DNA from: Acidimicrobiia bacterium
Lineage (GTDB): Bacteria > Actinomycetota > Acidimicrobiia > Spongiisociales > UBA5794
DNA length: 64,000 nucleotides
Assembly: GCA_029287195.1 (NCBI GenBank)
Contig: JARFRN010000249.1
Coordinates: 20,352 to 84,351, forward strand
Direction: 5' to 3'
How positions within the stretch are numbered: position 1 is the first letter of the stretch; each line of letters starts with the position of its first letter. Of the stretch, positions 1 to 64,000 are shown piece by piece. A model generated the notes under the pieces. That model was not told the origin of the DNA and did not search any database. It worked only from the letters and a program-made list of their open reading frames with translations. A program made the translations under genes and the position numbers.

Positions 1-855
1 AGATCGGTGAGGTGAGGGGGCTCAAACGCGAAACGCGTAACTTCGCCATCGTGCCTGGCCTGCTGCAGAATCTCTTCGATCGGTGCCGTTCTGCTGAGCA
101 TGTAGCGATGGCGCCCTTTCGTCTCGATGGTCTCCACCCCGGGAACCAGTGCGGTCCACGGCTGCCCGTTGACATCGATTTCGAGATAGCGAGTCGGCGA
201 CAGCCTCCTGAGTTCGCTGACCTCGCCGGTCAGCACAGTACGACCGTGGTCGATTATCACGACGTCCTGGCAAATATCGGAGACGAGATCGAGTTGATGG
301 CTGGAGAAGACGATCGTCATGCCGCCGGCGGCCAGGCTGCGTAACACTGCGGCCATCGTCTCCATTCCTATTGGGTCGAGGCCGGCAAACGGTTCGTCGA
401 GTACTGCTACGTCAGGCTGGTGAACCAGGGCACATGCCAGCTGGACACGTTGCTGATTCCCGTGGGACAGCTCCTCGAGCTTCGAGGCACTCCTGTTCGC
501 CAGCTCGAATCGATTGAGCCATTCGGCGCCCGCTGCCGCCGCGTCCTTGCGATCCATTCCGGACAGCCGGGCGAAGTAGGCGAGTTGATCTCCAACCAGC
601 ATTTTCGGGTAGAGACCTCGTTCCTCGGGCATGTAGCCGAAGCGCAACTTGATGTCGCGATCGATGGGCGCCCCGTTCCAGGTCACCTCGCCGGAGTCGG
701 GGGTCACCAGCCCGAACACGCAGCGCATTGCGGTGGTCTTGCCGGCGCCGTTGGGACCGAGGAACCCGAGGATGCGGCCCGGGTGCACCTGGAAGCCGAG
801 TTGGTCGAGCGCGGGGACGTTGCCAAAGCGCTTTGTGAGAGCGCTGAATACCAAC
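1..855 (-). CDS. ABC transporter ATP-binding protein (ABC-2/DrrA-like). Partial, 3' end runs off the window.
   Basis: Reverse-strand translation from the ATG at 855 gives MLVFSALTKRFGNVPALDQLGFQVHPGRILGFLGPNGAGKTT. Walker A GPNGAGKTT, Q-loop, a degenerate ABC signature (LSHGNQQR) and Walker B (VAVLDEP) are all present. The ORF track omits it because there is no stop inside the window. Confidence 0.85.
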
Positions 856-942
856 ATGGCTGCCTCCGTTGCCTAGAGGGACAATCTGGCCGCCGCGCCG
901 CTGTGCCGCTAGGGCCTTCCGTCCCTGTTGCTGCGTTGCCGT

Positions 943-1410
943 CTAGCTGCGGTATTCGGTTGCCGTGGTGGGGAAGTCGGCCTCTTGCCAGGTAAGGACG
1001 CGGTGCGGCACCGCAACCAGCACCGGGTCGAAAGAGAAGTCAGCCGGTAGTCCGTATTTGGAGGCGTAGGCAGCGAGCATCGAGGCCGACCTTTCCGGGT
1101 CCTGCTCAGCGCGGACTTCGCAATCCAGTATCACCACGTTGTCGCCGCTTTCGAGATGCACCACAGCCTTGCTCGAAGCCTCCAGATTGCGCGACTTCTG
1201 CGATTGCGCATCAACCCCGAAGTAGAACCGATCCTCGTGCCACACGCCCCAGATCGGAGTGGCATGCGGCCTGCCGTCCGGGGTTACGGTTGCGATCCAG
1301 TAGTTGCGAGCCGCCGCCAGCTCCGCTGCGACGTCTCCCCAGGGGACGAGCCCGGTTGGGTCGGGCGAGATTCCATAGCCGGAGGCAAACGTAGGACGAG
1401 ATTGCTTCAT
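943..1410 (-). CDS. Pyridoxamine 5'-phosphate oxidase-like FMN-binding family protein
   Basis: A 155-aa ORF with the PNPOx-like split-barrel pattern (WIATVTPDGRPHATPIWGVW...FYF). Good GC3 bias. Confidence 0.55.
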   Translation of the reverse strand: MKQSRPTFASGYGISPDPTGLVPWGDVAAELAAARNYWIATVTPDGRPHATPIWGVWHEDRFYFGVDAQSQKSRNLEASSKAVVHLESGDNVVILDCEVRAEQDPERSASMLAAYASKYGLPADFSFDPVLVAVPHRVLTWQEADFPTTATEYRS

Positions 1411-1443
1411 GCGGTGAATCTAGGACCTCCCGTGGAGAACCGC

Positions 1444-1474
1444 TTGACCCTGACGTTACGTGAAGGTGTACGGT
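1444..1474 (+). promoter_or_regulatory. Candidate MerR-type promoter: TTGACC, a 19-bp spacer, then TACGGT
   Basis: A -35-like TTGACC (1444-1449), a 19-nt spacer containing the near-dyad GACGTTACGTG, and a -10-like TACGGT (1469-1474). The ATG lies 8 nt downstream at 1483, which would imply a leaderless or very short-leader transcript. Confidence 0.3.
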
Positions 1475-1482
1475 ACGGGCCC

Positions 1483-2247
1483 ATGAAGAAGACGGAAAGG
1501 CTCACGGTCGGCGCTCTGGCCGGAATGGCCGGGGTGACGGTGCGCACGCTGCACCATTATGACCAGATCGGTCTGGTGGTGCCGTCCGGCCGGACCCCAG
1601 CCGGGTATAGGACGTACGGTGACGCCGAGGTGAAGCGACTCCAGGAGGTGCTCTTCTTCAGGGAACTGGGGTTCGCGCTCGACGAGATCAGGCAGATCGT
1701 GAGCCGACCAAGCTACGAGCGAGTGACCGCACTGGAGCGGCAACGAGCGCTGTTGGAAGCAAGAGCGGAGCACCTGCTGGCGCTGGTAGATGCACTGGAC
1801 CGGGCGGTGCGCGCAGAACGAACGGGAACGGCCATGACAAACGAGGAAATGCTCGAAGTGTTCGGCGACTTCGACCCCCCCGAGTACGAGGAAGAAGCGA
1901 AGGAAACCTGGGGCGATAGCGATGCCTACAAGCAGTCCGCCGCCCGCACCGCGCGCTATAGCAAGCAAGACTGGGAGACGATCAAGGCCGAGGGCGACGC
2001 CATCTACCAGCGGTTCCTGGACCTGATTGCAGCAGGCGAAGCGGCCGACGGGGAGGCGGCGATGGATGTCGCTGAGCAGCATCGGGCCCATATCACGAAG
2101 TGGTACTACGACTGCCCCAAGACGATGCATGCCGGTCTCGGCCGCATGTATGTGACCGACGCTCGATTCCAAGGGAACATCGACAAATCCGGCGAGGGTC
2201 TTGCGGAGTACATGGCGGCGGCGATTGCGGCCAACGCAGATCGCTAG
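1483..2247 (+). CDS. MerR-family transcriptional regulator, TipAL-like (N-terminal HTH plus C-terminal TipAS effector-binding domain)
   Basis: The N-terminus MKKTERLTVGALAGMAGVTVRTLHHYDQIGLV is a MerR HTH. The C-terminal half carries TipAS-like motifs (WYYDCP...GLGRMYVTDARF...GLAEYMAAAI). The internal ATG at 1483 was chosen over the ORF-track start at 1156. Confidence 0.8.
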   Translation: MKKTERLTVGALAGMAGVTVRTLHHYDQIGLVVPSGRTPAGYRTYGDAEVKRLQEVLFFRELGFALDEIRQIVSRPSYERVTALERQRALLEARAEHLLALVDALDRAVRAERTGTAMTNEEMLEVFGDFDPPEYEEEAKETWGDSDAYKQSAARTARYSKQDWETIKAEGDAIYQRFLDLIAAGEAADGEAAMDVAEQHRAHITKWYYDCPKTMHAGLGRMYVTDARFQGNIDKSGEGLAEYMAAAIAANADR

Positions 2248-2274
2248 TAGCGGCGGCCGGGTGCCGCGGGTCGG

Positions 2275-2890
2275 CTAGCGGCGGAAGCTACGTACCAATG
2301 TGGCCGTTGCCAACCCGGCCGCCCAGCCCCCAACAACATCGAGTGGATAGTGAGCCCCGACATACACGCGGCCGGCACCAACGGTGGCGGCAAGGAGGGC
2401 GATTGCGCCGCGGCTACGGCGGGAGGCGCCTCTCGCTAGGACGGTACCCATCGCGGCTGCTACCGCGGCGTGACCGGAGGGGTACCCGAGCCCGGTTTGC
2501 GCCATGCCTCTGATCCTGACCACGCTCGCCTCAGGGTCGGGTCGGGGCCGGTTCACCACCCGCTTCAGCGGCTTGCAGACCAGCCAGGCGGCTCCACCGG
2601 CGAGAGCGACCGTGCCGGCGCGTTGCGGCCTCTGATCGACCAGGCGAGCCAATCCCGCAGTGATGCCGACGGAAGCCAGGCTGCCGAGCTGCATCACCGG
2701 CCACACCGGCACATAGAGCCGGTCCGGTAAGCCGTTGATCATGCGGAATGCGTCGTCGTCCCATCGCGGCACGCCGCGCCGTGCAAGCGCGGCCATCGAC
2801 GCGACCGTTGCCGCCGCCGGCAAACAGACCCAACGATCGGAACGTAGATACATGTCGTCCATGGCCGTCCTGAATGTGTTCGTGACCATG
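2275..2890 (-). CDS. PAP2-superfamily phosphatase (membrane-associated acid or lipid phosphatase)
   Basis: The complete PAP2 signature is present: KRVVNRPRP (Kx6RP), PSGH, and GRVYVGAHYPLD (SRx5Hx3D). The internal start MVTNTF was chosen, so the long N-terminal extension in the ORF track is probably not translated. Confidence 0.7.
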
Positions 2891-3372
2891 GTCGGGAGGA
2901 TACGGTCACCAGCGCAAGCTCGTTCGCTGAATTGCGGCGGCGGGCATCGATGGTGCCGGAAGACCCGATCGGCGGATCGCTTCAGCACGGCCGGTGCCGC
3001 CGATTGGAACTGCAACCCGTCGGGCCACAGCCAGAGCCGGGGAACACATCGCCGGTGCGCTCGATCCCACTTCCCGTGTTTGTAGCCTTTGCCGTCGTAC
3101 TCGGTGCGCCTGCCTGGGCAAGGGGTCAACGGCATCCGCATCGAGACGCCCCAAGAGCGAATTGGCAACCTGTTCGAGATCATCGTTCGCCGACTCTCGG
3201 ACTGGACGACGGCAAGATCGAGTTCGAGTCGGGCCCTAGGTGCGAGGGGCTGCGCTCAAGTGGGCCGACCGCCTCCAGCGATTCAGACTCGATCACGCTG
3301 CGGTAGTCTCCGACGAGGGCGACTTCCAGTGCTCTGCGCGGCGCTGAGGTCGCGGGGGAAGGCGCGCTGGCG

Positions 3373-6297
3373 TTGGTCGGAGTCTGGAGGACCGTGATGA
3401 ACGAGTCGAGCCCAACGCAGGGAATGCGTCTCTACGAATGGATCAACCGGCATGCCTGGCCGCTGGCAGCCGCACTGGTCGTGCTCGCGGTGGTGCTGGC
3501 CGGCCTCTTCCCTGTGGTTGCCGATGAAGGCGAGCCTTCATTCGACCCCAAAGGTGAGATCTACGAGACGCAGAGCCGTGTTCAAGAGGTCTTTTCGACC
3601 AGTTCCCCGATACGTGGCGTCTCGTTCATCGTCGAAAACCCCAACGGTGGCGACGTACTGACCCGTGATTCTCTGCTCGAGCTCAAGCAGAACCAGGAGG
3701 CAGTGCTGGCAGACGCCGAGTCGCAGCTGCACCTCACCACTTCGTTCGATCGCGAGCTGGGCATCACCGTTGATCGGATGTTTTCGATTGCCGACGCCGT
3801 CGATGAGGCCCTCCCCGGCGGCCTAGAAGCCGCCACCGACGGTGATGTCAAGCGAGCGCTCGATGCGCTGCTCGCCGATGATGCTCCGACCAGTTCGCTG
3901 CGGTTCCTGTTGTCGTCGACGTCGACGACGCAGACCCCTACCACGATCGGTGACGAGACCATCGTGGTGTGGGCATCGCCTGCGTTCTTTGCCCAGCTTC
4001 TCTACAACATCGAGACGTTCGATCCAGAGCAAGTCCAGGAGTCCTTTGGTGACGACACCAACCTCGATGCAGAGCGCTGGTTGCGAGATGTGCAAACCAT
4101 GCTGCGTTCCGGCGACAACGTCACGGTAACGGGCGTCGCCATCGACTTCGGCCTCGTGGCCGAAGAGCAGAACGCCGCGGCCGGCCCGTTCATCTTCTAC
4201 GCAGTCGCGTTGATTCTGGTTTTCGTCGGGGCCCTGCTCCGCTCGTATTGGGCGGCAATGCTCGTAGGCGCCGGGCTCGGCGTCACGATGATGGCCTACA
4301 ACGGCATCAACGCCCTGCTCGGGCTGAAGACCGGCTCGCCGCTATTGATCATGATCGTCCCCATTGCCCTGATCAGCTTTGGCGTGGACTTCTTCATTCA
4401 CGGCAGCGGCCGCGCCCGGGAGATGCAGGTCCAAGGGCAACCCCGCGAGCGTGCCTATCCGCTCGGCATGACCGCAGTCCACGCCGCGCTGTTGCTGGCG
4501 GCCCTGTCGTCGGCTGCGGCTTTCCTGTCGAATACGGTTTCGGGAGTCGAGGGAATCATCCAGTTCGGGATTGCTGCCGCCGTCGGTCTGCTCATTGCCT
4601 ACATGGTTCTAGGTTGGGTTGCTCCGAAGCTGCTGCTGTCGATCGAGGAGAAGCTTGGGGCCCGGCCTGCCGACCTCAGCCATATGCGCACCGCAGGTCA
4701 GAAGCTCGGGTTCGTCGTAGCCGCCTTCATTGCAGCAATGGCGGTGGTGGCAGCGATCGTGTTCCCATCGGCTGGCTGGGCGCTCTACCTTATCTTCCTG
4801 GGCTTGTTCCTCTACCTGCCGTACCGTCTCACCCGGCGCCGCAACCGGCGCGCCGCCGAGGCGGGTCGGCCGCTGACAGATGCCGTGAAAGGTGCAGGGC
4901 ATGGGTTCCGCGCAGCCGGTACGATCGTGCATTTCCTCGCCCGCTGGCGAGTCTTCACGTTGCCGGCGGTTGCCATCCTGGCGATTCTTGGAATCATCGG
5001 CGCCTCGCAGGTGGAGCGAGGGTTCGAGATCAAGGATTTCTTCTCGTCCAAGACCGACTTCGTCATCAGCCTCGACAAGCTGGAGCAGTACTACGGCAGC
5101 GGCGGCGGCGAATTCGACTACATCTTCGTGGAAGGTGATCTCACCTCTCCGCAAACGCTGATAGCCCTGGAGACCGCGCAGGCTGAGATCGGCGCTTCAG
5201 GTGCGGAGTTTGTCCGCAACTTCAACGACGAAGTCGAGTTCGGTGCTAACGCCGTGACGGTTGTGCGCATCGCAACAACGTCCGATCCGATGCGGGCCGC
5301 AATCGCGGATGTGACCGGGGTTGCGATCACCGATGCGGATGGAGACGGCCTCGCCGATACACCCGAGCAGATCGCGGCGATCTACGCGTATGCCCGCGAC
5401 AACGATGTCGTAAACAACGAGGGAGTCGTGGTTTTCCGGCCCGACCAGACCGAAAGGTTCCTCTATGTTGCCGAGGGTACCCAGGCAACCACGGTGGGCG
5501 TGAGTATCGCCACCTTCACTGATGACGTGATCATCCTCGACGCCAGGAGTGTCCTCGAGGCTGCCGCCGCCGGAATCGAACCGGAGTTGTCGACTGCGGG
5601 GGTTGCCGTCGCCGTGTCGGGAGGCGCCATCACCGGTCAGGACTCGCTGGATTCTTTCGTGCAGTCGATGCTGACGTCGCTACCCGTGGCAATCGTGATC
5701 ACATCGTTGCTCGTCTTCGTCACTCTGTTCTTCGTGTTTCGGCACTTCGGACGCCGTCTGGCGTCGATCCTGAAGCGGTCGGGCCGCTACGCGTTGATCT
5801 CGATGATTCCGATCCTGCTGGTTGTGGCCTGGATCTACGGGTTCATGTACCTGGTCGGCTACAAGATCAACCTGATCACCGCAACGATCGCGGCGATAGC
5901 GATTGGTGTCGGCGTTGACTATTCGACCCACTTCACGGTGCGGTTCATCGAGGAATTCGAGCACGAGCCGAGCCGCTTCCCGGCGCTGCGTCGGACGGGC
6001 GAGGGCACGGGTGGTGCACTTGCCATCTCGGCGGCCACTTCGATGACGGGCTTCATGGTGATGGCAACGGCGCCGATGCCGATGTTCGTGACCTTCGGAG
6101 TGTTGACCGCGGTGATGATCGCGTTCTCACTGCTGGTTTCGCTTCTCGTCCTACCCAGCTTGCTACTTCTCATCACCCCGTCCCGTAAGGGTGCGGAGCG
6201 TGAGGAGATGATCGAGCAGGTGACCGGCGGCGAGTACGAGTACGAGCCGCATTCCCGGGAACAGGCGTTCCACGAGCAGGGAGCTGAAACGGAGTAG
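3373..6297 (+). CDS. MMPL/RND-superfamily transporter (likely lipid exporter)
   Basis: A 974-aa protein with two 6-TM bundles, each preceded by a large extracytoplasmic domain. The second bundle has the RND-type motif GVGVDYSTHF. The exact start is uncertain (3373, 3397 and 3421 are all possible). Confidence 0.85.
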   Translation: MVGVWRTVMNESSPTQGMRLYEWINRHAWPLAAALVVLAVVLAGLFPVVADEGEPSFDPKGEIYETQSRVQEVFSTSSPIRGVSFIVENPNGGDVLTRDSLLELKQNQEAVLADAESQLHLTTSFDRELGITVDRMFSIADAVDEALPGGLEAATDGDVKRALDALLADDAPTSSLRFLLSSTSTTQTPTTIGDETIVVWASPAFFAQLLYNIETFDPEQVQESFGDDTNLDAERWLRDVQTMLRSGDNVTVTGVAIDFGLVAEEQNAAAGPFIFYAVALILVFVGALLRSYWAAMLVGAGLGVTMMAYNGINALLGLKTGSPLLIMIVPIALISFGVDFFIHGSGRAREMQVQGQPRERAYPLGMTAVHAALLLAALSSAAAFLSNTVSGVEGIIQFGIAAAVGLLIAYMVLGWVAPKLLLSIEEKLGARPADLSHMRTAGQKLGFVVAAFIAAMAVVAAIVFPSAGWALYLIFLGLFLYLPYRLTRRRNRRAAEAGRPLTDAVKGAGHGFRAAGTIVHFLARWRVFTLPAVAILAILGIIGASQVERGFEIKDFFSSKTDFVISLDKLEQYYGSGGGEFDYIFVEGDLTSPQTLIALETAQAEIGASGAEFVRNFNDEVEFGANAVTVVRIATTSDPMRAAIADVTGVAITDADGDGLADTPEQIAAIYAYARDNDVVNNEGVVVFRPDQTERFLYVAEGTQATTVGVSIATFTDDVIILDARSVLEAAAAGIEPELSTAGVAVAVSGGAITGQDSLDSFVQSMLTSLPVAIVITSLLVFVTLFFVFRHFGRRLASILKRSGRYALISMIPILLVVAWIYGFMYLVGYKINLITATIAAIAIGVGVDYSTHFTVRFIEEFEHEPSRFPALRRTGEGTGGALAISAATSMTGFMVMATAPMPMFVTFGVLTAVMIAFSLLVSLLVLPSLLLLITPSRKGAEREEMIEQVTGGEYEYEPHSREQAFHEQGAETE

Positions 6298-6319
6298 AAC
6301 AGCCCGACCGGCTGAACTT

Positions 6320-6354
6320 GTGGAGGTCGCCGTGAGGCGACCTCCACGTTCTTG
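6320..6354. terminator. Bidirectional stem-loop terminator between the convergent MMPL and PAP2 genes
   Basis: The perfect 12-bp stem GTGGAGGTCGCC / GGCGACCTCCAC with loop GTGA, followed by GTTCTTG. Confidence 0.5.
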
Positions 6355-6681
6355 CGCCTAGGTGTCCTAGGCACGAGCTTCGTCGCGCGATCCAGTCCCG
6401 GCGGGCCGACGCCTCGTCGACTTCGCCAGCAGGACTACAACTTCGGCTCGACCTGGCAACGTGAAGATGATGATGGTCACAACGAACGCGCCGTAGAGAA
6501 TGAGGGCGGCATCGGACTCATCAATCCGTCAGCGCCACCAAGCGTTGCGGCGGAATGGCGGGACTCTGCGTTTCGGATCGATCGATCCCATTCCCGAGGG
6601 CTGCTTCCGGGGCCTAGGGATGGGCCTGCTGCGGACTACCCACGGCAGGCTTGCACCACCGGGCCATTCGTCGAAAAGCGG

Positions 6682-7260
6682 CTACTCGGATACTGCGGGA
6701 ATGCCCACGGCGAGGTTGAGCCCAGCGGCAATGGCAATGCCGAGCGCGGCTCCGGCGATAACGTCGAGCGGGTTGTGAGCGCCCAGATAAACCCTGGCGA
6801 AGCCGTTGAGCACCGCCAGCAAGTAGACGATGACCGTGCCCCGGCGCCCCAGGTATGGGGCCAGCAGTCCGGCCAAGGCGAACGCAAAGATGGCGTGACC
6901 GGAAGGGAATCCGAGCGGGGACGTATTGACATCGCGAATCACGGCGTCCGGCACCGTGAAAGCAGGGCGCTCCCGCTCGACTAGAGCCTTGACCCCCCAC
7001 CATTCGAAGGCGAGCTTGAGCGGAATCGCCGCGATCAGAGCCAGTCCGAGCCGGTAGCGGCGGATGGCAACAGCGGCCAGTGCTACCACGGCAATGAAGA
7101 CCAACGAGCCAAAGATCTGAAACACCCACATCGGAGCCTCGAGCCAATCGGGAAGTCCGTTGATGACGTTGAATGCCGCTTGCTCGATACTCCCGACATC
7201 GCCGTTGCGTACGACAAACATGCAGAGCACCACCACCGCCAAACCGACGGCCGCGACCAT
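6682..7260 (-). CDS. PAP2-superfamily phosphatase, paralog of the gene at 2275-2890
   Basis: Motifs KALVERERP (Kx6RP), FPSGH and ARVYLGAHNPLD. The internal start MVAAVGLAVVVL was chosen. It lies downstream of, and on the same strand as, the kinase/flippase-like gene. Confidence 0.7.
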   Translation of the reverse strand: MVAAVGLAVVVLCMFVVRNGDVGSIEQAAFNVINGLPDWLEAPMWVFQIFGSLVFIAVVALAAVAIRRYRLGLALIAAIPLKLAFEWWGVKALVERERPAFTVPDAVIRDVNTSPLGFPSGHAIFAFALAGLLAPYLGRRGTVIVYLLAVLNGFARVYLGAHNPLDVIAGAALGIAIAAGLNLAVGIPAVSE

Positions 7261-7324
7261 GAGATCCCTGCGGGGATGACGCTCGAATTGAGCGGGGGCG
7301 CCGGAGCGAATGCGGGAGGCGAGG

Positions 7325-9856
7325 CTAGAGGGCTCCAAGGCGTTCCAGCCGTTTGTAGGCAAGGTACCCGGGCAAGATCGGAACCCAGAAGGTGCCGATC
7401 CGAAACAGGAACACCGCCGGGACTGCCGTTGCGGCATCGAGCCCGAAGGCGGTCAGTCCCGCGATCAGCGCAGCTTCTGCCGCCCCGATGCCGCCTGGGG
7501 TTGGCGCCACTTGTGCGAGAGCAGAGCCTGCAAGGTAGACGGCGGTGACTGCGACAAAGCCGAGACCGCCCCCAAAGGCGGCGATGCTATACCACAGAGC
7601 GAACACATAGGACATGGTGATCACAAACGAGCCGCCGAACAGCTCCAGCATCTTCAACGGATTGACGGCGACCGCGGTCACTCCGGTGACGGACTTGCGA
7701 AGAATTGGCCAGATTCGCCGCAACCACAGCTTGCGACCCCAGGGCAGCAGCATGATCAAGCCGGCTGCGGTCAGCACGAAGACCAGCCCGACAAGTACCG
7801 TCTGGCCGGACGGCAGCGAGATCACGTCGGTTGCCGACCGGCCTGCGGTGGTGACGAAGATCATCAACAGCAACACGTGGACTATCACGCCTGCCACGTT
7901 GTTGAGCCCAACGCCGGCGATGGCTACCGCCGGTTCGACACCGCTCTTCTGCAGGTAGCGAATGTTGGCGGCGATGCCGCCCACCTTCGCCGGAGCTATC
8001 CGATTGAAGAACGACGCTGCGATCTGCGCCAGGATGGTGGGGATGAATCGAAGCCGTTCGGGCATTGCCCCCATCAGAGCCACGGCGGCCCCGACGTAAG
8101 TCATCAGCGAGAAGAAGATGACCACCGGGAACCACTGCCAATCGGCTCCGACCACTTCGCCGAAGTCCACCTCGGCCAGCTGCGGAATCAGGATGTAGAA
8201 CGCCAAAGCCAGCATCAACATCATGAACACGGTGCGTGAGTTCACCCGCTCCAGCCTCTCGAGCTCGAACTCTTCCAGTCCCGTTGCCGCCTGCACCTCG
8301 GTGCGGAGGTCGTCGAGGAGCCCCTTTCGCTTCTTGAAGGCGTTGCGGGTAGTGGTGCTCAGGGCCGTCGGCTGCAGTCGCGGGGCGGCGGCAGCAACCA
8401 CCTCCGGCCCGAGCCGGTCGACCGCAGTGGCGACGGTTCTCTGCGGACCGACTACCAGTGTCAAAGTCGCCAGCAGCTGGGCCACGTCACCATTGAGATC
8501 ACCGTCCGATGCAGAGATCTCGGCGAACCCGAAGTCGATTAGTGTCGGCCGCCCGTCGGAAGTCAGCAGTATGTTGGCCGGGCTGAGGTGACGGTGGGTT
8601 ATCCGTGCCGAATGCAGCTTCGCCACCTGCGCCCACGTCGCTCCCAGTACCTGGTCTGTGATCTGCTCTGGGTCGACCTCGTCGAGGGTGGAGCCGTCGA
8701 TCTCTTCGTAGGCGATCAGCATGGCGCCTGCGGTGACATCGGCTACTCGCAGCATCTGTGGAGTGGCCACGCCGGCGGACGACGCCGCAAGGGACATGCC
8801 GGCCTCATGTTCCACCTCGCGGCGCAGCGAGGCAAAGGGCCGCTCGTCACCAAATCCCTTGAGCCGGGCCATGCGGTAGAGGCGAAACAGGATTTCCGCA
8901 GCCCGCTCTTCCAGGCTCCTCACCTTGACGAAGATGCCTTTGCCATCGTCGGTTGTCACCGAGTAGAGCGTGGTACCACCCGCTGCGGCGTGCGCCGGAG
9001 CAACGGAAGCAACTTGGAAGCCGTGATGCGCCAGCGCCCGGCCGACGTCGGATCCCTTTGGCCTTCTGTCGGGTGATCCGAACGCAAGAAGGACTCCGGC
9101 CCCGATCGCATAGCTCAGCGCCAGGATTAGCAGGGCGTCCACGGGAACCAATAGCCCGTCGATGAGGCGCACGACCAGGAATAGCAGCAGCACGATCCAG
9201 CCCGTCCGTCGCCACCGGCGACTCAGCCACGGGGTCAACGTCGAGAATGCCGCGGCCAACCCGGCCAGGTAAACGATGGACGGGAAGCCGTCGCCCGGCA
9301 CACAGGCATGAGATCCGAAGACCTGACGAATTGCCTCGTCCGGGTCTGTGACAAGCTCTCCGACGGCCCCCGGATCATCCGCCCGGACCCCTTGGACGGT
9401 CGACGCTGCAACGTTGTCGCAGACCCATGACGGGGGCTGTACAGCTAGCTCCGGCGGCGCAAATCGGGCGGTGAGTTCGCTTTGTATTCCCCAGGCGACC
9501 GCCACTGCCGCCACTACCGCAATCACCACCAGCGTCAAACGTCTATATCGCCTCCAGAACAGCAAGAGCCCGATCACCAGTAGAGGCAGAATCCAGGCGA
9601 CGAGCTGGATTGCGAGAATGGTGGTCACCACCATCGCGGTCGGCAGGCCATCGAACGCGTCGACCACTTCGATGGTGATACCGACGCTTATGTTGTCGAG
9701 GACACTGGCGAGCAGGAAGCCGAGTACCCCGGCGACGAGAGCTACAACGAGTCGCAACAGGTCGCTTGGCAGTCGGCCGCGTCGGTAGGCCTCATCCTCT
9801 CCTTCGACGCGGATGAGGCGCTGGCCCTGGTCGCGGGAGACGTTGTGATCGAGCAC
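7325..9856 (-). CDS. Fusion membrane protein: N-terminal TM segments, a protein-kinase-like domain, and a C-terminal LPG_synthase_TM (MprF/UPF0104 flippase-like) domain
   Basis: The kinase-like core has ...GKGIFVKVRS..., the catalytic-loop-like HRHLSPANILL, and IDFGFA (the DFG motif). The C-terminal ~280 aa has about 8 TM helices and the PF03706-type motif PTPGGIGAAEAALIAG. Total length is 843 aa. Confidence 0.75.
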   Translation of the reverse strand: MLDHNVSRDQGQRLIRVEGEDEAYRRGRLPSDLLRLVVALVAGVLGFLLASVLDNISVGITIEVVDAFDGLPTAMVVTTILAIQLVAWILPLLVIGLLLFWRRYRRLTLVVIAVVAAVAVAWGIQSELTARFAPPELAVQPPSWVCDNVAASTVQGVRADDPGAVGELVTDPDEAIRQVFGSHACVPGDGFPSIVYLAGLAAAFSTLTPWLSRRWRRTGWIVLLLFLVVRLIDGLLVPVDALLILALSYAIGAGVLLAFGSPDRRPKGSDVGRALAHHGFQVASVAPAHAAAGGTTLYSVTTDDGKGIFVKVRSLEERAAEILFRLYRMARLKGFGDERPFASLRREVEHEAGMSLAASSAGVATPQMLRVADVTAGAMLIAYEEIDGSTLDEVDPEQITDQVLGATWAQVAKLHSARITHRHLSPANILLTSDGRPTLIDFGFAEISASDGDLNGDVAQLLATLTLVVGPQRTVATAVDRLGPEVVAAAAPRLQPTALSTTTRNAFKKRKGLLDDLRTEVQAATGLEEFELERLERVNSRTVFMMLMLALAFYILIPQLAEVDFGEVVGADWQWFPVVIFFSLMTYVGAAVALMGAMPERLRFIPTILAQIAASFFNRIAPAKVGGIAANIRYLQKSGVEPAVAIAGVGLNNVAGVIVHVLLLMIFVTTAGRSATDVISLPSGQTVLVGLVFVLTAAGLIMLLPWGRKLWLRRIWPILRKSVTGVTAVAVNPLKMLELFGGSFVITMSYVFALWYSIAAFGGGLGFVAVTAVYLAGSALAQVAPTPGGIGAAEAALIAGLTAFGLDAATAVPAVFLFRIGTFWVPILPGYLAYKRLERLGAL

Positions 9857-9931
9857 TGATGGGACCCTATCGGCGAGTCCCCAACCCGTCCAGTTTCAAC
9901 GCGCCGGCGGAATCTGGTCCCGTGGACTGCT

Positions 9932-10426
9932 CTATTCGACGGGAGTTGCCACCAACGTGCCGTCGACCATTTCGCCGGAGATGGTGACCGAGTAGTCGGT
10001 CCACATTACGTTGCCCGCGGTTTGGAGGCTATCCGGGTCGACCTGACCGAGGTCTGTAACGGTGACGAAGGCCCCGCCGCACTGCGGCGGGAAAGACTCG
10101 GCAAGTGCCTCGCAGATCTTGATCTCGTTACCTACGGCGACGATGAAGCCTGCAACCGCGACGGGGCCGGAGACATCGGCGGCGTCCCCAGGTTGGATTG
10201 CCGCCGGAAGCGGCTCATCTGTGACATCTCCAGGCGTCGGCAAGTCGGTGGGTTCGCCGCCGGGGGTGTCGTTGCAGTCGGGCTCGCCCTCGAGGCAGGC
10301 GCTGGCGATCGGCCGGTCGTCCCCGGAGCCACTATCGATCGGCAGTTCTTCGGTGGTTTCAGAATCGCCGCCGCACGCAGTGACAACGAGAGCGAACGAA
10401 GCTATCAAGAGTAGGGGTCTCTTCAC
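9932..10426 (-). CDS. Hypothetical secreted lipoprotein
   Basis: Signal peptide with lipobox (LVVTAC-GG), an acidic Pro-rich linker, and four Cys in the C-terminal domain. Confidence 0.5.
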   Translation of the reverse strand: MKRPLLLIASFALVVTACGGDSETTEELPIDSGSGDDRPIASACLEGEPDCNDTPGGEPTDLPTPGDVTDEPLPAAIQPGDAADVSGPVAVAGFIVAVGNEIKICEALAESFPPQCGGAFVTVTDLGQVDPDSLQTAGNVMWTDYSVTISGEMVDGTLVATPVE

Positions 10427-10489
10427 GACGGTTCCTTCTTGATCAATCTATGCCGGTATGACGCCGTAGCGAGGTTGGCGGGTTCCCGG

Positions 10490-11359
10490 TCAGAGAGCCT
10501 GATACCACTCGCGGATTGCCGATCCGATCTCGTCGGGTGAGTCCTCCTGGATGAAATGTACGCCGCGAACGGTCACTTCGGTCTGGTTGGGCCAGCTCCG
10601 GCAAAACTCACGGGGCACGCCGGTGAGGATGGAACCTGGTTCGGCGTTGATGAAGAGCTTGGGAATCTCCGACTGCCGTAGCCAGCGCCCATAGTCTCTC
10701 ACGATGCTGGCAACGTCCTCAGGTTCGCCTTCGACAGGTATCTGGCGCGGCCACGTGAGGGTGGGTCTCCGGCTTTCCCCGGGCACAACGTAGGGAGCGC
10801 GGTACATCGCCATCTCTTCGTCGGTCAAGTCGCGCATGATCGACGACGGCAGGATGCGCTCTACGAAGACGTTCTTTTCCAGGATGATGGTCTCTCCCGC
10901 TGGTGATCGCATCGCCTGGAAGATGGAACGAGCTTCTTCGGGCCACATCTCCCAGCTGATGCTTTGAACGAATGCTTCCATGTAGGCGATGCCCTTGACT
11001 CGATGGCGGTGGCGGTTGGCCCAATCGAAGCCGAGTGCACTTCCCCAGTCGTGAATGACGAACGTGACCCGATCGCCGATATCGAGCTGTACCAGCAGAT
11101 CATCGAGAAACTCTCGGTGCTCCACGAAGCGGTAGCTGTCGGGGCCGGGATCATCGAGCGCGTCCGAGTCGCCCATACCGATGAGATCGGGGGCGATGCA
11201 ACGGGCGAGGTCCGAAAGGTGGGGGATTATGTTGCGCCACAGATAGGAAGAGGTCGGATTGCCGTGCAGCAACAGAATGGTGTCTCCTTCCCCCACGTCG
11301 ACATAGGCCATCTGCTTGCCGAGCACAGATGCGTATTGCTTCTTCATGGGAGCTCCCAC
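10490..11359 (-). CDS. dhaA: Haloalkane dehalogenase (HLD-II, DhaA-like alpha/beta hydrolase)
   Basis: It aligns motif-by-motif with DhaA from memory: HGNPTSSYLWRN (halide-binding Asn), HDWGS (nucleophile Asp and halide-binding Trp), YMEAF (catalytic Glu) and GVHFIQEDSPD (catalytic His). Confidence 0.85.
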   Translation of the reverse strand: MGAPMKKQYASVLGKQMAYVDVGEGDTILLLHGNPTSSYLWRNIIPHLSDLARCIAPDLIGMGDSDALDDPGPDSYRFVEHREFLDDLLVQLDIGDRVTFVIHDWGSALGFDWANRHRHRVKGIAYMEAFVQSISWEMWPEEARSIFQAMRSPAGETIILEKNVFVERILPSSIMRDLTDEEMAMYRAPYVVPGESRRPTLTWPRQIPVEGEPEDVASIVRDYGRWLRQSEIPKLFINAEPGSILTGVPREFCRSWPNQTEVTVRGVHFIQEDSPDEIGSAIREWYQAL

Positions 11360-11979
11360 TATGAGTCTGTCTTCACTCCGAGTTTGCCAAGTTCAGCCCG
11401 CAGTTGATCCGGATTCTCGAATCTGATTGCGATGAACCCGAGCCGGGTTGCGGTGGCCACATTGCGGGGAGCATCGTCGATGAAGATGCATTCCGGAGCA
11501 CTGCGGGCGATGCGTTCCAGCAGGATCTCGTAGATTCGGGGATCGGGCTTGATCACCTTCTCCTCGCCGCTCACCACGATGGTCTCGAACCAGTCGAGAA
11601 ACTCGTAGCGCTGCCGGGCAATCGGGAAGGTCTGTGTCGACCAGTTGGTTAGGGCGTGAAGCTCGTAGCCTGCGTCGCGTAGCGATGCCAGGATGGCGAC
11701 CGTCCCTTCGATGGGTCCTGCGAGCATCTCATCCCATCGTTCCCAGTAGGCGCTGATGAGCCCGGCCATATGGGGATGCTGTGCGCTGAGCAGAGCGACA
11801 CCGTCCTCCCACCGCCTACCGGCATCGTGCTGGGCGTTCCATTCGTTGGTGGCGACCTCAGCGAGGAAATTTTCCATTTCGGCTTCATCATTGAATACCT
11901 TGCGATACATGTGGCGCGGGTCCCAGTCGATCAGCACCCCTCCGAGGTCGAAGACGACCACTCTGTTGTTTGACGTCAT
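11359..11979 (-). CDS. HAD-superfamily hydrolase (subfamily IA, epoxide-hydrolase N-terminal phosphatase-like)
   Basis: HAD motif I VVVFDLGGVL, motif II LTNWS, and the motif III/IV region K...FIDD. It ends exactly where dhaA starts, with the stop and start sharing coordinate 11359. Confidence 0.75.
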   Translation of the reverse strand: MTSNNRVVVFDLGGVLIDWDPRHMYRKVFNDEAEMENFLAEVATNEWNAQHDAGRRWEDGVALLSAQHPHMAGLISAYWERWDEMLAGPIEGTVAILASLRDAGYELHALTNWSTQTFPIARQRYEFLDWFETIVVSGEEKVIKPDPRIYEILLERIARSAPECIFIDDAPRNVATATRLGFIAIRFENPDQLRAELGKLGVKTDS

Positions 11980-12000
11980 GGATGCACTCTAAGCGGGCAT

Positions 12001-12114
12001 TGCCAATTGACGTATTGACATTGTGAATCTGAGCTATATATATATAGATTATCTAACTGTCTATCGAGGATAAGTCGTGAGACGGGCAAGTCACATGGTC
12101 GATGAAAGGAGTAG
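12001..12114 (+). promoter_or_regulatory. AT-rich promoter region upstream of the Hsp20 gene, with tandem TTGAC motifs and a (TA)6 run
   Basis: TTGACGTATTGACATTGTGAATCTGAGCTATATATATATAGATTATCTAACTG is a local GC trough in an otherwise ~67% GC context. The RBS AAAGGAG lies at 12105-12111. Confidence 0.35.
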
Positions 12115-12120
12115 GTGACG

Positions 12121-12543
12121 ATGCTGCGCTTCAAGGATCCCTTTGACGAGGTGGACCGCATGCTCAACACATTCGGTGGCGGGGCTCGCTCCGGGATCAT
12201 GCCTCTCGACGCATATGAGTTGGACGGCATATACACGCTTCGCTTCGACGTGCCCGGAGTCGAGCCGGATGCAGTAGACCTCACCGTCGAGAGCGGCATG
12301 TTGACGGTTACTGTCGAACGAACCCGCGAGGAAACTGAAGGTGCCACCTGGCTGCTCCGCGAGCGACCCGCGGGAATGCACCGTCGCGAAGTCCGACTCG
12401 GTGAGCGCCTCGATACGGGTCGGGTGGACGCGAAGTACGACAATGGAGTCCTCACCGTGACCATTCCGATGCGCGAGGAAGCCAAGCCCCACAAGGTGCA
12501 GATCAAAGGCGGAGGTAGCGAGAGGCTTACCTCCGGCGACTGA
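12121..12543 (+). CDS. Hsp20/alpha-crystallin family small heat-shock protein
   Basis: An ACD-type beta-sandwich pattern (DAYELDGIYTLRFDVPGVEPDAVDLTVESGMLTV...DAKYDNGVLTVTIP). The ATG at 12121 was preferred over the GTG at 12115 because of RBS spacing. Confidence 0.85.
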   Translation: MLRFKDPFDEVDRMLNTFGGGARSGIMPLDAYELDGIYTLRFDVPGVEPDAVDLTVESGMLTVTVERTREETEGATWLLRERPAGMHRREVRLGERLDTGRVDAKYDNGVLTVTIPMREEAKPHKVQIKGGGSERLTSGD

Positions 12544-12563
12544 ACAAGACTGCATCCCGAGGG

Positions 12564-12599
12564 ATCGGCCCCATTCGCACATGTGCGAGCGGGGCCGAT
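12564..12599 (+). terminator. Stem-loop downstream of the Hsp20 gene
   Basis: ATCGGCCCC...CGCACATGTGCG...GGGGCCGAT, a GC-rich hairpin with an internally palindromic loop. Confidence 0.35.
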
Positions 12600-12662
12600 G
12601 AATCCTGGACCCAATCACCCGCCGAGCCGGAAGAATGGGGCGGCCAGAATCGGAGGCGACCT

Positions 12663-13343
12663 TCATCCTGTCAGCTGCGACCAAAATCGGCGCGGGCTGT
12701 CGATGATACGGCTGGCAGCGGTCACGGCAAGGAGAGCCGTGGCGGGGTGATCATGCCCAAATCGAGCTATGAAAGTCTGCTGCTCCAGTGAAAGCGGTCC
12801 GAACCGGAGAGCCTCGATCAGTGCGACACCCGGGGAGTGTCCCTCTCCCGCTTGCAGAGCTGCGATGACACTGCCCGTGCGTCCCACGCCCGCCTGGCAG
12901 TGCACGAATACCGGTCCCGAGGCGGCAGTGATCGTCTCTCTGATCTCGGCGAGCTGCGCTGCAGTTGGGGTCTGGCCGTCCCGAATCGGGATGTGAATCC
13001 AAGCGAGCCCGGCTTCAGTGGCTCGGTTTGACGAGGTCGTAGGTTCGGCCTCAGCCCTGAGGTCGATCACTGCGACAACGCCACCATCGGCCAGGGCCGC
13101 GTATCCCTCGGGACTAGGTGCGGCACCCCGCCAAACGTTCTCGGTCACCCGAGCGAAACCCTCGACCCCGATGAAGGCTTCGACCGGCGAACCTCGCAGT
13201 AGTCGAACTGCGAAGTGCGGCGCCGCAACCAGCAGGTGCATCACCGTAAGGACTGCAGTCATCAGCAGCAACTTCCTCAGCCCGCGAGGCGTCGGTCGTC
13301 CTGCTATCTCCGAGGCGGCATCTTTGCCCGCTGTGATCATCAT
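12663..13343 (-). CDS. Protein-tyrosine / dual-specificity phosphatase family protein with an N-terminal membrane anchor
   Basis: CX5R P-loop HCQAGVGRTG, preceded by a hydrophobic segment LLLMTAVLTVMHLLVAA. Confidence 0.65.
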   Translation of the reverse strand: MMITAGKDAASEIAGRPTPRGLRKLLLMTAVLTVMHLLVAAPHFAVRLLRGSPVEAFIGVEGFARVTENVWRGAAPSPEGYAALADGGVVAVIDLRAEAEPTTSSNRATEAGLAWIHIPIRDGQTPTAAQLAEIRETITAASGPVFVHCQAGVGRTGSVIAALQAGEGHSPGVALIEALRFGPLSLEQQTFIARFGHDHPATALLAVTAASRIIDSPRRFWSQLTG

Positions 13344-13541
13344 CTTGATCTTTGTCGGCGCCCTTCCACCTCTCCCCGAGGATTCTGTCCGACGGATGCT
13401 GTCTGTGACCTGACCTAGGTCTACAGACGGTGCCCGGCTGGACCCGCACGTGCCATGCCGGAAGGCCGCAGCAGCCGGCTAGCCAGTCCGGCAAGCGACA
13501 GCCGACGAACGCCGAACCGCGGGTTCCGCTTCTTCCGCCTG

Positions 13542-14207
13542 CTACAGCTTGCGGTTCATCCGCTGGATGTGCCTCATCCGCCTGCGTGCGGAGCGGCTGG
13601 AGCCCTGAGTTCGAGGGGGCGGTTGTGGAGTGGACTGCGGAGGCGCGTCGGACATCGGCGTCCGGGTGGTCGGCCGCCAAATGCGTATGACCAGCAGACC
13701 GGTGGCAATCACCCCGGCGGAAACGATCCCGAGTGCGGCCGTTCTCAACACCTTGGCATCGGCGGCATCGGCTGCTACCGATGAACCCTCCGGGGTCCGA
13801 CCTTCAGCGGCGCCGACGGCTTCTTGATAGGCGGCCGGGATCGCGGATCCGGTCGGTTCGTAGGGTCGGGTCGCCGAGCAGATGCTGGCCAGAAATGGAG
13901 TCCGACTGTTCTCCGGAACGACCAGGTAAGTGGCGCCGGCCACGAACTTGGCAGCGTTTTCCCCGGTGGAGTCGGTGCCGTGGACTTCGACTCGGCCGGG
14001 CAGATCGCGGCCCTTCCATATGGACACGACGCGCATGGTGGCCGTGTGGCCGTCCTCGGTCGTAGCTGCCACCTCGCCGACGAACACGGTCGAGGCCTCG
14101 CCCAAGGCCTGGGCGACGTCGGTCGGAGGGCTACAGGTAGCGATCGCAGTTGCGGGTGCGGCCAGCAGCAGCCCGACGGCCGCGGTGAGGAGCAAGCTGC
14201 GCATCAT
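13542..14207 (-). CDS. Hypothetical exported protein (signal peptide plus C-terminal TM anchor). Last gene of a TadE/TadG-like operon.
   Basis: N-terminal signal MMRSLLLTAAVGLLLAAPATA, a C-terminal TM helix, then a basic Pro-rich tail. Its start overlaps the stop of the upstream gene by 4 bp. Confidence 0.45.
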   Translation of the reverse strand: MMRSLLLTAAVGLLLAAPATAIATCSPPTDVAQALGEASTVFVGEVAATTEDGHTATMRVVSIWKGRDLPGRVEVHGTDSTGENAAKFVAGATYLVVPENSRTPFLASICSATRPYEPTGSAIPAAYQEAVGAAEGRTPEGSSVAADAADAKVLRTAALGIVSAGVIATGLLVIRIWRPTTRTPMSDAPPQSTPQPPPRTQGSSRSARRRMRHIQRMNRKL

Positions 14208-15976
14208 CGAATCAGCTGGGTGTCAGGGTCGGCGGGGAAGAGGACGGCCCGGTCGAAATTGGGTCGGACGACCAGCAGACCCTGTCCCTCGGAACTCAGG
14301 GTTCTGGAAACGAACTGAGCGGCCACCTGCTCCTGAGACCCATTGCCTCGGTAAACGACCCGGGCCCACGGGGCAAAGAACACTCCTTCGAGGTCGAGCG
14401 CCGCCTGGCCGGCAAGCTGGTGGACGGCGGGCGACTCGGACCACATCGAGAGCGCTTCGAAGTTGCCGCTCTGCGGGCCGGTCCAGGTGAGAGCTCCCGT
14501 GCCGCCCGACATTGCAATACCCGAGGAGGCCGAGTAGTACATCATCGTGTTGTAGAGAAGCACGCTCCCCTCTCCGGCCTTGATCAGGTTGCCGTTACGC
14601 ATGTAGGCAATGGCTGCATCCGAGTCCGGGCTGTAGGGGTAACCACCGGCGGGTTTGCTGTTGAGTGCCAGCACACCGCTTGACTCGACGACTACATCGC
14701 CATCGAAGATGACGTCACCGGCAGGGAACACAACTGTGCGCTTGACTTCGAACGGATCGCAGTCGATGTGCCAGTTCCCGGCAGGTGCGATGATCTCGGT
14801 CCCCGGTCCGCCTTCAATGGAGCACGGATAGCCGGCCCCGGTCCAGGAAGTGAAACCGGTCGGCGTGCCCGTACCGCCATATGCGGCCACAAGGTTGTCG
14901 ATGTGCGGCGCCGGAGCATCTGTGCAGGGATCGATTTCCCACCCCACCGGCATCGGGTAAGCGGCTTTGCAGTTGAAGCGGTGATCGACCGGCGCTCGCG
15001 TTATTCGCTCTCTACCTGCGCTCGGGTCGGGGGACACGGTCCCGGAGCTGGTGCAGGCCGGGTAGTTGCATCCCGGTGTGCCCGGCGCCAACAGCCGGAG
15101 GGCACCGCAGCCCTCTCCAACCGTTAGCCCTCCGGGGCCCACGTGTGTGCCCGTCTCTGTATCACATCCGGTGGGCCCGTCGGCCCGGATGTAGGCATTG
15201 CTGCCGTCGACGTCGAGGACACCGTCGCCGCCGCATACGCCGGAGGCATCGGAATCGATCGCAATGTAGCCGGGGTCGAGTTCGCCGGTGTCCGTATTGA
15301 GGACGGCGTCGACGACGATGCCGCCGAGACCGCCGCCGCTGCCTGCTGCGGTGATGGTGTCACAGTCGTACCGCTCGAGGATGAGCAGGTTGAGCGCAAA
15401 GTCCTCGCTCGGTGGAATGAAGGTCTTGGCTACCGAGGAGACCGTTGTGTCCTGCGAGGCGGCGCCGATAATCGAGGCGAAGAGGTGTTCATGGTTGCTG
15501 GTTATCGAGACTCCGAACCGCTCGCATGGGTCGCCGTCATCGGTGCTGATCGCCTGGCCGCTGGCTCCGATGGCGGAGGGGTCGAGCAGCGCTGCCGCAT
15601 CAGGGACGGGGTAGGTCAGCGTTACCGTCCAGTCCCCTGATGTGCCCGTCGTGGTCGTTGACGGGGTCGAGGCATCACATGAGGTAGGGAACCCGAGGCA
15701 GGAGGCGCCGCTGAGCGTGCCCACCCCGGAGAGGTTCAGCTCGAGGTAGTCGAGGGCGGTTTCACAGCCGGCGCGACCGTCTCCTTCGGCTGCGTCGAGC
15801 GCTCCGGCGGTTGATGCAGCATCGGCGGCAACGAGGCTGGCGGCTCGGTTCGATCGCACCGCACCCAGGTCGATTACCAGAGCAGCGATGGCGAGCAGCG
15901 TAACCAAGGCGATGGCAACGATGAGCAGCACCGCACCTTCTTCTCCGGTCCGGCCGGTAGTTTTGGCCGTCCGCAT
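14204..15976 (-). CDS. TadG-like / Flp-pilus-assembly TadE/G-like domain protein (large secreted Gly/Thr-rich protein)
   Basis: The N-terminus GAVLLIVAIALVTLLAIAALVIDLGAVRSNRAASLVAADAASTAGA matches the Tad (PF13400-like) pattern. The remaining 590 aa are Gly/Asp/Thr-rich and extracellular-looking. Confidence 0.6.
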   Translation of the reverse strand: MRTAKTTGRTGEEGAVLLIVAIALVTLLAIAALVIDLGAVRSNRAASLVAADAASTAGALDAAEGDGRAGCETALDYLELNLSGVGTLSGASCLGFPTSCDASTPSTTTTGTSGDWTVTLTYPVPDAAALLDPSAIGASGQAISTDDGDPCERFGVSITSNHEHLFASIIGAASQDTTVSSVAKTFIPPSEDFALNLLILERYDCDTITAAGSGGGLGGIVVDAVLNTDTGELDPGYIAIDSDASGVCGGDGVLDVDGSNAYIRADGPTGCDTETGTHVGPGGLTVGEGCGALRLLAPGTPGCNYPACTSSGTVSPDPSAGRERITRAPVDHRFNCKAAYPMPVGWEIDPCTDAPAPHIDNLVAAYGGTGTPTGFTSWTGAGYPCSIEGGPGTEIIAPAGNWHIDCDPFEVKRTVVFPAGDVIFDGDVVVESSGVLALNSKPAGGYPYSPDSDAAIAYMRNGNLIKAGEGSVLLYNTMMYYSASSGIAMSGGTGALTWTGPQSGNFEALSMWSESPAVHQLAGQAALDLEGVFFAPWARVVYRGNGSQEQVAAQFVSRTLSSEGQGLLVVRPNFDRAVLFPADPDTQLIR

Positions 15977-16479
15977 CAGGTGGCCCGTTCGAAACGGACG
16001 GTCGACTCGCCCTGCAGGGTGAGAGTCGTGCTCCAGAGCACGAGAACCAGGTCGGAATCACGCGCCAACTGCACCTGGACGCGTCGTTCATCGTTGGGTC
16101 GACCGTCGGCAAAGCACGTGTTGTTTACCGACACGGTGCGAACTCCGGTGGAATTGACCAGGATGCGGGCGGTGCGGTCATCCGCATCGCTTCCGTCCGG
16201 GTAGACGTAGGCGATACAGACCGCGCGCCCTTGAATGCCGTCGTCGAGGTCACCCGTCGCCGAGCGGATCGCCACGTCGGCTACGTCGTTGAGCCACGTC
16301 GACATGCCGCTCTCCACCGGCAGCGTAGCCCCGTAGCGGGCAGCCTCCCGTGCCGCATTGTCCACCGAAATATTGCGATTGAACGCGATGCCGCCGGTGA
16401 TGATGCCCATGAGGATCATCAGCAGCAATGGCAGAACAAACGCAAATTCGACTAGTTGAGCACCTTGTTCGTTGCGCAT
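15976..16479 (-). CDS. TadE/TadF-like pseudopilin family protein
   Basis: The TadE N-terminal motif GAQLVEFAFVLPLLLMILMGIITGG, followed by AAREAARYG. The internal start MRNEQG was chosen. Confidence 0.65.
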   Translation of the reverse strand: MRNEQGAQLVEFAFVLPLLLMILMGIITGGIAFNRNISVDNAAREAARYGATLPVESGMSTWLNDVADVAIRSATGDLDDGIQGRAVCIAYVYPDGSDADDRTARILVNSTGVRTVSVNNTCFADGRPNDERRVQVQLARDSDLVLVLWSTTLTLQGESTVRFERAT

Positions 16480-16798
16480 GCGGGTTGTCCAGGTCGTCCG
16501 CCCATAGGATTCAGACCCGCCGGTGTCCATCGGTGGAGCCGTGCTCCGCCAAGCCCTTCTCGGTTTCATTGAGATCGCCTACCCCTTGCTGGCTCTCTTT
16601 CGACCTGAACGGCGATGACCGCCGCAGACAGATCGTCTTGCCGTGTTATCGGCAACTGAGAGCGAAATCTTGAGCGCGTTCCAGAAGCTCGACCGCAGCT
16701 CTTGCGCTGGGCTCGAGCAAGAACGAGTAGGGGGTTGGCTATTGGAATGCGGCTGCCACGGCGCGACAATGAACGCAGGTCGCACGAGGAGCGATGTC

Positions 16799-17173
16799 AT
16801 GCGCCGGGTTCTCAGAGGTGGCTTGCTCGGGGCTCTCCCCGGGGCCTTGTTGATCGGTATCGTCGTCACCTTGCATTCGTTGGAAGTGATCACATCCGAT
16901 CAGTCTCAGGTCGGGTTCATCGGGGTGCCGCTCCTGTTCTTCGGCCTGCTGATTGGAATGCTCGCCGGCGCGGCGACTGCAGGTAATACAGCTTCGGTGC
17001 TGGCATGGATGGGTATCGGGCTGCTGGCCGGCATCGGCTTGGGGGTGGTGCTTGCGCGGGTGATGGTGGGAGGCTGGCTCATACTGATGCCGCTCCTCAT
17101 CCTGGGAGGCGGGGTATATGGGGCGTGGCGGCACGAGAATCGTACGTCTCCCCCTTCCGCCATCACGCACTAG
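16799..17173 (+). CDS. Hypothetical small Gly-rich membrane protein
   Basis: Three to four predicted TM helices and good GC3 bias. It competes with a probably spurious 317-aa antisense ORF. Confidence 0.3.
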   Translation: MRRVLRGGLLGALPGALLIGIVVTLHSLEVITSDQSQVGFIGVPLLFFGLLIGMLAGAATAGNTASVLAWMGIGLLAGIGLGVVLARVMVGGWLILMPLLILGGGVYGAWRHENRTSPPSAITH

Positions 17174-17204
17174 CAACAGGGAGTCCCGGAAGGTCGATGG
17201 CCGG

Positions 17205-18893
17205 CTAACGGTTCCGGAACCGTTGCACAGCCCGGTTGATGGTTGGGAACGATTGGATCGGCCCGGCCGGTGCCAGAAGGCCGGCGCGGGTGAGCCGGTC
17301 GATTGTGGTGCTGTTGGTCCGAGCGACACCCACCACTTCGATTCCCAGGCTCGGTAGCTCACCGAGGAGTTCCTCCAGCATCTCGATCGCTGTGGTGTCG
17401 ATTGAGCCCACTCCGTCGAAGTCGAAGATGATCCACTCCTCGACACCCGGGTTGGTTTCCAATGCCTGACGCACCCGCTGATGGAACCACTCTGCGTTGG
17501 CGAAGAACAGCGGCGCATCAAATCGATAGACCAGCAGTCCGGGCAGTGGCCGCGCCGTCGGGAAGTCGTCAACTGCCACCCAGCCGTCGAGCTCTGAAGC
17601 ACCGCCGAGGACGGCATCGCTGGGTCTGGCGATACGCCATAGGGCGACTGCAGCCGACAATGCGACCGCGATGAGGACTCCGGTAAGTACATCGAAGATC
17701 ATCACGCCCAACGCAGTGACGGCTGCGAGCGCGAACTCAGATCGGCTCAGTCGCCACAACTCTTTGAAACCGGCTACGTCGATGATGGCAATGGCGGCGG
17801 CCAGGATTACCGATCCCAGGGCCGCCTGGGGGAAGTTGGCCAGCACCGGTCGCAAGAACAGCAGAGTAGCGGCGACGAAGAGGGCGGCCACCACGCCCGT
17901 CAGCTGGGAGTGAGTGCCGATGGACGCCGGCACGAACGATCGGCTGGCACTCGATGAGACCGGGAAACCCTGGGATATCCCGCTCGTCAGATTGCACGTG
18001 CCGAGAGCGATGAATTCCTGGTTGGGATCGATCCGATATCCGTGTTCGGCGCTGATGGATCTGGCTGTGAGAACGTTGTCGGAGTAGCCGACCAGGGCGA
18101 TGCCGAGGGCGGCCGGGATCAGCGCCGCCATGTCACTTCCACTCACATCCGGAAAGCCAAGCGCAGGCAATCCGGCGGGGATGTTGCCGACAACTGCGAT
18201 GCCGTGGTCGGCCAGCGAGAACAAAGTTGTGACGCCGGTCGCGAGCGTCACTGCGATCAGAGCCCCGGGTACTTTGGGCCAGCGGCGCAAGAAGAGGATC
18301 AACCCCAGTGTTGCCGTCCCCATGGCCAGGGTCGCAGCCCGGATCTCATCCAGCTCGGTGATCATCTCCGCAATGCGACCGAAGAAGTCATCGTTCTCGA
18401 TCGGGATGCCCGTTACCTTCGATATCTGGCTGCTGATCAAGGTGAGCCCGATCCCCGTGATATAGCCGACGAGAACCGGACGGGATAGCAGATCAGCGAG
18501 AAAGCCGAGGCGAAACGCGGCGGCAATCAAGCACACGGCAGCCACGGCCAGAGCGAGGGCAGCCATCAGCGCCGCGTACCGCACAGGATCGCCCGCCGCC
18601 ATCCCACCGACCGCCGTGGCGGCCAGGATGGCGGTTCCGGGCTCGGGTCCCACGCCGAGGTGACGCGACGTACCGAGGATCGCATAGGCGAAGAGTGCCA
18701 GTAGCACGGCATAGAACCCGGCCTCGGGGGGCATGCCGGCAATCTCGGCGTACGCCATCGACTGCGGTATCAGCATTGCCCCAACGGTCAATCCGCCGAG
18801 GAGATCGGCTCGGAGCCAGGAGCGCTGATAGTGGAGCAGACGGTCCAGTCCCGGAGCGAGCCGCAGCGGACCGATCGGGGCCTGCCGGTTCAT
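17205..18893 (-). CDS. SulP-family anion (sulfate/bicarbonate) permease with a C-terminal STAS domain
   Basis: A 562-aa polytopic membrane protein with typical SulP N-terminal motifs (AGLTVGAMLIPQSMAYAEIAGMPPEAGFYA) and a C-terminal STAS domain (IFDFDGVGSIDTTAIEMLEEL). Confidence 0.9.
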   Translation of the reverse strand: MNRQAPIGPLRLAPGLDRLLHYQRSWLRADLLGGLTVGAMLIPQSMAYAEIAGMPPEAGFYAVLLALFAYAILGTSRHLGVGPEPGTAILAATAVGGMAAGDPVRYAALMAALALAVAAVCLIAAAFRLGFLADLLSRPVLVGYITGIGLTLISSQISKVTGIPIENDDFFGRIAEMITELDEIRAATLAMGTATLGLILFLRRWPKVPGALIAVTLATGVTTLFSLADHGIAVVGNIPAGLPALGFPDVSGSDMAALIPAALGIALVGYSDNVLTARSISAEHGYRIDPNQEFIALGTCNLTSGISQGFPVSSSASRSFVPASIGTHSQLTGVVAALFVAATLLFLRPVLANFPQAALGSVILAAAIAIIDVAGFKELWRLSRSEFALAAVTALGVMIFDVLTGVLIAVALSAAVALWRIARPSDAVLGGASELDGWVAVDDFPTARPLPGLLVYRFDAPLFFANAEWFHQRVRQALETNPGVEEWIIFDFDGVGSIDTTAIEMLEELLGELPSLGIEVVGVARTNSTTIDRLTRAGLLAPAGPIQSFPTINRAVQRFRNR

Positions 18894-19075
18894 GGTCGGC
18901 TCCCATTCTGCGCAACCGGGTCGGGCATTCGGTCACCCTAGTGATATGCAGTTGTGGGCCCGACCGCATCTCTGCGCGGGATGGGACTTTCGCTCCCGGC
19001 TGCCGGCGATGGGCTGGTGTACGGCTGAAGCGCCGCTCTGTGATTCGTCGCTCGAGTACGAAAGGGGACGGACTA

Positions 19076-19276
19076 GTGGCTACGTTCCTGTTGTGGCTGG
19101 TGCTACTCGTCGTGGCTTGGCCGCTGGCGATCCTGGCACTCATCCTGTATCCGATCGTCTGGCTGATCAGCCTCCCGTTTCGGCTGGTGGGCATCTCGGT
19201 GAAGGGGTTGCTCGAGTTGATTGGCTCGATCATCAGGCTCCCCGCCAGGGTGCCGGGCGGCCCGAGGGAGGCTTGA
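19076..19276 (+). CDS. Possible small 2-TM membrane protein (GTG start)
   Basis: VATFLLWLVLLVVAWPLAILALILYPIVWLISLPFRLVGISVKGLL, with the RBS-like AAAGGGGA upstream. Weak evidence. Confidence 0.25.
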   Translation: MATFLLWLVLLVVAWPLAILALILYPIVWLISLPFRLVGISVKGLLELIGSIIRLPARVPGGPREA

Positions 19277-19475
19277 CTCGGAGCTCTGGCCCGGTCTGGT
19301 AGGGCCCAGGGATCGTCAGTGGGCTGTCAGGGAGCCGATATCGCTCCCGCCCGTGTAGGCGGAGCCGTCGAGGTAGAGGCCGCCATCGGCGGTACCGCCG
19401 ATGTGAATGTTGCCGGTCGTGCCACTGGAACCGGCCTGCGGTTTGGCTTCGAGTCGGTGTCGGGCCGGGCGCGCC

Positions 19476-20813
19476 TCATGAGGAGACGATGCTTCGGATC
19501 CGTGCCGCCTCGGTCTCGATCGTGGCGGTATCCACGAGGCCGCTGGCGGTGACGATGGCGGACCATTCGCTGAGGATCTGTTCGGCGACGCCACTGTCGT
19601 AGAGTTCTGCCTTCAGTTCTGCAGTGCGGGTTTCGATCAGCGCAGACCAGGAGTCGTTGGCGAGGAATCGTTCCACCAGCACATTGGACTGGTCGAGCTC
19701 CGGTGCTCCAGGGTCGCCCTGACCGCCCGGTCGGTCGCCCCGCCCGCTGCCGGGACCGGGTGCGGCGGCATCGAAGCTTTCGGGTGCCGATGCAGCCTCG
19801 GGCCGGACCGCGGCGATTTCACCCGTCTCACCGGCCGGATCGCCGGGCCCGGGGGTGAGCCCGAAAGCCAGATTGTGGTCCCACGGCACGACCGTGAACT
19901 CGTCCGTATCGGTGTCGTAGAAGAGGTAGGAGTTGTTGCCTCGGCCGTCGATGTCGTCGAAGTTGTCGATCAGGTCCTGCATTGCCAGGTAGGTCACAAA
20001 GGCGTCGATGTCGAGCCATTGATCGAGCTCGGCGACGAAAGTGGTGTCGTCGGAGTTGTTGATGAAATCTAGGAACTCGATGAGCGGGGCGAGGTCGGCG
20101 TTGTCCTTGCCGGCCTCTTGGTCGAAGACCTCGTCGTATGCGTCGGGGTCGTTGCCGCGGTAGGTGTAGTCGCCGGTGCTCTCGGCCTTGTAGAGAGCGC
20201 CGTCGGCATCGAACTCCTCGGCCATCCAGAGGTCGTCCGGGTGTTCGATCACGAGCCGCAGGACCGGTTCTGCGGCATCGACACTGAACTCGACGGCGAT
20301 TGCGTCTTGTGACGCCAGCCCGGCGATTTCGAGCAGTTCGAGCGCAACGGCTTCGTTGAGGGCAGTGGTCGAACTGTTCGAACGCACCACGAGGTCGGTG
20401 AGTCCTTCGTAGTTCTGGTCGTTGATGTACTTGTCGAGCTTGATCAGCCAGGGGAGGGTTTCGGCATCGGAAGATGCAGATAGGCTGAAGAGCGACGAGT
20501 TTCCCTTGAGCCGGATCCCGGCCCGCTCGTACGTCACGCCGTCGATTGTGACTGTGGCCTCGATCCATTCTTTGTCGCCGTTCGAGCGGTAGGCCTCGAT
20601 CAACTCGTCGTAATCGGCGTTGTCGAAGCTCACGTCAATTGTGTGAACCTCACTGCTTTCGAGCGTGCCCACTGCCCCGAACTCCGATGTTGCCGAGTCA
20701 ACCTCTGCCGAGGCTGCCTCGACCGTGCCCGCGGCACTGTCGGTTGCGCAGCCGGCCGCCACGGCCCCCGCCAGGATCGCGGCGACCAACGAGTATTTGG
20801 AGTGCTTGATCAT
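19476..20813 (-). CDS. CotH family protein (spore-coat-protein-H-like atypical kinase), lipoprotein
   Basis: Lipoprotein signal LVAAILAGAVAAGC, and the CotH core NNSYLFYDTDTDEFTVVPWDHNLAFG plus WLDIDAFVTYLAMQDLIDNFD. The start MIKHSKY at 20813 was chosen. Confidence 0.8.
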   Translation of the reverse strand: MIKHSKYSLVAAILAGAVAAGCATDSAAGTVEAASAEVDSATSEFGAVGTLESSEVHTIDVSFDNADYDELIEAYRSNGDKEWIEATVTIDGVTYERAGIRLKGNSSLFSLSASSDAETLPWLIKLDKYINDQNYEGLTDLVVRSNSSTTALNEAVALELLEIAGLASQDAIAVEFSVDAAEPVLRLVIEHPDDLWMAEEFDADGALYKAESTGDYTYRGNDPDAYDEVFDQEAGKDNADLAPLIEFLDFINNSDDTTFVAELDQWLDIDAFVTYLAMQDLIDNFDDIDGRGNNSYLFYDTDTDEFTVVPWDHNLAFGLTPGPGDPAGETGEIAAVRPEAASAPESFDAAAPGPGSGRGDRPGGQGDPGAPELDQSNVLVERFLANDSWSALIETRTAELKAELYDSGVAEQILSEWSAIVTASGLVDTATIETEAARIRSIVSS

Positions 20814-20995
20814 TGTCCGTTTCCTTTGCATGGAAGATGTCTTCAATGCTTCGAAGGTATGCCCCGATCCTGGGAAGTCGCTGGGAGCCGGCTGCGAGTT
20901 GGCTCCAGGATCGGGCGTGAGGACTCCAGCCGAGGTCGGGGACCCGGTTTGAACCGGGTCCCCGTTGGGAGTCTTGGCGAGTGTGCGTCTTCATC

Positions 20996-21910
20996 TCATG
21001 GCCGGACTCCTTCCACGAGGGGTCGCGCCTTGCCCGGCGACCGGCCTTGGGGACTGTGGCTCAGGCGAGCGGCTGATTTGGCGATGATCGGGGCAACAGG
21101 TCCAACCGGTAGGGGTCTCGAGTGACGGCGTATCTCGGCGCTGCCGGGCCGGGGGGACCACCCGAAGTACTCGCGGAGAACCCGATTCCACTTGTTGGCG
21201 GGCAACGCCGGGGTCAGGGCGGCCAACCCGGTGCCGTACTTGCTGATCTTGGCGGGCCGCCGATGGATTTCCCACAAGAGATGGTCGACAAGACACGGCC
21301 GACCTCCGGTCTTCGTCTCCACCACGGCAACTCGAGGCAAGGTCACGCTCGATCCGTCGGTAGCGACACATTCGAGATCGGTATCGACAGTGATGCGGCT
21401 CGTCGAGTTGGTCTCGAGCAGCGTCGTGCGCTGGTAGCGGGTGGTTAGGGAGGGTTGGAGGGCGCGGCCGACCGGCGCAATGACGTCGAATTGGTCAATG
21501 AAATCGAGAGCTTCTTCGCTCAGACTATGTCGGTTCTCGAACTCATGCGGAAAGCGATGCTTCACGGTCAGCCCGCGATGTTCTCGGGTCTTGACCTCGA
21601 GAAGACACGTATTGCTGTCTAGATAGGAACGGGTGCGAACCTTGAAGCGACGCCGCCGGCGGTGCGCCGCCGCCAGGTATGAGATGTGGTCGGGGGTATC
21701 GAAGTACACGGACTCGTAGCGGAAAGTGCGTCGCCCATCGATCTCCAGCACCTCGAGGTTGGCGCGTTCGATGATCTGTGCCAGGTGCGGCAGCAGGACC
21801 AGGTACTTGCGGTCCTTGCGGGTTTGCAGGGCGGCGACGCTATCGAGATCCGCGAGCCCGATCGCATCGAGTTCCGCTATGGGCAGTCGATTGGATGCGG
21901 TCATTGTCAT
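20996..21910 (-). CDS. VTC (CYTH-like, polyphosphate-polymerase-like) domain-containing protein
   Basis: VTC/CYTH pattern RKYLVLLP...RYESVYFDTPD...RFKVRTRSY...LEVKTREHRG. It overlaps the upstream DUF4956 gene by 4 bp. Confidence 0.7.
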   Translation of the reverse strand: MTMTASNRLPIAELDAIGLADLDSVAALQTRKDRKYLVLLPHLAQIIERANLEVLEIDGRRTFRYESVYFDTPDHISYLAAAHRRRRRFKVRTRSYLDSNTCLLEVKTREHRGLTVKHRFPHEFENRHSLSEEALDFIDQFDVIAPVGRALQPSLTTRYQRTTLLETNSTSRITVDTDLECVATDGSSVTLPRVAVVETKTGGRPCLVDHLLWEIHRRPAKISKYGTGLAALTPALPANKWNRVLREYFGWSPRPGSAEIRRHSRPLPVGPVAPIIAKSAARLSHSPQGRSPGKARPLVEGVRP

Positions 21911-22509
21911 CGCCCCTGTTTCATCGATGCGAAGCCCGCATCGCGGCGGCTCCACCCGGTTCCCGCCGTGGGGAGCTGGTAGCGCACATCGACCGAGGTC
22001 GTATCGTTGACCAGGTCGATCTTGCGAACGGTGATGTTGTGCACCTTGGCGCCGAGCAGGCTCTCCAGGTGCATCGCGAGAGCGGTTTCGTCGGTGTAGG
22101 CGGCGTCGACGTTGATGATCTGGTTGCGATACTCCCCGAAGAGAGCGGGGTGATCGCCGACATACAGCGCGGCGAGGATCGCAGCGGCCATCAACGGCAT
22201 TGCCCAGGAGAAGGACCCGCCGAGCCCGGCAAACAGCCCCATAGCCAATGCTCCGAAGTAGTAGGCGATCTCGGTGTGGTCGAGCTCATCGGAGCGGAGT
22301 CGGATGATCGACAGTATTCCGAACAGGCCGAGCCCAAGCCCCGCCTGGATGGCCGAGGACGCCAGGATGCTGGCAACGGCGACCACGCCGATATTTGCGG
22401 TCAGATACGCAACGATCATGCCCTTGCGCCTATGGCGCGGGAAGTAGAGGCCAAACGTCAGAATCAGGATGGCGACTATGTCGATGAGAATCAGGATTGA
22501 GAACGACAT
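21907..22509 (-). CDS. DUF4956 domain-containing membrane protein
   Basis: An N-terminal TM segment (ILILIDIVAILILTFGLYF) plus the conserved region RRKGMIVAYLTANIGVVAV...GILSIIRLRS. The start at 22509 is supported by the RBS GAAAGGGA 7 nt upstream. Confidence 0.7.
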   Translation of the reverse strand: MSFSILILIDIVAILILTFGLYFPRHRRKGMIVAYLTANIGVVAVASILASSAIQAGLGLGLFGILSIIRLRSDELDHTEIAYYFGALAMGLFAGLGGSFSWAMPLMAAAILAALYVGDHPALFGEYRNQIINVDAAYTDETALAMHLESLLGAKVHNITVRKIDLVNDTTSVDVRYQLPTAGTGWSRRDAGFASMKQGR

Positions 22510-22728
22510 GCTGGTAGTCCCTTTCGGCTTCGTTGAGCCCATCGTGTGACACGACCCTGGGGATCACCTGAGAGCAGCCTCCGGGCCTACTGAGACTTGA
22601 CCCGGTTTGGTATTTGGGGCACAAGGCGTCTTACAGCGATCCCGCGGCAATCGGACCTAGGGTCTGAGAGCTACGCTGACAGGACTATGACGGTCGAACT
22701 GCTGACCAAATGACTAGCGAAGAGGACC

Positions 22729-23091
22729 GTGACAAATAGGAACACAAAGAGGGCCACCGGCGACGAACCGTTCCTGCTCTCGGGCGGCAACCCGCAGATC
22801 GCCAAGGGTGATGGCGATGTCCCGGTGCAGGCGTATCTCGAGGCGATGTCGGGTTGGAAACGCGAAGTCGGCTACCTCCTCGACTCTCTCATCGTCGCCG
22901 CGGTGCCCGACGTGCGCAAAGCCGTGCGGTGGAACTCGCCGTTCTACGGGATCGACGGCGAGGGCTGGTTTCTCAGCTTCCATTGCTTCGAGAAGTACAT
23001 CAAGGTCACCTTCTTGAAGCGTGCCTCACTGGACCCTCCGCCCCCCATATACTCCAAGCACGAACCTGTGCGTTACCTCCACGTCTATTAG
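22729..23091 (+). CDS. DUF1801 (YdhG/YdeI-like) family protein
   Basis: W..PFYGIDGEGWFLSFHCFEKYIKVTF fits the DUF1801 pattern. Confidence 0.5.
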   Translation: MTNRNTKRATGDEPFLLSGGNPQIAKGDGDVPVQAYLEAMSGWKREVGYLLDSLIVAAVPDVRKAVRWNSPFYGIDGEGWFLSFHCFEKYIKVTFLKRASLDPPPPIYSKHEPVRYLHVY

Positions 23092-23486
23092 GTGGAACAG
23101 CTCGACCGAACGCAATTCGCAGACTGGGTGACGCAGGCCGGCGCCCTGCCCGGAGAAGCCCTCTTCTAGAGACTGAGCGCCGCCGGCACCCGGCGTTGTT
23201 CGCCGGCGAGACGGCGGATGTGGCTTCACTTACTGTCCCGTCGGCTCGACTGGTTGAGCGATGTGCCGAAACGGGCGGGTGCGTCAACGGGCCGCGAGGT
23301 GCTGTGACGGTCTGCCCACCGGGATTCCGAGAAGGCATATACTCGCGACGTTCCCAGCGTGCTCTCAGAGCGTCTTCAGGATGGCTTCAGCAGGCAGTGT
23401 TGGGGTGACCTGGTCCAACGATTGGAGCATCCTTGTCTGCACCCGCCGATCCAGCACATCGACAGCGATTTCACCGCAGCCGCTTG

Positions 23487-24371
23487 ATGGGCACGGCTAT
23501 CGATGTGATTGTGGATTCCTATCCGGAGATCGCAGAGCGCTTTGCCCTCACCGTATTCGCAGAGATCGAGCGACTGGAGCGAGTCTTCAATTGGTTTGAC
23601 CGTGACAGCGAGTTACGCCGCTGGAGTCGCGGCGAGACCAAGCCGGGCAAGGAGCTCGCCGAAGTGTTGGCGCTGGCGGAGCTCTGGAAGCGGCGCAGCC
23701 GCAAAGGCTTCGACCCCGCTGCCGGTTCGCTCGTTGCGCTGTGGGCTCGTGCTGTGGAGGAGGGCTGCGTCCCGAGCAAGACTGAGATTGCCGAGACGCT
23801 GGGCGCCATGAACTCCTCAGTTGATGGCCATAGCCTCAATGCCATCGCAAAGGGATGGATCGTCGATCAGGCCGTCCGGCAAGGTCTGTCCGAGGGCCCC
23901 GTGGGCAATCTGGTCGTGAACGCCGGCGGCGACCTGCTCCACCACGGTGCAGCCCCGATCATCGCCGGGATCGAGGATCCGCGGCGTCCGTTCGACAACG
24001 TCCCGCCGCTGCTCAGGGTAAGGGTGGACAACATGGCTCTTGCCACCAGCGGTGGTTCGCGGCGTGGCTGGACCATCGATGGCGAGCGCTACAGCCACAT
24101 CATCGACCCCAGGACAGGATGGCCGCAAAGCCATGTCGAATCTGCTTCGGTGATCGCCCAGGACGTGGCGACCGCCGATGCAATGGCCACCATTCTCACC
24201 GTTGTGGAAGTCGAAGAAGGGCTGGCCCTGAGCGAGGAGATCGACGTCGGCTGTTGCATCATCGATGCATCCGGCGCGATGCGCCGCAATGAGCGATGGC
24301 GGCACGCCGAGCACATGACGTGGGACACCGACGACCCGGCACTCACGCAGGGAGTTCTCAGGTTCCGTTAA
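23487..24371 (+). CDS. apbE: FAD:protein FMN transferase (ApbE family), apparently without a signal peptide
   Basis: ApbE pattern MGTAIDVIV...DPAAGSLVALW...AIAKGWIVDQA...ATSGGSRRGW...HIIDPRTGWP. No hydrophobic N-terminal signal is present between the first in-frame start (23433) and the domain. Confidence 0.8.
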   Translation: MGTAIDVIVDSYPEIAERFALTVFAEIERLERVFNWFDRDSELRRWSRGETKPGKELAEVLALAELWKRRSRKGFDPAAGSLVALWARAVEEGCVPSKTEIAETLGAMNSSVDGHSLNAIAKGWIVDQAVRQGLSEGPVGNLVVNAGGDLLHHGAAPIIAGIEDPRRPFDNVPPLLRVRVDNMALATSGGSRRGWTIDGERYSHIIDPRTGWPQSHVESASVIAQDVATADAMATILTVVEVEEGLALSEEIDVGCCIIDASGAMRRNERWRHAEHMTWDTDDPALTQGVLRFR

Positions 24372-24418
24372 GGGGCGTCTCCTAGATTTGACCGAAACAG
24401 AGAACCCAGGAGCTAGAA

Positions 24419-25138
24419 ATGACGACCGCTCGATCCGGAGAGTCCCGATACCGGGAGCTCACCCGTCGCGCCTTTCTTCGGCGCAGTGCCGCGCTCGGCG
24501 CCACTGTTGCCATTCCGAGTTCGATCCTTGCTGCTTGTGGAGGGTCCGACGCAGCAACCTTCGAAGACGGCAGTGCCGGCTCGACCACCACTCCGGGCTC
24601 GACAACAGCTGCGACCGCTCCTACGACAACGACGACCACCTCACCCACAACCACCGAGGCCCCGGCCCCGACGACCGCCATTCCCACCGGGGGAGAACTG
24701 GTCGTTGACTTTACCTATGAAGCGGATGGCACCTCGACCGGCGGGGTGAAGAACCCGTATGTCGCCGTGTGGCTGGAGGACGAGGCTGGAGAGCTGGTGG
24801 CCACTATCGCGCTCTGGTTCATGCAATCGCGGAAGGGCACCAAGTGGCTGAGCGATCTGCGGCGCTGGGCCACGATCGACGGCAGCGACGAAACCATCGA
24901 CGCCATCTCGAGCGCCACCAGGCGGCCCGGCAGCTACAGCGTGGTGTGGGACGGCACCGACATCGATGGAAACCGCGTCCTCGCCGGCGACTACTTCATC
25001 GCCATCGAATCCGCCCGGGAACATGGTCCCTACTCGCTGATTCGGGAACAGATCCGCCTGGGCGCCGAGGCCTTCTCACAAACCCTCGAAGCCGAGGGGG
25101 AGCTGAGCAGCGCAACCGTTTCGCTCGTCCTCGCCTAG
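24419..25138 (+). CDS. DUF2271-like Tat-signal lipoprotein
   Basis: Tat motif RRAFLRRSAALGATVA followed by a lipobox (LAACGG). There is a Thr/Pro-rich linker, and the conserved core is KNPYVAVWLEDEAGELVATIALWF...IDAISSATRRPGSY. The DAISSAT stretch resembles a Dxx(S/T)GA(S/T) flavinylation motif. Confidence 0.6.
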   Translation: MTTARSGESRYRELTRRAFLRRSAALGATVAIPSSILAACGGSDAATFEDGSAGSTTTPGSTTAATAPTTTTTTSPTTTEAPAPTTAIPTGGELVVDFTYEADGTSTGGVKNPYVAVWLEDEAGELVATIALWFMQSRKGTKWLSDLRRWATIDGSDETIDAISSATRRPGSYSVVWDGTDIDGNRVLAGDYFIAIESAREHGPYSLIREQIRLGAEAFSQTLEAEGELSSATVSLVLA

Positions 25139-25142
25139 CGCT

Positions 25143-25802
25143 GTGATGGATTCCCCGGGAACATCTGCGGACAGTGAACCCACCGAACCCGGTCCAGAGC
25201 GGCGGACTCGAGGCGGAATCTGGAAGAACGGCCTCAACTGGACGCGAATCCTCCACGTGTATACCTCGATGCTGGCCCTTCTCGTGGTGCTGTTCTTTGG
25301 CGCCACCGGAGTCACATTGAATCACCCGGAATGGACGTTCGGGTTCGACCCGACGAGTGCGTCTTACTCCGGGACACTTCCCGCTGGGTGGCTGGCCGAC
25401 GACGGATCGGTGGAATTCCTCACCGTGAGCGAATACCTCCGCGACACCTACGGTGTCGATGGTGAGGTAGCCGACTTCGGCACCGACCTCGGGGACGGCT
25501 ACATCAGCTACCGGGAACCTGGTTACACCGCCGACGCTTTCTTCGACCTCGAGACCGGCGACTATCGGCTCGCTATCGAACAGCAGGGGTGGATTGGAGT
25601 CCTCAACGAGCTCCATAAGGGACGGGACACGGGCTCGTCGTGGAGCTGGCTGATAGATGTGTCCGGGTTGTTCCTCGTGGTAATCGCCACGACCGGTCTC
25701 GGGCTGCAGCTGTTCCTGGCCAAGCGCCGCAGAGCGGCGCTGCTGTGGGCCTTGGCGGGCTCGCTGGCGACCATCGCTCTCATCGCCATCGCCGTCGCAT
25801 AG
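25143..25802 (+). CDS. PepSY-associated TM helix (PepSY_TM) domain protein
   Basis: LHVYTSMLALLVVLFFGATGVTLNHPEW, plus the C-terminal helix GLFLVVIATTGLGLQLF, is typical of PepSY_TM (PiuB/FoxB-like) proteins. Confidence 0.7.
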   Translation: MMDSPGTSADSEPTEPGPERRTRGGIWKNGLNWTRILHVYTSMLALLVVLFFGATGVTLNHPEWTFGFDPTSASYSGTLPAGWLADDGSVEFLTVSEYLRDTYGVDGEVADFGTDLGDGYISYREPGYTADAFFDLETGDYRLAIEQQGWIGVLNELHKGRDTGSSWSWLIDVSGLFLVVIATTGLGLQLFLAKRRRAALLWALAGSLATIALIAIAVA

Positions 25803-25965
25803 CGATTCACCCTCCGGGAGACCGATTCCCATGTGGTTCTCACTATGTCCACGGTGGTCTCTCGATCAGGCAGGGGACACTGCTGCTGGAGAAAGGAAGA
25901 AACGATGTCCCCCACAATTGTGGCCGGGACGGAGAGTCCAATCCCTACACCCTCTGGAGACCCCG

Positions 25966-26301
25966 ATGGGGTCCGGCCGGCATGCCGAGGCAGCGGATTC
26001 TGCCCTGACATTCACCCTCGGCTTGTCTGTCGTCGGCATCGAAGGCGCACCCTCGGATACGACTGCGATCGTCTCCGCCCTGGGTCGTGTCTTGGAGGAT
26101 ACATCGGTGTCGCTCACCGGCGTCATTCAGGCTGATGCTGCCATCACTGAAGGTTCGAGCGGTGGCGCTCTCCTCGATGTCCAAGGCTCGCTGATCGGGG
26201 CCACCACCGCGGTGGGGGTCGGCAGTGTTGGTGTGGAGGGGATTGGCTTCGCCATCCCGGTGGAGACCGTCATAGCCGTCGTTGCCCAACTCACCTCTTG
26301 A
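25966..26301 (+). pseudogene. Remnant of an HtrA/S1C trypsin-like serine protease (C-terminal part of the protease domain only)
   Basis: AIVSALGRVLED...VIQADAAITEGSSGGALLDVQGSLIGATTA...GIGFAIPVETV matches the Ser-containing end of the S1C protease domain. The His/Asp parts of the triad and any PDZ domain are absent. Confidence 0.4.
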
Positions 26302-26357
26302 GCGACAACCCAGCGAATTCTCAGGGAACTCCCAGAAACCAATCGTAAGCTCACGGC

Positions 26358-27056
26358 ATGGCTGCGCCCGATCACAACGCAACGATCCTCGTCGTCGACG
26401 ACGAGGAGTCGCTCACTAACCTCGTCTCGAGCGCGCTCCGTTTTGCCGGCTACACCGTCCGTTGCGAGGACAATGGATTCGATGCGCTGCGATCCGTCAA
26501 GGAACAGAACCCCGACCTCATCGTTCTCGACGTGAATATGCCGGAGATGGATGGCTTCGACGTATGCCGGAGGTTGCGGCGCGACGGCAACACGGTCCCC
26601 GTCATATTCCTCACCGCCCGCGACGACATCGATGACAAGCGGGTCGGTTTCCGTCAGGGCGGCGACGACTACCTGACGAAGCCGTTCAGCCTCGAAGAGC
26701 TCGGCTTGCGAATCGAAGCCCTGCTCCGTCGTACCGGAAACGCGGCCGAGCGTTCCCGACTGACGGTGGGCGACATCGTTCTCGACGAGGATGCCTACCA
26801 GGTGTGGAAGGACGACACAGAGATCTCGCTGACACCCACCGAATTTCGGCTTCTCCGGTTTCTCCTCCTCAATCGGGGTCGGGTCATGTCGAAGAGCCAG
26901 ATCGTCGATTACGTGTGGGAATACGACTTCGACGGCAACTACGGGATCGTCGAGACCTACGTTTCCTATCTGCGCAAGAAGCTCGGCGACCCCGAAGGGT
27001 CGATCATCCAGACGGTCCGTGGCGTTGGATATGTCATTCGCGAGACGGTGGCATGA
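26358..27056 (+). CDS. OmpR/PhoB-family response regulator
   Basis: Receiver domain (LVVDDEESL...DLIVLDVNMPEMDGF...KPF) plus a winged-helix domain (LTPTEFRLLRFLL...VRGVGYVI). Confidence 0.9.
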   Translation: MAAPDHNATILVVDDEESLTNLVSSALRFAGYTVRCEDNGFDALRSVKEQNPDLIVLDVNMPEMDGFDVCRRLRRDGNTVPVIFLTARDDIDDKRVGFRQGGDDYLTKPFSLEELGLRIEALLRRTGNAAERSRLTVGDIVLDEDAYQVWKDDTEISLTPTEFRLLRFLLLNRGRVMSKSQIVDYVWEYDFDGNYGIVETYVSYLRKKLGDPEGSIIQTVRGVGYVIRETVA

Positions 27057-28474
27057 CCCTGCAGACCAAGCTGGTCATCTCCTTCACCATTCTCCTGTTG
27101 GCGATTATCGCCGCCGTCGGTATTGCTGCCTCCAGATCGATCGAGAACATTCTGGTGGCCCAGACCGACAGGGCGCTGACCAGCTTTGTCACTCGCGGGC
27201 CGGACCCGCGGCCCGACCGCGGTGTACCCGAGTCTCTGCCCAATCAACCCGAGCTCCCGCCCGAAGAGGTAGCCGATGTGACCGACGGACTCTTTCTCCG
27301 CCCATTCGCCGAACTCGTTATCGCCCCCGATGGCACGGTGCTCCGCAGCGAGCCATCCGGCTTTGCCGACGACCCCGATCCTCTGCCCGACACCTCTGAT
27401 CTTCCTGCGACCTCCGGCCTTGTGTTCCTCGACAGTGTGGACGGCACGCTCCGCTATCGGGCCAGCATCAGCACCTTCGATGATGGAGTCGTCGTGGTGC
27501 GCGCCGCGCCACTCAGTGATGTCGCGACGGCCACCAGCTCACTGATCCGGGCGCTGCTCCTCACCGGCGGCGGAGTACTCCTCCTGGGCGGTACTGCCAC
27601 CTGGTGGACCGTTCATCACGCCTTTCGACCCGTCGACGAGATGGTCGAAACAGCCGAAGAGATCGCGGCCGGCGATCTCACCAGCCGGGTGCCTGAAACT
27701 GCAGCGACGATCGAGCTGAATCGGCTCGGCAGCGCCCTCAACGAAATGCTGGCGCACATCGAGAAGGCGGTCGACAACGAGCGCGCCGGGCGGGAGCAGC
27801 TCCGCCGGTTTGTGGCGGATGCTTCCCATGAGCTGCGCACCCCGGTTGCTGCCATTTCCGGCTACGCCGAGCTGCGCCGCTCCGGCGGGCTCACCACTTC
27901 CGCTGCCAGAGATGACGCATGGTCGCGCATCGAACGGGAGAGCAACCGGATGGGCAAGCTCATCGAGGAACTCCTCACACTCGCCCGCCTCGGCCAAGCC
28001 CAGCCTCTCAACAAGCAGCCGGTCGACCTGGTCCAAGTGGCTCGCGATGCGGCCGCCGACCACGCGACTATTGATCCAAGCCGCCCGGTCGAACTCACCG
28101 GCGCCGATCACGCCGTGCTCTTGGGCGATCGAGAACGGCTGCACCAGGTCGTTTCCGGCCTCCTCTCCAACGTCAGAGCCCACACGCCTGAAGGCACCAC
28201 CGCCCGGATCGCAGTGGCATCAGACGACGAGTCCGTCGAACTCACAGTCACCGACGACGGCCCCGGCATACCCGAACCGGCTCTCCAACACATCTTCGAC
28301 CGGTTCTACCGGGCCGACCCTTCCCGCTCCCGCCACACCGGCGGCAGCGGTCTCGGGCTCGCCATCGTCGACGCCATCGTTTCCGCCCATAGCGGCACCG
28401 TCGCGGCATCCAACGCCCACAACAAGGGAGCCAGGATCATCGTCACCCTTCCGCGCCGCACGACAGATGTCTGA
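27053..28474 (+). CDS. Sensor histidine kinase, partner of the response regulator at 26358
   Basis: TM1, a periplasmic region, TM2, a HAMP domain, the H-box SHELRTPVAAI, N/G1 boxes, and G2 GGSGLGLAIVDAIV. The ATG at 27053 overlaps the response-regulator stop in an ATGA arrangement. Confidence 0.85.
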   Translation: MTLQTKLVISFTILLLAIIAAVGIAASRSIENILVAQTDRALTSFVTRGPDPRPDRGVPESLPNQPELPPEEVADVTDGLFLRPFAELVIAPDGTVLRSEPSGFADDPDPLPDTSDLPATSGLVFLDSVDGTLRYRASISTFDDGVVVVRAAPLSDVATATSSLIRALLLTGGGVLLLGGTATWWTVHHAFRPVDEMVETAEEIAAGDLTSRVPETAATIELNRLGSALNEMLAHIEKAVDNERAGREQLRRFVADASHELRTPVAAISGYAELRRSGGLTTSAARDDAWSRIERESNRMGKLIEELLTLARLGQAQPLNKQPVDLVQVARDAAADHATIDPSRPVELTGADHAVLLGDRERLHQVVSGLLSNVRAHTPEGTTARIAVASDDESVELTVTDDGPGIPEPALQHIFDRFYRADPSRSRHTGGSGLGLAIVDAIVSAHSGTVAASNAHNKGARIIVTLPRRTTDV

Positions 28475-28570
28475 GCGGTCGGTGTTCGCTCCACGAGAAT
28501 TGCCTCGCGTTTCCCATCAGCGGCCGGATTGAGTTGCAGCAGAGTACGGTGTCGGGAAGAGAGGAGCGGC

Positions 28571-30781
28571 ATGAAGCGGACTGCCTATCGAACTTGTCCA
28601 CTGTGTGAGGCAACCTGCGGACTCGAGATCACCATCGAGGACGAGCAGGTCAAGCTGATTCGAGGCGACCAAGCGGACCCGTTCTCAGGCGGGTTTCTGT
28701 GTCCCAAGGGCTCGACGCTGGGTCGGCTTCGGGACGATCCTGATCGGCTGCGAGCCCCGCTCATCAAGCGTGACGGGGGCCATGTGGAGGTGGCCTGGGA
28801 GGAGGCGTGGGAGGCAGTCGCCGCTGGGCTCGATCCCTACCTTGCCGCCGACCGCAACGCTGTGGCCGTGTACGTCGGCAATCCCAATGCCCATTCGTTC
28901 CAGAACTCGCTGGCGCTGCGGCCCTTCATCAAGGCGGTCGGAACTCGCAATTTCTTCTCTGCCTCCACCGTTGATCAGATGCCGCGCCAGGTCGCATGTG
29001 CGTACATGTTCGGCGGCGGGTTGATCACACCGGTGCCGGACATCGACCGCACCGACTATCTCCTGATCTTGGGGGCGAATCCGTACGAGTCGAACGGTTC
29101 ACTCGCCACCGCCCCGGACTGGCCGGGTCGTCTCGAGGCAATTCGGGCCCGCCGGGGTACGGTGGTTGTGGTCGACCCCCGTCGGACGAAGACTGCGGAG
29201 ACCGCCGACCGCCATCTCGCCATCAAACCGGGAACGGACGCAGCACTCCTTCTATCGATCGTCTCGGTGCTTGTGTCCGAGGACCTTGTCGACCTCGGGC
29301 GCCTCGACGATCACGTCGTGGGGGCCGAGCAGGTGGCGGCTGCTGCCGCCAGATTCACACCGGAGACGGTGGCCGGGCGAACCGGGATCGCGGCCATCGA
29401 GATCCGCCGTCTGGCTCGGGAGATCGCCGCAGCCCCTTCGGCGGCCGTGTACGGCCGGATCGGCAACCACACGGTGGAGTTCGGCACCGTGGCCGCCTGG
29501 GCTGCCGACGTCATCAACGTCCTCACCGGCAATCTCGATCGGCCCGGGGGTGTGATGTTCACCCGACCGATCCATCAGCCTACGACCCGGGCTCCGAGAA
29601 GGTTCCAGCCGGGACGTTGGAGATCGCGTGTGCGTGACCTCCCCGAGTTCTTCGGGGAGCTCCCGGTGGCGACGATGGCCGACGAGATGCTGGTCGAAGG
29701 AGAGGGCCGGGTTCGGGCGTTCATCACGGTCGGGGGCAACCCGGTGCTCACGACGCCGCATGCCGGTCGGTTGGACGAGGCGCTTGCCGGTCTCGATTTC
29801 ATGGTGTCGGTCGATCCCTATCTCAATGAGACCACCCGCCACGCAGATGTGATACTTCCGGTGCCGCCGGCGCTCGAAACCTCCCATTTTGACCTGGCGT
29901 TCACGATCCTGGCGATTCGAAACGTTGCGAAATACTCACCCGCCGTCTTCGAGCCCTCCGGCCCGTCCGAGTTCGACATCCTCGTCAAGCTCACCGGAAT
30001 CGTCATGGGCATGGGACCGGAGGCCGATCCGGCGGCGCTATTCCAGATGTCGCTCGCTTCTCAGGTGCAGCGGGCCGTATCCGATCCGGGATCGCCGGTC
30101 CATGGCCGCGACCCTGCAGATATCCTCGAGGCTCTGGCGGACTGGGAGGGCCCGGAACAGGCGCTGGATCTGATGATCAGGATGGGGGCCTGGGGGGATG
30201 GATTTGGCGCGGATCCCGATGGCTGGACCCTGGCCGAGGTTGCCGCCCACCCGCACGGTGTGGATCTGGGAGCGCTCGAGCCGCGGGTGCCCGAAGTTCT
30301 GGCAACGGAGTCGGGCAAGATCGAACTCGCGCCCGAGCCGGTGATCGCCGATCTCGATCGACTCTGGGGCTGGCTCGAAGCCCCGGAGCCGGAGATGGTC
30401 CTGGTAGGTCGGCGCGAGCTCCGCTCCAACAACTCGTGGTTGCACAACGTGAGCGTCCTAGTCAAGGGCAAACACCGTTGCACGCTCGAGCTCAACCCGC
30501 AGGACGCCGCTGGTCTCGGGCTCGACGATGGAAACCTGGCCACCGTGACCTCCAAGGTCGGCTCCGTCGAACTGCCGGTCTCACTGTCCGAACGTATCCG
30601 GCCGGGAGTGGTATCGATTCCCTACGGATGGGGCCATGCGATGCCCGGCACGCAGCTCTCGGTTGCGTCCCAACGACCGGGTGTCAACACCAACCTGCTC
30701 ACCGACTCGGGTCCCATTGATCCGTTGTCGGGGAACGCAGTACTCAACGGCATCCCTGTAGAGGTGGCTGCATCATCCTGA
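28571..30781 (+). CDS. Molybdopterin-dependent oxidoreductase (MopB superfamily, cytoplasmic formate-dehydrogenase/FdhF-like)
   Basis: N-terminal 4Fe-4S motif CPLCEATCGLEI...FLCPKG. Internal molybdopterin-binding motifs include LILGANPYESNG, VVVDPRRT and the C-terminal MopB_CT domain. Confidence 0.8.
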   Translation: MKRTAYRTCPLCEATCGLEITIEDEQVKLIRGDQADPFSGGFLCPKGSTLGRLRDDPDRLRAPLIKRDGGHVEVAWEEAWEAVAAGLDPYLAADRNAVAVYVGNPNAHSFQNSLALRPFIKAVGTRNFFSASTVDQMPRQVACAYMFGGGLITPVPDIDRTDYLLILGANPYESNGSLATAPDWPGRLEAIRARRGTVVVVDPRRTKTAETADRHLAIKPGTDAALLLSIVSVLVSEDLVDLGRLDDHVVGAEQVAAAAARFTPETVAGRTGIAAIEIRRLAREIAAAPSAAVYGRIGNHTVEFGTVAAWAADVINVLTGNLDRPGGVMFTRPIHQPTTRAPRRFQPGRWRSRVRDLPEFFGELPVATMADEMLVEGEGRVRAFITVGGNPVLTTPHAGRLDEALAGLDFMVSVDPYLNETTRHADVILPVPPALETSHFDLAFTILAIRNVAKYSPAVFEPSGPSEFDILVKLTGIVMGMGPEADPAALFQMSLASQVQRAVSDPGSPVHGRDPADILEALADWEGPEQALDLMIRMGAWGDGFGADPDGWTLAEVAAHPHGVDLGALEPRVPEVLATESGKIELAPEPVIADLDRLWGWLEAPEPEMVLVGRRELRSNNSWLHNVSVLVKGKHRCTLELNPQDAAGLGLDDGNLATVTSKVGSVELPVSLSERIRPGVVSIPYGWGHAMPGTQLSVASQRPGVNTNLLTDSGPIDPLSGNAVLNGIPVEVAASS

Positions 30782-31133
30782 TCCTGCGATGATCATCCCG
30801 CATAGCGGGGTTCGGTTGTGCAACGAGCGAAGCCGACGTCGAGGGGACGAGTGATCCGTCGACCTCTCCATAATTCCCGGCGATGCGAGCCGATTGCCGA
30901 CGGGCACCGCCACTTTCTTCTTCTCGGGCATCCAAGGCTCGACCCGTTTGGCGCAGCGGATGGGTGCCGACCCGCGCGGTCTTCGGCATGCGGTGAACGA
31001 TGTCTATGTCGCTTCCGGAAGTACGCCATTCCCTGTTGAATGTCGTTGGTTCTGGTGAGACGATGTTGCGCCAGAGGGGCATCGAGCGGCGTCATGGTTG
31101 GGTGGGTATGGGAGCTTCGCTGGAGGTACTTCC

Positions 31134-31636
31134 ATGCGTCGCCTACTTGTCCTTGTGTTTGCTCCGGTGCTCACTGTTGGGGTGCCCGCGACTGCCGTGT
31201 CCGCTGAAGAACCGATCGAGCCGACGACCGCTGCGGTGGGAGGTGCGATCGAGGGAACGGTGACGGACGAGGTTACGGCTTGCCTGTACCGGGCGCCGGT
31301 GTGATGGCGTACTGGTACTGCCTGGTTCAGCGTGCCCTCATCCCGGTGGATCTCTTCCTGAAGTGGACCGACGACGATGGCGGGTACCGACTCGGCGGCC
31401 TTGACGACAACACCTATTACTCGGCCTTCCACGGCGATTACGCGGGCTACGAGTCCGAGTGGTACGACGACTATTGCGGCGCCGCCAAGACCAACGAACA
31501 CGAGGAACGAGATGGTCCCAGCAAGCGTGAACTACCCAACGACCGCCCCGGCTTCTGTCGTGAACCCGTGTGCCGAACGATCGATCTGGGCCGACAGCCG
31601 CATCGCGAGACGACCTCCTACCCCTGCCGTCACTAA
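31134..31636 (+). pseudogene. Secreted protein with a carboxypeptidase-regulatory-like N-terminal fold, interrupted by a -1/+2 frameshift near 31285-31300
   Basis: ORF1 (ATG 31134, RBS GGAGG) gives a signal peptide MRRLLVLVFAPVLTVGVPATAVSA, then ...GGAIEGTVTDEVTA and a stop at 31304. The overlapping frame continues LPVPGAGVMAYWY..., with coding-like GC3, to 31636. Confidence 0.35.
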
Positions 31637-31710
31637 ATCAGCCGCGGCGCCGGACAAGGCCGTAGCCGCCACTCGGGGAGGCATCTGAGTCCGCTCCTGC
31701 GTCGTCGACC

Positions 31711-32451
31711 TCATCCCCCCATCCCCAGACCAAGAACGATCCCGAGCACTGCGATCACCATCTGCAATAGGACGTACGCCGCAACGATCCATACTCCAAC
31801 CGTCACGCCCCGGTCGATTCTGGCAGCCACGCCGTCGTTGCTCGTCGCACCTTCTGCAATCCGAGCTCTGCGTAGGTTCGCGCTGTGGACGAGGCCGGCC
31901 ACGGGCAGCGCGAGAAGGAGTACGACATGGAGAATGCCCATGAGCAGGAACAGGCCGTCGAGCCGTTCGGTCTCGAAGAGGAGCGTGTCGGTGAACTGTC
32001 GATCAAGGGGCGGAAGGCCCCGAGGCGGCTCGAACATGAGCGTCATGAGGATGTAGGCGCCAAAGATGAGGTAGTAGGCGATGTCGAGAAGCCTGAGCAC
32101 CTTTGTGCCCGTATCAGGCGTGCCGGCGAATGCTTGCTTCTCGTACATTTGGCCAAACCGGCGGATGGCCGGGCCCATGACGGCGACGATCGCTGTCATC
32201 GCCGCCGTTACGAGCAGCTCGAGGCTTGCAAACGACATGTCGACCCGCCCGTCGTCTACGTTTACCGTGGCTACCAGGTACACGATGACCGCGGCAGCGG
32301 CGGCTCCGAGCCAGAGGATCGCACTTCGGATGCGGCGCCTGTGTGCTCTATCTTCCTCGATTGAACGCCTGACCTTGGCGAATAGATCAGCGCTCGGGAC
32401 GTAGTCGTCAGCCGTGTGCAAAGTGTCGGTGAGTTGCTGTTCCAGGCTCAT
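31711..32451 (-). CDS. Anti-sigma-factor-like membrane protein, paralogous in its core to the gene at 33035-33433
   Basis: Cytoplasmic N-terminus, a TM helix, then the shared core KVLRLLDIAYYLIFGAYILMTLMFE...LLMGILHVVLLLALPVAGLV. Its ATG overlaps the sigma-factor stop in an ATGA arrangement. Confidence 0.5.
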   Translation of the reverse strand: MSLEQQLTDTLHTADDYVPSADLFAKVRRSIEEDRAHRRRIRSAILWLGAAAAAVIVYLVATVNVDDGRVDMSFASLELLVTAAMTAIVAVMGPAIRRFGQMYEKQAFAGTPDTGTKVLRLLDIAYYLIFGAYILMTLMFEPPRGLPPLDRQFTDTLLFETERLDGLFLLMGILHVVLLLALPVAGLVHSANLRRARIAEGATSNDGVAARIDRGVTVGVWIVAAYVLLQMVIAVLGIVLGLGMGG

Positions 32452-32981
32452 GTGGTCACTCCCAGTCGGCTCCGAAGCGCCTCCATACCGCGGCGACAGT
32501 GTGTCTTCACCGAGTTTCTGGATATGTCGAGTGTCTCAGCGATCTCGGACTCCGATAACTCGAGGTAGAACCGGAGCAGCAGGCAGTCACGCTGCCGCGG
32601 GGAGAGGGCGCGTACCTCTCCGAGCAATCGCCTGCGCTCGTCATCCATGACGAGTACATCTTCTGGCGCGTCGGGTTCGGCTCCCGCCGGGATCGCCTCC
32701 TGATGGCGGAGCGACATGAGCCCGCGCCGGTTGTGATCACGTGCGAGGTTGATGACGATAGAACGCAGATACGGTGCGGCTTTCGATGGATCTTTGATCC
32801 GGTGAGCAGCCCGGTGGAGTCTGATGAAGGCCTCTTGCACGAGGTCCTCGGCCGCATTCCGGTCGTCGGTGAAGAGGCGCGCCAACCTCACGAGTCGGGC
32901 GCCTTCCAGCCGGAACAGCTCGGTGACGAGCGCGTCGCGATCGGTGGCAACGAACGCGGCGGCAACCTGATCGGTCACCAT
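32448..32981 (-). CDS. ECF (sigma-70 family, group 4) RNA polymerase sigma factor
   Basis: Region 2 (EDLVQEAFIRLHRAAHRIKDPSKAAPYLRSIVINLARD) and region 4 (LSPRQRDCLLLRFYLELSESEIAETLDISRNSVKTHCRRG). The start MVTDQV was preferred; MIAIP at 33035 is also possible. Confidence 0.8.
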   Translation of the reverse strand: MVTDQVAAAFVATDRDALVTELFRLEGARLVRLARLFTDDRNAAEDLVQEAFIRLHRAAHRIKDPSKAAPYLRSIVINLARDHNRRGLMSLRHQEAIPAGAEPDAPEDVLVMDDERRRLLGEVRALSPRQRDCLLLRFYLELSESEIAETLDISRNSVKTHCRRGMEALRSRLGVTT

Positions 32982-33034
32982 GAGCAACCATTCCTTGAGC
33001 TGCCGCCGTCGGGGGCGGACGGGGATAGCGATCA

Positions 33035-33433
33035 TTAGGCAGCCTTCGGACCTTTGGCGTCCTCGTCGAGACGTTTCCCCAATCCGAGCAAGCGCCCGAT
33101 GATGGGAAGGCTGAGGACATTGGCGCCGTGCAAGATGCCCATGATGAGCAACATGCCGCCAATCCGCAGTGCTTCGTGGCGAAGTTGTGCGGCGCCGACG
33201 GTCTGTGCCCACGCGTCTTGCTGCTCAAACACCGTTGTGAACAGGATGTAAGCCGAGAAGATCAGGTAGTAGGCGATGTCCATTAGAACGATGTAGCTCT
33301 TGCCGGTCCTCGGGTTGGCCCGAAACACGTCCGCGGCGTAGCTCCGACCGAATCGCTTGATGAGTGGACCAAGTGCGACAAGTGTCAACACCAAGCCGCC
33401 GAACGTGATGAGTTCCAGCACCCACCAGTTCAT
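33035..33433 (-). CDS. Small membrane protein, paralog of the core of the gene at 31711-32451
   Basis: MNWWVLELITFGGLVLTLVALGPLIKRFGRSY...IVLMDIAYYLIFSAYILFTTVFE...LLIMGILHGANVLSLPIIG. Confidence 0.5.
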   Translation of the reverse strand: MNWWVLELITFGGLVLTLVALGPLIKRFGRSYAADVFRANPRTGKSYIVLMDIAYYLIFSAYILFTTVFEQQDAWAQTVGAAQLRHEALRIGGMLLIMGILHGANVLSLPIIGRLLGLGKRLDEDAKGPKAA

Positions 33434-33491
33434 AAGCTCTCCTTCCCTCTCAACATCATGCCAGGCTGAGTCACTGGTTGGCTGCCCGATT

Positions 33492-33842
33492 TCACGAGGG
33501 AGCCATCTGCCGCTCGACCTCGCTCCCTGATCGGTACGCCGCCCAGCTCGTGACGAGGGCAAGTATTCCTATCGCAACCGCCGGCGGGAACCAGAAGAAT
33601 GCGATCCCTATCGATCCGGGGAGCACCCCGACCGCCACGAGCCTGCTGCCTTGTACTTGGTTGCGACGCAACAGAATGAGGCCGGACAGGACGAGCGCTG
33701 CGCCCGTTGCCATGACAGTCAGCAGGATCAACTGACCGTAGAGCGGTCCCGTGTCATCGGGGTCTACGAGATTGCCTATGCCCAGCATGAGCATCAGGAC
33801 GCCGATGACTGCTGCGCTGACAAACCACCAACGAGTCTTCAT
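33492..33842 (-). CDS. Small hypothetical membrane protein, first gene of the ECF sigma operon
   Basis: Four predicted TM helices (MKTRWWFVSAAVIGVLMLMLGIG...). Confidence 0.4.
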   Translation of the reverse strand: MKTRWWFVSAAVIGVLMLMLGIGNLVDPDDTGPLYGQLILLTVMATGAALVLSGLILLRRNQVQGSRLVAVGVLPGSIGIAFFWFPPAVAIGILALVTSWAAYRSGSEVERQMAPS

Positions 33843-34005
33843 GTGAAGCTCCTCCTCTAGGGCCGCGGATCGGCCCACTCACACAATCAGACGATCGAGG
33901 ACGGCCGTTGGGTGACAGATGATTTTGTTCTCGAGTACCAGCAAGTTGCGTCAGGACGGCGGAGCTTCAGCAAGGACGAAGAACGGACCGCCCCGGCGGG
34001 TGGCC

Positions 34006-34055
34006 CGCGTGGTCGGGGACCGCGGGGATCCGTCGCTCTCTGGTTTCTGAGACCC
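34006..34055 (-). repeat. Degenerate direct repeat of the tRNA-Phe 3' half (att-like footprint)
   Basis: GCGTGGTCGGGGACCGCGGGGATCCGTCGCTCTCTGGTTTCTGAGACC aligns at about 80% identity with the plus-strand sequence of the tRNA-Phe 3' half (35838-35890), in the same orientation. Confidence 0.55.
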
Positions 34056-34477
34056 ACAGCGGATATCGCGCTACGCGTCAGTAGAAATCCGACTGGGTCC
34101 ATCTTGCGGGGATTGGGAAACGCAGCGGGATGTACCGACACCCAGTGAGTTCGCCGAATGGCACATAACGGGCACCAATCGGTGCCACCCGCAAAACGGT
34201 CGGCAGACGCAGTCCCGGTGTGGACTGCGTCTGCCGACATCTGTCCCGTCACCACAGTGCGCCGGGTATGGATGTCGTTGACCGTCTGCATAGCCACCGG
34301 CCCGCAACACCCGGCGTGAGCCATCGAAGGGCAGGGCGGATAGCCGCGGAGTGGCCGACGGGCAGGAAACAGAAACGAGTCATGCAATCAACGGCTACCA
34401 AGGCCATCTTCTTGACCAGACAACGTGGCGCAAGTGTAGGTTGGCCTGAGATGCAGTAGCGAGGGAGAGGAACTGCG

Positions 34478-34864
34478 ATGTTTGCCAACATACCTATTCA
34501 TGCCGTGCTACCAGCTTCCGATCTGGACCGTGCCAAACGGTGGTACTCGGAGAAGCTTGGTCTGGAGCCGGTCAGCGAGTACGAATACGGCGGAGTCCAA
34601 TACGAAACCGGCGGAGTCATGTTCCTTGTATATCCGTCTCAGTTCGCGGGAACCAACAAAGCGACCGCCGCCGGCTTCCGCGTCGACGACTTCGATGAAG
34701 CGGTGTCGGTGCTCCGATCCAATGGCGTTGTCTTCGAAGATGTTGATTTTGGGGAGATGGGCTCGACGGTCGACGGTGTGATCACCTTGGCCGACGGCAA
34801 GGACAAGGCGGCCTGGTTCAAGGACAGTGAGGGGAATGTGCTCTCGCTCTCGAGCATCGGTTGA
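34478..34864 (+). CDS. VOC-family (glyoxalase / bleomycin-resistance / dioxygenase-fold) protein
   Basis: A 128-aa protein: MFANIPIHAVLPASDLDRAKRWYSEKLGLEP...GGVMFLV.... Confidence 0.75.
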   Translation: MFANIPIHAVLPASDLDRAKRWYSEKLGLEPVSEYEYGGVQYETGGVMFLVYPSQFAGTNKATAAGFRVDDFDEAVSVLRSNGVVFEDVDFGEMGSTVDGVITLADGKDKAAWFKDSEGNVLSLSSIG

Positions 34865-34930
34865 CGCCGGTATCCCGTCAAGAGGCACCGTCTCGCCTCA
34901 ACTCAATGTCGGCGGCGGAGGGAGCACGGG

Positions 34931-35902
34931 GTGATTGCTGGTGTGCCGACCGGGGACGAGGTGGCCACTTTCTGTCCGTTGTGTGTTTCCCGTTGTGGAG
35001 CGCGGGCGAGCGTGTCGAATGGAACGTTCACGTTATCTCGCGATCCGTCGCACCCCACCGGGAAGGCGCTGTGCGTCAAGGGTAAGGCCGCACCGGAGAT
35101 CTCTGCTCATCCGGACCGGTTGCATCATCCGCTGCAGCGCGCCAACTCGAAGGGGGTGTCGGATCCCGGCTGGCAGCGAATCGGATAGGAACATTCGCCG
35201 CCGCCGACCAGAGCGTCGGCCCGCAAGAGCCATCGCGGCTTGCCCACGCAAGCCTGGGACGAAGTTTCCGAGCAGCCGGTCCGTGTCGATGCGGCCGCCG
35301 GCGGCACCGACATCGATGAACCTGATCGGTTGGCGCTGGTTGGAAGCGTCGAGGTGGCTACGACCGGAGGGACGGTCGCCTGTCGGCCGGCATTCGACCT
35401 CGTGGCAGAGCAGAGCCGCGCCTCGTCGCCTCCCATTGCCGAGGAGGTCACCGGTGTACCCGCGGCCGAGATCGAACGTACCGCCGAGGTACTGTGGCAG
35501 CACCGCCCTATCGCCTTCTACACGTGGAGTGGTCTCGAGCAGCACAGCGACACTACCCAGATCATCCGGGCTATCAACGTGCTCTATGCGCTGACCGGCT
35601 GCCTTGATGCTCCGGGAGGCAACGTACGGTTCACCTCGGTCCCGTCGAACCCGATCAACGGCGCCGAACTACTCGCCTCGGCGCAGGCGGCGAAAACCAT
35701 CGGCGTGGCTGATCGACCGCTGGGCCCTGCTCGATTCGGGTTCGTGACGGGGGAGGATTTCTACACGGCGGCGCTCGAGGGTGCGACGCCAGAAGCCTTG
35801 CGAAATGCCAAGGAACCCCGCTCTCTGAGCGGGGTTCGCGTGGTCAGGGACGGCGTCGATCCGTCGACCTCTGGTTTTTCAGACCAGCGCTCTACCAACT
35901 GA
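34931..35902 (+). pseudogene. Decayed paralog of the molybdopterin oxidoreductase at 28571-30781. Frameshifted, internally deleted, and 3'-truncated at tRNA-Phe.
   Basis: Frame 1 gives FCPLCVSRCGARASV...ALCVKGKAAPE (the N-terminal 4Fe-4S motif of the intact paralog). Frame 2 gives WDEVSE...INVLYALTGCLDAPGGNVRFT, which matches ADVINVLTGNLDRPGGVMFT. The ORF stops about 60 bp inside the tRNA-Phe gene. Confidence 0.55.
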
Positions 35903-35913
35903 GCTACCTGACC
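35841..35913 (-). tRNA. tRNA-Phe (GAA)
   Basis: Reverse complement: GGTCAGGTAGCTCAGTTGGTAGAGCGCTGGTCTGAAAAACCAGAGGTCGACGGATCGACGCCGTCCCTGACCA. It folds as a cloverleaf with anticodon GAA. The T-loop reads ATCGACG (A at position 54), which is atypical. Confidence 0.75.
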
Positions 35914-35953
35914 TTGCACAACCACGCCCGGACCGAGGTCCGGGCGCAGTGTG

Positions 35954-36031
35954 TGGCGGGAGCGACGGGATTTGAACCCGCGACCTCCGGCTTGACAGGC
36001 CGGCGTGAACTCCAGACTTCACCACGCCCCC
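35954..36031 (-). tRNA. tRNA-Asp (GTC), with CCA encoded
   Basis: Reverse complement: GGGGGCGTGGTGAAGTCTGGAGTTCACGCCGGCCTGTCAAGCCGGAGGTCGCGGGTTCAAATCCCGTCGCTCCCGCCA. Anticodon loop CTGTCAA, T-loop TTCAAAT. Confidence 0.85.
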
Positions 36032-36035
36032 GTTG

Positions 36036-36108
36036 CGCCCCCAAGGGAATTCGAATCCCTGTTGCCGCCTTGAAAGGGCGGAGTCCTAGGCCGCTAGACG
36101 ATGGGGGC
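36036..36108 (-). tRNA. tRNA-Glu (TTC)
   Basis: Reverse complement: GCCCCCATCGTCTAGCGGCCTAGGACTCCGCCCTTTCAAGGCGGCAACAGGGATTCGAATTCCCTTGGGGGCG. This is near-identical in architecture to canonical bacterial tRNA-Glu. Confidence 0.85.
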
Positions 36109-36279
36109 CCGAGAGTTCGGGATATTACACCGTCACCGCGTCCTACAACCGAGCGAGCCGAGTATAGATGGTCCCCACCCGCCACCGTCCAGCCGGTTCG
36201 GTCCTATCCGTGTTGCGGCGACTTGCCCGTACTCCGTACGATACGGCCGGGAGAATGACCTAACCGGAGGGAGACAAGA

Positions 36280-36771
36280 GTGCATCGCAACCGTCTGATC
36301 GCGCTCGCCGGCGTCATCATCGGCATCATCGGGCTCTTCATGAAGTCGTTGGACACCGACGGCGAAGAGTTGCTACCGGCACTGAACGCATCCAATCCAG
36401 ACTTCCCCGATGGAGTACCGACCATCTGGGGCGGTCTCGATCTGTGGGCGCAGTGGGCGGTGGTGATCCTGATCATCGCTGTTGTAGTGATTTGCCTGCG
36501 TCCGGTCATATCGGAGGCGCTCGATCGCAACTCTTCGATGATCGTTGCCGTCATCGGCGTAGCACTGCTGGCGTATGCGGTCGTCAAGTGGATGGATGCC
36601 GGTGACAAGGCCGACACCCTGCAAGCCGCCTTTGCGCAGGCTGCCGGGGCCGGGGCAATTCCCGGGGCCTTCGAAGTCAGTCGCAGCGTCGGGTTCCTGA
36701 TCCTCATCATCGGAACGGTCCTGGTGACTTTCGCCGGTGCGATGGGATTCATGAGCAGCGACGACGAGTAG
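36280..36771 (+). CDS. Hypothetical membrane protein (GTG start)
   Basis: Four TM helices and strong GC3 bias. It competes with two probably spurious antisense ORFs. Confidence 0.45.
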   Translation: MHRNRLIALAGVIIGIIGLFMKSLDTDGEELLPALNASNPDFPDGVPTIWGGLDLWAQWAVVILIIAVVVICLRPVISEALDRNSSMIVAVIGVALLAYAVVKWMDAGDKADTLQAAFAQAAGAGAIPGAFEVSRSVGFLILIIGTVLVTFAGAMGFMSSDDE

Positions 36772-36829
36772 AACCGCACGCACCTGTGCCAATCGAGTTG
36801 GCCGCCGGATGCGGCCCACTTCTGCGTTC

Positions 36830-37996
36830 TCAACTCGACCAGGCCACCCAAGTCCCGTCGCTGACCAGGACCGGTGGTTCTCCGAGTTCCTGTACCCAGA
36901 TGCCCGCTTCGCCGTCGATCGAACCTGGAAAGGCAAAGGCCGTGCCGTCCGGCGCCCACAGCGACATGCTCTGAGCGTATTGATCGAAGAAGGGCAGCAG
37001 GTCACGCACGAAACTCGGCTCGAACTCGAAGCGCACCAGTTCCTCCAGCACCTCACCCGACCAGACCTGCCAGCGCATCTCCCCAGAATCCACCAAATCG
37101 AGCAGCAAAAGCCGATCGCCGGCCGGTGACCAGAAGAACGCCAGGACGGGCGACTCGCTCACGACCGTGACGGTGCCGTCGCTATCGGCGACCACGAGCT
37201 GGTTGGTGGGCAGCACCGGAATCTCCTGGAAGAGGACGCTGAGTCCGTCTGGCTCACCGCCGGCAACCTGCGCAGCGACGCGCGAGCCGTCGCCGGTGGG
37301 TACCAGATAGGTTGGGCCCGGCGTGCGGGCCAGCGGGATGCTGGTTCCGTCCGCTGAAATCACCGCCAGCTTCTGATCCAGTCCATCCTGCGCAACGGCC
37401 ACGATGCCGGCGTCGGTCCAGTGGGGTGCCTGGAAGTCGCCGGGGACCGGGCCTAGTGGTTGGCGGGCACCGTCCTCGTTCAACTCGAGACGGTCGATCC
37501 CGATGTGGGTCACCAGGCGCTCTCCGCTCGGTTCCCACGAGAAGTACAGAGGTTGCCCCTCGTCGACAGGCTCCAGTCCTTCCGCCAGGCTCTCTCGAGT
37601 GGTCGTCTCGAGGCGCAGACCGTTGTCTCCGTTGCGGAGAGTGGCGAGGGTGTTGGTATCGGACCATGACATGTAGAACGGCAGCGTGCCGAGGTCGAGC
37701 GACGACATAATGCCGTCGTCGGGTGATGCGATGTGCAGCCTGGTGGCGGGACTGATCTCCGAGAACGCCAAAAGGGTGCCGTCCGGCGACCATGTGGGCT
37801 GGAAGTAGAAGGCCCGTTCCGGCCCGGAGGACGGACTTTCGGTTACATCGATGCGATTGCCGCCATCCGGATCCATGACGATTACGTTGCCGTCGTCGAC
37901 GACCACAAGTCGACCAGCGGTGTCTTCGTCGGCGGCTGTGCATGAGGCCATGAAGAGTGTGCCGAGGAGCAGCCAAACAAGCGATCGCATGTTCAT
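36830..37996 (-). CDS. TolB-like / PD40 beta-propeller repeat lipoprotein
   Basis: Lipoprotein signal MNMRSLVWLLLGTLFMASC. Repeated W/F-SPDG motifs (FQPTWSPDGTLLAF, AFFWSPAGDRLLL, MSLWAPDGTAFAF) are typical of WD40-like beta-propellers. Confidence 0.6.
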   Translation of the reverse strand: MNMRSLVWLLLGTLFMASCTAADEDTAGRLVVVDDGNVIVMDPDGGNRIDVTESPSSGPERAFYFQPTWSPDGTLLAFSEISPATRLHIASPDDGIMSSLDLGTLPFYMSWSDTNTLATLRNGDNGLRLETTTRESLAEGLEPVDEGQPLYFSWEPSGERLVTHIGIDRLELNEDGARQPLGPVPGDFQAPHWTDAGIVAVAQDGLDQKLAVISADGTSIPLARTPGPTYLVPTGDGSRVAAQVAGGEPDGLSVLFQEIPVLPTNQLVVADSDGTVTVVSESPVLAFFWSPAGDRLLLLDLVDSGEMRWQVWSGEVLEELVRFEFEPSFVRDLLPFFDQYAQSMSLWAPDGTAFAFPGSIDGEAGIWVQELGEPPVLVSDGTWVAWSS

Positions 37997-38147
37997 CATT
38001 CGAGACAACCCAGTGGTGCGGATCTGTGACACCCACGATAAGGGCCGATTCCCGGAAAAGGCCACACAGAAGGGGACCTTTCGGCCCTGCAACCTCACCC
38101 CGTTGCGCGCATAGGATGCTTGGCGAGCAGTACGTCTAGGAGGACCG

Positions 38148-40100
38148 ATGGCTGATCAGCCAAAGACACTCGAAAACCTTCTCACCGAGGATCGCCTATT
38201 CCCACCGACAGATGAGTTCGCCGCCGCGGCAAATGCCAAGCCGGATATTTATGAAAAGGCTGACGCCGACTACCTGGCTTTCTGGCAGGAACAAGCGCTT
38301 GACCGTGTGACGTGGTTCAAAGAGCCGACGGTCGTGCTGGATGACTCGAATCCGCCGTTCTTCAAGTGGTTCAGCGACGGGGAACTCAACGTGTCATACA
38401 ACTGTCTCGACCGTCATCTCGACACCATTGGGGACAAGGTTGCCTATCACTGGGTCGGCGAGCCGGGCGACACCAAGGACATCACCTATCGCGACCTCTA
38501 TGAAGAGGTGGCCAAGCTGGCCAACGGCTTGAAGAGTCTCGGCGTAGAGAAGGGCGATCGTGTCGCCATCTACCTCGGCATGATTCCGGAGCTTCCCGTC
38601 GCCCTATTGGCTTGTGCTCGGATCGGCGCCATCCACTCGGTCGTCTTCGGTGGTTTCTCTGCTGATTCGCTCGCCGACCGGATCCAGGACTCGAGCTGCA
38701 AGGTCCTCATCACCGGTGACGGCGCCTGGCGACGCGGCAGTGTGGTTTCGCTGAAGGATGTCGCCGACGAAGCGCTGAAGACCTCCCCGTCGGTGGAGAA
38801 CGTCGTTGTGGTCAAACGCACGGAGAACGACGTCGCCTGGTCGGACAAGGACATCTGGTATCACGATCTGGTTGCCGATCAATCGACGGAGTGCCCGGCC
38901 GAGGTGATGAACGCCGAGGATCCGCTCTACATCCTGTACACGTCCGGCACGACCGGTAAGCCAAAGGGCATCGTCCATACCCAGGGCGGCTACCTCACAT
39001 CGATCAGCGCTACGCACGACTACGTCTTCGACCTCAAGGATGACGATGTCTACTGGTGCACGGCCGACATCGGCTGGGTCACCGGCCACTCCTACATCGT
39101 TTATGGTCCGCTTGCCAATGGTGCGACCAGCATCATGTACGAGGGTGCTCCGAACCATCCTGGACTCGACCGTCTGTGGCAGATCGTCGAGGACTACGAG
39201 TGCACTATCTTCTACACCGCACCGACGGCCATCCGTGCGTTCATGAAGTGGGGCGACGAGCACGTCACCAAGCACGATCTATCGTCGCTGCGTCTGCTCG
39301 GCACGGTTGGTGAGCCCATCAACCCAGAGGCGTGGATGTGGTATCACGAGCTCATCGGCGGCGGCAAGTGCCCCATCGTCGATACCTGGTGGCAAACCGA
39401 AACCGGCGCCATCATGATCACCCCGCTGCCCGGAGCGGTTTCCACCAAGCCCGGATCGGCCACCAAGCCCTTCCCCGGCGTCGGCGCCGACGTCGTCGAC
39501 GAGGAGGGCAACTCCGTGCCGTGGGGAGGTGGCGGTTTCCTCGTTATGCGGCGTCCCTGGCCATCGATGTTGCGGACCATCTACGGAGATGATCAGCGTT
39601 ACGTCGACACCTACTGGTCGCGGTTCGACAACATGTACTTCGCCGGCGATGGCGCCAAGCGCGATCAGGACGGGTACTTCTGGCTGCTGGGCCGCGTCGA
39701 CGACGTCATGCTGATTGCCGGCCACAACATCTCGACCACCGAGGTGGAGTCGGCGCTCGTCAGCCACGACGCTGTGGCCGAAGCGGCCGTCGTCGGGCGC
39801 GCCGACCCTGTGACGGGTCAAGCCATCGCAGCTTTCGTGACATTGCGCGGCGATGTCGAGGGCAGCGACGATCTGCTTGCCGAGCTGCGCAATCATGTCG
39901 GCAGAACGATCGGACCAATCGCCAAGCCGAAGAGCATCGTCTTCACCGACGATCTCCCCAAGACACGATCCGGCAAGATCATGCGGCGCCTGCTGAAGGA
40001 TATCTCCGAGCAGCGGCAACTGGGTGACGTCACCACCCTCGCCAACGCCGATATCGTGCAGGAGATTGCGGCCAAGTCTTCGACGTCAACGGACGATTAG
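38148..40100 (+). CDS. acs: Acetyl-coenzyme A synthetase (AMP-forming)
   Basis: A 650-aa protein with a canonical Acs N-terminus (WFKEPT...FKWFSDGELNVSYNCLDRHL), the AMP-binding motif YTSGTTGKPKG, and the conserved Lys in PKTRSGKIMRR. Confidence 0.95.
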   Translation: MADQPKTLENLLTEDRLFPPTDEFAAAANAKPDIYEKADADYLAFWQEQALDRVTWFKEPTVVLDDSNPPFFKWFSDGELNVSYNCLDRHLDTIGDKVAYHWVGEPGDTKDITYRDLYEEVAKLANGLKSLGVEKGDRVAIYLGMIPELPVALLACARIGAIHSVVFGGFSADSLADRIQDSSCKVLITGDGAWRRGSVVSLKDVADEALKTSPSVENVVVVKRTENDVAWSDKDIWYHDLVADQSTECPAEVMNAEDPLYILYTSGTTGKPKGIVHTQGGYLTSISATHDYVFDLKDDDVYWCTADIGWVTGHSYIVYGPLANGATSIMYEGAPNHPGLDRLWQIVEDYECTIFYTAPTAIRAFMKWGDEHVTKHDLSSLRLLGTVGEPINPEAWMWYHELIGGGKCPIVDTWWQTETGAIMITPLPGAVSTKPGSATKPFPGVGADVVDEEGNSVPWGGGGFLVMRRPWPSMLRTIYGDDQRYVDTYWSRFDNMYFAGDGAKRDQDGYFWLLGRVDDVMLIAGHNISTTEVESALVSHDAVAEAAVVGRADPVTGQAIAAFVTLRGDVEGSDDLLAELRNHVGRTIGPIAKPKSIVFTDDLPKTRSGKIMRRLLKDISEQRQLGDVTTLANADIVQEIAAKSSTSTDD

Positions 40101-40116
40101 CTCCAATCGACCGAGA

Positions 40117-40160
40117 ACGAGAAAGCGCCTCCCTACTGGGAGGCGCTTTCTCGTTTGGCT
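40117..40160 (+). terminator. Intrinsic terminator downstream of acs
   Basis: Perfect 17-bp stem ACGAGAAAGCGCCTCCC / GGGAGGCGCTTTCTCGT with loop TACT, followed by TTGGCT. Confidence 0.6.
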
Positions 40161-40275
40161 CGATCGCTCTAGGCAGGCGAGGCTCGAACCTAGATGTGGC
40201 TTGCAGCCGCCCCTCCCTCCTGGGAGGTCTCTTTGTTGTTCCCCCGACTTCTGGTTGCGTCAACCATCTGCTAAA

Positions 40276-40290
40276 TTGGACTAAGTCCAA
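40276..40290 (+). promoter_or_regulatory. Candidate operator palindrome 25 bp upstream of the dps start codon
   Basis: TTGGACT-A-AGTCCAA is a perfect 7-1-7 inverted repeat and AT-richer than its surroundings. A Fur-family regulator is encoded immediately downstream of dps. Confidence 0.3.
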
Positions 40291-40314
40291 AGAAGCTCGA
40301 CGGAGGAGACTCTC

Positions 40315-40779
40315 ATGGCATGGACGGTGCTTCCGCAAGAGACCGCCCGCAAAGTTGCCGATTCGCTGCAGCCCACGATGCTGGACTTGATCGACCTTCA
40401 CCTCGTTGGAAAGCAGGCTCATTGGACGGTTGTTGGGGAAAACTTCCAACCGGTTCACGAGCGGCTCGATGTGTTGATCGATGCATGGCGGCTGTGGAGC
40501 GACAGCGTCGCCGAACGAATCGTCATCCTCGGTGCGTTGCCGAAGGGGCGTGCCCAGGACATCGTCAATGAAGGAGTTGGAGACGAAATTCCAATTGCCT
40601 GGCTCGACGGTGCGGAGGCCATGTCCTATCTGGCCGATCGTGTTGAGCTCGTCGCCAAGCGGGCTCGGGATCATCAGCAGACCGTCGAGGATCTGGACGT
40701 CATCAGCGATGGATTGCTGCAGACGATCGTCGAAGGGCTGGAAGAGCAGCTCTGGATGTTGCGCGCCCATATTCGCTGA
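40315..40779 (+). CDS. dps: Dps-family DNA-binding ferritin-like protein
   Basis: A 154-aa protein: LIDLHLVGKQAHWTVVGENFQPVHERLD...ERIVILGALP, the classic Dps ferroxidase-site helices. Confidence 0.9.
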   Translation: MAWTVLPQETARKVADSLQPTMLDLIDLHLVGKQAHWTVVGENFQPVHERLDVLIDAWRLWSDSVAERIVILGALPKGRAQDIVNEGVGDEIPIAWLDGAEAMSYLADRVELVAKRARDHQQTVEDLDVISDGLLQTIVEGLEEQLWMLRAHIR

Positions 40780-40805
40780 ATGACCCCCGACATCGTTGAT
40801 CTCTC

Positions 40806-41225
40806 ATGAGTGACTCAGTGACGGGGCGCATCCGCAACGCCGGACTCCGGGTAACCAGGGGGCGCGTAGCGGCCATCGAGACGCTGCAGGCTCTCGGCGG
40901 GCACCGCACTGTCGATGAAATCGCGAGAGGTCTCACCGGACGCGGCGTGAAGGTGGCGCGAGCAACCGTATTCAATGTGCTCGGCGATTTGGCTACAGCC
41001 GGGCTCGTCGTCATTGCCGATGCCGGGCCCGGCCCGACCCGCTATGAGGTTGCTACCTACGATCACCACCACTTCGTCTGCACAATCTGTGGGTCGATCA
41101 CAGATGTGCCCTGCGCAGAGAACGGCGGGCAATGCATTGAACCCGCCGTTGTTGACGGGACCGTCTCCAATGTGCAGGTGATCTATCGCGGGGTATGTAG
41201 TAGCTGTGAGGCAGGCGACACCTAG
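40806..41225 (+). CDS. Fur-family transcriptional regulator (Fur/PerR/Zur-like)
   Basis: Winged-helix N-terminus (RVTRGRVAAIETL...HRTVDEI), metal sites HHHFVCTICG, and a C-terminal CxxC (VCSSCE). Confidence 0.85.
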   Translation: MSDSVTGRIRNAGLRVTRGRVAAIETLQALGGHRTVDEIARGLTGRGVKVARATVFNVLGDLATAGLVVIADAGPGPTRYEVATYDHHHFVCTICGSITDVPCAENGGQCIEPAVVDGTVSNVQVIYRGVCSSCEAGDT

Positions 41226-41276
41226 GCAGCTCAGTGTCGGCTGGCAACGTTGAGTTGCAGACTCGATAATGAAGCC

Positions 41277-42986
41277 ATGAGTAGCGTCCCTGATGATCTC
41301 CGCCGCCGCACCGACGAATGGATTGCGGCCGATCCGCAGAAGAAGACTCGCCGGGAGTTGACCGGGCTCTTGGCGGCAGGCAACTCCGTGGAGCTGACCG
41401 AACGTATGGACGGCTCGCTCGAGTTCGGCACCGCCGGTCTGCGTGGCAAAGTCGAGGCCGGCTCTAACCGCATGAACCGGGCGGTTGTCATCCGCACCAG
41501 TCGGGGCCTCTCCGAATACCTGATCGAGCGGGAGCCGGATTCTGAGAAGCCGGTCGTGATCGGCCGCGACGCCAGGCTGTCGAGCAAACGGTTCCAGAAG
41601 GACGCTATCGGTGTTCTCACCGGTGCGGGAATCCTGGTCCGTTTCTTCCGAGACCCGGTACCGACGCCGCTGGTGGCATATGCCGCCCGTCAGCTCGGAG
41701 CGCGGGCTGCGATTGTCATAACCGCGAGTCACAACCCCCCATACGACAACGGGTACAAGGTCTACGACGCCAACGGTGCGCAGATCATTCCGCCTACCGA
41801 CGAGGAGATAGCAGCCAAGATCAATGCGGCGCCCCCGGCAAAGGATGTGCCCCGGCTCTCCAAGAAGTACCGCGGCGGTATGGCTTACCCGGTTCCGGAC
41901 TACATGTTCGAGCGCTACCTCCAGGACCTCGCCGCGGTGCGCCCCGCAAGTGCCACAGGCTCCGATCTGAAGATCGTCTACACGCCGATGCACGGCGTCG
42001 GCGGCGCCTTTGTCACCGACGGCCTGCACTACTTCGGCCACCCCAACGTGCTGCCGGTCACCGAGCAGTATGAACCCGACGGTCGCTTTCCCACAGTCGA
42101 CTTCCCCAATCCAGAGGAACCGGGGGCACTCGATCTGGCGACGGCCCTGGCCCGGCGTGAGGGAGCCGACCTCATCATCGCAAATGACCCGGATACCGAT
42201 CGGCTCGCCGTCAGTCTGCCGCGTCGTGAAGGGTGGCAATCGCTGACCGGAAACCAGATCGGGGTACTGCTAGCGGACTTCCTGCTGGAGAATGCCGAGG
42301 TGGACCATCCCCTCGTTCTCAACAGCATCGTCTCATCCCCCATGCTCGAGAGCGTTGCGCACGGTCACGGCGCCAGGTTTGTACAAACGCTCACGGGCTT
42401 CAAGTGGATCTGGAACGCCGCGCTCGATCTTGCCGACCAAGCGACGTTCGTTTTCGGTTACGAAGAGGCGCTCGGCTACTCGGTCGGCCCTGCGGTCCGT
42501 GACAAGGACGGCATCTCGGCTGCGATCATCTTTGCCGACCTAGCCGCAGCGTGTCGCGAGCGCGATGAGACGGTGTGGGATTATCTGGCGCGTCTTTACG
42601 GCGAACATGGCCTCTGGGTGTCCACCCAGAAGAGCATCGTGCGGCCCGGCAGCGAAGGTGCCGCCCAAATCGCGGCCGCCATGGAGAGGATCGGGGCAGC
42701 GCCGCCGTCCGAACTATCCGGGATCACCGTGGCCGAAGTCACCGACTATCGAGTCGGGGCCGAGGACCGCCCCCGCTACCTAGCGGCGACACCGCTGGTC
42801 GCACTGGATCTCGGAGCCAGAGGGAGAGCCCTGGTCCGGCCCAGCGGAACCGAGCCCAAGCTCAAGATCTATGTCGACCTCGTGGCAGACCGGGACGATG
42901 CCGTCTCGGCCGTTCAGCAGGAGCAGGCACTGACGGCGGAGGCCGACGAGGTCGCAACGGCCCTCGCCGCCAAACTCGGTTTGTAG
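41277..42986 (+). CDS. Phosphohexomutase (phosphomannomutase / phosphoglucomutase family)
   Basis: Active-site loop [23 protein letters not shown], and the C-terminal phosphate-binding [12 protein letters not shown]. Confidence 0.85.
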
Positions 42987-43090
42987 CGCGTTCCACCAGT
43001 GGCGTCGCCACATTTGGAGCCCGACCACAATCAGCAATAATGCGGACTGGAAATCGCTCGGTGCAATCGCGCCACAACCAAGGAGCTGTC

Positions 43091-44137
43091 ATGGATCTAG
43101 CCGCCCTTCTCGGAGATCAAGCCGACGATCTTCTCACCTACAAGCCGAAGATCTCGAAGGATCAACTGGCGCTTCCCGGCCCTGATTTCGTAGATCGAGT
43201 CACAGCGAAGAGCGACCGGTCGCCGCAGGTGTTGCGTAGCCTGCAGAGCCTGTATGACCACGGCCGTCTCGGAGGTACCGGCTATGTCTCCATCCTCCCG
43301 GTCGACCAGGGCATCGAACACTCGGCGGCGGCCTCGTTCGCCCCGAATCCGGCCTACTTCGATCCGAAGAACATCGTCGAGTTGGCCATCGAGGGCGGCT
43401 GCAACGCTGTTGCTTCTACTTTCGGAGTGCTGGCAATGGTGTCCCGCAGCTACGCCCACAAGATCCCCTTCATCGTCAAGATCAATCACAATGAGCTGCT
43501 CACCTATCCGGCGACCCACGATCAGGTCATGTACGGCTCGGTCGAGCAAGCCTTCGAGCTGGGGGCAGCCGGCGTAGGAGCCACCATCTACTTCGGTTCC
43601 GACGAATCGATGCGGCAGCTGCAAGAGACTGCCGAGGCGTTCGAGCGGGCTCATCAGCTCGGCATGTTCACGGTATTGTGGTGCTACGTCCGCAACAGCG
43701 CCTTCAAGAAGGACGGCGTGAACTACGAGGGCTCGGCCGACCTCACGGGACAGGCGAACCATCTCGGGTCCACCATTCGGGCCGACATCGTCAAGCAGAA
43801 GCAGCCCGACTGCAACAACGGTTATGGAGTCATAGGCTTCGGGCGGACACATCCGCTGGTTTACGACGAGTTGACCTCCGACCATCCCATTGATCTGACC
43901 CGTTGGCAGGTCGTCAACACCTACATGGGAAGGGTCGGCTTGATCAACTCCGGTGGAGCCTCCGGTGGCGAGAGCGACTTGGCCGATGCCGTGCGCACCG
44001 CGGTCATCAACAAGCGGGCCGGTGGCACCGGCCTCATATCCGGTCGCAAGGCTTTCCAGCGTCCGATGAGCGAGGGCGTCGAGCTACTGAATGCGATCCA
44101 GGATGTCTATCTCGACGAATCGGTGACCATCGCCTAG
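43091..44137 (+). CDS. Class I fructose-bisphosphate aldolase (DhnA/FbaB-type)
   Basis: DhnA-family pattern [10 protein letters not shown]...IVKINHNE...ATIYFGS. The start at 43091 was chosen over the long in-frame upstream extension that overlaps the mutase gene. Confidence 0.75.
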
Positions 44138-44263
44138 CCGAACCGATGTAGCAAGCAACAGCCCGGCGGACTCTTTGCGACTTCGCTGGGCTGCGGCCGT
44201 CGGTAGCGGCTACAGTCGACCTCACAGCCGTCAAACGAAAAACAAGGCCCTATAGGAGGACCT

Positions 44264-45790
44264 ATGTCTATCGCGCTGCCCGCAGCACGTTCGGTCGCGG
44301 TAAACCCAACTCAGGCCCAGATGCGAGAGTGGGTTCTGGAGCACATGCCGCGCATTACCGAGACCGAATTCGGCAATCTCAATTACAAGGCAGAGGTCAA
44401 GGCCCGGCTTGCTTCCTCCACGTTCTTCATTGCCGAGGAGGAGATCTATCAGAATCGTATGCCGCGCGCCGAGCACGACGAGTGGGCTGCCAGGCAGGAC
44501 GAATACATAGCGGACAAGGACATGATCCTCATCGAGGGATACATCGGCCCCGATCCATCTTTCCAGACGGGCGCCGCCTTGTACATGGAGCGCACCCAGG
44601 CCAACATCCCGGCGATGCAGCAGCAGCTGTATTTCCCCAAGGACGGCAACTGGACTCGTGAGTTCACAGTCATCTACACCCCCGGCTTGCCGGCTCCCGG
44701 CAAGCCAAACGATCGATTGATCCTGGTGGACCTGGAGAACTACGTAACGCGAGTTTTTGGGTCCGACTACTTCGGTGAGTCCAAGATGGGTGGTCTGCGC
44801 ATGTGGAACCATCTCGTATACAAACGGGGTGGTCTCGCATTGCACTCCGGTCTCAAGACGTTTCCAGATGTCAATGGTGAGGAGAAGGTTGCGCTGATTC
44901 TGGGCCTCTCCGGAACCGGCAAGACGACGACGACCTTCCGGCAGCAGCTCGGGTCGCTGCCGGTACAGGACGACTTCAATGCCCTCATGCCGGGTGGTTA
45001 TGTCTACACGACCGAGAACGGCTGCTTTGCCAAGACTTTCGGTCTGGATCCTGACGACGAGCCGACGATCTATGGGGGCACCACCCGGCCCGATGCCTGG
45101 TTGGAGAACACTCACGTCAACCCGGATGGCAGGGTCGACTTCTTCGACGACTCGGATACAGCCAACGGTCGCTCCACTTTTGGCTTGGCCAGTATTCGCC
45201 ATCGCAGCCCGGTAGATGTGCCCCCGGCGAGTTACCTGCTGCTGCTCAACCGCAACGAGAACCTGATTCCGGCGGTTGCCAAGCTGAAGCGGGAGCAGGC
45301 TGCGGCCTATTTCATGCTCGGTGAGACCAAGGGGACTTCGGCGGGCGGCAAGGAAGAGATGGGGAAGAACCTGCGGGTGCCGGGCACAAATCCCTTCTTC
45401 TTCAACAACGATGCCATGCAGGGCAACAGGTTGTTGGAGTTGCTCGAGACCATGCCCGATCTCGAGGTGTATTTGATGAACACCGGTCGCGTTGGGGGCA
45501 CCGACGGAGATGAGCGTTCCAAGAAGGTGAAGATTCGACACAGCTCGGCCGTGGTCGAAGGCATTGTCTCGGGGACGATCGAATGGGAGGAGGACCCCGA
45601 CTTCGGCTATTACGTCGCCAAGTCGCTGCCCGGCTTTCCGGACGAGGAGATCCTCCGTCCCCACAAGCTCTACGAAAGGCAGGGTCGTCTCGACGAGTAT
45701 GCGCTGATCGTGGAGAATCTGAACGACGAGCGGCGGGAATACTTGCGCTCCTACCCGGGTCTCGACGAGAGCATCGTCAACGCGATCTGA
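44264..45790 (+). CDS. pckA: Phosphoenolpyruvate carboxykinase (ATP)
   Basis: Kinase-1a motif LILGLSGTGKTTTT, NGCFAKT, and TFGLASIRHRSP; overall PckA architecture. Confidence 0.9.
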   Translation: MSIALPAARSVAVNPTQAQMREWVLEHMPRITETEFGNLNYKAEVKARLASSTFFIAEEEIYQNRMPRAEHDEWAARQDEYIADKDMILIEGYIGPDPSFQTGAALYMERTQANIPAMQQQLYFPKDGNWTREFTVIYTPGLPAPGKPNDRLILVDLENYVTRVFGSDYFGESKMGGLRMWNHLVYKRGGLALHSGLKTFPDVNGEEKVALILGLSGTGKTTTTFRQQLGSLPVQDDFNALMPGGYVYTTENGCFAKTFGLDPDDEPTIYGGTTRPDAWLENTHVNPDGRVDFFDDSDTANGRSTFGLASIRHRSPVDVPPASYLLLLNRNENLIPAVAKLKREQAAAYFMLGETKGTSAGGKEEMGKNLRVPGTNPFFFNNDAMQGNRLLELLETMPDLEVYLMNTGRVGGTDGDERSKKVKIRHSSAVVEGIVSGTIEWEEDPDFGYYVAKSLPGFPDEEILRPHKLYERQGRLDEYALIVENLNDERREYLRSYPGLDESIVNAI

Positions 45791-46075
45791 TTCTGGTCGA
45801 AACAGAGTTCGTACGAGTCCTCTGTCGGCTTCGCCGGCCCTCTGACGATCGCTCAGGTGTCAGGCCGTCCCGGCCCGGTCGAGAGGCCGGCCTGCCCCTG
45901 TGCCGCCTTGCTGCCGGCCCGCCCCTCGAGATCTTCCCTCGCGACTTCCCCGGTCCCGGGAGCATCCCCATCATCGGGTTCGGCTGTGCTTGGCGGAGGA
46001 AAGCCAGCTCCTTCAACATCCCGTGACCGGACCGGACAAAGCCGGCCCGTTGTCCTAGCTTTGCCGCCGCCGGTA

Positions 46076-47584
46076 TCAGCGGTTGTGCCAGAACTCCGGG
46101 CGTGCCAGCAGCAGTACCGGCAGAATCTCCAGTCGGCCGATGATCATGACCACAGATAGGAGCCACTTTCCCGGGTTGGGTATTGCTGCGTAGGTGAACG
46201 TTGGCCCGACGGATCCAAGGCCGGGCCCAATGTTTCCTAGTGATGCGGCCACGGCCGATGCGGTCGAGACGACATCCATGTCGGCTTTGATCATCGACGA
46301 GATTGCACCGAGCAGTGCCGTCCCCGTCATGAATATGAGCAAATAGAGCACAACGAAGACCCGAATCGAGCGAGCAAGGTCATCGCTGATCGGTTTGCCT
46401 CCGACACGAGCTACAAAGACTCCGCGAGGATGAAGGACACGACGCAGACGGGCACGACCGGAACTCCACAGGATGTCGATTCGGAACACCTTCACCGACC
46501 CCGACGTGGAACCGGCCATGGCACCGATGAACATCAGACCCAGCAGGATCACCTGCAGCGTGGGTATCCATACACCGAAGTCGGCTGTGGCGAAGCCTGT
46601 GGTCGTGATGATCGAAGTCACCGTGAAGACGGCGTCCCGGATGCGGAGGTGGGAAGTCGCGCTCCAGGTGCCCAGGACAACTGCGGCTGCTGCGAGAACA
46701 AGGATGAAGATGAAGAGGCGGAACTCGGAGTTGCGAACGTAGTTCCTTGGCTGTCGTAGGCCGCGGTAGTGGAGCGCAAAGGATGTTCCGCCGATGATCA
46801 TGAATGTGACTACCACCCACTGCGAGTAGGCGGAGAATCCTCCGATAGATTTGGCGCTCGTGCTGAAGCCTCCGCCGGAGATTGTGGCAAAGGAGTGGGC
46901 GATCGAGTCGAACAGGTTCATGTCACCCACGGCGAGTAGCACGGTCTGGGCGAGTGTGAAACCCGCGTAGAGCAGCCAGAGTCGCTTAGCGGTCTCGCTG
47001 AATCGCGGCGTCACGCGCTCCGGGTCGGGGCCGGGCGATTCGGCCTTGGCCAGCATCACCGCACCGACACCTAGTAGAGGTAGCAGCGAAACCGCAAGGA
47101 CGATCACCCCCATTCCGCCCAGCCAGTGCGTCAGTGCCCTCCAGAACAGAACACCGTGCGTAAGCGTTGCCGGGTCTGCAACTACCGATGAGCCGGTGGC
47201 CGTGAAGCCGGAGGCCGACTCGAAGAAAGCGTCGGTTACCGAAGGGATTGAGCCGGTGAGCAGATATGGGAGTGACCCGAACGCCGACATCGCAAACCAG
47301 CTGAGGCCGACGGCGCCAAACGCCTGAACCGTCGAGAGGTTCCTGTGGTCGCGCAGGTGCCACCACAGCGCGCCCCCGATTGTCGCCGTTATGGCAGCTG
47401 CCAGCAGCAGTGCCTCCATCACAGCTGTTTCGCCGTAGATGGCTGCGACCGATGCCGGAGTGAGCATGAAGCCGCCGGTGATCGCTACGACCGCTCCGAC
47501 GACCCGCAATGGGGAACCCCATCTTGCCTGGGACGCAGTATTGCCGTTGCCATTGGTAACACGGGCAGGGCGGAAGTCTCTCAT
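46076..47584 (-). CDS. trkH: TrkH/KtrB-family potassium uptake transporter subunit
   Basis: A 502-aa protein with four repeats of the M1-P-M2 architecture carrying selectivity-filter-like glycine motifs (TATGFA, GTSGSVK etc.). Confidence 0.85.
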   Translation of the reverse strand: MRDFRPARVTNGNGNTASQARWGSPLRVVGAVVAITGGFMLTPASVAAIYGETAVMEALLLAAAITATIGGALWWHLRDHRNLSTVQAFGAVGLSWFAMSAFGSLPYLLTGSIPSVTDAFFESASGFTATGSSVVADPATLTHGVLFWRALTHWLGGMGVIVLAVSLLPLLGVGAVMLAKAESPGPDPERVTPRFSETAKRLWLLYAGFTLAQTVLLAVGDMNLFDSIAHSFATISGGGFSTSAKSIGGFSAYSQWVVVTFMIIGGTSFALHYRGLRQPRNYVRNSEFRLFIFILVLAAAAVVLGTWSATSHLRIRDAVFTVTSIITTTGFATADFGVWIPTLQVILLGLMFIGAMAGSTSGSVKVFRIDILWSSGRARLRRVLHPRGVFVARVGGKPISDDLARSIRVFVVLYLLIFMTGTALLGAISSMIKADMDVVSTASAVAASLGNIGPGLGSVGPTFTYAAIPNPGKWLLSVVMIIGRLEILPVLLLARPEFWHNR

Positions 47585-47610
47585 CGAGTGATGGCAGGCG
47601 ACACCTGCCG

Positions 47611-48018
47611 CTAGCCGTCCTCGCCGGCCATTGCCAGCACGGCTGTGACTTCGGCTTCGAGGCGGGCGAGTTCCTGATATACGTATTCGAGGTCCGGAAA
47701 CCGGCTACTTGACGGCGGGCACTCGAACATGGCGTCCTCGGCAACGGTGAACCATTCGCGAACCACCGGATCGAGGGCAAGGTCAGGAGTGGGGAGCAGT
47801 TCTGCTTGCCCCTCCCGAATGTCTCCCAAGGCGTGACCGCAGAGCTCGTAGTCGGGCGGACTACCAAGCTTGTCCAGAGTCGGGATTGTTCCGATCAGCG
47901 CCTCCCAGTTGGTAGCCCAGTCGGACACATCAGGTCGACCTCCTTCGCCGCAGCCGGCGAATGTGATGATTCCCGCTAACAACAACAGAGCCGGCATTGA
48001 CGTGGCCGGCCGTTTCAT
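47611..48018 (-). CDS. Hypothetical lipoprotein (last gene of the two-component-system operon)
   Basis: Signal and lipobox LLLLAGIITFAGCGEGG. It overlaps the upstream gene by 4 bp. Confidence 0.45.
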   Translation of the reverse strand: MKRPATSMPALLLLAGIITFAGCGEGGRPDVSDWATNWEALIGTIPTLDKLGSPPDYELCGHALGDIREGQAELLPTPDLALDPVVREWFTVAEDAMFECPPSSSRFPDLEYVYQELARLEAEVTAVLAMAGEDG

Positions 48019-48473
48019 GCTGAGCCAACCGGTGTCTTCAGGTACCCGGCATACCGCTCTGTCACGGCGCTCCGCATCTCGATGCTTGGGCGCCAGGGCT
48101 CAGGGGGACTTGCGTTCAGTCGGAGGATCGAGGTGGTGTCCTCTGGTGTTCTGACGTCCGCTTCCCACAAGTGCTTGCTGTCGTGGCAGCGATGTGGCTC
48201 CCCGGTCCATAACTGGATCACCTCGGATTCCTCATCAACGCTGCGTCGGGGATCGATGGTTATCCGGTACCAGACGCCGTCTGGGTTGCGCTCGGCGCCT
48301 TCACACACGAGACGGCCGGTGGCGCACGACTCATCTTCTTCGATCCGGCCTTCCACCCTGGTCATCACCGCACAAAGCGCTCCCTCGGGGAACTCCCGGT
48401 CGAGGATCTCTTGCAGGCGGCGGCGATCCGGATCAGCACCACTTGAACCTGCGGGCTGCTGTTGCTCATTCAT
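48015..48473 (-). CDS. Hypothetical cytoplasmic Cys/His-containing protein
   Basis: A 152-aa protein with good GC3 and no recognisable family; it contains CAVM...CATGRLVCEG...HRCHDSKHLWEADVR. Confidence 0.45.
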   Translation of the reverse strand: MNEQQQPAGSSGADPDRRRLQEILDREFPEGALCAVMTRVEGRIEEDESCATGRLVCEGAERNPDGVWYRITIDPRRSVDEESEVIQLWTGEPHRCHDSKHLWEADVRTPEDTTSILRLNASPPEPWRPSIEMRSAVTERYAGYLKTPVGSA

Positions 48474-48547
48474 CTTGCTGCTCGCTGATTGTCGATACTG
48501 TCAATGGTTCCAGTCTGCAAGAAGCCCGATGAGAGAACGATGAAAGC

Positions 48548-49933
48548 TCAGCCCGGCTGTGCTATCGGCAACGTGACGGTCACCTGGGCCCCGCGGGCAC
48601 CCCGGTTGGTCGCATCGATGGTGCCGTCGTGTGCCGTGACGATGGCCGCTGCGATCGCTAGTCCCAGGCCGCTCCCATTGCCGACGCGCCCGCGCCCGTG
48701 ACCAAATCGTGGGAACGATGAACCGATGTGCGCCTCCGCAAAACCCGGCCCGTCGTCGGTGATGGTGCAAACGGCGCGGCCGTCCTCTTCCGCAAGCGTG
48801 ACGTCGACCCGACGCTCGCAGTGAGTGACCGCATTCTCGATCGCATTGCGGAAGACTCTCTCCAGGGCGTTGTCATCGCCCTGCGCCGCGGCTGAGCCGC
48901 GTACACAAACCTTCACGTCGCGCTGGCCCGGTTCGCGCATGATGGTTGCAGTGGCTCGGCGCGCAATCGCGGCCAGGTCACACGGTCGAAGTCGAGGATA
49001 CGACTCGCGGGCGCGCGCCAAGGTGAGCAAGTCCGCAGCGAGGCGATCCAATCGATCCAGCTCCTCGATGGATGACAGCACTGCGTCGCGGGCGGCGGAG
49101 TCTCCATCGACCTCGTGGAGCAGCAAGTCGAGCTCACCGCGGGCCACCGCGATCGGCGTTCGCAGCTCATGGCTGGCGTCGTCTAGGAATTGACGCTCCC
49201 CTTCGAATGCATCCCGTAGATGATCAAGCAGGTTGTCGAGGCTCACAGCAAGCGAACTGATCTCCACCGTGTCCGGTTCGACCTCCAATCGCCACGGAGC
49301 CTTTCCCTTGGCGACGGCATCAGCCTGGCTTGCCAGCTCATGCACAGGTCGCATGGCGTAGGTGACGGCAAGCCATACCCCCCATCCGATGAGGCCAGCA
49401 AGCAACGGCACTGCCAGCCCGATTATCCATAGTGAGGTCGCCCTGGCGGCTGCCTCCGGTTCCAGCGACGCACCAACGATTCCGATCAGCTCTTCTCCAT
49501 CAATCGTCATGGTGCGCGCCATCACCAGGGCTTGCGCGCTGCTGTCGCTGGGGTCGCTGATCTCCGCCACAAAGTCACCGGGCGCTGCGGTGACCTCGGC
49601 AGGGGACAGCACTGGGCCCAGGCTCGCCAGCTCAGATGAAGCGGCCACCACTTGACCCGTCCGGGTGACAACCTGCACGAAGCGCTCCGGCGTCGGCAGC
49701 ACGACCGGGTCGGGTGCCGAGGATGGGCCTAACGCCGCTAGGTCGAGTTCTGCCTCCAGTGCGCCCAAGTGATCCGAAACGCCGTCTTCGATTGCGTCCT
49801 TGACCTGGCTTTCCCAGTACACGATGCTGGCGATTCCAACGGCAGCGACTACGACGGCGGTCGTAAGCGCCGCCCGCCAGGCAAAACGTGCGCGCAGCGT
49901 TCGCCTAGCTTGGTGTGCCATTGGAATCTGCAT
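48548..49933 (-). CDS. Sensor histidine kinase (second two-component system)
   Basis: TM1, a periplasmic domain, TM2, a HAMP domain, H-box SHELRTPIAVARGELD, N-box NAIENAVTH, and G2 GSGLGLAIAAAIV. It overlaps the response-regulator 3' end. Confidence 0.8.
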   Translation of the reverse strand: MQIPMAHQARRTLRARFAWRAALTTAVVVAAVGIASIVYWESQVKDAIEDGVSDHLGALEAELDLAALGPSSAPDPVVLPTPERFVQVVTRTGQVVAASSELASLGPVLSPAEVTAAPGDFVAEISDPSDSSAQALVMARTMTIDGEELIGIVGASLEPEAAARATSLWIIGLAVPLLAGLIGWGVWLAVTYAMRPVHELASQADAVAKGKAPWRLEVEPDTVEISSLAVSLDNLLDHLRDAFEGERQFLDDASHELRTPIAVARGELDLLLHEVDGDSAARDAVLSSIEELDRLDRLAADLLTLARARESYPRLRPCDLAAIARRATATIMREPGQRDVKVCVRGSAAAQGDDNALERVFRNAIENAVTHCERRVDVTLAEEDGRAVCTITDDGPGFAEAHIGSSFPRFGHGRGRVGNGSGLGLAIAAAIVTAHDGTIDATNRGARGAQVTVTLPIAQPG

Positions 49934-50609
49934 CGTTGAGGCGGTATCCGACGCCGCGCACAGTCTCAATCGACTCGATCCCAAAGGGCCGGTCGATCTT
50001 GGCGCGCAGGTAGCGGATGTAGACATCGATCACATTCGATGTGCCGTCGAATTCGAAGTCCCAGACATGATCCATGATCTCTGTGCGCGTCACCACCTCG
50101 CCTTTGTGGGTCAGGAGGAATTCCAGAAGGGCGAATTCTCTAGGGCTGAGTTCGATAGGGAAATCCCCCCGGCTCACCGAGTGGGCGGCACGGTCGAGCT
50201 GCAGATCGCCACATTGAAGAACGCCCGGGCGCGGCGCCGGCTTGCGACGCAACAAGGCACGGACCCGAGCGTGGAGCTCGTCGAATGCAAAAGGCTTGGT
50301 CAAGTAGTCGTCGGCACCTGCGTCTAGACCTCGTACCCGGTATTCGACCGAATCGCGCACCGTCAGCAACAATATCGGTACCCAATTGCCTTCCTCGCGA
50401 AGCTCTCGGGCCACGGAGAACCCATCGGGTGGTGGAATCCCAACGTCCAGGATCACACAGTCGTAAGGCCACTCCCGGGCGGCCCAGATGGCATCTGCGC
50501 CGTTGGTCACAACGTCGACGGCATAGGCATCACGCTCCAGCCCGCGCTTCAGCAGCGAAGCCATCTTGGGTTCATCTTCGACAATGAGAATACGAATGGC
50601 TACCACCAA
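49905..50609 (-). CDS. OmpR/PhoB-family response regulator (second two-component system)
   Basis: ILIVEDEPKMASLL...CVILDVGIPPPDGF...KPF plus a winged-helix domain (LSPREFALLEFLL...VRGVGYRL). Confidence 0.9.
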   Translation of the reverse strand: MVVAIRILIVEDEPKMASLLKRGLERDAYAVDVVTNGADAIWAAREWPYDCVILDVGIPPPDGFSVARELREEGNWVPILLLTVRDSVEYRVRGLDAGADDYLTKPFAFDELHARVRALLRRKPAPRPGVLQCGDLQLDRAAHSVSRGDFPIELSPREFALLEFLLTHKGEVVTRTEIMDHVWDFEFDGTSNVIDVYIRYLRAKIDRPFGIESIETVRGVGYRLNDADSNGTPS

Positions 50610-51099
50610 CGCTGCGTCTTCATCATGTTCTCACATGCATGAGAGGACGATGAAAGGGAGGGAAGCAGAAGGTGAAGGAGCTCTCTAGCACCGGGTGCAT
50701 TTGCGGAGAGCCGGGGCCGAGATCACCGGCCTCCAGACGCAACCCGACCATGAGAAGCGGCAAGACAAGGAGCCTGCGCGAGGTCGCCGAGGACTTCGAT
50801 CGGGTCCGGCACCAGTTCGAACAGAAGGCGCCGTATCGCAGGAGGAAGTATTGCGCGCCGAGGCTGCCGGCGCACAACTCGAAGCGAGGGAAGCACTGCC
50901 CGAACATAGATGGGAGCGGGGAGTTCGTCTGCGAACGGGGCCGGCGACATCCTCGTCTAGAGCTGTGCAGTGAGCCCTCTCCTGTGACTACCAATGCGGC
51001 GCCGAGGGATGTCAACCAGCCCGGCACCCGGGCGTGATTCACCGTGAATCAATCCCGGGCTTCCGGCGCGGCAGCTGGTTACCTTGCTATCAAGCCCAA

Positions 51100-53529
51100 T
51101 TGCGAACTGCCGATAGCTACGGAGTGAGCGATGAACGTATTCACTTCGCCCAAAGGATCGATGAACGCGCCTTCAGCCGGAGCCGACGGGGGTACGACAA
51201 GGCCGAAGTCAAGTCGTACCTCGAGGATCTGGAGCAGGCCTTCCGCGAGCTCGAAGGCCATTCTCGCCGCCTTTCACAGAAAGTCGCAGAACTCGAACAG
51301 GAAGTCTCCAAGGCGCGCGCCACTGAGAAGGTCTCCGTCGACAACGCCATGATGGCGGTGTTCGACGCCAAGGATCGGATTCTGGAGAGAGCGCGCCGCA
51401 AGGCGGATGCCATCGAGGAAGATGCGCGGCTCGAGGCAGGTCGGATCCGTCAGGCTGCTATCGCAGAGGCCGGCGACGCCGGCGCTAGTGGGGAAATCGC
51501 CGCCGCCCGGGCCCAGGCCAACGAGATCATCGCCGAAGCTCGGCGGGAGGCAGGTCAATTGCGTCAGGAGTCCGCTGCTGCCTCCAACGACGGTGCCGAG
51601 GCAGATCTAGCCGATATGGCCGAGAGGGTGCGCCGAGCACATGACGACAGCACAGTCGCCCGAGCAGAACTGGATGAGGCCCGGAAGCGCATTGCCGAAC
51701 TCGAAAACGTCGCTCCGGGAAGGGAATTCGAGCAGTCGGGGCAGAAGATGGCCGAACTCGAAGAGGCGGCGAGCGCGGCGAGCGCCGACGCGGCTCGTCT
51801 TCAGCAGGATCTCGCCAAGGCACAAGACGATCTGGAGGCGGTACGGCGGGAGGCAGTGGCCGCGGAGACGGCGCGGTCGCGGCTGCAGGACAGCCTCGAA
51901 GCTGCCGTCGCCGAGCTCAACGAGGCAAAGGTCCGCATCAACCAGCTAGCCGATTCCGATCGGCTCCGCCGCGAAGCCGAGAGCCGTCTTGCAGATGCCG
52001 AGACCCGAGCAGCCGAGGCGGCAGCGGCCGCCACTGCATCACAAGCTGAGTCTGCCGCCGGCCAGTCGTTCCGAACCGATCCCGCTGAGACCACGGCGCG
52101 AGACGTGGAACAGGCCGAGTTTGCGGGAACCATGGCAGCGTTCGAGGCCCGCATCCTCGGTACTCTCGCTGCCCGGGAGAATCTCGACCTGATCGCAGAA
52201 ATCTCGCGGGCGGTGGTGGGGGTTCTACCCGAGTTGTCCGTCGGGGCCGAGCACGCTGATGCTCGAGCCGAGGCAGAGCGCATCCTTGTTGCCGCCCGGG
52301 AGGAAGCGGAGGATATCAAGGTCGAGGCGCAGGAACAGGCCGACCAGCGAGCCGCCAAGGTGATAGCTCGGGCGCGACAGGAAGCGGATCAGGTTCGGCA
52401 GACCGTTGCCATGCTGACGGCGCAAGCCGAGGACGCGCGCTCGGCTGCCCTCCGATCCAAGCTCGAAGCCGAAGACCTCGCCGAAGCGCAAAAGGCGATG
52501 AGCGAGGCGCGAAACCAGATCATTGCGACGGCCGAGAGGCGAGCCGAGGAAATAGCTCATGATGCTGAGCGAGCTGCTGCGGACCTGCGCACCGAGGCCG
52601 CAGCCGTGCTCGAAGAGGCGCTCACCGAGGCCGAGCGTATCGTTGCCACTGCGGTCGGACAGGCTGGGGAGAAGAAGGCCGGCGCTGCGTCAGCTGCTGA
52701 AGCCGATGCCGAGCCCGAGCCGGCCTCCGAACTGGAGCTCGAGCAGGAGAGCACTGCAGAGCCGGATTCGCCTGAACCGCAGCAAGCCGGAACCGGAGAT
52801 GAGTTGGCCGGCCTGCCGGCAGATTCGGAGCATGACCTCGCCGCAGACCACAAGGTGCACCGGGAACGTGAAAGGCTTGACGCACCGGAATCCGAGCCGG
52901 CCGCACGGCAATCCGAGCCGGCCGCACAGCAAGCTGAGGCCGTTCCTCCTGCCGCGACACAGGAGGGCGGTGTCGTCGACTCCGCAGTCTTCTTCGGTAC
53001 AGCGGGCGCGGGCGCTGAAGCGGGCGTCCCGGGACCGGAGATAGACGTCGTCGAGCCTCCAGGCGCCGGGGAGACCGAGGATGCTGTAGATGATTTCTCG
53101 CCGGGCGTGGAGCTCGATGACACACTGGACACGCACGACGCTGCGAGTGTCGAGGATCGAGTGGAGGGGGACGACGACGGGCACGAAGAGGATTCCACAC
53201 ATTTGCAGGCGGCACTGGTGGAGGAACCCGGGACCGGAGTTTCGGCCGATGACGCCGTTGCTGAGCCAGACGAAGCGGAATTGGAAACAGCGCTGGTAGC
53301 TGAGGAAGATGTTGCTGACGACCTGTCGGAAGGCCCCGGACCGCGCGTAGCGTGGCCGTCGCCGGTCGATCTGGGTGAGGAACCGGAGGAGGGTTCTGGC
53401 GGGGGTAGCAAGCAGAGCCGCTATCGCAGCCGCTCTGCCCAATTGCCCCGTCTCGGCCGGCAGGCGAAGTCGGACATGACCACGATGGAGAACCTCCGCA
53501 AGAAGAGCCGCAGTAGCGGCGACGACTAG
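51100..53529 (+). CDS. DivIVA-domain coiled-coil protein with a long acidic low-complexity C-terminus
   Basis: The N-terminus FAQRIDERAFSRSRRGYDKAEVKSYLEDLEQAFRELE is a DivIVA domain. It is followed by about 450 aa of Ala/Glu/Arg-rich coiled coil, then a roughly 250-aa stretch rich in D, E, P and G. The start is uncertain (TTG 51100 or GTG 51124). Confidence 0.65.
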   Translation: MRTADSYGVSDERIHFAQRIDERAFSRSRRGYDKAEVKSYLEDLEQAFRELEGHSRRLSQKVAELEQEVSKARATEKVSVDNAMMAVFDAKDRILERARRKADAIEEDARLEAGRIRQAAIAEAGDAGASGEIAAARAQANEIIAEARREAGQLRQESAAASNDGAEADLADMAERVRRAHDDSTVARAELDEARKRIAELENVAPGREFEQSGQKMAELEEAASAASADAARLQQDLAKAQDDLEAVRREAVAAETARSRLQDSLEAAVAELNEAKVRINQLADSDRLRREAESRLADAETRAAEAAAAATASQAESAAGQSFRTDPAETTARDVEQAEFAGTMAAFEARILGTLAARENLDLIAEISRAVVGVLPELSVGAEHADARAEAERILVAAREEAEDIKVEAQEQADQRAAKVIARARQEADQVRQTVAMLTAQAEDARSAALRSKLEAEDLAEAQKAMSEARNQIIATAERRAEEIAHDAERAAADLRTEAAAVLEEALTEAERIVATAVGQAGEKKAGAASAAEADAEPEPASELELEQESTAEPDSPEPQQAGTGDELAGLPADSEHDLAADHKVHRERERLDAPESEPAARQSEPAAQQAEAVPPAATQEGGVVDSAVFFGTAGAGAEAGVPGPEIDVVEPPGAGETEDAVDDFSPGVELDDTLDTHDAASVEDRVEGDDDGHEEDSTHLQAALVEEPGTGVSADDAVAEPDEAELETALVAEEDVADDLSEGPGPRVAWPSPVDLGEEPEEGSGGGSKQSRYRSRSAQLPRLGRQAKSDMTTMENLRKKSRSSGDD

Positions 53530-53581
53530 TACCGGTGTCTGCTGAGCAGACGGGTCTCCCATCTGGTCGTAACATCTCTGC

Positions 53582-54556
53582 ATGGCGAAGTCGGTCCTGG
53601 TAACTCGGCAACCTCTAGGTCGGGCTCTCGAGATCATCTCGGCGGATGCTTCAGTGGACCTGTGGGGTGGCGACGTATCGATGCCGCGAGCGGAGTTGCT
53701 TGCTCGAGTGGCTTCTGTCGATGGCCTCTATTGCATGCTCAATGATCGAATCGACCGCGAGCTGCTGGCTGCGGCTCCGCAGCTGCGGGTCGTCTCGACG
53801 ATGGCCGTCGGTGTCGACAACATCGACCTGGCGGTGTGCACAAGGCGGGATGTAGTTGTTGGACACACGCCGGGAGTCCTTACCGAAGCCACTGCCGATC
53901 TGGCTGTTGCCCTGCTGCTGGCTACCGCCCGTCGTCTCGGTGAGGGGATCGAGCACGTCCGCTCCGGCAGGTGGGGAGAGTTCCAACCCGACCTGCTGCT
54001 CGGCCGGGATGTTCATTCCTCGGTGATCGGCATCGTGGGACCAGGCCGAATCGGCTCGGCCGTCGCCAGGCGAGCCGCCGGTTTCGGCGCCTCGATCCTG
54101 TACACGGGTCCCACGGCTAAACCGACGCTGGAACAGGAGTTCGGCGCAAAGCGTCGGGACCTATCGGGGCTGCTCAGCGAGGCTGATCATGTGATGTTGA
54201 CTGCACCCCTCAGGCCGGATACTCACCATCTCATCGATGCGTCTGCGCTGCGTCTGATGAAATCAACGGCAACACTCATCAATGTAGCCCGGGGACCGCT
54301 GGTCGATACGGCAGCGCTCTACGAAGCCTTGCGCTCGGGATGGATTGCCGCCGCCGGGCTCGATGTGACCGATCCCGAGCCGCTGCCGGCCGATCATCCG
54401 TTGCTCGGTCTACCCAACTGCGTTGTGCTTCCGCACCTGGGAAGCGCTTCCGTGCAAACCCGAACCGAGATGGCAGAGATGGCAGCAAGGAACCTCGTAC
54501 TCGGTCTCAACGGCGAGCCGATGGAGGCGTGTGCCAATCCCGAGGTCTATGCCTGA
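53582..54556 (+). CDS. D-isomer-specific 2-hydroxyacid dehydrogenase (glyoxylate/hydroxypyruvate reductase-like)
   Basis: NAD-binding IGIVGPGRIGSAVARR, with catalytic residues in RGPLVDTAAL and the following His. Confidence 0.85.
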   Translation: MAKSVLVTRQPLGRALEIISADASVDLWGGDVSMPRAELLARVASVDGLYCMLNDRIDRELLAAAPQLRVVSTMAVGVDNIDLAVCTRRDVVVGHTPGVLTEATADLAVALLLATARRLGEGIEHVRSGRWGEFQPDLLLGRDVHSSVIGIVGPGRIGSAVARRAAGFGASILYTGPTAKPTLEQEFGAKRRDLSGLLSEADHVMLTAPLRPDTHHLIDASALRLMKSTATLINVARGPLVDTAALYEALRSGWIAAAGLDVTDPEPLPADHPLLGLPNCVVLPHLGSASVQTRTEMAEMAARNLVLGLNGEPMEACANPEVYA

Positions 54557-54805
54557 TCGGGTGGGTACGCCTCCGGCGACCCTGGCGGGGTTCTCTGGTC
54601 GCATTGTTGTGGGCCGTAGGGCGAACAACTCGTGTTGCTGGAGCGTGTGTCAATCCGAGTCCTGTGACATGACTCCCACCCTTCGCTGGTTGTGCTGCGG
54701 TCGACCAGGATTCGAAACTCTGGGGTTCTGACTCAACTCTCGCGCGGGTGCGGCAGCTGCTCGGGGAATGCCTAGAGTCGATTAGCACGCAACCAGGCCC
54801 GACAC

Positions 54806-55636
54806 ATGGCGGACACCGCCCTACTCGCATCCCCGCTCCCCTTCGACTACGTCTTCTTTGACTGTGACAGCACGCTGAGCAGCATCGAGGGCATAGACGA
54901 ACTTGCCCGCATGAAGGGCAAATTCGACGAGATAAAGGCCATGACAGATGCCGCGATGGATGGCGAGGTCTATCTCGACGCAGTGTATGACCGACGTCTC
55001 GAGATACTTGCACCAACGCACGAGGAGATCGTGGCCATTGAGCCGCTCTATCGCTCGACCGTCGTCCGGCATGCTGCGGGCGTGATCGCGGCGTTGCAGG
55101 AGGTAGGCAAGGAAGTTTTCATTGTCTCTGGGGGACTGCTTGCCGCGGTCCGGCCGTTTGGGCGATGGCTCGGCGTTCCCCACGACCACATCCGGGCAGT
55201 GAGTCTCGAATACGACGAACTGAGCGGCGAATGGTGGGACTACCTGGCGGATCAATGGGATCAGCGCCTCGACGTCGAATACAAGGACTCGGAGGACACG
55301 CCACTGGTGCAAGCCAGCGGGAAGTCGGACGTTGTAGCCCAGATGCTTGGAGATCGCAGGGGGCGCTCGATTCTCGTCGGCGATGGCGTCAGCGACCTGG
55401 CAGCGCGTCATGTCGTTGATCTTTTCGTCGGTTTCACCGGCGTCGTGTCCCGTCCCCATGTTGTGGACCAGTCGGACGTGCTCGTTACGGCAGACTCGTT
55501 GGCCCCTCTGCTCTGTGTAGTGCTCACAGAATCGGAGCAACAAGCCCTTTCGGGTAGCGTGTATGGAGAGGTGTTGGAAGAGGGCCGTGCCCGGTTCCAG
55601 GCCGGCGAGGTCATCGTTCGGAAAGGCGCATCATGA
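54806..55636 (+). CDS. serB: Phosphoserine phosphatase-like HAD hydrolase
   Basis: HAD motif I FFDCDSTL, motif II SGG, and the motif III/IV region GDGVSD. It lies upstream of serA and overlaps it by 4 bp. Confidence 0.7.
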   Translation: MADTALLASPLPFDYVFFDCDSTLSSIEGIDELARMKGKFDEIKAMTDAAMDGEVYLDAVYDRRLEILAPTHEEIVAIEPLYRSTVVRHAAGVIAALQEVGKEVFIVSGGLLAAVRPFGRWLGVPHDHIRAVSLEYDELSGEWWDYLADQWDQRLDVEYKDSEDTPLVQASGKSDVVAQMLGDRRGRSILVGDGVSDLAARHVVDLFVGFTGVVSRPHVVDQSDVLVTADSLAPLLCVVLTESEQQALSGSVYGEVLEEGRARFQAGEVIVRKGAS

Positions 55637-57222
55637 CGTTCCGACTGCTCGTTACCGACGATTTATCTCCGGAAGCTGTGGACCTACTCGACGCCGATGA
55701 CGACATCGACTACGACGTTGTCAAGGGGCTGAGCCCCGAGCAGCTGGCCGAGCGGATCCCGGGTTATCACGGCTTGGTGGTCCGCAGCAGCGCCAGAGCT
55801 ACTGCCGAAGTGATTGCTGCGGGTGACACCCTCGAGGTCATCGGTCGGGCAGGGGTGGGTGTAGACAACATCGATCTGCGAGCGGCCAGCGAGCGGGGGG
55901 TAATCGTCATGAACACCCCCGGCGCCAACACGGTGGCAACTGCAGAGCACACTATGGCGCTGCTGCTTGCGATGTGCCGCAATGTCCCCATCGCCGTTGC
56001 CAGCCTGCGTGCCGGCAAATGGGAGAGGAAGAAATACAAGGGAGTCGAGCTCCGCGGCAAGACTCTTGGCATTATTGGCCTGGGTCGAATCGGGCGTAGG
56101 GTTGCTCGCCGCTGTCGCGCCTTTGGCATGGAAGTCATCTGCTTCGACCCCTACCTCAGCGACGACCGGGCTCACGAGATGCACCTCGAGCGAGTCGTAC
56201 TCGATGAGCTGTTGCAACGATCGGACTTCATCACGCTGCACGCTGCGTTGACTCCCAAGACTCGTGGGATGATCAACCGCCATGTCATTGCCAAGATGAA
56301 GCCGGGTGTCAGGATCGTCAACGCAGCCCGGGGCGGCCTCATCGATGAAGCCGCACTCGTGGAGGCACTCGAGAGCGGGCACGTGGCCGGGGCAGCCCTC
56401 GACGTGTTGACAAAGGAACCCCCGGACTTCGATAACCCGCTGCTGCACATGGACAACGTCGTGGTTACACCGCATCTGGCTGCCAGCACAGACGAAGCGC
56501 AGCGCGAGGTGGGGATTCAGATCGTCAAGCAGGTGATAGACGCCCTTCATGGTGTTGACTTTCGCAATGCGGTCAACATGCCTGTGGTCGACGGCCATGT
56601 GCTCAAGGAGCTTCGCCCGTTTCTGTCGATGGCCGAACGTCTCGGCAGCCTGCAGACCCAGCTCGCCGAGGATGCCATTACCAAGGTGGAAGTCGCCGTC
56701 GAGGGTGAGGTCATCGACGACTACATCAAACCGATTACCGTTGCATTACTCAAAGGACTGCTCGAACCGGTACCGACGGGATCGGTCAACTACGTCAACG
56801 CGCCACACGTGGCGATGACTCGGGGCATCGTTGTTTCCCAGACAACGGGTCTGCACACGACCGACTACCCCAACATCATCTCCTGCCGGGTCGAGTGGAG
56901 CGGGGGTAAACGCACGATTGCCAGCACGCTCTTCAGCCATGATGAACCGCGCATCGTGGACGTCGACGGCTTGCGGATCGACGTGATTCCCGAGGGCACC
57001 ATCCTGGTCTCGTGGAGCCGCGATGAGCCGGGTTTCATCGGGAAAGTGGGCACACTGCTGGGCGACCGGGGAATCAACATCGCTACCTGGCGCACAGGTC
57101 GGTCGGGGAAAGGGGAGAAGGCGCTTTCGTTCATCTCCGTCGACTCGGATGTGCCGGATGAGATCATCACAAAGCTGGCCGAGCTCGCATGGGTGGAGCG
57201 CATCAGTAAAGTGAGATTCTGA
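55633..57222 (+). CDS. serA: D-3-phosphoglycerate dehydrogenase (long form with ASB and ACT domains)
   Basis: GIIGLGRIGRRVARR, an RGG motif, and a C-terminal ACT domain (GTILVSWSRDEPGFIGKVGTLLGDRGINI). Confidence 0.9.
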   Translation: MTFRLLVTDDLSPEAVDLLDADDDIDYDVVKGLSPEQLAERIPGYHGLVVRSSARATAEVIAAGDTLEVIGRAGVGVDNIDLRAASERGVIVMNTPGANTVATAEHTMALLLAMCRNVPIAVASLRAGKWERKKYKGVELRGKTLGIIGLGRIGRRVARRCRAFGMEVICFDPYLSDDRAHEMHLERVVLDELLQRSDFITLHAALTPKTRGMINRHVIAKMKPGVRIVNAARGGLIDEAALVEALESGHVAGAALDVLTKEPPDFDNPLLHMDNVVVTPHLAASTDEAQREVGIQIVKQVIDALHGVDFRNAVNMPVVDGHVLKELRPFLSMAERLGSLQTQLAEDAITKVEVAVEGEVIDDYIKPITVALLKGLLEPVPTGSVNYVNAPHVAMTRGIVVSQTTGLHTTDYPNIISCRVEWSGGKRTIASTLFSHDEPRIVDVDGLRIDVIPEGTILVSWSRDEPGFIGKVGTLLGDRGINIATWRTGRSGKGEKALSFISVDSDVPDEIITKLAELAWVERISKVRF

Positions 57223-57261
57223 GGGACGCCGACCGCCCGACGCGGTACCCTCAAAGGAGGA

Positions 57262-58422
57262 ATGAAAGTCGCCAATCGTGCCTCCGTTGCCCCGTTCTAC
57301 GTCATGGAAGTGATGAAGGCGGCAGCTGAACGAGAGCGCACTACGGGTGATGTGCTTCATCTGGAGGTCGGTCAGCCGAGTACCCCGGCGCCCGCCGCGG
57401 TGCTGGCTGCCGCCCATGCGGCACTCGACTCCAACCGGCTCGGGTACACGGCTGCAACCGGTGTAGAAGAACTGAAGGACCGTATTGCGGTTTACTACGA
57501 GGAGCGATACGGCCTAGAAGTTTCCCCGGCCCGGATCGTGGTGACGATGGGAGCTTCCGGGGGCTTCGTGCTCACTTTCCTGGCTGCGTTTGATGTGGGT
57601 GACCGGGTGGCGGTCACCCAGCCCGGCTATCCCTGCTACCGCAATACTCTCGAGGCATTCGGGGTAGAGGTGGTGGCCATCCCCGTCGGGCCCGAAACCC
57701 GGTTTGTGCCGACTAGCCGCCTTCTCGAGCATTCCGGACCCCTCGACGGCTTGATGGTGGCAAGCCCTGCCAATCCGACGGGGACCGCACTGACCTCGGA
57801 CGAATTGGCCGACATCGCCACCTACTGCCGCAGCAATGGTGTTCGCCTGATTGCCGACGAGATCTATCACGGTATCGAGTACGGCGCCCAGATCCCGACC
57901 GCACTTTCTATCGAGCCCGACGCCGTCGTGCTGCAGAGCTTCTCCAAGTACTTCTCGATGACGGGATGGCGGCTGGGATGGGTCATCGCCCCGGAGGAAC
58001 TCATCCGTCCCATGGAGCGCCTTGCGCAGAACCTCTTCATTGCTCCACCGACGCTGTCGCAGCTCGCGGCGGTCGCCGCTTTCGATGCCGTCGATGAGTT
58101 GGATCGCAACGTAGCCCGATACGCCGAGAACCGCCGGGTGCTCATCGACGGCCTCGGAGCAGTCGGTCTCGATCACTTCGCATCGCCGGATGGGGCGTTC
58201 TACTTCTACATCGACGTCTCCCATCTCACCGATGACAGTCAAGAGTTGTGCGCCACTTGGCTCGACGAGCTTGGTGTTGCCTGCACCCCCGGCATCGACT
58301 TCGACCCGGAGCAGGGCCATCGCTATGTGCGGTTGTCGTACAGCGAATCGACGAAGGACGTCAGGACGGCGACAGAGCGGATTGCGGGCTGGGTGAGCGA
58401 GTTCGACTCAAATCCTGGGTGA
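57262..58422 (+). CDS. PLP-dependent aminotransferase, class I (AspC-like)
   Basis: The PLP lysine in SFSKYFSMTGWRLGW, NPTG, and YGLE near the N-terminus. Confidence 0.85.
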   Translation: MKVANRASVAPFYVMEVMKAAAERERTTGDVLHLEVGQPSTPAPAAVLAAAHAALDSNRLGYTAATGVEELKDRIAVYYEERYGLEVSPARIVVTMGASGGFVLTFLAAFDVGDRVAVTQPGYPCYRNTLEAFGVEVVAIPVGPETRFVPTSRLLEHSGPLDGLMVASPANPTGTALTSDELADIATYCRSNGVRLIADEIYHGIEYGAQIPTALSIEPDAVVLQSFSKYFSMTGWRLGWVIAPEELIRPMERLAQNLFIAPPTLSQLAAVAAFDAVDELDRNVARYAENRRVLIDGLGAVGLDHFASPDGAFYFYIDVSHLTDDSQELCATWLDELGVACTPGIDFDPEQGHRYVRLSYSESTKDVRTATERIAGWVSEFDSNPG

Positions 58423-58597
58423 CTCAACGAATCGCTGAGCTGTGTGGCCTCCCGCTGTGTCCGATCCTGCAACTCCTTGCACGATATTTCGTGCACAGTC
58501 CCGAGAAGAACCATGTGCCAGGCGGTCGTTCGCCTCTGCTTTTCGCGCTCTAAGCGAAAACCAGTTGAACCCCCTGCCCTGCAGGTCGTAACATGGC

Positions 58598-58626
58598 AAA
58601 ACTGAATACTGATTCAGTATTCAGTT
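58598..58626 (+). promoter_or_regulatory. Perfect 29-bp palindrome (14-1-14) upstream of the TetR gene; candidate TetR operator
   Basis: AAACTGAATACTGA-T-TCAGTATTCAGTTT lies 22 bp upstream of the first possible TetR start and is locally AT-rich. Confidence 0.5.
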
Positions 58627-58647
58627 TCTCGGAGGAGGGACCGAGAC

Positions 58648-59286
58648 ATGGAGGGAGGAGGAATGGCTGATATCGTTGCGGCTGGTCACAAGCCGCCGGC
58701 TACGGCAAAGGGCCGCGCCACCCGCCAAGCCATCCTCGAAGCTGCTGAAGAGGTCTTCGGCGAACTGAGCTACGACCGAGCCTCGATAGCCGAGATAACC
58801 CGGCGGGCCGGCGTCGCCCAGGGGACCTTCTACGTCTACTTCCCGGACAAAAAGGCTGCCTTCATAGAGTTGGTCCACGTTCTCAATCACAACCTGCGTC
58901 GGGCCATCTCGGAGGAAGTCGCCGGTCTGGAAAGCCGGTTCGAGGTGGAGCGCGTCGGATTTCGCACGTTCTTCGACTACGTCGTGCACCACCGTCCCCT
59001 CTACCGCATCGTGCGCGAGTCCGAGTTTGTCGATCCGGAAACACACAGATGGCATTACCACACGATTGCCGAGAGCTACATCCGCGGTCTCGCCAAGGCG
59101 CAAGGCGAAGGTCAGATAGCCGATCACGTTTCAGCCGAGACGATGGCGTGGGCGCTGATGGGTATCGCCGAACTCATCGGTGCCCGCTACGTCCAATGGG
59201 AAGGGCGTCCTCCCCCCGACGACATCCTCGACGAGGTCATGACCTTCATCGCCTGTGCCATCAGTGCGCCAAGGAGTGAGCAATGA
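58648..59286 (+). CDS. TetR/AcrR-family transcriptional regulator
   Basis: HTH RATRQAILEAAEEVFGELSYDRASIAEITRRAGVAQGTFYVYFPDKKAAF. The alternative start at 58663 has a stronger RBS (GGAGGGAGGAGGA). Confidence 0.85.
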   Translation: MEGGGMADIVAAGHKPPATAKGRATRQAILEAAEEVFGELSYDRASIAEITRRAGVAQGTFYVYFPDKKAAFIELVHVLNHNLRRAISEEVAGLESRFEVERVGFRTFFDYVVHHRPLYRIVRESEFVDPETHRWHYHTIAESYIRGLAKAQGEGQIADHVSAETMAWALMGIAELIGARYVQWEGRPPPDDILDEVMTFIACAISAPRSEQ

Positions 59287-60329
59287 CCGACGACTTCACG
59301 ATGGGCATCGTCTCCACGGGGATGTACCTACCGGAGACTGTGATGACGGCCGAGGAAATCGCCGAAGAGAGCGGTCTGCCCCTCTGGGTGGTGAACGAGA
59401 AGCTCGGCATCAACCAGAAGCACATCCCTGCTCCCGGCTTGCATCCAAATGCAATGGCCCTAGAAGCGGGGAAGCAGGCAATCGAAAAGGCCGGGATCGA
59501 CCCCAAGGAGATCGACGTTCTGCTCTGCACCACCGAGGAGTGGAAGGAATACAACCTGTGGACGGCCGGCATCGATCTCGCCTACGAACTCGGCGCAACC
59601 AACGCCTGGGGCATGGACATGCACATGCGCTGCGCCACCACCATCGCCGCCCTCAAGCTGTCGCGATCGCTGATGCGGGAGGACCCCGACATCGACACAA
59701 TCATGATCGCCGGCGGCTACGTCATCGGCCACTTCATCGACCACAGCAACCTGCGTACCTCGTTCCTGTTCAACATCGGAGCAGGGGCGGGTGCCATGAT
59801 CGTCAAACGAGACTGGCCCGAGAACCGTGTCCTCGGCACTCATCTCATGTCCGACGGATCGATGAGTCGCCACGTCATCGTCCCTGCTAGTGGCACCGTG
59901 AAACACCCCACCGACGAGGCGGTTGCCGCCGGCGAATTCAAGTTCGATTTGGTCGAGCCGGAGGCGATGAAGAACCGACTGAATGAAGTCAGCATCGACA
60001 ACTGGATGCACTGTGTCGATGAGGCGCTGCGCAAATCCGGATCCAAGTCGGACGGCACCCCCTACACCAGGGAAGACCTCGACTACCTGAACATGTTGCT
60101 GGTCAAGCCATCGGCCCACAAGCAGATACTCGATCTGCTGGGCCTTACCGAAGACCAGTCCTTCTACCAGAGTGATATCGGCCATATCGGCGAACAAGAC
60201 TCGATCATCTCGATCATCGAAGGGGAGCGCACCGGCAAGCTGAAGCCGGGCGACCTCATGGTCATCGTGGGAGCTGGGATCGGGTACGTCTGGGGCGCCG
60301 GTGTCGTGCAATGGGGAGCGCCCCGGTGA
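59283..60329 (+). CDS. 3-oxoacyl-ACP synthase III-like (KAS III / FabH-fold) condensing enzyme family protein
   Basis: Thiolase-fold pattern with candidate active-site Cys in MDMHMRCATT, the Gly-rich C-terminal IVGAGIGYVWGAG, and a FabH-like N-terminus GIVSTGMYLPE. Confidence 0.7.
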   Translation: MTDDFTMGIVSTGMYLPETVMTAEEIAEESGLPLWVVNEKLGINQKHIPAPGLHPNAMALEAGKQAIEKAGIDPKEIDVLLCTTEEWKEYNLWTAGIDLAYELGATNAWGMDMHMRCATTIAALKLSRSLMREDPDIDTIMIAGGYVIGHFIDHSNLRTSFLFNIGAGAGAMIVKRDWPENRVLGTHLMSDGSMSRHVIVPASGTVKHPTDEAVAAGEFKFDLVEPEAMKNRLNEVSIDNWMHCVDEALRKSGSKSDGTPYTREDLDYLNMLLVKPSAHKQILDLLGLTEDQSFYQSDIGHIGEQDSIISIIEGERTGKLKPGDLMVIVGAGIGYVWGAGVVQWGAPR

Positions 60330-61861
60330 GCTACGAACAGACCTCGCTGTACGTGACCGATTTCCTGGCGAAGCGAAGTCTACTCACCCCGGACCGGGTG
60401 GCGCTGGTCGAGGGACTCGGTGGACCGGAGATCACCTACCGGGAGTGGAACGAGCGCGTCAACCGCACGGCCAATTACCTGCGATCGATGGGCGTCGAGA
60501 AGGGTGATCGGGTCTCGGTATACGCCTCCAACTGCGCCGAATACCTCGACTTGTTCTGGGCGGCAGGGAAGATCGGCTTCGTACTGCACAACCTCAACTG
60601 GCGGCTGACGGTGCACGAACTCAGCCAAGTAGTTGCCGACGCCGAACCCGTAGCCCTCTTCTACAGTGACGATTGGCGGGATCGGGTCGAGGAGCTGCGG
60701 ACCTCCTTCACCACTATCCGCCATGTCGTAGCGTTCGGTCGGCCGCTTGCGGGCGATCGCAGCTTCGCAGAGCGAGACGAGTTTCCCAGCGAGCTCGACG
60801 GTCGTCCCGAGCTCGACATGGATGACATCTGGGGGATCTACTACACAGGCGGCACCACCGGTCTCCCCAAGGGGGCGATTCTCACCCACGGCAATCTCAC
60901 CTGGAATTCGGTGAATACGATCACCTCGTGGGGCCTCGCCGCCGATCACGTGGCCCCGCTGCAACTTCCCTTCTTCCACATCGGCGGGCCGAACATATTC
61001 ATGGTGCCGCTCGTCCACCTCGGTGGGAAGACGATCCTCTGCGCCGGGTTCGACATCGATGAGTCCTACGACCTCATCGAAAAGGGCGGGATCACTCACT
61101 ATGTGGCAGTCCCCACCATGTATCAGATGCTGCAGTCGCATCCCCGCTGGGAGGACGCCGATTTCTCGAAGCTGGCACTGGTGATATCGGGAGGGGCGCC
61201 GTGCCCGCTCCCGGTGATGCAGAAGTTCTGGGACCGCGGCATCGACTTCAAGATGGGTTACGGGCTCACTGAAGCCGCTGGCAACAACTTCTGGCTGCCT
61301 GCAGAACGGGTGCGCGACAAGACCACCTCTGTCGGATTCCCGATCATGCACATCGACATGAAGATCATCGACGAGGACGGCAACGAAGTCGGGCCCGACG
61401 AGACGGGGGAGCTTCTGATTCGCGGCCCGCACGTCACTCCCGGCTATTGGCGACGGTCCCAAGCGACGGCTGAGACCATCAAGGACGGCTGGCTGTACAC
61501 CGGAGATCTGGCCGTCAAGGACGAAGAGGGATTCTTCACCATCAAGGGCAGGTCCAAGGATATGTTCATTTCGGGCGGGGAGAATGTATACCCAGCCGAG
61601 GTCGAGTCGGTGATGCTGGCATACCCGGGGGTCGCCGAGGCGGCACTCGTCGGCATTCCGCACGAGACCTGGGGTGAAGTGGGCAAGGCGGTCCTAGTGC
61701 TCGAAGCCGGTGTCGGTTTCTCGGAGGATGCCTTCCGCGAGTTCCTCGGGGAACGGCTCGCCAGGTACAAGTTGCCGCAGACAGTTGTCGTGCTGTCGGA
61801 GATCCCAAAGACCGCTATCGGCAAGATCGACAAGAAGCTGCTCGCAGGAGAGTCATCATGA
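60311..61861 (+). CDS. Acyl-CoA synthetase / AMP-dependent ligase (fatty-acid-CoA ligase family)
   Basis: AMP-binding motif YYTGGTTGLPKGA, YGLTE, TGDL and the conserved Lys near KTAIGKIDKK. Confidence 0.85.
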   Translation: MGSAPVSYEQTSLYVTDFLAKRSLLTPDRVALVEGLGGPEITYREWNERVNRTANYLRSMGVEKGDRVSVYASNCAEYLDLFWAAGKIGFVLHNLNWRLTVHELSQVVADAEPVALFYSDDWRDRVEELRTSFTTIRHVVAFGRPLAGDRSFAERDEFPSELDGRPELDMDDIWGIYYTGGTTGLPKGAILTHGNLTWNSVNTITSWGLAADHVAPLQLPFFHIGGPNIFMVPLVHLGGKTILCAGFDIDESYDLIEKGGITHYVAVPTMYQMLQSHPRWEDADFSKLALVISGGAPCPLPVMQKFWDRGIDFKMGYGLTEAAGNNFWLPAERVRDKTTSVGFPIMHIDMKIIDEDGNEVGPDETGELLIRGPHVTPGYWRRSQATAETIKDGWLYTGDLAVKDEEGFFTIKGRSKDMFISGGENVYPAEVESVMLAYPGVAEAALVGIPHETWGEVGKAVLVLEAGVGFSEDAFREFLGERLARYKLPQTVVVLSEIPKTAIGKIDKKLLAGESS

Positions 61862-62919
61862 GCGTACCGACCCTCGATGGAATCACCGCGGAGGCAATCA
61901 CGACACGGCGGCTCGCCACCCGGGTGCTCACTGCCGGTCCGGCTTCCGGCACTCCGGTGCTGTTCCTACACGGCAACCTGTCATCCGCCACGTGGTGGGA
62001 AGAGACGATGTTGCGTCTCCCCGGCAGCTACCACGGGATCGCCCCGGACCAGCGCGGCTTCGGCCAAGCCGACCCTGCGGCCAAGGTCGACGCCACCCGT
62101 GGCATGGGCGACTTCGTCGACGACGCCGTTACCCTCATGGATCATCTTGGTCACGACCGGTTCCATCTCGTCGGCAACTCGCTTGGTGGCGTTACGGCCT
62201 GGTGGATGCTTGCCGACCATTCGGAGCGGATCCTGTCGGTGACCCAGGCCGATCCGGGATCGCCCTATGGATTCGGCGGCACCAAGAACGCGACGGGAAC
62301 ACCAACCACGGACGATTTTGCAGGTTCAGGCGGTGGGTTGATCAACCCGGAGCTGGTCCGGCTCATCTCTGAGGGTGACACTTCGACAGACTCGATGTTC
62401 TCGCCGCGGGCGGCGCTGCGATCCCTGGTTTGGAAGCCCCCATTCATTCCCGATAGGGAGGACGAATACGTGGCGGCGCTACTTCAGACCCACCTCGGCG
62501 AGGACGCCTACCCCGGCGACAAGGTGGTTTCTCCCAACTGGCCGTTCGTCGCCCCGGGGGATATGGGAGTCAACAACGCGCTCTCTCCGAAGTATGCGCT
62601 CGATGTGTCGCGAATGGTCGGTGCGGCGGCCAAGCCGCCGGTGCTTTGGGTCAGGGGGGCCCAGGACCTCGCGGTGTCCAACAACGCAGCATCCGACCCC
62701 GGCTCTTGGGGCCCAATGGGTTTGGTGCCGGGCTACCCGGGTGCAGAAACGTACCCACCCCAACCGATGCTCGACCAGATTCGCAAGGCCCTAGACGACT
62801 ACACCGCGACCGGCGGGCGCTACGAGGAGGTCGTTATAGACGACTGCGGTCATGTCCCATTCATCGAAAAGCCTGAAGAGTTCGACAAGGTCTTCCATGC
62901 CCAACTGGCAAATGGATGA
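61858..62919 (+). CDS. Alpha/beta-fold hydrolase
   Basis: HGN oxyanion region LFLHGNLSS, nucleophile elbow GNSLGG, and a C-terminal His in DDCGHVPF. Confidence 0.8.
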   Translation: MSVPTLDGITAEAITTRRLATRVLTAGPASGTPVLFLHGNLSSATWWEETMLRLPGSYHGIAPDQRGFGQADPAAKVDATRGMGDFVDDAVTLMDHLGHDRFHLVGNSLGGVTAWWMLADHSERILSVTQADPGSPYGFGGTKNATGTPTTDDFAGSGGGLINPELVRLISEGDTSTDSMFSPRAALRSLVWKPPFIPDREDEYVAALLQTHLGEDAYPGDKVVSPNWPFVAPGDMGVNNALSPKYALDVSRMVGAAAKPPVLWVRGAQDLAVSNNAASDPGSWGPMGLVPGYPGAETYPPQPMLDQIRKALDDYTATGGRYEEVVIDDCGHVPFIEKPEEFDKVFHAQLANG

Positions 62920-62950
62920 GAAACGAGAGAGGGAAAGAGGAGGAAAACGG

Positions 62951-64000
62951 ATGAGGAAAGCAACCAAGTTGCTGATGCTGCTCGTGGTGTTGGCCCTGCT
63001 GGCTGCTGCCTGTGGCGGCGAAGATGACGAGGCCACTCCAGACACACTACCGGAGACGACCGCAGCGCCGGCCGAGACAACCGCGGCGCCGGCCGAGACG
63101 ACCGCGGCGCCGGCTGAGACAACCGCGGCGCCGGCGGGGATCAGTTGCGCCGAGCCGGTCACGGTTGGCGTCATCACCGACCAGAGCGGTGCTCTGGCGA
63201 TCTACGGATCGCACATCAACCGCGGCGTGCCAATCGGGTTCGCCTATGCGACCGGAAGCGATGTTCAGGGTGATGGCCTCAGCGCTCCCGAGCAGACATA
63301 CATGCTCGAGGATTGCGAGATTCGAGTCATCTTCAAGGACGACCAGTCCAACGCCGAGCTGAGCGCAACCGCTGCCCGTGAACTGATCGAGGTCGAAGGC
63401 GCTCAGATCATCATCGGGTCGGTCAGTTCCGGAGTGACTGCGACGCTGCAGGAGATCGCACGCGAGAACAATGTGATTCTCGTCGCTGCCCCTGCCGCCG
63501 CAACCGATCTGACCGGATCGACCTTCGATCCGAACACGTTCCGGGCAAGCCGTAGCAACTACCAGGACGGTATGGCAATTTGCGATCAGTTCGTCAACAA
63601 CGATGGGTACAAGACGTTCGTGCAAATCGCGCCCGACTACTCCTTCGGCTACGGAGGTGCGCAGGCGTATGAGGACGCTTGCACCTACTTCGGCGGCGAG
63701 TTCCTGCAGGAAACGGTGTTCGCCCCAGCCGATACCACCGACTTCACGTCCTACATGACTCCGCTGGCGGAGTCGGGCGCCGACGCCTTCCTAGTGACAT
63801 GGGCCGGCGGCGGGTTTGTCCCATTGCTGCAGGCCGCGATCGACCTCAGCGTTATCAATGAGGACACGGTGCTGGGCTCGCCGTTTGTCGATAACGTCGT
63901 CATGCCGGCGTTCTTCGGCAACGCGGTCGGGACGACTTCGGTGATCTTGTACCACTTCGGTGCGCCGAGTAATCCGGCCAACGACTACTTGATCGCCAAC
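62951..64000 (+). CDS. ABC transporter substrate-binding lipoprotein (branched-chain amino acid / LivK-like type I PBP). Partial, 3' end off the window.
   Basis: Signal and lipobox LLAAACGG, and PBP1 pattern VTVGVITDQSGALAIYG...IIIGSVSSGVT. The ORF is open to the window end. Confidence 0.8.
   Translation, partial: MRKATKLLMLLVVLALLAAACGGEDDEATPDTLPETTAAPAETTAAPAETTAAPAETTAAPAGISCAEPVTVGVITDQSGALAIYGSHINRGVPIGFAYATGSDVQGDGLSAPEQTYMLEDCEIRVIFKDDQSNAELSATAARELIEVEGAQIIIGSVSSGVTATLQEIARENNVILVAAPAAATDLTGSTFDPNTFRASRSNYQDGMAICDQFVNNDGYKTFVQIAPDYSFGYGGAQAYEDACTYFGGEFLQETVFAPADTTDFTSYMTPLAESGADAFLVTWAGGGFVPLLQAAIDLSVINEDTVLGSPFVDNVVMPAFFGNAVGTTSVILYHFGAPSNPANDYLIAN
63053..63136 (+). repeat. Four copies of a 21-bp in-frame tandem repeat encoding (ETTAAPA)x4 in the binding-protein linker
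   Basis: GAGAC(G/A)ACCGC(A/G)GCGCCGGC(C/T/G) x4. The same repeat produces the spurious (SAGAAVV)n ORF on the opposite strand. Confidence 0.85.

Follow-up and report, generated by a model that had tools for sequence, protein, structure and literature searches.

The question raised by this locus is whether a partial, displaced copy of a tRNA gene marks the place where a mobile element once integrated, and what the DNA between that copy and the intact gene represents. The window, i.e. the whole stretch of Acidimicrobiia DNA that was analysed, is 64 kb long and carries a cluster of three tRNA genes, Glu-Asp-Phe, on the minus strand. The 3' end of tRNA-Phe is its low coordinate and faces a segment of 1.8 kb. 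The features of this segment and of its borders are the following, in window coordinates.

33985-34006, minus strand: imperfect GC-rich hairpin directly after copy B, recognized from the sequence
34006-34054, minus strand: copy B of the repeat, a putative displaced tRNA-Phe 3' fragment of the attR type (41/49 against copy A)
34055-34477, no strand assigned: non-coding DNA of ∼420 nt, with overlapping open reading frames lacking a Pfam match
34478-34864, plus strand: intact VOC/glyoxalase-family gene, 128 aa (PF00903, E=7e-9)
34931-35782, plus strand: molybdopterin-oxidoreductase pseudogene (PF04879 in its first piece; DNA homology to intact relatives)
34931-35188, plus strand: Fe4S4 part of the pseudogene, closed by an in-frame TAG at 35186-35188
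35191-35251, plus strand: deletion scar of the pseudogene, where ∼596 nt of the intact gene are reduced to ∼61 nt (net loss ∼535 nt)
35252-35782, plus strand: middle part of the pseudogene (DNA homology to intact relatives)
35783-35799, no strand assigned: 17 bases at the joint of the truncated pseudogene with the conserved sequence next to the tRNA, delimited by the limits of homology
35800-35837, minus strand: tRNA-proximal, terminator-like hairpin (stem-loop at 35813-35837 plus a 13-nt tail)
35837-35885, minus strand: copy A of the repeat, from the anticodon stem of tRNA-Phe to 4 nt past its 3' end
35840-35913 (one end given as 35840/1), minus strand: intact tRNA-Phe (GAA), last gene of the Glu-Asp-Phe cluster (ARAGORN; Rfam tRNA model, 70 bits)

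A sequence-only reading of the window had described a same-orientation partial repeat of tRNA-Phe, ∼50 bp long and ∼80% identical, and this description holds. Positions 34006-34054 and 35837-35885 form an ungapped direct repeat of 49 nt with 41 identical positions (84%) and a start-to-start spacing of 1831 nt. The similarity was not lost under proper alignment scoring: when both regions, extended by 40-60 nt of flank, were aligned locally with gaps allowed, the identical 49 nt and nothing more were returned. Read in the orientation of the tRNA, the repeat is GGTCT...ACCACGCG and extends from the anticodon stem to 4 nt beyond the tRNA-Phe 3' end. Its significance was assessed by scanning the 49-mer against both strands of the 64-kb window, with 200 dinucleotide-preserving shuffles for comparison. 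The second-best real match in the window is 27/49, and the shuffle maxima (n=200) have a mean of 27.9 (sd 0.9) and a top value of 31/49, compared to the real 41/49. No partial copy in the window corresponds to the same 3' portion of tRNA-Asp or tRNA-Glu (best match 28). The repeat is far above chance and specific to tRNA-Phe. Copy B retains a lineage-specific T-stem sequence, GACGG, and is therefore derived from this kind of tRNA-Phe; its sequence is invariant in all nine of the population contigs that cover it.

These data make it extremely improbable that the repeat is a coincidence, or that it reflects a functional RNA, tRNA-like or regulatory, that has nothing to do with integration. Six of the eight mismatches between the copies are in loops (anticodon, variable and T), and this could point to stems that have been kept. 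However, one mismatch lies in the T stem, the 119 nt around the hairpin at 33985-34006 fold no better than shuffles (z +0.2), and the score of 41/49 stands against a shuffle maximum of 31. Copy B is not called as a tRNA by ARAGORN, and there is no Rfam match at E<=10, the tRNA model included. No homologs of copy B were found in other genomes. A 19-nt tRNA-like match in L065/L066 has no extension and was taken as chance.

Copy B lies 1.83 kb downstream of tRNA-Phe on the same strand and reaches the tRNA 3' end, and the one open reading frame that spans it (33887-34387, minus strand) is without a Pfam match, hence no conserved domain is overlapped. A 3' tRNA fragment downstream of the gene, in the same orientation and reaching the tRNA end, is the signature of an island at a tRNA gene (PMC4383910). 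A relic of a duplicated tRNA-Phe, i.e. a second gene at 34006-34080 that lost its 5' half without any integrase, is very unlikely as the source of the fragment. While copy B resembles the lineage's own tRNA-Phe, its similarity to the gene breaks off precisely at the anticodon stem/loop, the point at which the att repeats of real elements begin, and the 5' half, looked for beside copy B, has left no trace. Moreover, tRNA-Asp and tRNA-Glu are without such copies, and the relatives examined have one tRNA-Phe at the locus.

Real elements of this kind occupy tRNA-Phe in relatives. An Acidimicrobiia MAG (L029) carries a 6.9-kb element there, bounded by perfect 46-nt att repeats, GGTCTGAAAAACC...CCCTGACCAC, that are 6946 nt apart and begin at the same tRNA position as copy B. 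The element encodes a tyrosine integrase (PF00589), a TrwC relaxase (PF08751, E=8e-77) and an AAA_30 helicase; the relaxase reading frame is broken, for which long-read sequencing errors are a possible cause. With a recombinase, a relaxase and att repeats, and without a conjugation apparatus, it has the make-up of an integrative mobilizable element (IME). The same integrase and relaxase are present in L028, with no distal repeat within 8.6 kb, and L015, L012 and L151 show only the integrase end and its arm at tRNA-Phe. Arms of this element family retain 85-93% identity even between hosts in which neutral sites have reached saturation. Neither the 1.8-kb segment nor the tail of L006, a contig described below, has homology to the L029/L028 element beyond the att block.

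The site is polymorphic among strains. Right of the tRNA, two sister-strain contigs (L015 and L012) match the window at 99.2-99.7% identity; they change to foreign DNA at 35839 and 35840, respectively. In L015, the C-terminal part of an integrase gene, with a product 93% identical to that of L029, lies directly at tRNA-Phe. In L006, the VOC gene, the pseudogene and the tRNA 3' half are present as far as 35882, which lies in the anticodon loop, and foreign DNA follows; this breakpoint is the expected distal junction of the element. In the sister strains, a small, putatively mobilizable element related to the complete one of L029 occupies tRNA-Phe and has pushed away the present 3' half, hairpin and pseudogene. 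The block 35839/40-35882 is common to the window and the sister-strain element and is therefore a working att site; since the sister strains carry the integrase family at tRNA-Phe, the site is still in use. In L151, where a flanking 163-aa protein is 79% identical to that of the window, the integrase next to tRNA-Phe is cut down to residues 160-357, a state midway through decay. tRNA-Phe is also a frequent end point of contigs in assemblies of relatives, among them the MAGs CAMYKI01 and JARPMZ01, which is what a site that varies between strains would produce. L016 was rejected as a variant junction, its first 67 nt being sequencing adapter.

The sequence-only reading had seen in the fragment an att-like footprint of an integrase that targets tRNA 3' ends and is now lost. 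The fragment lies on the expected side and has the expected orientation and extent, its boundary coincides with that of the 46-nt att repeats of L029, and the integrase family is present in sister strains; this interpretation is therefore well supported. What counts against it is that the 64-kb window has no integrase or relaxase homolog: tblastn with the L029 integrase gave nothing there, and no Pfam integrase was found among the open reading frames of the interval. We consider it probable that copy B is the displaced tRNA-Phe 3' fragment left by an integrating element whose integrase and transfer genes have since been lost. The incoming element would have brought its own copy of the tRNA-Phe 3' segment, from which an intact tRNA was rebuilt beside the element, while the earlier 3' half would have been pushed to the far end along with the DNA behind it. 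Later deletion would have removed the integrase and transfer genes and left a 1.8-kb mosaic made up of a non-coding part that includes a strong palindrome, the intact VOC gene and a killed oxidoreductase. We infer that copy B originated by such an integration, that the 1.8 kb are at least partly descended from the element, and that the ∼16% divergence reflects its age.

The contents of the segment bear on how much of it the element could account for. No relative of the non-coding part (34055-34477) was detectable; it contains a perfect 17-bp inverted repeat at 34199-34238, with fold z-scores of -5.8 and -7.0. The VOC-family gene is intact, as had been claimed, and its predicted product scores 36.6 bits against PF00903 (curated cut-off 20.6), which places it in the family. 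The exact protein sequence is found on 10 contigs, and the closest other relative, in L069, is 86% identical at the protein level, with DNA homology limited to 34434-34933. Base composition was discarded as a sign of foreign origin, since base composition and GC3 of the segment are only slightly under those of neighbouring genes.

The lesions of the oxidoreductase copy were mapped by translation, by DNA homology and by tblastn with P0025, P0062 and P0008. DNA homology to L019, L018 and L020, and also to L068, covers 34957-35190 and 35252-35781, and ∼1 kb is gone from the 3' end, including the dinucleotide-binding domain. From the set of Fe4S4, molybdopterin and dinucleotide-binding domains expected in one open frame, PF04879 alone was detected. 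The in-frame TAG, the internal deletion and the missing C-terminal domain therefore identify this copy as a pseudogene. It had been read as a frameshifted, internally deleted paralog of the window's own molybdopterin oxidoreductase that runs straight into tRNA-Phe. The internal deletion is real, but a frameshift was rejected, as both pieces are in one frame with the TAG between them. A programmed frameshift in the oxidoreductase subfamily, in which several homologs are split at a similar place, was also rejected because the lesions differ between loci. Recent paralogy with the gene at 28529 is contradicted by an identity of 35-39% over two short stretches, compared to 81-88% with relatives elsewhere. 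Nor does the pseudogene reach the tRNA: homology ends at 35781/2, followed by 17 bases and the terminator-like hairpin. A search for the intact paralog had been suggested; intact relatives (L018, L019, L020 and L068) were found, in ordinary chromosomal contexts. For annotation, the two oxidoreductase reading frames should be merged and marked as a pseudogene, and the VOC gene treated as accessory DNA of uncertain origin.

The nearest relatives of the VOC gene are not found beside those of the oxidoreductase; both occur in ordinary chromosomal surroundings with neither tRNA-Phe nor an integrase, which counts against the scar reading. No intact element with both genes was found, and the contexts of L018-L020, L068 and L069-L073 contain neither tRNA-Phe, nor an integrase, nor the gene pair. 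Judged from these contexts, the segment is a mosaic of genes that occur in unrelated surroundings elsewhere. The idea of a decayed element is well supported as far as an integrase scar at tRNA-Phe is concerned, but not for the whole 1.8 kb as the remnant of a single element, the two genes being separate in relatives. Comparison with syntenic regions had also been proposed; relatives were compared on both flanks, but no junction of tRNA-Phe with the left-hand gene was found. L064, L065 and L067 retain the left block, and L021, L149 and L151 the tRNA cluster, but in none of them do the two lie side by side; in the first three, the left-hand block ends at 33917/33899, away from tRNA-Phe. A genome scan and look-ups of left- and right-flank neighbours found no empty site.

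The right-hand border requires separate consideration. The hairpin at 35800-35837 folds with -30.7 kcal/mol (z -2.6) and is kept in L021 at 33 of 38 positions with paired stem changes, an alignment score reached by 0 of 2000 shuffles; in L151/L152 it is kept at ∼70%. This conservation in two related lineages makes the right-hand boundary of the insert ambiguous. The hairpin, which is element-derived under the scar model, fits a native terminator at least as well. It is possible, though we think it rather unlikely, that copy B is a genuine att scar, but one left by an event that had nothing to do with what the segment now contains. The hairpin would then be the native terminator of the tRNA operon and the real right breakpoint would be 35799/35800, while the VOC gene and the oxidoreductase fragment would have been brought in, or rearranged, through independent events of illegitimate recombination and deletion, the region being different in every relative. 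Several observations agree with such a patchwork. The hairpin is kept with paired stem changes in L021 and L151, and divergence of the window from L021 at synonymous (4-fold) sites is close to saturation (K ∼0.86), compared to only 0.18 between copies B and A. The block common with the VOC relative ends at 34933, exactly at the pseudogene start, conservation on the left and on the right ceases at 33917 and 35800, respectively, and not at the repeat, and the left gene block has a different neighbour in each relative. However, no native DNA can remain between the rebuilt tRNA and the insert after a canonical integration, and the patchwork therefore needs extra events to explain the distal position of copy B. 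The element arms are themselves conserved (85-93%) across hosts with saturated neutral sites, and conservation of the hairpin is therefore no proof of native origin.

Under the integration-scar reading, the hairpin at 35800-35837 might tentatively be seen as the last surviving arm of the lost element, with terminators exchanged between host and element at a serially reused att site; we give this proposal a low probability. If true, the element family repeatedly displaces the host tRNA-operon terminator, and the L151/L152 variants captured the terminator by aberrant excision, so that it now travels with the element. The hairpin at 33985-34006 is placed relative to ACCACGCG as the hairpin after the real tRNA-Phe is, and from this position may perhaps be the original tRNA-operon terminator. 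The copy-B flank is not significantly similar to the flank native to L029: 137 of 2000 shuffles score at least as high. Scans of viral contigs (IMG/VR) for the att block and for the hairpin gave no match, and a consensus promoter/terminator scan was uninformative in this GC-rich DNA.

Stages of island decay can be followed at one site, from a fresh insertion in sister strains through the half-decayed L151 to the scar in the window. An att site is also defined for a small, previously undescribed family of integrase and TrwC-relaxase elements from uncultured Acidimicrobiia. The window scar itself is an ordinary but well-documented case that opens no new biological question.

Among known systems, the anticodon-centred att class of Islander islands (Hudson et al. 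2015, PMC4383910) likewise combines an intact tRNA with a displaced cognate 3' fragment from the anticodon loop. Islander calls an island from an intact tRNA and a cognate fragment, an integrase in or overlapping the interval, a length of 2-200 kb and the lack of overlap with conserved domains (PMC4383910). The window has the fragment, at the proper end, side and orientation and without domain overlap; in contrast to these islands, the interval has no integrase and spans 1.83 kb, too short for the 2-kb filter, and the divergence of the fragment amounts to 16%. The window locus is a scar, not a functional island. The L029/L028 element, like IMEs (Guedon et al. 2017, PMC5704250), combines a tyrosine integrase with a TrwC-type relaxase/AAA_30 helicase and is without a conjugation apparatus, whereas the window itself keeps none of these genes. 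The best phage match to the family's integrase is that of Gordonia phage Schmidt (34.6% over 96% of length), but the relationship is distant and no phage genes were seen in the element. Identity to integrases of actinobacterial plasmids is 28-36%, with 29% for the Micromonospora rosaria plasmid NC_006910.1. pSAM2 and pMEA100 are actinomycete integrative elements whose att identity covers 40-60 bp from the anticodon loop to the tRNA 3' end, and the target of pMEA100 is tRNA-Phe. Elements of this type replicate and are transferred by an FtsK/TraB-type translocase, whereas the family at this site has a TrwC relaxase. Compared by description rather than by sequence, pSAM2 and pMEA100 share with the present site the phylum and the kind of att segment and, in the case of pMEA100, the target tRNA.

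The tRNA-Glu, tRNA-Asp, and tRNA-Phe genes lie on the minus strand of the window. A repeat search of the window matched 34006-34054 (copy B) directly and without gaps to 35837-35885 (copy A, within tRNA-Phe) over 49 nt, 41 of them identical, and when the two regions plus ample flanking sequence were aligned locally with gaps allowed, these 49 nt and no others were recovered. Read along the tRNA, the aligned stretch is GGTCT...ACCACGCG. It starts with the last three bases of the anticodon-stem 5' strand, continues through the anticodon loop, variable region, T arm, and acceptor-stem 3' strand, and ends four bases beyond. The second-best real match of the 49-mer in a scan of the window was 27/49, and the maxima from 200 dinucleotide-preserving shuffles had a mean of 27.9 (sd 0.9). 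The match between the copies exceeds chance by far, and the partial direct repeat noticed in the sequence-only reading is real (41/49 against a shuffle top of 31). The same scan found no partial copies of the tRNA-Asp and tRNA-Glu equivalents in the window. Copy B is not a tRNA gene according to tRNA gene searches, and its sequence is invariant across all population contigs that span it.

Features from copy B to tRNA-Phe
34055-34477: non-coding DNA, ~420 nt, with no credible gene
34199-34238: perfect inverted repeat, arms of 17 bp around a loop of 6 nt (fold z-scores -5.8 and -7.0)
34478-34864: intact VOC-family gene (PF00903)
34931-35782: molybdopterin-oxidoreductase relic, two ORFs
35783-35799: 17 unassigned bases between the end of the relic and the hairpin block
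35800-35837: strong hairpin and short tail, followed by the tRNA (-30.7 kcal/mol, z -2.6)
35840/1-35913, minus strand: tRNA-Phe gene, 3' end toward lower coordinates

The PF00903 match agrees with the earlier description of the VOC gene as intact. The inverted repeat, in the otherwise featureless non-coding stretch that separates copy B from the VOC gene, is followed by CCGUUUUGCG on the minus strand and resembles a terminator. The oxidoreductase relic had been described as a frameshifted and internally deleted paralog of the gene at 28571, running straight into tRNA-Phe. The internal deletion is borne out: compared with L019, a metagenome contig carrying a related gene, ~61 nt stand in place of 596 nt, and the relic lacks ~1 kb at its 3' end. 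The other points are incorrect. Identity to the intact window gene (28529-30781) is only 35-39%, versus up to 81-88% to metagenomic relatives, and the two ORFs share one frame, split by an in-frame TAG (35186-35188). DNA homology to intact relatives, and to metagenome contig L068 as well, covers 34957-35190 and 35252-35781; the relic does not reach the tRNA, since the 17 bases and the hairpin intervene, and the long ORF entering the tRNA is a reading-frame accident. The oxidoreductase subfamily nearest the relic is also broken in L019 (7817-10221) and L068 (2706-4339). Because the lesions differ, with a 1-nt deletion in the former and internal deletions in the latter, they suggest that this subfamily decayed repeatedly and independently.

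The 1.8-kb segment is a mosaic, since its closest VOC relative (L069, 86%) shares homology only over 34434-34933, the genes most similar to the oxidoreductase relic have unrelated chromosomal surroundings without tRNA-Phe and without an integrase, and base composition is hardly distinctive. Descent of the segment from one element is an inference. The main rival to the att-footprint explanation given below is a patchwork variant, which we consider rather unlikely.

When the neighbouring 389-aa protein was used as a query of genomes it retrieved Acidimicrobiia MAGs, the closest being L021 (51% identity for this protein, 89% for acetyl-CoA synthetase). Many metagenome contigs are 99.2-100% identical to the window and thus reveal a natural population of its organism. 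To the left of copy B, a four-gene block (31711-33842) encodes a 116-aa protein, a 132-aa membrane protein, an ECF sigma factor, and a 246-aa membrane protein. The 116-aa product is also a membrane protein, and, at about 37-46% identity, the 132-aa and 246-aa products are paralogs of each other. Three related loci (L064, L065, and L067) conserve the block, with homology stopping at 33917/33899 and different neighbouring genes in each towards copy B; in none of the three is tRNA-Phe adjacent to the block, and no empty site was found. One contig of the population (L063, 850-1521) departs from the window sequence at 33141, where an EamA-family transporter gene replaces the 132-aa gene region; either the locus has a second variable point or the contig is chimeric.

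In an Acidimicrobiia MAG (L029), a 6.9-kb element (12523-19422) lies downstream of tRNA-Phe. Its ends are perfect 46-nt direct repeats (GGTCTGAAAAACC...CCCTGACCAC), which begin where copy B begins within the tRNA. Its genes code for a 357-aa tyrosine integrase that converges on the tRNA, for a TrwC relaxase together with an AAA_30 helicase (the frame is interrupted in this MAG, which was assembled from long reads), and for a protein containing RTX and PD40 repeats. In L028, another Acidimicrobiia MAG (element from 12579), the integrase is identical and the relaxase 99% identical, and the distal repeat is absent within the 8.6 kb examined.

Sister strains of the window organism carry related DNA at this site. 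Contigs L015 and L012 are 99.2-99.7% identical to the window right of the tRNA and have other DNA from 35839/40. L015 encodes the C-terminal portion of an integrase (93% identical to that of L029), and L012 has the same arm on a contig too short to reach the gene. The integrase-tRNA arm is 85-93% identical over the six loci compared. Contig L006 carries the VOC gene, pseudogene, hairpin, and tRNA 3' half to 35882, in the anticodon loop, and then unrelated DNA; the block common to both junctions is 35839/40-35882. Such proximal (L015/L012) and distal (L006) junctions are what insertion of this element into tRNA-Phe of a strain already bearing the 1.8-kb segment would produce, and tRNA-Phe is a real, active att site. 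In related loci L151 and L152 (1-298) the same integrase family lies beside tRNA-Phe and a flanking 163-aa protein is 79% identical to that of the window. The L151 integrase (1266-2024, 93% identical to that of L029) is reduced to residues 160-357, an intermediate decay state, and no distal repeat occurs within 2 kb of sequence. Assemblies of relatives often break at tRNA-Phe (the ends of L021, L022, and L027, and the start of L149), and matched contigs L010, L013, L014, and L017 likewise start there or no more than a few hundred bases away. That many independent assemblies stop here fits strain-variable DNA at the site. A candidate variant junction in a public metagenome contig (L016, 1-67) was rejected as an assembly artefact, a Nextera adapter fused inside tRNA-Phe.

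The tRNA-proximal hairpin is conserved in L021, where 33 of 38 bases match and the stem differences are paired; 0 of 2000 shuffles reach the alignment score. It also occurs in L151/L152 (~70% identity; 30 nt homologous in L151), between the tRNA and the element arm, a position from which canonical integration excludes host DNA. This can be read in two ways. The hairpin may be element-borne, the last arm of an old element, in which case aberrant excision could have let a variant of the L151 type pick up a host terminator; or it may be a native terminator, which would place the right-hand breakpoint at 35799/35800. Fourfold synonymous divergence between the window and L021 (K about 0.86) contrasts with 0.18 for copy B, which is compatible with an element arm spreading horizontally or with a terminator kept under selection.

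An element that integrates into a tRNA gene splits it and restores it with a copy of its own, and the distal end of the resulting island is recognizable by the displaced fragment (PMC4383910). Copy B has all geometric properties of such a fragment and shares its start with the att repeats of real elements; on these grounds the att-like footprint proposed earlier is upheld, and we regard it as the best explanation and a probable one. Copy B would be a scar left in tRNA-Phe by an earlier element whose integrase and transfer genes were later deleted. Homologs of the integrase and relaxase are absent from the whole 64-kb window, as had been noted for the integrase. We call the interval a scar rather than an island because it fails two filters of Islander, which maps genomic islands in tRNA genes (integrase absent, length <2 kb).

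The scar groups with anticodon-centred tRNA-gene islands (PMC4383910), a well-known kind of feature. The living element family, newly delineated and in an uncultured lineage, corresponds to integrative and mobilizable elements (PMC5704250), with integrase and relaxase and without a conjugation apparatus. In phage and plasmid collections no integrase exceeds about 36% identity to that of the family (best matches Gordonia phage Schmidt, 34.6%, a Rhodococcus plasmid, 36%, and Micromonospora rosaria plasmid NC_006910.1, 29%). Actinomycete elements such as pSAM2 and pMEA100, the latter targeting tRNA-Phe, probably share this kind of att segment; their transfer machinery is unlike that of this family.
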